Source: a virus (lineage: Duplodnaviria; Caudoviricetes). From it: a DNA stretch of 25,368 bases. Positions within the stretch are counted from its first letter, which is position 1. Each line of letters starts with the position of its first letter. The notes under the pieces were generated by a model. It saw nothing but the letters and a program-made list of their open reading frames with translations. It had not been told where the DNA came from and searched no databases. Of this stretch, positions 1-25,368 are shown in pieces. The position numbers and the translations under genes are program-made. The DNA lies in IMG/VR virus record IMGVR_UViG_3300011443_000051, positions 1-25,368 of that record. One strand, 5' to 3'.

Positions 1-903
1 AGCTACAAGGTTAGATGTGATTGTGTCATTCTCCAGTCGAATAGACCTCCGACCAAACTTACTGAAGAATCCAGTAGGTGAGTTAGGATCTGAGTCCACT
101 AGTTGAACCCATACACGATTACCTGACTCTGAGGTAGCTCCGAATACCCCGATGTGGTTAATTGTGTTGGTCCGTGAGATGACACGGTTGGCTGAAACCA
201 GTACTCCACCTTCTCCTGAGTCCACGGTCCAGACGGCCTCGCTGTCTAGGGTGTCCACGGTAATGGAAGGCATACTCTGGAAGGTGATCTGACCGTCAGG
301 ATCAAAGAACCATTCGGCATTCATTGTCTGAGCAATCTGATTCATTGCGTCCAAATGGGTCCCTGATACGATCGATCCACCAGGTAGTTTCTTAAGCTCA
401 TCTAGGTCGTCACCATAAGTAACCGTAGGACGGTAACCTAGGATGTCATAGGTGTAGTTGACATACAGGTTGACAGCAGCCTCACAAGTCAAACCACTTC
501 GATCTCTGTCAGCTAGAGTCTGGATATCCTGGAGGGCTTTACCTCTGTCATAGAAGTTGAGCTTAACCTCTTTGTTAACCCCGTCCTCGTATCCACTGTC
601 CTCGATACGAAACCAACCAAGAGGAACTAACTCCTCTGTGTCATCCGAGTAGCGGAAGCCTGACCGGATAGCGAACTCGATACCCATAGGGTCAAACTGA
701 GAGATGTTTAGATCATCCTTAGCGATCGTAAGGGAGCCAGCTCTGCGGATGTCTGCTGCCCGATCAATAGTAAGTGACCCCTCTTTAATGGGGATGTCCT
801 CCATGATAGGAACGGTCTGAGAACCGTAGTACATATCGACTACGGTTCTCCTACGATTGGAGTAGCGGATGTTACGTAGGAACCTGTCTGACACTGCGTA
901 CAC
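1..903 (-). CDS. Minor tail protein (baseplate hub-like, DUF5047-type), 3' end runs off the window
   Basis: Not in the ORF track. Read by hand from GTG at 903, preceded by a GGGGG RBS: MYAVSDRFLRNIRYSNRRRTVVDMYYGSQTVPIMEDIPIKEGSLTIDRAADIRRAGSLTI. This N-terminus resembles actinophage minor tail proteins, and it is the second gene after the tape measure. Confidence 0.75.
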   Translation of the reverse strand, partial: MYAVSDRFLRNIRYSNRRRTVVDMYYGSQTVPIMEDIPIKEGSLTIDRAADIRRAGSLTIAKDDLNISQFDPMGIEFAIRSGFRYSDDTEELVPLGWFRIEDSGYEDGVNKEVKLNFYDRGKALQDIQTLADRDRSGLTCEAAVNLYVNYTYDILGYRPTVTYGDDLDELKKLPGGSIVSGTHLDAMNQIAQTMNAEWFFDPDGQITFQSMPSITVDTLDSEAVWTVDSGEGGVLVSANRVISRTNTINHIGVFGATSESGNRVWVQLVDSDPNSPTGFFSKFGRRSIRLENDTITSNLVA

Positions 904-913
904 CCGTTACCCC

Positions 914-2530
914 CTAACCATTCTGTAGAATATCCAACCATGTTGGGTTAGCTGAGAGTACTTGAGCCCAGCTCTGATAGTTGTCGACTAGGACTTGCCA
1001 CGTCAAAGCACTAACAGCCTCTTCCGAAGGCGGCATATCCACTTCAATCCATTCAACAGAGATGGCCATGGTAGCTTTGATGTTACCTACCATAGGGGCC
1101 ATCCTGGACAATCTCTGAGGCTGAACAGACTTGACTACAAAGTAGAAGTCTTCGATACCTACAGCCCACGGAACAAGGTTACGTAGCATAAACGTATAGC
1201 CAGTTTCAAGTACACTTATATAGTCATTGATTGAGTCAGGACAGTATAGTGAATGTGGCCAACCCGTCTCAGGAACCAACAGTATGAAGTTACCTGTACG
1301 TCCAGCCATCACATCAGTGGATACGACAGGATTCTTTCTACCTAACACATGACTGTTAGATAGGATAGTTCCCTCACGTTGATACTCGTCAAACTCCTGA
1401 ATCATCACAGGGATGTTGAGAGCTGGTTGAAGTGGAACAGATAGGTAGCTAACCGGTCCCTCACCTATCGCGTCCCCTGTAGCAACCAAGGAGGCTTCCC
1501 ATTCGTCCACTGGTGACTGATTGATTGTGTCCGTACCTGTACCCACCAGAAGAGAGTCCGAGTATACATAGCACTTATACGTAATAGTGGGAGAGTAGTT
1601 GACTCCTGTATTTCCAAAGTTGAATTCATAGTCGTCACCAACGAACGATGAACCGTCCACTGATTGAAGCTGACCACCTCGTACATCTCTTTCAGCTACT
1701 ACACCCGAGTCATCCGTAGCGGTAACTTGGAATTGTGAGTAGCCTGTTAGTCCAGTTACGGTGACTCTGTAACCAGCTGTCTGAGCAAACGGAGCTACGA
1801 CTACAGCTGCCACCACCGTAGGAACAGCGATGACGTGCAACTTAGCTACTACTGTTGTTCCTTGAGTAGAGGAAGCGTTAGTGTGAGCGTACGTGGGAGC
1901 TGCGGTCTGAGTTCCTGAGGATACTGAGTGATCTGAGATCAGCAACCCCGAGTCGTCACCATCTGTTGATAGGTTAGACACCCGAGAGGTGTTAGCTGAG
2001 AGAGTTAAACCTGTAGCTGTAATAGCTCTAGCTGAGATAGCTCCCGCGTCACTGTTAATACCTGAACAAGCAACCAAATAGTCACCTGCTACAGCATCAA
2101 AGTCTGTGTTACCAGCGGCTGAATAGTTAGCTCCATAGGTTTCATCTTGACCAGTGGAGTAGTTGACAGTCCAAGCTTCTGAGGTAGCTTTTGTGTAGTT
2201 AACGATTACGGCTTGACCTGAGTTGACAGTTCCAGGGAAGGTCACCGTATTACCCGTAGGGACTGAACCCAATGAGTAATAGACAACCGTTCCCATAGAA
2301 CCGACGTCAGCCCCAGTAGCAACATCCACCGCAGAATCGGAGAAGGCTAACCTAGTCCATGTTCCGAGTGTTGCTGCTACCGTAGGCTCCCCTGTAGCTG
2401 AGGTCTTCCAGATAGCAACCAAGAGATTAATAGAGTTTGCTGTTGAGGCGGGTCCTACAGGTGACAGCACTAAACTTCCTACTCCCGTTCCTGTTACTAC
2501 AGAACCGGCAGCACCAAAGCTGATAGCCAT
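914..2530 (-). CDS. Minor tail protein: distal-tail (Dit)-like C-terminal part with an N-terminal beta-rich accessory domain
   Basis: 538 aa, first gene after the tape measure. C-terminal motif HVLGRKNPVVSTDVMAGRTG and ending TWQVLVDNYQSWAQVL resemble actinophage distal tail proteins. The N-terminal ~235 aa are Ser/Thr/Gly/Ala-rich. Confidence 0.7.
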   Translation of the reverse strand: MAISFGAAGSVVTGTGVGSLVLSPVGPASTANSINLLVAIWKTSATGEPTVAATLGTWTRLAFSDSAVDVATGADVGSMGTVVYYSLGSVPTGNTVTFPGTVNSGQAVIVNYTKATSEAWTVNYSTGQDETYGANYSAAGNTDFDAVAGDYLVACSGINSDAGAISARAITATGLTLSANTSRVSNLSTDGDDSGLLISDHSVSSGTQTAAPTYAHTNASSTQGTTVVAKLHVIAVPTVVAAVVVAPFAQTAGYRVTVTGLTGYSQFQVTATDDSGVVAERDVRGGQLQSVDGSSFVGDDYEFNFGNTGVNYSPTITYKCYVYSDSLLVGTGTDTINQSPVDEWEASLVATGDAIGEGPVSYLSVPLQPALNIPVMIQEFDEYQREGTILSNSHVLGRKNPVVSTDVMAGRTGNFILLVPETGWPHSLYCPDSINDYISVLETGYTFMLRNLVPWAVGIEDFYFVVKSVQPQRLSRMAPMVGNIKATMAISVEWIEVDMPPSEEAVSALTWQVLVDNYQSWAQVLSANPTWLDILQNG

Positions 2531-2577
2531 TAGTACCTGCCTACTGGGCTGAGAATAGCTACGCTATTTTTAGCCAT

Positions 2578-5500
2578 CTAGAACCCCCTATTCAAGTCTC
2601 TAATTAGATCCAAGTTGTTTTGCTCAACTACCGCCTTGTGAGCAGTAGCTACACCATCTACGAATACAGTAACATTAGTAGATGAGTTGCTTGACATGTT
2701 ACCCTTTAGGATCTCCCATTGTGAACCTGTGAAGACAGGCTCGGGGACAGACGTCCCGTTGAATAACCCTGGCTGTAGATATCCACCGTTGTCATAACCT
2801 CCAGCCGGAAGGTTGAAGATAGACCCATATCGAGATTTGATGTATCTCAATCCAGCGATGATGTTGTGTAGAGGATTCCACACGTCACCCATACCAGGTA
2901 GTTTGTAAGCGTTGAAGGTTGGTCCAATGGTTTGCATCAACCCCATAGAAGGAATGCCCTTCTTGGCGTTGCTGTCCCAAAGGTTGATAGCCCTAGGGTT
3001 ACCACCAGACTCCTGATTGATTCGAGCTAGCAACGGAGTAAGCCAGTTACCAGGAAGACCTAGCATCCTAAGCGCACTCGCTGCTACTCCTGCCCACTTA
3101 CCTGCCCCTCCCGGGGAACCTCCAGCTCCACTCATAGCTCCCGCTGCCATATTCTTCTTAGCGTCATCGAATTCCTTCTTTGATTTACCAGAAGCTTGGT
3201 CGAATAGGGCTTTAATCCATCCCTTACCGAGAGCCATAACACCATTCTTAGGATCTTTACCAAAGAGGTTAGCGGCCTTCTCACCTACGGGACCTAGGAT
3301 TTTCTTCTTAACGTAGTCCCAACCTTTACCGAGGAACCCGAAGATACCTGAGAGGATGCCACCCTTACCAAGGTTGCCTCCACCTGAACCACCGAAGAAC
3401 GCGTAGTCCCTAGCAGCAGTTCTGTGGATCAACTCAAGTAGTCCGGGACGTCCCGCGAAGAACGAAGCTAACCTATCCTGGTTGAACCCACCGAAGTCAA
3501 CAGCCTTACCCTTACCGTGCCAAAGTGGATCGCCAGGACGGAAGGTTGAGGAGATGCTATATCCACCGATCTTTGAAGCTCTAGCTAGCGCCATCACATA
3601 CTGATAGCCTTGTTGCATAGCTACGTGAAGGTGGTTACGGTGAGCCTCAAGTAGAGCGTTATTCCCTCCACCTACTCGACCACCACCAGCGAGACCTATT
3701 CCCTGTGGTCCATGTCTGTTGAGGTAGTCTAGATTGTTATACCCGATCTTCCTAGCTGACTTTGCACGGATGACATACTCATCCTTGGAGAGTCTTACTG
3801 GAATTGAATCTGAGGTGGTTGTGCCAGGACCTCGCATCCTTCCACCACTAGCTTTACCAGCTAGCTTCTTAGCTTTATCTGCGGCTGAGGCCGCTGAGGC
3901 AGCACCTACCAGAGGGATCTTACCGATCCTGAATGAGACACCCAACTTCCCGAGCGCACCATTGATGATATCGATACCTCGGTTAATTACTCCAAGGACC
4001 AGGTTAATACCATTGATAGCTGAGTTACGGATAGAGGTCCAGATACCTGCGAAGAAGTTCTTAACTCCACCCCAAATATCATTCCACTTCTTCTTGATTG
4101 CATCCAATGTACGAGAGATGAAAGCTTGAATAGCTCTAAATCTATCGACAACCCAATCATGAACGCTAGACCAAACAGCTCTAGCGAACGTTCTGATGAG
4201 TGTCCATATAAAGTTCCATCTAGCTCTGATGATAGCTAGCACACTAGAGACGATATTTCGGATAGCGTTAATCCGGTTAGCTACCCAGTTATAAATAGAG
4301 TTCCAGATACCAACAGCGAAAGACTTAATGGACCCCCATATGAAGTTCCATAGTCCCTTAATCCACCGAAGAGAGTTGTTAAACCAGTTCTTCATATTGG
4401 TCCACCAACCCTTGGTGAACGCTAAGACGTTATGGTACCAAGCCTTTAGGTGAGCCCATAATCTAGCCCAGAATGCTTGCCAAACCATATTGAGGACACC
4501 AAGTACGACACGGAAGATGGCCCATGCTGCGTTAAGTCCACCACGAATGATGTTGACGATAATCTTAAGAGCGCCACTAGCGATGTTCTTTAGGCCAGTC
4601 CATACGGTATTCCAGTCAGCAGTAAAGATGCCCTTAACTACCTGGAAGATTCCTCGGATTACTTGGACGGCTCCCTGGATAATCGTAACGATGTTTCTCC
4701 ATAGAGCACCAAGAGTTTGGAGTACCTGAGGTCCAACGTCATGCCACAACCTAACGAAGAAGTCAGCGATCTTACGACCGACTGTGACAACGCTATCAAC
4801 GATAGCTTTCCATGTTTGGGCGATCTGTTGGCCGGTGTTACCGAAACCTCCGGCCGCCTTACCTAGTTGTCCGAACCAACTAACAACCTTAGCGATAACT
4901 CCAACTGTACCATTGAAGATATCCCTAATGATCTTCCATGTCTGTCTCATGTTGTCGATTACGCCGTTGTGCTGGTTGAGAACCACCCAAAGTCTAGACA
5001 TCAACCTTAGGAAATCAAACATAGTTTTGATTCCACCAGCGATCAGATTAAAGAAGTCCTCTAGGCCCATGATGGCGCCCTTCATAGCTTGAGGATCATC
5101 TAGGAATCTATCGAACGAAACACCGAAAGCTTCACCGATCTTCACAAGCCCCTGAGAGATAGTTCCCATCAGGGCTTGCATAAACGGAGAGTTCATTAGC
5201 TTAGCCATAGGTCCAAGGAAGGCGTCAACCATTCCAATTAGACCGTTAGTAATACTAGGTAGGAAGCGAGCACCAGCTTGCAAAATCTCACGGATGTGGG
5301 GAGCCCACCGATCGAGAGCCTTATTGACTTTGTCGATCTGCTTAGCTAGTACATCCCCTAGGAACATTACGTCAGGGTGGAAGATGATTTTCTTCTTGAA
5401 GTTCTCAGCGAGCTTGCTCGCCGACTTACTGACACGAGGGTCATCGATTGCTGCTACGATTCCAGCAGCCAGGACAGCTCCGAGACCTAGACCTCCGAAG

Positions 5501-6018
5501 AGAAGACCAGCAGTCATAGCTCCTAGAGCGGGTAATCCTAGAGCGAACGCCGCAGCGAACGCTGCAAAGAATGCTGTACCAGCGATAGGTCCTGTGTTAG
5601 TAAACAGACCCTCAAGTCTAGAAGGTAGAAGGGATAGTACACCTTCTACACCCCCCATAAAGTGACGACCAAACATCCTTCCGATGTGGTCACCATCTTT
5701 ATCCACCTTAACCTTCTGACGGATTACCTGTGTGGTTTCCTTAGTAAGAGCCTTAGCGTTATCCAACCGGAGCTTATGCAACTTCTGTTCGGAGGCGATC
5801 CTCTGGCGGTTAAGAGCTGCCATACTCGACATCTCTTTATTCATAGAGAGTCCGCTTATACCAGAGGGCTTAAACTTCCGCATCTCCTTATTCCAGTTAT
5901 CCTGGAACGTCTTAGTGAAGTCTTTAGATGAACGTAGGGCGGCAGCTTGCATCCCCTTACTATCGATCCGAGGATCAATGTCAATATAGCCTTCGCCAAC
6001 TTGAACTCCACCAGCCAC
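2578..6018 (-). CDS. Tape measure protein with C-terminal Zn-peptidase-like and lytic transglycosylase (SLT) domains
   Basis: 1146 aa, longest ORF, follows the tail chaperones. N-terminal VGEGYIDIDP motif; amphipathic helical region with periodic Trp/Phe; GPGTTTSDSIPVRLSKDEYVIRA motif; SLT motifs INQESGGNPRAINLWDSNA, GLMQ and YIKSRYG. Confidence 0.95.
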   Translation of the reverse strand: MAGGVQVGEGYIDIDPRIDSKGMQAAALRSSKDFTKTFQDNWNKEMRKFKPSGISGLSMNKEMSSMAALNRQRIASEQKLHKLRLDNAKALTKETTQVIRQKVKVDKDGDHIGRMFGRHFMGGVEGVLSLLPSRLEGLFTNTGPIAGTAFFAAFAAAFALGLPALGAMTAGLLFGGLGLGAVLAAGIVAAIDDPRVSKSASKLAENFKKKIIFHPDVMFLGDVLAKQIDKVNKALDRWAPHIREILQAGARFLPSITNGLIGMVDAFLGPMAKLMNSPFMQALMGTISQGLVKIGEAFGVSFDRFLDDPQAMKGAIMGLEDFFNLIAGGIKTMFDFLRLMSRLWVVLNQHNGVIDNMRQTWKIIRDIFNGTVGVIAKVVSWFGQLGKAAGGFGNTGQQIAQTWKAIVDSVVTVGRKIADFFVRLWHDVGPQVLQTLGALWRNIVTIIQGAVQVIRGIFQVVKGIFTADWNTVWTGLKNIASGALKIIVNIIRGGLNAAWAIFRVVLGVLNMVWQAFWARLWAHLKAWYHNVLAFTKGWWTNMKNWFNNSLRWIKGLWNFIWGSIKSFAVGIWNSIYNWVANRINAIRNIVSSVLAIIRARWNFIWTLIRTFARAVWSSVHDWVVDRFRAIQAFISRTLDAIKKKWNDIWGGVKNFFAGIWTSIRNSAINGINLVLGVINRGIDIINGALGKLGVSFRIGKIPLVGAASAASAADKAKKLAGKASGGRMRGPGTTTSDSIPVRLSKDEYVIRAKSARKIGYNNLDYLNRHGPQGIGLAGGGRVGGGNNALLEAHRNHLHVAMQQGYQYVMALARASKIGGYSISSTFRPGDPLWHGKGKAVDFGGFNQDRLASFFAGRPGLLELIHRTAARDYAFFGGSGGGNLGKGGILSGIFGFLGKGWDYVKKKILGPVGEKAANLFGKDPKNGVMALGKGWIKALFDQASGKSKKEFDDAKKNMAAGAMSGAGGSPGGAGKWAGVAASALRMLGLPGNWLTPLLARINQESGGNPRAINLWDSNAKKGIPSMGLMQTIGPTFNAYKLPGMGDVWNPLHNIIAGLRYIKSRYGSIFNLPAGGYDNGGYLQPGLFNGTSVPEPVFTGSQWEILKGNMSSNSSTNVTVFVDGVATAHKAVVEQNNLDLIRDLNRGF

Positions 6019-6035
6019 CGCACACCTCGCTTCCT

Positions 6036-6829
6036 TTAGTCTTTCTTCTTATCTACAATCCTAGGTGGACAGCTACAGTTAAGCTCACCCGTAGAGTTGA
6101 CACCACTCTTGACACACTCAGGGGTGTGATCAATCCTTACCTTCATAGTAGAGAACCCACCCATCAACTTAGATGGTTTGGTGAATACCTTCTTCACCTT
6201 CTGTTCCCTAGCTGTATGGATAACGGGTCGAGGGATTTGCTTAGGAGCCTTCTTGAGGATGTTCTTAAAGTCCTTACCAGCGGCACGATTAGCGCTGATT
6301 CCAGCAAAGAACGTAGCTCTCTGAACAACATCCACTAGGTCTAGAAGAAGGTGTTGGGTTACGTCAAGGGGATCGTTACGGTAGTGCTTCATGATTCGGG
6401 AGTCCTCAGGTAGGGAGTCAAGCATATCGACTACCCACCTGAGGTTTATTCCGTTGTTGGGCTTCCATAGGTCCCGGAGGTCTGCTGAGTAATACTGTCT
6501 GAAGTCTGCCTCCAGTTTTCTACAAACAGACTCATCCTTGAGTATACTTAAAAACCAACCTAGTCTTTTGGGTCCACATCGATAGCCTTGTAGAGAGCCT
6601 TATAGAACTCGTTAAGATCCTTCATCTTTTTGGCTGACTTTCGGAGAACCTTATACTGATCTTCACCAAGAAGACCCTTGATCGCCGCAAGCATATTGCC
6701 AGCTTCCTGATCCTCAACAACCTGTAGGTCCCACTCCTCACCCGGGGGTACGGTGTATACGTCACCCATGAAGTTGAAGGTGATGTTCTCAGCTAGAGCC
6801 TCAGCGGCTAGTACTTTCTTTACAGTCAT
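6036..6829 (-). CDS. Tail assembly chaperone, long form (gpGT-like) made by -1 programmed frameshift, ~264 aa
   Basis: Slippery heptamer C-CCA-AAA at 6572..6566. The -1 frame is open from there (RLGWFLSILKDESVCRKLEADFRQYYSADLRDLW...) into ORF 6036..6425. Confidence 0.88.
6560..6829 (-). CDS. Tail assembly chaperone, short form (gpG-like)
   Basis: 89 aa between the tail tube and tape measure genes; motif IKGLLGEDQYKVL. Confidence 0.88.
   Translation of the reverse strand: MTVKKVLAAEALAENITFNFMGDVYTVPPGEEWDLQVVEDQEAGNMLAAIKGLLGEDQYKVLRKSAKKMKDLNEFYKALYKAIDVDPKD
6566..6572 (-). other. -1 ribosomal frameshift slippery site CCCAAAA
   Basis: X XXY YYZ heptamer in the correct register (GAC CCA AAA GAC TAG), one sense codon before the stop. 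Confidence 0.88.
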
Positions 6830-6855
6830 TTGAATTCCTTATTAGTTAGAGAGAG

Positions 6856-6885
6856 AAAAAAGAAGGGGAGGATATACCTCCCCTT
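6856..6885 (-). terminator. Intrinsic terminator after the tail tube gene
   Basis: 9-bp stem AAGGGGAGG/CCTCCCCTT (6863-6871 and 6877-6885) with a 5-nt loop, followed on the minus strand by CTTTTTT. Confidence 0.85.
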
Positions 6886-6888
6886 TTC

Positions 6889-7449
6889 TTACGTAGCTGG
6901 AGTCAGATCCGGGTTCTCGGAGTAGATGTAAGCTAGTGTCCCCGAAGAGTCAAGAGCTTTGAAGGTGACTCCGGTAAGCTGAGCGTTATTTCTAACGAGC
7001 TGTAGGGACTCACGGTCAGTTAGTACCGCCCTTGGGATAACTAGTCTGGTCTGATCCTCTTCGTCGTCTTCCCATTCGATAATGAGAGCCTTCTCCTGAG
7101 AGCCAGGTGAGCTAGTTAGGGTTAGCTTGCCGTGTGACATGCTGTTAACGAACGTCTCTGCGAAGAAGAACAGTTCCCATGTGGTAATGTTAACCTGACC
7201 CATATTAAACTGAATCTCTAGGGATACAGTATCGAGGGTGGTCTTAACCGGAACAGCAGACTGCCACATCATGATGTCTGATAGTTCAACGTTAGGAGAG
7301 ATCGAAACCCCATCCTCATCAACATATCCGACAGCATCAAAGCTTGCGTTCAACGCCATAGTTGCGTTAGTCGGTAGAGTAGTTCCAACGGGAGCAACGT
7401 ATACGTTACCGAATGGAGCTAACCGTACTTCGCCTGAATCGATAGTCAT
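6889..7449 (-). CDS. Major tail (tube) protein
   Basis: 186 aa; motifs GNVYVAPVGTTLPT, VGYVDEDGVSI, WQS and RLVIPRA are typical of actinophage tail tube proteins; strong RBS AGAAAGGATGTG. Confidence 0.92.
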   Translation of the reverse strand: MTIDSGEVRLAPFGNVYVAPVGTTLPTNATMALNASFDAVGYVDEDGVSISPNVELSDIMMWQSAVPVKTTLDTVSLEIQFNMGQVNITTWELFFFAETFVNSMSHGKLTLTSSPGSQEKALIIEWEDDEEDQTRLVIPRAVLTDRESLQLVRNNAQLTGVTFKALDSSGTLAYIYSENPDLTPAT

Positions 7450-7505
7450 TGATATTCACATCCTTTCTTGTAAGTTAGCTCACTAGATAAATCTAGTTCA
7501 CTGAG

Positions 7506-7973
7506 TTAGCTTGGTGAAGCTAGGTCACCAGACGGTCTAGTCGTAAGCCTTACGGCGAACGTAAACCTATATCCCTCCTGGTATCTATCAGAGGTGTTAG
7601 TCAATCCCATCTCGACTCTGACATCACTTAGGAATAGACCGTTACCTCTATAACGACCCATTTGGTATTTCACCGAAGCTAAACAGATAGCTGCTATATC
7701 TCTAGCTACCGATCTTCGTTCGGCGTAACAACCCACGTCGATACGTGGATGATCAATGGTGGGCCATTCCTCGAATGAGCCCTCCTGTGTTACTTCGATC
7801 CATCTATCTCCATCTGTGAATCCCTTAAGGTCTGTTGATACTCTTGGGTGTCCTGTGGAGAAATCTAATTCAGGAGTCTCGTTCTTGAGGATGTCTACTA
7901 CGGCAGCTTCAGCGTCACCGTGCTCTATGAATTCCCATTGGCTGGCTATAGCTACCTCCTTCCTACACAGCAA
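7506..7973 (-). CDS. Tail terminator / tail completion protein (true start uncertain, possibly 7949)
   Basis: Directly upstream of the tail tube gene; motifs DAEAAVV, PRIDVGCYA and RFTFAVRL. Confidence 0.8.
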   Translation of the reverse strand: MLCRKEVAIASQWEFIEHGDAEAAVVDILKNETPELDFSTGHPRVSTDLKGFTDGDRWIEVTQEGSFEEWPTIDHPRIDVGCYAERRSVARDIAAICLASVKYQMGRYRGNGLFLSDVRVEMGLTNTSDRYQEGYRFTFAVRLTTRPSGDLASPS

Positions 7974-7980
7974 AGGACAT

Positions 7981-8331
7981 TTATGCCCTGCTAGCTACGG
8001 CTAAGAATCCTCTCGTTAGTGGCTTATACCTAAGTACCCTTACGGAGTTACCTCCGGGGTGAGCCCCCCACTCGATCATGTTCCAAGCGGGATCGTTGTT
8101 GCTGACTCTTGCTCTCTTGGTTAAGGTATTCCACCCGACTTTGAAAGATGCGATATATTTAGGTGGAGTAGTTTCTGAAAGTCTCCACTCGTTACCGGGT
8201 ATTTGCTGAACCATGAAGACACGTATAGCGGACCCCCGGATCTGATTACCCACTGAGAGAGCGTAAGCTTCATAGCGTTTGTCTAAAGCTCTCATTAATT
8301 TAGCCTCATGGATAACAAACTTCGCAGCCAT
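7981..8331 (-). CDS. Neck protein, HK97 gp10-like
   Basis: 116 aa, basic; motifs KYIASF, VSNNDPAWNMIEWG and PLTRG; position between stopper and terminator genes. Confidence 0.7.
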   Translation of the reverse strand: MAAKFVIHEAKLMRALDKRYEAYALSVGNQIRGSAIRVFMVQQIPGNEWRLSETTPPKYIASFKVGWNTLTKRARVSNNDPAWNMIEWGAHPGGNSVRVLRYKPLTRGFLAVASRA

Positions 8332-8365
8332 ATTATCCCTGTCTAATTTTCAACATGGGATACAC

Positions 8366-8731
8366 CTATCCCTGTCTAATTTGAGCGATGACAGCGATAT
8401 GGTTAATCTTAGCTTTGAAGTCATACCACTTACCAGGGTGACCTAGAACGGACCACTCATACCCATCAAACTCAAGTCGGTCTGTATACACAACATCTGT
8501 ATCCCCGGGAGCGTAGATACGGACCGCAGACCTACTGAACTCTCTCGCTCTGTTGTCTTCGAAGTTAAGCTTTTCAGCCAAGGGGAAAGGTTCGATCATA
8601 CATTTAGTAACCGTAGTTCGTGTAGCGTTATCCCAATCCCTGTAGGATGTATTATCCCTAGGGTCAATTAGGAACTCAGCTCTAACGATTACGATATTAT
8701 TTAGACCTAAAGGTTTGGTAGCCATACTCAC
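8366..8731 (-). CDS. Head-to-tail stopper / head closure protein
   Basis: 121 aa; motifs DWDNA, IYAPGDTDVVYTDRLEFDGYEWSVLGHPGKW and terminal RQG. Confidence 0.85.
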   Translation of the reverse strand: MSMATKPLGLNNIVIVRAEFLIDPRDNTSYRDWDNATRTTVTKCMIEPFPLAEKLNFEDNRAREFSRSAVRIYAPGDTDVVYTDRLEFDGYEWSVLGHPGKWYDFKAKINHIAVIAQIRQG

Positions 8732-8733
8732 CC

Positions 8734-9339
8734 CTAATCGAAATCAGCAAGGTAAGCTTGGGTACTCCTGTAATCAGGGAACCTATCAGATCCAGCAACG
8801 TTGATTGTATAGCTATGATTGGTATATTTATAGAGGGTTACGGTAGCCATATTCCCGAACAGCTGAGTCATGAAATCATCTCGGTACTGTTCCACTACGT
8901 CACCCACCTGGAATGATCGTAAGTTAACCGGAGACTGTTCGTTGATCTGACCTAGGACTCCAGCCACCATTAGTAGCTTTACGTCAGCTGGTACCTCGGA
9001 GTATCCAAATGAGTAAGTGACATCAACTACTTGTTCGGGACATCCATAGAAGATGGTATCAATACCATCCCAGTCAATATAGAAGTCCTCTTCCTGAGTC
9101 CGGAAGTTCTTAATAGAAGAGATGCCTGTAACAGGCTGAATGAGTTTGACCTGGCCGTAGTAGTCTGACTTATACCTAACGGTCACATCTTCATATGGTT
9201 CGAAGGATACATCCACGAAGTTATTGATGAAGGCTGATAGGGAGTCGATGATGAACTGCCAACCCGACTCTTCCTCTTCGTCCTCTACACCCCTACCTAA
9301 AGCATTCTCGATATCAGCAATCGTGATTAGTGCGCTCAC
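8734..9339 (-). CDS. Head-to-tail adaptor
   Basis: 201 aa; motifs LITIADIENALGR, VDVTYSFGYSEVPADV and RSFQVGDVVEQY. Confidence 0.85.
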   Translation of the reverse strand: MSALITIADIENALGRGVEDEEEESGWQFIIDSLSAFINNFVDVSFEPYEDVTVRYKSDYYGQVKLIQPVTGISSIKNFRTQEEDFYIDWDGIDTIFYGCPEQVVDVTYSFGYSEVPADVKLLMVAGVLGQINEQSPVNLRSFQVGDVVEQYRDDFMTQLFGNMATVTLYKYTNHSYTINVAGSDRFPDYRSTQAYLADFD

Positions 9340-9348
9340 CTTACCCCC

Positions 9349-10338
9349 TTAAAATTCGTTTAGGAACCTCTTAACGTCTTTCCACTCCTCTAGAGTTCTA
9401 GCCCAATTGAAGTGGGAGCGCTCTCGCGCACTTTCACAGCTAAAGTCATAGGTGGCAAGCAGCCAATTTAGTTTGTCTTCCCACTCGTCGAAGTCATCAT
9501 GACGTTCACAGAAGTTCGCAGCCCAACCCATAGCCTCTCTAGTTCCAGCTGTATCTGTGAGTAGACTTGGGATGCCTGAACAAGCTGACTCCACCGCAAC
9601 CCTTCCATAAGATTCATATTTAGAAGGAACGAGCACAACTTTTGACTGCCGGTACACATCCAGGATGTTATTTGTGTGAGGTAGGATCGTAACGTTTCCA
9701 GGTAGATCAGATGGAATATACTGGTCCCCGTACCCACCTTGAACCCCAAGAAACTTTTCGTGGGGAAAGCGTCTAGCCAACTCATAGAAGGTCAGTCCAC
9801 CCTTATCATAGGATAGTTTATTGGTTGTCCCGATAGTTAGGTTGATGAGGGTGATGTACTCTCTGGTTGTCTCAACGGTGTATCTCTTGGGATCTACCGG
9901 AGGGTGGAAGAGTACCTTAGGGATTCGAAGAGGGACACTTTTGTAAGCTCCCATAATCCATTCGGTATTATAGATTAGACCGTGAGCATACTTCTCAGCT
10001 GACCCGACACAGTAGTCCTGATCATTGTGGAGGAGATGAATAGCTTTCTTCTTATGTTTCTCTGCGACCATTCCTGATCTAGCAGCACACTCTAGGTGTG
10101 AAATAATTAAATCATTGGTTGGGAAGTACAACTCAGGATCTCTCTTAGATGAGTGAGCCTGGACCTTGACCCCATCGAGTACGTAACTACCTGAACCGTC
10201 AGGATGTGGTTTGCTCAGGAGAGCAGTCGTGGTATGCTTCTCAAGACGGAGTAGTCGCATAATATCGTGTAGTGTGGTTTCCGCTCCGCCGTTATGTCCG
10301 GAGCCTACGTAAGCGTGGGAGTAACTAAGGATGTTCAA
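9349..10338 (-). CDS. Glycosyltransferase, GT-B fold (GT4-like)
   Basis: 329 aa; N-terminal GGAE motif, YNTEW, DKGG, and C-terminal VLVPSKYESYGRVAVESACSGIP (E-x7-E motif). TTG start with AGGA RBS. Confidence 0.92.
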   Translation of the reverse strand: MNILSYSHAYVGSGHNGGAETTLHDIMRLLRLEKHTTTALLSKPHPDGSGSYVLDGVKVQAHSSKRDPELYFPTNDLIISHLECAARSGMVAEKHKKKAIHLLHNDQDYCVGSAEKYAHGLIYNTEWIMGAYKSVPLRIPKVLFHPPVDPKRYTVETTREYITLINLTIGTTNKLSYDKGGLTFYELARRFPHEKFLGVQGGYGDQYIPSDLPGNVTILPHTNNILDVYRQSKVVLVPSKYESYGRVAVESACSGIPSLLTDTAGTREAMGWAANFCERHDDFDEWEDKLNWLLATYDFSCESARERSHFNWARTLEEWKDVKRFLNEF

Positions 10339-10568
10339 TGATTGATCCTATACTTGTTTTCTTAAGGAGAAAAAGAGAGGAGGCTAAAATGAGCCGTAAC
10401 AGCCTGTACTACAAAGAGGCGTTGCTTTGCCCAGCCACCGTCCGTGGTTGGGAGATCGGAGAGAAGTCCCCTAAGTTGCGGGACCTTCGTATTCTCGCAG
10501 AACGTCTCGGTTATGAGGTCTGCTTAAAACCAATTAACGGAGAGGGGGAGGAATACCTCCCCCTCTGA
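10338..10568 (+). CDS. XRE/Cro-family helix-turn-helix DNA-binding protein
   Basis: 76 aa; LRRKREEAKMS...ATVRGWEIGEKSPKLRDLRILAERLG matches the HTH_XRE pattern. It exactly fills the gap between the capsid and GT genes; AAGGA RBS. Confidence 0.85.
   Translation: MIDPILVFLRRKREEAKMSRNSLYYKEALLCPATVRGWEIGEKSPKLRDLRILAERLGYEVCLKPINGEGEEYLPL
10541..10566. terminator. Strong hairpin after the major capsid gene (terminator or mRNA-stabilising)
   Basis: 11-bp stem AGAGGGGGAGG/CCTCCCCCTCT with a 4-nt loop, 6 nt past the capsid stop. It lies where the capsid and HTH genes converge; the U-tract is weak. Confidence 0.7.
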
Positions 10569-10572
10569 CCGA

Positions 10573-11586
10573 TTAGGAGAGAGTCTGGTCCTGTAGTACC
10601 CAGAACGGGTAGAGGTTACCGAGGTGACGAACGGGGTTCACCACGACGTAGGCAATTCTCATAACCGCTCTTAGAACCTTACCGTCTTGCTGGAAGGCGG
10701 AGTAGGTGATAGCACCCGTAGTTGGGTCGAAGATAGTAGCTGAGTCAGAGATACTGAAGGTGATATCCTGTCGAATACCAATCCGTACCTTGTCCCATTC
10801 TCCTGCGAGCAGGAGAGCTAGTTCCTTGTCCCAAGTTCCATTCTTAACTTCCTCGATGGGAAGGCCATAGATTGTACCCGGGAAGCCTGCTGACGGAGGA
10901 GAGTAGATGGGGAACCCATCTGCTGACCGGAGAGCCGGTAGCTTCCACTTGAAACCAGGACCACTGAGGAACCCGGTAACGTCAACACCCTCTTCGCCTG
11001 CCTCTTCACCCAGTAGGGCGATATCAGCAGCTAGGTCATCGGTACTTCCAACGGTAACAATGTTACCGTGTAGGATAGCATTCTCGACGATACCCGGCTC
11101 AGCGAACGGTGAGTCAACACCATAGAGTACAGCGTCATCAATCTTCTTTGCCATCTCAGTAGCGATCAACGGACGAATCTCGTCGAACAGTGGAGCCCCT
11201 GAGTCAGCTACGTAGTTATCCGGGATCGGAACCATAACAGCTAGTTCCTCAGCAGCCAAACTCCGGTTATTCCAAGTTACCTTGGTGGTCTTTTTCGGCT
11301 GAGAGTCCTTAGCTCTCTGTGAACCTGAAGCGTTGTTGACGCTATCTCCAGAAGAGGTCAACGGGTAGTCAACTGTACCTGACTGCCAGTAGGCGGAAGG
11401 GAAGCTCTCTAGGAGAGTTAGCCGTTCCTGCCGTGTAGACATCTTGTGTACTTTAGCTAGCCGTAGGGCTACTGAAGCCTGCTCAACGTCCTTAATGACC
11501 TCACGGGCGACCTTTTCGGGAAGCTCTCTCGCATCAGTACCGGACTCTTCACGTTCTAGTCTCTTAGCGTAATTTGCATCTGCCAT
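10573..11586 (-). CDS. Major capsid protein (HK97 fold)
   Basis: Motifs EELAVMVPIP, KKIDDAVLYG, LRSADGFPIY, GEWDKVRIGIRQDITF and FQQDGKVLRAVMR. ATG at 11586 has a well-spaced GAAAGGA RBS (the track starts at GTG 11595). Confidence 0.95.
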   Translation of the reverse strand: MADANYAKRLEREESGTDARELPEKVAREVIKDVEQASVALRLAKVHKMSTRQERLTLLESFPSAYWQSGTVDYPLTSSGDSVNNASGSQRAKDSQPKKTTKVTWNNRSLAAEELAVMVPIPDNYVADSGAPLFDEIRPLIATEMAKKIDDAVLYGVDSPFAEPGIVENAILHGNIVTVGSTDDLAADIALLGEEAGEEGVDVTGFLSGPGFKWKLPALRSADGFPIYSPPSAGFPGTIYGLPIEEVKNGTWDKELALLLAGEWDKVRIGIRQDITFSISDSATIFDPTTGAITYSAFQQDGKVLRAVMRIAYVVVNPVRHLGNLYPFWVLQDQTLS

Positions 11587-11619
11587 GTCTTTCACATCCT
11601 TTCTATAAGGGGATTAGGT

Positions 11620-12126
11620 TTAAGCTTTGTTCCAAGCGTCAGCGAACCAATCATTAATTGATTCGTTTAGATCCTTACCAACAGCTGTACCTCTTTGACC
11701 GGCAAAAAAGTCAGCAGGCTTAGCAGGCTTGGCGCTCTTAGCGATGAGTTTCTTAGCCTTAGCTGTTAGCTCATCTTCGGTTTCGCCAGTTAAGAACTCA
11801 ACGAGTTCCGGATCAAGACCTGTCTTGATGGCAACCGAGTTACGTAGATTTTCTAGCCTAAGGTTCTTAGCCTCTTCAGCTAGCTTCTCTTTGTCCTCTG
11901 TGAGACGTTCTAGATCTGTCTTCTGGGAGCGAACATGTTCCTCCCACTTGGAAGCCTTCTCTTCGTTCTCCTTACTCTGTACTCTCCGAGCAGCAGCCTC
12001 TTTGCGGACCTTGTCCAATTCTTTGAGAGCGTCCTTTAGGTTGTCAATTCGTGAGCCTGAGTCCGAGGACTCCGTAACTACTACTTCCTCTGTGGTTTCC
12101 TGAACCTCATTAACTTCTTCTGACAT
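11620..12126 (-). CDS. Capsid scaffolding protein
   Basis: 168 aa charged coiled-coil; motifs VRKEAAARR, KTDLER and FLTGETEDELTAKAKKL; between portal and capsid genes. Confidence 0.9.
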   Translation of the reverse strand: MSEEVNEVQETTEEVVVTESSDSGSRIDNLKDALKELDKVRKEAAARRVQSKENEEKASKWEEHVRSQKTDLERLTEDKEKLAEEAKNLRLENLRNSVAIKTGLDPELVEFLTGETEDELTAKAKKLIAKSAKPAKPADFFAGQRGTAVGKDLNESINDWFADAWNKA

Positions 12127-12167
12127 ACTTCTTCCCCTTTTCCTGAAAGGTTGACTTATAAATCCAT

Positions 12168-13694
12168 CTAGGATTTAGGCTTAGGTTTAGACGTGGGTTT
12201 TGGTTTGGCCTTTACCGCAGCTACAGCATTCTGACCTTGCTGTTTAGCTACACCCATATCTCCATCTTCCGCTTGCTGACCCTGCTCAAGGGCCATCTCT
12301 TGAGCCATCTTTTGCTGTTCCTCGAACTGTTCTTTAGCCGAGGCGATCTGGTCGTTAGTGAACAAACCAGTAACCTTCATAGCGATATCTAGGGCTACTC
12401 CACCAGCAGTTAACTTACTGAATAGATCACCAAGACCAGCGAGGTCCTTAACCTCAGCGTCCCTCCACAGAGTGACTACCTCAGTCTCTTTCGCTTTTGC
12501 TGTATCGCCATCAATCTTGAAGGCAAGTCTCATTACTCTTTCATAAGCCCAACCGACAGCTTCCTGTCGTAGTCTAATCTTTGTTACTAAGGCTGACTGG
12601 TCCTGAGTTAGGGTATCCCCTGATACGTTAACCATCCTATTCATTAGATAGGTGGCGGGTGTCCCTGTGACGGCAGCCAAATGGCCAACATCGTCATTGA
12701 TAGCAGCATTAATCTGAGTGAAGTCAACAGCATCAAACTGACCGAACTTGGCTTCCTGATTAACAGTCGCCCAAACCATGTCAGCGCCAGCTTTAAACTC
12801 TTCGCCCTTTTTAGCTCCGGTCATCCATCGCTGGTTGAACGCCTGACTCTTAGAGAGGACCATTCGCTCCAACATCACGGTATTAATACGATCCTGAATG
12901 TCGATGACACCCTCGAACTCGCCTCTCCCGAGGGAGCCGAACGCTGGTTGCCAGTTCACCCGAATCAACGTCACCTCACCTACGGGGTTAGGCTGCTCAT
13001 CTACGAGCTTGAAACCTCCGGCCGCAGCACTCCGACCTACAAGAATCTGAGTCAAAGAAGCAATATCGGTTCCTACGTAATCAGTGATAGTTGGACCCTG
13101 GTAGAGCAAGATAGATTCTGGTAGATATAGAACCGCCCAAATGGTTTGACTTGCGTCATCTTGCCACATCTTTAGGCCAGCAAGCAACCTAGTCGGGTGA
13201 CGTGGGTCAGACTCAGTGATACATAGCCGGGGATCTTCTGCTGTAATAATAGGAAGACCATCACCATCTTCATCCTCCTCTAGTGGAGGAGCTACGAGTA
13301 CGTAAGCATCCCCAAACACAGAAGCCGTGTTAATGATAATAGAACTCTGAAGATCCATGTTATTAGCGGTCCAGATCTTCTTGGCATCCTCATCTTCTTG
13401 GGACTCTGGGCCAAACTGGAATCCATTAACTTTCATACGATTGGTTACAGCCTGAGCAATCAGGACACAATAATTAGTTCTGCACTTTCTCTGTAGCTCA
13501 CGTAGCGCAACCACGTATCTCTTATCACCATTAGGGTAGTCATGGTTTCCAAGCATATATCGTTCTAATCTGTCATACCTTGTTTGACGACTTAGGAGAC
13601 GTTGGGTCAGTCTAGTTAGGTACCATCTCGGAGATCCGGGGGTGATTACTTCACCATCTATGACCGTCCCATCCATCGGTTGTGACACCGACAT
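12168..13694 (-). CDS. Portal protein (SPP1 gp6-like, actinophage type)
   Basis: 508 aa; motifs RLERYMLG, TNYCVLIA, IWTANNMD, VIDIQDRIN, QAFNQRW, KFGQF and NVSGD. Confidence 0.95.
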   Translation of the reverse strand: MSVSQPMDGTVIDGEVITPGSPRWYLTRLTQRLLSRQTRYDRLERYMLGNHDYPNGDKRYVVALRELQRKCRTNYCVLIAQAVTNRMKVNGFQFGPESQEDEDAKKIWTANNMDLQSSIIINTASVFGDAYVLVAPPLEEDEDGDGLPIITAEDPRLCITESDPRHPTRLLAGLKMWQDDASQTIWAVLYLPESILLYQGPTITDYVGTDIASLTQILVGRSAAAGGFKLVDEQPNPVGEVTLIRVNWQPAFGSLGRGEFEGVIDIQDRINTVMLERMVLSKSQAFNQRWMTGAKKGEEFKAGADMVWATVNQEAKFGQFDAVDFTQINAAINDDVGHLAAVTGTPATYLMNRMVNVSGDTLTQDQSALVTKIRLRQEAVGWAYERVMRLAFKIDGDTAKAKETEVVTLWRDAEVKDLAGLGDLFSKLTAGGVALDIAMKVTGLFTNDQIASAKEQFEEQQKMAQEMALEQGQQAEDGDMGVAKQQGQNAVAAVKAKPKPTSKPKPKS

Positions 13695-13705
13695 TCACCT
13701 CCCTC

Positions 13706-15298
13706 TTAATATGAAAAGACCGTATACTGTCTATCTACTAGCGCTCCATCTTGGATAGCTAGAGCCGCAGCTTCAACAGCAAGTACGGAAGCTTGAGCAG
13801 CACTAATATAACTACGGCTGTATGGAGTCTCTTTACGAATGATAAAACCACCAGGAACCTCTTCTGAGTGAGTGTTTAGGACATGTCTTGAGATGTCTTC
13901 GTCGTTCCATTTGATTCGTCCACCTTCAACAAACTTCTCAAACTGTTGAACAGCCCTACTGAATTTGCCTTTGTTAGAGAACCAGAACTCCTCAACTACA
14001 TCCTCATAGTCTGCGTACCATTTGGAGATGACATCTCTCCGACTAACAGGGTCAGCTACCAGTTTGATACAGTCGTAGTAGTCCAGGATGTTGCGGACTC
14101 TCGCATCAACCTCATCCCATGGAACTTCCCAATCAGTCTTACCAGTACGTCTACCTGTTTCTTTGTCTGTGCCTTGCTGTCTGAAGTCTAAGGGTGGTTC
14201 CCAAAAACCAAGGTTGAATAGTCCACCATCAGTTAGTCTGTAACCAACCAAGGAGGCAGCACCCCTATTAATGGAACCCTTGAAGCCGAGGGCTATTTTG
14301 TCACCTCGACGAAGCTTAATCTTCATATCTCTACAGCTCATCCACTCTGCGAACTTGAGCCAGCTTGAGGGTGGCCTTACTCGCTGATTGAAATAGAATC
14401 TCCGAGAGATGGACTCAGCGTACTGAGGGTCATTGATCTCTTGCCAAATACGATCTAGGTCAATCCATCCTGTAACAGGATGAGCAGCATCCCCATATAC
14501 GAATTGGAGAGCAGGCCATGCCTTCTCCTTATCGAAGATGTCATCAATGACTACCTCACGAGTATCGAAGAGTAGACCTGAAGCTACGCTGTCTTTCTCT
14601 TTCATCTCTTCGTAAGCGTCATGTGTCTTCTCAGCTACCGAGTTCTGTCCGGGGATGGGAGCGTTAGTGGTTTCAATGAACCGACCACCCATCTTAGCTA
14701 GGTTACGAGATAGAGCTTCGTGGAGTTCAGGACCTTGTTCTGCCGGAACCCATAGGTGTGTCTCGTCCATAACTACGAAGGTTGCTCGGTTACCCTCACG
14801 GCCTCTTGGGGACGCGGTAACCTTCTCTAACTTCCTACCTCCAGGGTGAACAGATTTAGCTAACATAACATCCAGACCTGGATATTCGTTATAGACCTCG
14901 CCCTGCATCAACATTTCACGACACAACGAGTAGGTGTTTTCAGCCTGGCTATCTGAGATAGCGGCGATTTGTACTAGAGGAGTAGGAGCAGGAATAGCGA
15001 CAGGCTTACCACTAGCATCCCAGCCGTCAAATCTAACTGGTCCCATAAATTCCGTGCAACAGATAGCAGCCAACAGAGGAGATTTACCCCAACCCTTTGG
15101 ACGTTCAAGTACAGCCTTCCGATATAAGAATTTGCCTGATCGATCTACGGCATAAAACCATAAGATGAACATAGCTTGTTCGTTTGAGTAAACCCATCTT
15201 TCTCCTTGGTACTTACCGTCAGGCTGAGCTAAATATTCACTTCCCCATTCGAGGACGTCCCAGCCCAAGGTATACTTAGGAATTCCTACTGGTAACAT
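13706..15298 (-). CDS. terL: Terminase large subunit (ATPase intact; nuclease site atypical)
   Basis: Walker A RPKGWGKS, Walker B FVVMDETH, coupling motif TTNA, RRFYFNQ. ATG at 15298 follows a CAGGAGG RBS (530 aa); the track start at 15364 overlaps terS. Confidence 0.95.
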   Translation of the reverse strand: MLPVGIPKYTLGWDVLEWGSEYLAQPDGKYQGERWVYSNEQAMFILWFYAVDRSGKFLYRKAVLERPKGWGKSPLLAAICCTEFMGPVRFDGWDASGKPVAIPAPTPLVQIAAISDSQAENTYSLCREMLMQGEVYNEYPGLDVMLAKSVHPGGRKLEKVTASPRGREGNRATFVVMDETHLWVPAEQGPELHEALSRNLAKMGGRFIETTNAPIPGQNSVAEKTHDAYEEMKEKDSVASGLLFDTREVVIDDIFDKEKAWPALQFVYGDAAHPVTGWIDLDRIWQEINDPQYAESISRRFYFNQRVRPPSSWLKFAEWMSCRDMKIKLRRGDKIALGFKGSINRGAASLVGYRLTDGGLFNLGFWEPPLDFRQQGTDKETGRRTGKTDWEVPWDEVDARVRNILDYYDCIKLVADPVSRRDVISKWYADYEDVVEEFWFSNKGKFSRAVQQFEKFVEGGRIKWNDEDISRHVLNTHSEEVPGGFIIRKETPYSRSYISAAQASVLAVEAAALAIQDGALVDRQYTVFSY

Positions 15299-15317
15299 CC
15301 TAACCTCCTGGGTTATT

Positions 15318-15782
15318 CTATGGATCAATAATTGGTTGGTTCCCCAACCTAGTAGCATAATCAACTACGTCTTCAACAGCTGTCTTAATCTCTGAGTCCT
15401 GAATAGCTTCCTTAGTTCTCCTAGGAGAACCTAGGCCGAGTCGAATACGGTCCTCTACTGAGGCTCCAAACATTCCTTCTCGCTTCCGTAGCTCACCTGT
15501 GAGAGCAGCCAAAGCTGTATGACTACAACCATTCATAATTTTGTCATGAACGATCGCAGCAACATAAAGTGATTCCCAGTCCAAGTCAGTGGTATACATA
15601 GCCTGAGGTGAATCTCTCCATTGAGTCCACCAGAACCTAGTTGAGGGGTGCCAAACCTTATCCTTATCACGACTCTCTAAAGCGAATCCTCTCCGTGTAC
15701 CATCCCATTCAGGGAAAGTAACGGACTCCGGAACGAATACCTTGTTGCGTCTAGACTCTGTATCTTTCGGTGGACGTCCCAT
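15318..15782 (-). CDS. terS: Terminase small subunit
   Basis: 154 aa directly upstream of terL; motifs MGRPPK, WHPSTRFWWTQWRDSPQA, DWESL and ELRKREGMFGASVEDRIRL match actinophage small terminases. Confidence 0.88.
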   Translation of the reverse strand: MGRPPKDTESRRNKVFVPESVTFPEWDGTRRGFALESRDKDKVWHPSTRFWWTQWRDSPQAMYTTDLDWESLYVAAIVHDKIMNGCSHTALAALTGELRKREGMFGASVEDRIRLGLGSPRRTKEAIQDSEIKTAVEDVVDYATRLGNQPIIDP

Positions 15783-18166
15783 TACTCTCCCCTCACGGTT
15801 ACGGTGTTTAGCTTTTGGATTACTTCTAGGTTATTAGGTAGTGACTGAGTAGCTGTTACCTCATTTGGAATAGCTACCAGAGTTAGTAGGTTTAGTTCAG
15901 CCTGAACGACTGTTACCGTATCCAACCTCTGGATGATAATTACCGTGGGTACAGGTAGCTCAGTAGTAACAGTGGGAGTGAATCCAGTAACTACCACTAC
16001 GGCATACCCTGAGGAAGCCTGAACAGCAGATCCTGAGTTGATGGCTGTAACTACCACTGAAGCCGTTACGGCTGTTGGAGCTACGTTTGTAGAAGCACCA
16101 TTAGATGTAACAGTTAGAGTTGCTGTTTGAGCAGCCACATGATTCATGATTGCTGATACGCCTACGACAGTTACCGTAGCTGATTGGCTTCCGGGACTAA
16201 CTGTTGACGTTGTTACGTTAGCTGACACCGTAACGTTAGCTACCTGAGCTGAAACGTTACTAGCTCCCGTAGGAGCGGGATTGTTAGCTGTTACTGAAAC
16301 CAAGGCTACTTCAGCTTGAACATTTTGGAAGTTACCTACTCCTGTACCCAACCAGGGGTAAGCTCTCCCCCAAGGGGTCTTACCAGGTCTGAATACAGTA
16401 GACGAGTTATATACTTCACCCTGTTGAACAATGGTGACCGTAGAGTCGTTAGCAGTAACGGAGACGCTAGCCGAACTAGCCGGGACACTGATCGCTGGAT
16501 TAGGAGCGTTTCCTGTAACCGTTACTGAAGCTGACTGACTACCAGTAGATACCGTAGAAGTTGTGTTGTTAGAGGTGACTGTCACGGTAGCTGAACCAGC
16601 TCCGGGACTAACCTTTATCGTCGACCCGTTCCCTGTGACACTGACGGTGGCTGAACCTACAGAAGGTGAAACCGTCTGAGAGGTGTTGTTTGCCGTTACT
16701 ACTACTGAGGCTGACTCAGCTGTAGCTACTACAGCGACAGTAGGATCTGCGTCATTTCCAGTAACCACTACAGAGCCACTACCAGGATTCACCCTGATAG
16801 ATGGACTTGGGTTATTACTTGTGACAGTTACGGCGGCTGAACTAGGTCCTGTGCTGACTGTCGAGGTAGTTACATCACCCAATACGACTACTGTAGCTGA
16901 ACCAGCACCCGGAGAAACAAACGGATTAGGATTATTCCCAGTAACGATAACTGAACCACTACCAACTACAGGACTAACTAGGGATGTAGTATCTCCACCC
17001 AACACAGTTACGTTAGCTACTTCTGCGTAAACAGTCGTACCCGTAATAATCGTGGAGTCTCCCGCTGCCACTGTTACAGTGGCACACTCAGCGGACACGC
17101 TAACTGACATACCAGGGTTATTAGCAGTGACAGCTACAGCGATACTTTGTGAGCCTGTGAAGACTGTAGAGGTGGTATTGTTACCGGTAACAGTTACAGC
17201 ACCACTACCGGAACCAGGTTTAACTGTAGTTGTTGGGTTATTACCAGTAACGGTAACTGAGGCAGCCTGAGAACCAGGCTTAACATCCATAGTCGGGTTG
17301 TTACCCGTGACCGTAACGGCTGCGGACTGCGACCCTGGCTTAATAGTGGTCGTAGTGTTGTTAGCAGTTACGGTAAGAGAGATAAGTTCAGCGTCTACGT
17401 TAGTTGCGCCTGCCTCAGCCGCAACCTCAGAACCAGTACCTAGCCAAGTACTATATGGAGTAAATGGATAGGGTGTACCGGGTAGAAACGATGGATGTAA
17501 GAATGTAAGTCCGGGATCACCAACGGTGGATGATACGAGTTCCTTGACTACAACCCCACACCAAGACCATGAAGCGTTGTTAGCTGTGGTGTTGAAAGAC
17601 TGTGAGGTACCACCAGTACCTTCGATGTAGGAGAAACAACCTGACTGAGCACCAAGGTCGTTCTCGTATAGAGAGGTACCTGTATCAATGGATACACCCG
17701 TTACAGCTCCAGCGCCCTCGGACAAACATACAAGAGCGATCCAGTCAGCCAAGCTGTCTGTATAGTCAAGGGTTATTGTGGGGTTGGATGCCGTTCCGTT
17801 GTTGCCTGTCTCAACATCTACTTCCGTAGACCCAGAAGTAGAGGTAACCGTCACTGCTGTAGCAGCATAGTTTAGGGTGCTGTTGATATCGATAGCTACA
17901 GTTTGAGCCCCACTTAGAACACCCTCACCCAAGAAATATGAGTAGGCTGCTGTGGGGTCTCCACCTCCAGCTTGGCTCTGATACTCTAGTCTGGTCATTG
18001 CTACGCCACCATAGGTGACACCAACAACCTGATCTGTTGTACCCTCACCTTGTGCGATCAATACGATTACTCCAGCAGGAGTACCCGAGGGTGTGTGAGT
18101 CCAGCTACCGTCAGCGGATGAGTTTGTGGCGGTAAGCTGAGACTTAGCATCAAAGGCAATAGCCAC
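15782..18166 (-). CDS. Putative virion fibre/surface protein with ~20-aa Ser/Thr/Val repeats
   Basis: 794 aa; N-terminal ~210-aa beta-rich domain followed by many repeats such as VTGNNPTTTVKPGSGSGAVT; stop overlaps the terS start (TAATG). Confidence 0.7.
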   Translation of the reverse strand: MAIAFDAKSQLTATNSSADGSWTHTPSGTPAGVIVLIAQGEGTTDQVVGVTYGGVAMTRLEYQSQAGGGDPTAAYSYFLGEGVLSGAQTVAIDINSTLNYAATAVTVTSTSGSTEVDVETGNNGTASNPTITLDYTDSLADWIALVCLSEGAGAVTGVSIDTGTSLYENDLGAQSGCFSYIEGTGGTSQSFNTTANNASWSWCGVVVKELVSSTVGDPGLTFLHPSFLPGTPYPFTPYSTWLGTGSEVAAEAGATNVDAELISLTVTANNTTTTIKPGSQSAAVTVTGNNPTMDVKPGSQAASVTVTGNNPTTTVKPGSGSGAVTVTGNNTTSTVFTGSQSIAVAVTANNPGMSVSVSAECATVTVAAGDSTIITGTTVYAEVANVTVLGGDTTSLVSPVVGSGSVIVTGNNPNPFVSPGAGSATVVVLGDVTTSTVSTGPSSAAVTVTSNNPSPSIRVNPGSGSVVVTGNDADPTVAVVATAESASVVVTANNTSQTVSPSVGSATVSVTGNGSTIKVSPGAGSATVTVTSNNTTSTVSTGSQSASVTVTGNAPNPAISVPASSASVSVTANDSTVTIVQQGEVYNSSTVFRPGKTPWGRAYPWLGTGVGNFQNVQAEVALVSVTANNPAPTGASNVSAQVANVTVSANVTTSTVSPGSQSATVTVVGVSAIMNHVAAQTATLTVTSNGASTNVAPTAVTASVVVTAINSGSAVQASSGYAVVVVTGFTPTVTTELPVPTVIIIQRLDTVTVVQAELNLLTLVAIPNEVTATQSLPNNLEVIQKLNTVTVRGE
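16420..17410 (-). repeat. Degenerate ~60-nt (20-codon) coding tandem repeat array
   Basis: Period is visible in the DNA (compare the lines starting at 17161, 17221, 17281 and 17341) and in the protein; boundaries are approximate. Confidence 0.85.
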
Positions 18167-18183
18167 AACTTACCCCCTAACTA

Positions 18184-18717
18184 TTAGCTAACTACTTCTA
18201 CAAGAAGGCTATTCAATAGGAAGATGTTAGACCCCGAAGAGGCTGAGCATGCAGCACCCACTGTGATAGTCTTAGCTGTAGTAGTATCGACGGCTACTGT
18301 ACGAAGGGCTAGGGTAATCGGAATAGGGATACGAGTAACAGCGGTCAACGAAGTCAAACCGTTGTCCTGGAAACCCTGACCTACCAGGGAGCCTGCGGTA
18401 CCCGTACTTCTAACTCGACCCCACCACTCCATAGACCATGGCCAGCTTGCAGCTCCAGCACCTACAGTGACAGCTCCACCAATAGCGAGAGCGATACCTG
18501 CTACTCCACCGTAGTAGAATCCATAGGTGTAAGTAGGTGAGCCAGTAGTAGAGAAGTTACCCTGAGCTGAAATACGTAGAGTAGAACCAACCTCTAAGAT
18601 GTTGGCCGGGAGAGTAACCTGAGGGAGTAGGGGAACGTCAGCCGCAGCGGTAAAGGTGTCTAGCTGAGCATTTAGAACTTGAAAAGGCGGAACAGGAGCA
18701 ACCCAATATTGTCTCAT
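18184..18717 (-). CDS. Hypothetical beta-rich protein, probably virion-associated
   Basis: 177 aa Gly/Ala/Thr-rich; motifs TLPANILEVGSTLRISAQG and VAVDTTTAKTITV; tightly packed in the operon. Confidence 0.6.
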   Translation of the reverse strand: MRQYWVAPVPPFQVLNAQLDTFTAAADVPLLPQVTLPANILEVGSTLRISAQGNFSTTGSPTYTYGFYYGGVAGIALAIGGAVTVGAGAASWPWSMEWWGRVRSTGTAGSLVGQGFQDNGLTSLTAVTRIPIPITLALRTVAVDTTTAKTITVGAACSASSGSNIFLLNSLLVEVVS

Positions 18718-18718
18718 A

Positions 18719-19201
18719 TTACACCGTCATTCTAAAGATACCGTTGGCGTGCCAAACGATAGTGAATGTACCGTTAGTTACGGAGTTAGCTCCACCGAAG
18801 TAGTTGAAGCACACACCCTGATCTGAGGGAGTGGTAGAGGTGTCGTCATAGACTAGACAACCGTAAGCGTTCAACAGGTCCGCTGTAGCTCCCGAGGCTG
18901 TATCGACAGCATCAAAATAGACAACATCCGTAGTGACGTTTACTGAGGGAGTAGTAAGAGCTACGCCACCAGTCGGCCAGTCAGCACCACCACCTGAGGT
19001 ATCGATAACCTCGTTACCTGAGATAGCCCATACTCCTGCGTTAAAGCATGTGTTAGCCTGAGTAGCGTCATTGTCTGGGGTGATGTCGTTGTCGTATAGA
19101 GCAGCCTTAAACGTATCTGTGTTAAGGTCTAGTACTTCTGCGGGAGTTGCTAACACAGTCTCCCAGAATCTAGCGAATGTATGTGAGTCAGACCAAGCCA
19201 T
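18719..19201 (-). CDS. Conserved phage structural accessory protein (fibre-base/decoration-like)
   Basis: 160 aa; pattern DLNTDTFKAALY...GGVALT...YFDAVD...AYGCLVYDDT...NGTFTIVW..NGIF resembles small proteins that precede phage fibre genes. Confidence 0.65.
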   Translation of the reverse strand: MAWSDSHTFARFWETVLATPAEVLDLNTDTFKAALYDNDITPDNDATQANTCFNAGVWAISGNEVIDTSGGGADWPTGGVALTTPSVNVTTDVVYFDAVDTASGATADLLNAYGCLVYDDTSTTPSDQGVCFNYFGGANSVTNGTFTIVWHANGIFRMTV

Positions 19202-19527
19202 TATATATCAACTCCTTTCGTTACCGCTTGTGCACAAGGAGCTAAGACAGTACAATCTTGACCATCGTTACGAGTCGTAACGATAGACATAACTGGCCTT
19301 CCTTCTCCATCCTTTTGTACCAATTCCTTACCTACATAATCTTCACGTTCAACAGCTTCTATTTTGCAACTCGTCCCAGCTGGGACCATTGGGGCAGTCA
19401 AACCCTTAAGTCCACGACACTTATGGAATCTGGTATGGACCTGAGTCTCGTAAGTTACATCCTTGAATGGGCAGTTAGGACATTCCCATCTGCGCTCTGG
19501 TCTTAGGATTACCAACTGTTCTGCCAT
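19201..19527 (-). CDS. Small Cys/His-rich (putative Zn-binding) protein
   Basis: 108 aa; WECPNC...HTRFHKC and DCTVLAPC; overlaps both neighbouring genes. Confidence 0.7.
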   Translation of the reverse strand: MAEQLVILRPERRWECPNCPFKDVTYETQVHTRFHKCRGLKGLTAPMVPAGTSCKIEAVEREDYVGKELVQKDGEGRPVMSIVTTRNDGQDCTVLAPCAQAVTKGVDI

Positions 19528-19841
19528 AAATCGACAACTCCATATAAGATAGTGGTTTCCGAGGTATCTAACCTCAGTGAGTGTCTGACGTCAGTCAACC
19601 CGAGGAAAGCCGCTACCTGAACGGAGGTGAGAGCCGTAGTGATGATTCCCGCTGGACCACTAACCGTGATCCCGTTACCTTCGGTAAGAGCTAAAACGAC
19701 CTCATCATTGTCATAAAAGGTATGAGTGATAGCTTCACTATCTAGATCGATAGCTTCGCCCAAAGTATCAACGTAGCTAACTACCAGTTCGTATGCGTCC
19801 CCTAGGACTAATTGAATCCTATACTTTTGTGGCACTGCCAA
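19509..19841 (-). CDS. Small beta-sandwich virion adaptor-like protein (BppU N-terminal-like); start uncertain
   Basis: Motifs IQLVLGDAYELVVSYVDTLGEAIDL, GITV..AGIITTALT and ILYGVV. The TTG at 19841 (MAVPQKY) reduces the overlap with the epimerase compared with the track start at 19910. Confidence 0.6.
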   Translation of the reverse strand: MAVPQKYRIQLVLGDAYELVVSYVDTLGEAIDLDSEAITHTFYDNDEVVLALTEGNGITVSGPAGIITTALTSVQVAAFLGLTDVRHSLRLDTSETTILYGVVDLWQNSW

Positions 19842-20715
19842 TAGCTCTTGATACCCCCTCTTCAATTGAGATCTTTGGGATGTAATGTTCGTTGAAGCGG
19901 GTGGGGTCACCTACTCTGTAGAAGACTCCGGTAGGTTTATCCTGCTGATAGTTGACTGCCATAGTTGTGCAGCCTGTTACTATCGTTCTGGCCATAATCA
20001 TCAGTTCGGCCATCTCAGTACCAACTCCAGTACATACATTTACTGGTCGTCGCTCATCGTTTTCATAGATTGTGTGCGTCCCTCTAATGACATCTTCAAT
20101 ATGTACCCAATCTCTGGTTTGGCCAGGAGGTCCCCACACTGTAAGGTCGCCAGACATAGCACGTCGTATAATGCTTGGAAATGGATAAGTGAGGGCTTGA
20201 TCTGTCCCGTATCCGCTAAATGGCCGAACGACATGTACCCTAAGTCCCTGGTCGGAAGCTGCTTTAGCAATCCGTTCTCCTGTCAGTTTTGCCCATCCGT
20301 AGTTAGCGTCAGGATTTACAAGGTTAGAGTAATCATTAATATAGTCTTCGTAAAGTAGTGGACGATCATTATATTCAGCTACCTGTAAATATTTTGGATA
20401 CGCAGCCGAGCTACTAAAATAGATAACAGCGTCACTACCACCTCGGAGAGCCCACTGGAACATAGTCGCGTCCATGGCGACATTCTTAGCTAAAGCCATA
20501 TTAGATCCGTCGATGTGTGCTCTACCACCAACTTCGTAAGCACAATGGATCAAAAGATCGAAATGTTCCTCTGTATCTTCAGCAAAAAAAAGGAACGCAT
20601 CCTCATCTGGATGGTTCACGATATCTAGTCCGTAGACTTCCCAACCGAGATTCTTCAGGAATTCCTTGTAATTTTTTCCGACAAAGCCTGCGTCCCCGGT
20701 GATTAGTGCTCTCAT
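19819..20715 (-). CDS. NAD-dependent nucleotide-sugar epimerase/dehydratase (extended SDR)
   Basis: 298 aa; ITGDAGFVG (GxxGxxG), YFSSSAAY, YGWAK (YxxxK), RPFSGYG and TRDWVHIED. Confidence 0.95.
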   Translation of the reverse strand: MRALITGDAGFVGKNYKEFLKNLGWEVYGLDIVNHPDEDAFLFFAEDTEEHFDLLIHCAYEVGGRAHIDGSNMALAKNVAMDATMFQWALRGGSDAVIYFSSSAAYPKYLQVAEYNDRPLLYEDYINDYSNLVNPDANYGWAKLTGERIAKAASDQGLRVHVVRPFSGYGTDQALTYPFPSIIRRAMSGDLTVWGPPGQTRDWVHIEDVIRGTHTIYENDERRPVNVCTGVGTEMAELMIMARTIVTGCTTMAVNYQQDKPTGVFYRVGDPTRFNEHYIPKISIEEGVSRAIGSATKV

Positions 20716-21264
20716 CTATGTACATCCCCAAATTTGGAATCGGTAGCCGATTTGCGGCATAGTCTCTCTATATTCTTGTGGCTGCCACCCGGAAGCCTTC
20801 AGTAGTGTTAATACTCCGGCACGATCCCAGCCCCAATAATGCTCCGGGTTATCGTCCGTATACTCATCTAGGGGAGTACTCAGAATAAGCTTCTTAGATT
20901 TAGCTCTGATTAGCTTCAAGACAGCCGTAGGATCATCTAGGTGTTCCAAGGTCTCACAGAGGACGAATACGTCCACTGGGCCGATAAGTTGTAGAGTGTA
21001 TTCGATTGGACCGGTATATTCATATCCTGGTCGATAATCACCGAAAATACGTTCCCGGACTCGTATATTCCGGAGGATGTAACCATCACCTGCGGACAGG
21101 TCAGCACCTCGACCATCTTCGTCATCAAGGAAATCAGCAGCGAGAGCAAGAGTAGTCTGAATGCGTAACACATGATCTGGAAAGATCGAATGGTCATGTT
21201 CATAATTATAGATCTCCGCTAACTCTTCAGGTGTATATTTCGGTCTAAGTCTTCGAATAGTCAC
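20716..21264 (-). CDS. Class I SAM-dependent methyltransferase
   Basis: 182 aa; motif I ADLSAGDG, DVFVLCETLEHLDDP and LILSTP. Confidence 0.85.
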   Translation of the reverse strand: MTIRRLRPKYTPEELAEIYNYEHDHSIFPDHVLRIQTTLALAADFLDDEDGRGADLSAGDGYILRNIRVRERIFGDYRPGYEYTGPIEYTLQLIGPVDVFVLCETLEHLDDPTAVLKLIRAKSKKLILSTPLDEYTDDNPEHYWGWDRAGVLTLLKASGWQPQEYRETMPQIGYRFQIWGCT

Positions 21265-22046
21265 TGTCTACCCCTTGTACGGTGTGGTGCTCTGTGTGGC
21301 CAGTCATCCAATAGGAATCGATGAGTGGGATGTCTTAATTCCTCATTTTCGTCTCTACACTCAGCTACGAACTCATTATCGATTCTAGGAGGAAGAGAAT
21401 AGCGAAATCTACGTCTTTCGAAGCCAAAGAACTCATCATGAGCCATAATCTTGTTTCTAAGCTTAGGGTGCACATTTAATCGCAACCACCACTGATCAAC
21501 CTGATAAAAGTCGTTAGATTCGTAATTTACGGTCAAATGGTTACAAGCCCTAACAACAGTTTCGTAAAAGTTGTCTGGAATCGTGTATGGAAGGTTTTCG
21601 TGAATCAATGGGAAGAGGGAAGCTCTTACTCCGAACAATCCAGCCAAAATAGGAACCCCATGGAAGGGATGATCCCGGATAACGTGGAATTCGAGGTGGT
21701 GCTTCAACCATTCATTGAGAGCGTAATATTCTCGGAAGGAAGGTCGGCTATCAACGTCTCTGGAGAGGTAGTAGTCATAACCATCGGAATACAGCGGGTC
21801 AAGGAAGGCGTACCTCCAAAAGGTAGCGGTTTGGTCCTCAACCATCCCCCTCATACGAAGGATAAGCGCACCCTCACTCTTTAACTCCTCGATAACGGAC
21901 TCAGGAACAGAATCACCGACTGCGAAAGCACACGTAACGTCAAGTTCACCCTCTTTCCAAAGTTTAGCGTTCCTTAACGCTCCCTGGACGTACAAGGGCT
22001 GATCTCCGAAGAGGGTAAAACTAACTAGACCCTTCAATATAACCAA
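21261..22046 (-). CDS. Putative GT-A-like glycosyltransferase (poorly characterised family)
   Basis: 261 aa; SFTLFG..LYVQGALRNA, FWRY, SRDVDSR (DxD), HVIRDHPFH..PILAGLFG and DQWWL; lies inside the GT cassette. Confidence 0.6.
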   Translation of the reverse strand: MVILKGLVSFTLFGDQPLYVQGALRNAKLWKEGELDVTCAFAVGDSVPESVIEELKSEGALILRMRGMVEDQTATFWRYAFLDPLYSDGYDYYLSRDVDSRPSFREYYALNEWLKHHLEFHVIRDHPFHGVPILAGLFGVRASLFPLIHENLPYTIPDNFYETVVRACNHLTVNYESNDFYQVDQWWLRLNVHPKLRNKIMAHDEFFGFERRRFRYSLPPRIDNEFVAECRDENEELRHPTHRFLLDDWPHRAPHRTRGRQ

Positions 22047-22776
22047 ACTCCATCATCATCTTGATTTTACCAACATCCTCTTGGAATCTGGAGATTTCCC
22101 GTCCCTTTGGATCGTGATAGATTAAGTAAGCGTCATTATCGTGTCTAGCCATAAAATTCGAGTTGACAGCACGATATTGCTTGTCATTTTTGTTCTTTCC
22201 AGCTAGAGGGTGCATATGTTCGATGACGACATCCTCAAGGTACTGGATCTTATCGATTGCGGTTCCCCAATCCTTCCATACGACGTCTACACACAGGTGG
22301 TCCATCTCTGGTGGACACATATACCCTACGGCTAAAGCGATGTCGGTGGTAAAACTGATCTGAGTTGGAATTCGATCAAATTGGAAAAGGTCGTTCCCAT
22401 AGACGAATCCTGTCTGAAGCCCTCGGAGCACATCAATATATGACTTGTCCCAGTCGGGTGTTCGTGGACGGTGATCGTCTCCCATGAAGCCGACAGCGAA
22501 ACCGAGCTTCCCTGACTTGGCGTAATGTCTAAAAGCCTCATTAAGGGCTCCGACCATTCCTCTTCTGGTGACGCCAGCAACATAATATTCCCATCTGTTA
22601 TCATTCTTGGAGATGTACCGAGCTAAATCCCTGTCATCTTCGTCAAAAACGAACACAACCTTCGTCCGACAGCTTGCATACCTATAAAATTCGCCTGCAA
22701 AGTCAGCTAAGTTGTCCGGTCTGCCCCTCGTGGGGACAAAAATTGTCAATTCGGGGGGTGAAGAGGTTAGATCCAC
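22021..22776 (-). CDS. Glycosyltransferase, GT2-like (GT-A fold)
   Basis: 251 aa; TIFVPTRGRP, VFVFDEDD, FMGDDH, VYGND and VIEHMHP. Confidence 0.88.
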   Translation of the reverse strand: MDLTSSPPELTIFVPTRGRPDNLADFAGEFYRYASCRTKVVFVFDEDDRDLARYISKNDNRWEYYVAGVTRRGMVGALNEAFRHYAKSGKLGFAVGFMGDDHRPRTPDWDKSYIDVLRGLQTGFVYGNDLFQFDRIPTQISFTTDIALAVGYMCPPEMDHLCVDVVWKDWGTAIDKIQYLEDVVIEHMHPLAGKNKNDKQYRAVNSNFMARHDNDAYLIYHDPKGREISRFQEDVGKIKMMMEFGYIEGSS

Positions 22777-23428
22777 GTTGAATTTCCCTAATTTTAGTCT
22801 TGTTACCTACATTTTGGTTGTAAGAATCCCTTAGTTGGGTGTTATGAGCGGTAAAATCAAGCTCTCCACCTCTAGGGTGCTGAAAGTTGATGAGATCTCC
22901 ACTGTAATGAGTAGGTTTTCCGAGGAACGTCTTGACAGATACCAAGAATATTTCGTCTTCGTATCCCCATCCAACGATTCGTTCATCCATTCCACCAGCG
23001 AGTACCCATTCGCTCGGTCTGATAACAAAAACTCCACCGCAGCTTGGCCCATACGTATAGAGCGGCTTTTTGCGTTGATAACGGTCAGGAGGAGATTTTG
23101 CGTAACGAGCAGGCATAACCCTAACTTTATCAAAGGGGATGTGCAGCCCCCCTTTGTTATAACAGGCTGTGATTGCCTCAGTGAGTGGTCCTTCCTCTGG
23201 AATGCTGTCGGCGTCACAAATAACTACTACGTCATAACCACAGATGTCCGCGTACCCTGCAATACCATTTCTGGTGGCAGCCCTATTGAAGGGAGTATGC
23301 TCCGAGTCATAAACGAACGTATACTTAAAATCGTAAAGCCCTTCTACGGAGGGTCTAACCCTATCAAAGACAGACCTTCTGACTCCCTCACCCCTAAAGG
23401 GGAACCCTAATAGAACCCTCAGTTTCAT
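22703..23428 (-). CDS. Glycosyltransferase, GT2/GT7 (galactosyltransferase C-terminal-like)
   Basis: 241 aa; PFR, FNRAATRN, ICDADS (DxD) and GGMDERIVGWGYEDE; AAGGAAGG RBS. Confidence 0.9.
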   Translation of the reverse strand: MKLRVLLGFPFRGEGVRRSVFDRVRPSVEGLYDFKYTFVYDSEHTPFNRAATRNGIAGYADICGYDVVVICDADSIPEEGPLTEAITACYNKGGLHIPFDKVRVMPARYAKSPPDRYQRKKPLYTYGPSCGGVFVIRPSEWVLAGGMDERIVGWGYEDEIFLVSVKTFLGKPTHYSGDLINFQHPRGGELDFTAHNTQLRDSYNQNVGNKTKIREIQRGSNLFTPRIDNFCPHEGQTGQLS

Positions 23429-23440
23429 TTACCTTCCTTG

Positions 23441-23513
23441 TGGACCTAGACGGATTTGAACCCTCAACCTGGGGTATGCAACACCCCCGCTCTACCGTTG
23501 GAGCTATAAGCCC
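23441..23513 (-). tRNA. tRNA-Ala (anticodon TGC)
   Basis: Full cloverleaf: acceptor GGGCTTA/TAGGTCC with the G3:U70 alanine determinant and A73; D-stem GCTC/GAGC; anticodon stem GGGGT/ACCCC with loop GTTGCAT; T-loop TTCAAAT (one G-G mismatch in the T-stem). CCA is not encoded. Confidence 0.92.
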
Positions 23514-23623
23514 ATGAACCCCTAAATTCCTCGAAGGTCACTCTTTAGGGGTAAGTGCGGATGGGTGATTTTAACCAGGATCTATTAGACGTCTCAGGGC
23601 GATCCCTAATCTCTCCCTCCGAA

Positions 23624-23695
23624 TAGCGTGGCAACGGAATTGAACCGTTCTCTCTGAATTATGAGTACAGCGACATACCTCTAGTCCAGCCCGCT
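23624..23695 (-). tRNA. tRNA with CAT anticodon (Met or Ile2), atypical
   Basis: T-arm AACGG-TTCAATT-CCGTT; anticodon loop CTCATAA on stem CTGTA/TTCAG (one mismatch); D-stem GAC/GTC; acceptor AGCGGGC/GCCACGCT needs a bulged A. Confidence 0.75.
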
Positions 23696-23742
23696 AAGAT
23701 CCCGATATTTTAATGTCGCTCGGGAATAGACAATCCTCCATC

Positions 23743-24513
23743 CTATGACGGAGGAGGTTCGTTATGTTCACATCGACATACAGGTAGAAAGCCCTTTAGC
23801 CAGTCCCCGATCGCAGCTAACCACTGAGGGGTCGGCCGGTAAGCGTCAATACGTGTATATCTTACGAAGTCTCCAGCCTTCTGTGGCTGATTACTAACCA
23901 TGTCATGTAGCTTATATTCCCATACTGCCTTGGCTACGTCTGCTACGGTTGCCACTCCAACTCCTTCGATGTAGATTTTGTCTGGTGATTTGTTAGCTTC
24001 CCACTGAGCTACGGATTCTCCACGTAGAATAGATAGGATAGCGTCAAACGCCTCTCGGACGTTCATGTACATCCGAAGGAAGCTAAGGTGAATATGCCAA
24101 AGGTGGCTACTATCTGAGGTGACGTTAACTAGATATACGAAATCAAAACCCTCTACCGCAGAGTCGGTGTCGATGTTGCCGTAGAACTCCCGGAGGTAGT
24201 TACCCCGAGGATCGTTGACATCCTTCCCAGATCTGTATAACCTGAGGGAGTATTTGTTGATCGTCCGGTAGTCACCCGACTGAGCGTCAGGGAACGTCAG
24301 ATCTATGCCCGCTGATTTGTCACCAGGACCGAGCTTGTCCGCCGCTAGCTGGACCGAGTAATCATCTTTTGGTAAGTTGAGCCGGGTGTTATGGTATCCT
24401 GGTTTGTTCCCGTAGATACCTCCGAGTTGTACGGTAGGTTCGATCTTTTTGAACTCTTCCCAAAACCTCCACATCTCTGCTGAGATCCTAGCTGGATTAG
24501 GGTTTGTTGCCAC
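23743..24513 (-). CDS. Endolysin, putative Zn-dependent (M15/LAS-like) peptidoglycan peptidase
   Basis: 256 aa; candidate ligands GYHN...AGIDL...HLWHIH; C-terminal VADVAKAVW helix seen in actinophage lysins; GAGGAGG RBS before GTG. Confidence 0.7.
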   Translation of the reverse strand: MATNPNPARISAEMWRFWEEFKKIEPTVQLGGIYGNKPGYHNTRLNLPKDDYSVQLAADKLGPGDKSAGIDLTFPDAQSGDYRTINKYSLRLYRSGKDVNDPRGNYLREFYGNIDTDSAVEGFDFVYLVNVTSDSSHLWHIHLSFLRMYMNVREAFDAILSILRGESVAQWEANKSPDKIYIEGVGVATVADVAKAVWEYKLHDMVSNQPQKAGDFVRYTRIDAYRPTPQWLAAIGDWLKGFLPVCRCEHNEPPPS

Positions 24514-24537
24514 CGAATACCTCCTCGTTTATTTTTC

Positions 24538-24568
24538 CCCTTCACTAATAATACTTACGTTATTTCTC
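24538..24568 (-). promoter_or_regulatory. 31-nt repeated motif, copy A (candidate phage promoter)
   Basis: Minus strand GAGAAATAACG-ta-AGTAT-tat-TAGTGAAGGG; 26 of 31 positions identical to 25178..25208; ends 24 nt upstream of the endolysin start. Confidence 0.7.
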
Positions 24569-24623
24569 AGATCCATCACGCGGACTCCTCGAAAACAGCC
24601 ATAAATCATACTTTCGGGTAGTG

Positions 24624-24728
24624 TCACCCCTGACCGTTAGTACTACAGTCGATACAGTTAAGCTTGGGTTTCTTCCCAATGAGTTCGAAGCTAGTAATCT
24701 CCAAAACTTGTACACATTTCGGACACAT
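24624..24728 (-). CDS. Mini CxxC...CxxC zinc-finger ORF (34 aa; 42 aa if started at ATC 24752)
   Basis: Hand translation (IKKKKIWK)MCPKCVQVLEITSFELIGKKPKLNCIDCSTNGQG*; below the ORF track size cut-off. Confidence 0.45.
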   Translation of the reverse strand: MCPKCVQVLEITSFELIGKKPKLNCIDCSTNGQG

Positions 24729-24979
24729 CTTCCAAATCTTCTTCTTTTTGATAGACTCCCCCCTTCCCCATACGGCTGTAGTTGCAGCGGCTTCTTACTA
24801 CTTCCCTCTATTACTCTCTTCTGTTAGCCGTTTCCTAGTGGAGATAGGTTTACGTGTCCTATCAACGTTCCACCGAGGTATCCGTTCCCTTCCTAGTGGA
24901 CGAGAACGTCCCTAGGTGGAGGTACAGTCAGAGGGTAAATATGAAACAACTCCCTTTAACCCGGGAGTTGGGTGTATCC

Positions 24980-25047
24980 ACGGTCGTCGCTGAGTCGAAC
25001 AGCGTTACTCTCCACGGTCAGTGGAGGATGAATCCTCCATAAGACCA
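24980..25047 (-). ncRNA. tRNA-like element (GAC anticodon loop, shortened D-arm)
   Basis: Perfect T-arm CGCTG-TTCGACT-CAGCG; anticodon arm CTCCA-CTGACCG-TGGAG; acceptor TGGTCTT/ACGACCG with one mismatch; D-region about 5 nt short. Confidence 0.5.
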
Positions 25048-25177
25048 AGATCCGTGAGGATGGGATTGCAGCCCCATCTATGTTTGATACGATCACACTC
25101 TATCATGACTGCCAGCATTCGAGCACCCGCTACGCTGCACTCCTACAGCTCCCATCGAGTCGGGAGAAGAAATTTAT

Positions 25178-25208
25178 CCCTTCACTATATATACTATCGT
25201 TATTTCTC
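25178..25208 (-). promoter_or_regulatory. 31-nt repeated motif, copy B (candidate phage promoter)
   Basis: Minus strand GAGAAATAACG-at-AGTAT-ata-TAGTGAAGGG; direct repeat of 24538..24568, 640 nt apart. Confidence 0.7.
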
Positions 25209-25269
25209 GTGGGAGTAACAAGGGTGTGACAAAGTTAACTCTGTCGATGAAGGCTCGGTTTCCCGTTCT

Positions 25270-25298
25270 GGAGTTAGTTTAGTCGATAAACTAACTCC
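25270..25298. other. Perfect 12-bp inverted repeat (terminator or protein-binding site)
   Basis: GGAGTTAGTTTA-gtcga-TAAACTAACTCC, followed by CTTT on the plus strand. Confidence 0.65.
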
Positions 25299-25368
25299 CT
25301 TTACCGTCTTTAGGGGGATTTTTATCGTTTTCTCTGGGAGAATTTTAGAAAATATGAGACAAACCAGC

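Follow-up and report, generated by a model that had tools for sequence, protein, structure and literature searches.

The window, by which is meant the whole 25,368-nucleotide stretch of DNA analysed, covers 25.4 of 57.1 kb and carries on its minus strand the late-gene arm of a siphovirus. Its gene classes are endolysin-like, glycosylation, small terminase (TerS), large terminase (TerL), portal, scaffold, capsid, connectors, tail tube and tape measure. TerL is situated between TerS and the portal gene, as is proper to a large terminase. The features of this module, with residue counts from the best 120 of 1,342 TerL homologues, are as follows:

12168..13694, minus strand: portal protein, directly after TerL (PF05133, E-value 2e-24; phrog_104)
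13706..15298, minus strand: TerL, 530 amino acids from its ATG (phrog_9, PHROG E-value 2.6e-61), with an ATPase domain (residues ~1–305) and an RNase H-fold nuclease domain (~309–512) without the catalytic acids
15318..15782, minus strand: TerS (Pfam PF25673, E-value 2e-17)
15080..15103, minus strand: Walker A, RPKGWGKS, residues 66–73; K68, G71 and K72 in 120/120
14756..14776, minus strand: Walker B, VVMDETH, residues 175–181; E179 in 120/120, D178 in 117/120
14281..14279, minus strand: K340 (codon AAG), first catalytic Asp position, HK97 D302 by alignment
14263..14261, minus strand: G346 (codon GGT), auxiliary Asp position of the DGSxxxD motif
14053..14051, minus strand: D416 (codon GAC), the one retained acid (ADP motif)
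13804..13802, minus strand: S499 (codon AGT), last catalytic Asp position

TerS was present in 15 of the 16 clade contigs clustered (family 6), and the Pfam scan gave no match for the window TerL. Directly upstream of TerS is the gene for a 794 amino acid repetitive protein rich in Val, Thr and Ser (15782–18166), with a weak minor-tail match; in this region structural genes are placed ahead of the terminase. A sugar epimerase, a methyltransferase and several glycosyltransferases precede the head genes (19819–23428), and a GT4 gene lies between capsid and adaptor (9349–10338); the C-terminal residue of the capsid protein is Ser. These glycosylation genes are common to many clade members and are likely to act in virion glycosylation. 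A small HTH gene stands inside the head operon on the opposite strand (10338–10568, plus).

In the standard account one enzyme, TerL, does both the cutting and the pumping. In the window protein the N-terminal ASCE ATPase is complete, with Walker A (K72), Walker B (D178/E179) and motif III; the ATPase motifs had been called intact in an earlier note made from the sequence, and the Walker residues prove to be invariant or nearly so in the best 120 homologues. The codons which that note had named for K340 and S499 are right, and the nuclease domain retains D416 as the only one of the three catalytic aspartates. A weak HMM alignment to HK97 TerL (6z6d) puts the Asp of its G-L-D on position 340.

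The TerL structure predicted from a 92-row alignment (pLDDT 91.4) has the RNase H-like fold in its C-terminal half. Its best structural match is HK97 TerL (Foldseek E-value 2e-20, Z 27.0), and the predicted nuclease domain, residues 309–512, superposes on that of G20c (5m1f; Z 17.8, rmsd 3.0, 174 residues aligned) and on that of SPP1 (2wc9; Z 14.0), comparisons of the kind proposed in the earlier note. In the predicted secondary structure K340 is the last residue of the first nuclease strand, D416 comes after the fourth strand and S499 stands at the start of the last helix; these are the canonical places of the three acids (D302, D388 and D471 in HK97, as numbered in PMC9410871).

Loss of the nuclease acids across the clade

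The homologue search gave 1,342 proteins, the best 120 of which (47–100% identity, one being the window's own cluster) were scored. They were compared with 62 non-redundant relatives chosen for Asp at position 340. These Asp-intact relatives have Asp at 346 in 62/62, at 416 in 62/62 and at 499 in 60/60 (2 gaps), in agreement with the consensus given in the earlier note. Among the best 120 of 1,342, position 340 holds Asp or Glu in none; it is Lys in 83, Arg in 15, Ser in 10, Val in 8 and another residue in 4, a basic residue thus standing for the Asp in 98 of 120. Asp is kept at 346 in 2/120, as against 62/62, and at 499 in 7/118, where Ser, Ala, Thr, Phe and Gly are commonest. Position 416 is Asp or Glu in 88/120 and Asn, Ala, His, Met or Cys in 31. 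Counted per homologue (n=118), acids at 340, 416 and 499 number none in 27, one in 88, two in 3 and three in 0. This state throughout the best 120 homologues is neither chance nor private decay, and the loss of acids with intact ATPase motifs is a trait of the clade.

The earlier note had also argued against a single sequencing error, and rightly: an independent contig of 57,089 bp (L086) shows 0 mismatches to the window over 21,590 nt, and no variant bases occur in any of four sequencing runs, one of which is possibly the source. In three of three pairs pN of the nuclease domain was 0.19–0.31 and pS 0.78–0.83, with synonymous sites near saturation, and pN of the ATPase was 0.10–0.14; selection on the dead nuclease domain is purifying, though relaxed.

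TerL is very probably nuclease-dead and, to judge from its sequence, likely to be a pure ATP-driven translocase. The proposal of the earlier note, that the motor would translocate but not cut, is supported by the clade-wide loss of acids, the intact ATPase motifs and the predicted nuclease fold. Such a non-cutting motor resembles gp16 of phage phi29, for which ATPase activity is the only one marked in Table 1 of PMC13595911. Phi29, however, packages with pRNA a terminal-protein genome made by protein priming, whereas in the clade TerS, cos boxes, integrases and a nuclease-fold domain of full size are present and a family B polymerase (PolB) was not detected.

Four residues, E436 (97% Asp or Glu), E454, H477 and E480, are conserved in the clade without being so among the Asp-intact relatives. 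Tyr497 (Tyr in 99, Phe in 15, other in 4; n=118) and Lys340 (Lys in only 83/120) were considered as new covalent catalysts and rejected.

A TerL tree of 100 rows was built with the motif columns removed, by a quick search without bootstrap. It joins 28 Asp-less rows, the window included, in one group (SH-aLRT 99), nearest to which are L017, L021 and L042, all four Asp being kept in these. Ten further Asp-less rows lie elsewhere, giving at least six changes of state overall. Asp-less lineages outside the main clade are L174, L413, L450, P0132, P0144, P0168, P0202, P0214, P0238 and P0264.

No cultured clade member was found among the matches listed, the best cultured match (40% identity) being Asp-intact, and two distant Asp-less proteins gave no close cultured match. 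The best cultured TerL matches listed (36–40%) are those of actinophages Success, Ponzi and Ibantik and Thermobifida phage P318, all with 3' cos ends, a phrog_9 TerL, a size and replication genes similar to those of the clade, and the four Asp kept. In Ponzi, TerL is annotated as two genes (L004:22753-24365). In a hand-picked alignment of nine cultured actinophage sequences, made without a structural anchor, the first nuclease strand ends in Asp in Corndog, DarthP and Angel but not in Omega, Optimus, MintFen, Ksquared, Giles or TootsiePop (L479, L486, L481, L482, L483 and L487), whose TerL belongs to a different family. As a lead only, this suggests from sequence comparison that Asp-less TerLs may occur in viable laboratory phages. 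A literature search in which little subscription material was covered returned no description of a naturally Asp-less TerL or of blunt cos ends.

Genome ends and the cos site

Contigs of the clade, though from unrelated samples, share a single start point, which lies upstream of the late operon. The cos site consists of a pair of boxes, GGGGGNTACCC and TGTACG. When viral contigs were scanned for both, 120 loci came out, with a spacing peak at 45–48 nt, among them actinophage prophages with Asp-intact TerL. In the window the site is represented by one feature:

25344..25368, minus strand: left physical genome end at 25368, with a degenerate cos box 19 nt inside it (25349..25344); marked by the start of L086 and by runs X1 and X5

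The start of L086 coincides with base 25368, and the contigs of run X1 (possibly the source) and of run X5 (from another study) stop exactly there. These hard stops mark the left genome end and make headful permutation unlikely. The ends are fixed and of unit length at the cos site, and there is little doubt that the genome is cut in this manner.

Offsets between end and second box were counted in loci whose start is a contig end, each distinct sequence of the first 40 nt being counted once. Where TerL is Asp-intact the box lay near the start in 36 of 162 loci, the offset being exactly 14 nt in 28 of these 36 and 19 nt in none. The Asp-less loci had it near the start in 9 of 32, at 19 nt (six), 18, 31 and 13 nt (one each). 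The locus with offset 31 runs through the cos site. The contig of L450, a distant Asp-less lineage, starts 13 nt before the box and was dropped from the test; not every loss of Asp, then, moves the cut to 19. Offset 19 was thus seen in 6 of 8 Asp-less as against 0 of 36 Asp-intact loci (Fisher p 4e-6, kinship uncorrected), a shift of 5 nt at the same cos site. G007 also fits this offset, and a degenerate second box stands at it in G005, L088 and the window. The examination of genome termini suggested in the earlier note has therefore placed the left end, by contig stops, at the family cos site with a displacement of 5 nt. Success, Ponzi, Ibantik and P318 share the cos box at the left end but start 14–15 nt before it and have a long 3' overhang, mapped experimentally as 11 nt in P318 (PMC6893835).

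Four near-complete relatives were available for the right end and for gene content:

G001: 58-kb scaffold of Micromonospora sp. CB01531
G002: Plantactinospora solaniradicis prophage, with 70–73% GC DNA on both flanks
G003: 59.6 kb, linear
G004 (L249–L251): 57.6 kb, circular assembly whose ends overlap by 127 nt

The right end of G003, the one complete linear relative, lies 28 nt after the first box, and 28 + 19 = 47. The intact prophage junction in G002 (81% identity to G003 in the nuclease domain) is likewise 47 nt, the same bases being continuous across the G003 join, so that the ends of G003 abut with no gap and no overlap; junctions in G001, G004 and L024 are 46, 46 and 48 nt. In contrast, the end sums of two Asp-intact controls (G011 and G012) are 36 and 35, or some 10–11 nt short, the shortfall that loss of a 3' overhang through end repair would produce. 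These were the 2 informative of 5 genomes from other libraries, three being incomplete or ending in repeats. A 3' overhang of 9–12 nt is thus not seen in G003, a single genome, and its ends without gap or duplication place the clade break near the middle of the usual overhang, blunt within about 1 base. On the strength of G003, blunt or near-blunt ends are quite probable for the clade; a short overhang may have survived library preparation in that genome. A pattern scan for more right ends gave 3 loci, two of them known already and one without TerL.

The bases at the cut differ between clade members while the distance from box to cut is constant, which points to a ruler anchored by the terminase and a nuclease with little sequence preference. 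The junctions are variable in sequence and not palindromic, inverted terminal repeats amount to 0 nt in G003, and the conserved AC/CG nick motif described for the HNH nickases treated in PMC3592412 is not clear at the clade junctions.

Each of the Corndog and Omega records (L477–L480) carries its 4-nt end sequence at either terminus; G001, G002 and G003 have the same four bases before the cut as Corndog, which may be coincidence. G004 has an AT-rich low-complexity tract near its right end, and also a GGDEF-domain gene (L249:13322-13650 and L249:15145-15846).

The probable cutting nuclease and the proposed rejoining of ends

Gene content was assessed by PHROG and Pfam scans of 148 and 30 chosen ORFs, mostly of G003 and G004. 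The relatives encode a 1,030 amino acid DNA polymerase (phrog_405), which we read as DnaE-like, a proofreading exonuclease, primase, DnaB helicase and ThyX, and also a PD-(D/E)XK exonuclease and endonuclease VII. Serine-type integrases are present in G001 and G003, and G002 is an integrated prophage; the scanned ORFs of G004 gave no integrase match. The protelomerase family (PF16684) was found in 0/4 near-complete relatives, its positive control being detected, and protein-primed PolB (PF03175) in 0/4, without a detected control. As to a second terminase, PF17289 matched in 0/4, and PF20441 gave just a weak match to the known TerL in G004 and none in G003.

An HNH endonuclease of 105–110 amino acids with all the DH..N..CxxCH residues is encoded in 4/4 (G001, G002, G003 and G004), and it is from these relatives that the HNH evidence comes. 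It is homologous to the HNH of Success, Ponzi, Ibantik and P318, which there heads the packaging operon, upstream of TerS, but in the clade the gene is located in the early arm, on the same strand as the late genes, 14–16 kb from cos and away from TerS. It was found in 0/3 partial contigs (G005, G007 and G008; 56–70% complete), and a scan for more genomes with it returned G003 only. Prediction of a complex between the G003 nuclease domain and HNH (24- and 14-row alignments) scored 0.08 (mark 0.32).

Two routes of packaging had been offered in the earlier note. That by pre-formed unit-length genomes, with terminal protein or resolved ends, finds no support: the relatives have a primase, helicase and large-polymerase set and serine integrases, circular and prophage junctions are intact at cos, and neither inverted terminal repeats nor a protelomerase match was seen. 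The other, a separate nuclease acting in trans, is the branch supported; an HNH nuclease was among the genes that the note had suggested looking for.

The closest known system is that of HK97 (TerL gp2, TerS, HNH gp74), the top structural match, which shares the order TerS–TerL–portal, fixed cos ends and an HNH accessory nuclease, seen here in the relatives. HK97 TerL differs in having D302, D388 and D471, and the part of gp74 in its cleavage is stimulation only (PMC9410871, PMC13595911); the clade TerL is without the first and last Asp, and the clade ends are likely blunt. When HK97 TerL cleaves cos, HNH proteins stimulate the reaction and need their metal-binding His for this (PMC13595911, PMC9410871), and according to PMC12967558 the HNH is proposed to nick one strand and TerL the other. 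That source also describes packaging HNHs as non-specific and insufficient alone for cos cleavage, which counts against cutting by HNH only, and states as open the reason why many cos phages need an HNH nuclease as well.

By analogy with these systems HNH is a fairly probable cutter. On balance we favour a translocase-only TerL, with concatemers cut at cos by the small HNH of the phage, probably to a blunt end. The best reading is that the motor translocates and positions, HNH cuts both strands and host ligation recircularises the genome. TerS and TerL would bind the two conserved boxes, 46–48 nt apart, as a ruler, and HNH, the assistant of TerL in HK97-type systems, would cut the two strands about midway along what used to be the 10–11-nt overhang. 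The dead nuclease domain may be retained as a DNA-binding or HNH-docking scaffold, a role suggested by the Lys or Arg that replaces Asp in 98/120. On the simplest path HNH would have taken over the cutting of both strands, the acids of TerL would have been lost and the geometry of the cut would have changed.

Blunt ends need religation, and the injected ends would be rejoined by host ligation before replication or serine-integrase lysogeny. A candidate is end joining by Ku and LigD. Ku is encoded in both host genomes and was found in 0/2 of the phages G003 and G004. Omega (cluster J) and Corndog (cluster O), with 4-nt 3' ends, reportedly circularise by end joining through host LigD (PMC12848934, PMC3706429), but they encode their own Ku, their TerL is of another family with no match to the clade TerL profile, and Corndog keeps the first nuclease Asp. 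End joining can also act against phages (PMC12848934/PMC3706429), and the Ku/LigD step is therefore uncertain.

More tentatively, the clade, one of temperate actinophages on this reading, may have handed genome cutting over entirely from TerL to its HNH helper, giving a blunt cut positioned by the terminase and a blunt tailed-phage chromosome religated by the host. Such loss of Asp would have occurred on no fewer than five further occasions within this TerL family, and also in cultured mycobacteriophages of another family, possibly in escape from immune sensors directed at the active site of terminase. Avs3 binds the active-site residues and the folded nuclease domain of terminase (PMC13601566), and the loss of acids might, speculatively, evade such sensors.

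TerL could be dead and the cutter be endonuclease VII, a protein of the PD-(D/E)XK exonuclease family, an enzyme of the host or some phage protein without annotation. Endonuclease VII and the PD-(D/E)XK protein are indeed encoded in the near-complete relatives, many small ORFs are unannotated, and HNH has moved away from the packaging genes. This is nevertheless unlikely: both genes sit in the replication cluster and are common to Asp-intact relatives, neither all-against-all clustering nor the PHROG and Pfam scans (148 and 30 ORFs) gave a clade-specific nuclease family, and only HNH has a precedent at cos.

We also doubt that TerL still cuts with a site rebuilt from D416 and the clade-specific acids or histidine. 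This would explain the shifted cut, since cut and site changed together; the predicted fold is intact, and the clade-specific conservation of E436, E454, H477 and E480, unmatched in Asp-intact relatives, would fit. Yet the three canonical positions have no acid in 27/118, D416 is itself replaced in 31/120, residue 340 varies (Lys, Arg, Ser, Val, Thr, Ile, Gln) as a new catalytic residue would not, and the candidate acids are predicted to lie on the strand 435–437 and the hairpin 477–488, off the canonical site.

There is only a slight chance that the ends are made by an enzyme that cleaves and holds them (terminal protein, protelomerase-like or recombinase-like), staying attached or resealing while TerL only packages. 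Protein-capped blunt ends would presumably assemble as in G003, the junctions in G001, G002 and G004 are precise, and the phages are without their own Ku. Against this stand the lack of inverted terminal repeats, the non-palindromic and variable junctions, the 0/4 for protelomerase (control detected) and for PolB (without detected control), the ordinary primase, helicase and polymerase set, and G004 with no integrase match.

An active TerL borrowed from a co-infecting helper phage is very improbable, for although both cos boxes are common to many Asp-intact phages and both host genomes have another, distant TerL gene, Asp-intact TerL ends at 14 nt and the clade at 19, and the clade keeps a full head–tail module and its own conserved TerS and TerL. 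Sequencing error or a decaying defective prophage, to which the TerL stop or frameshift in G002 and G007 might point, is next to impossible given 0 variant bases in 4 runs, the Asp-less state in 120 clusters, the best homologues, at 47–100% identity, a pN far below pS and defined linear ends.

Loss of Asp is a real, clade-wide and functionally consequential variant of cos packaging, accompanied by the 5-nt shift, in which we infer HNH to be the cutter. A natural clade in which TerL is apparently unable to cut and the cut has shifted by exactly five bases offers a ready-made separation of function: the place where a cut not made by TerL falls can be read from it, and the role of HNH becomes directly testable. 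Micromonospora sp. CB01531 and Plantactinospora solaniradicis are two culturable lysogen candidates. If the reading is true, a blunt type would be added to the usual list of tailed-phage termini, with the warning that end type may not be readable from TerL phylogeny alone.

TerL is interrupted by an in-frame TAG in the Plantactinospora prophage (G002:C44:66084-67622) and frameshifted in G007 (G007:C1:9706-11215). Many endonuclease VII-like ORFs occur among the structural genes of G004, G005, G007 and G001, one of them adjoining TerL in G004, which suggests that these insertions are active homing elements.
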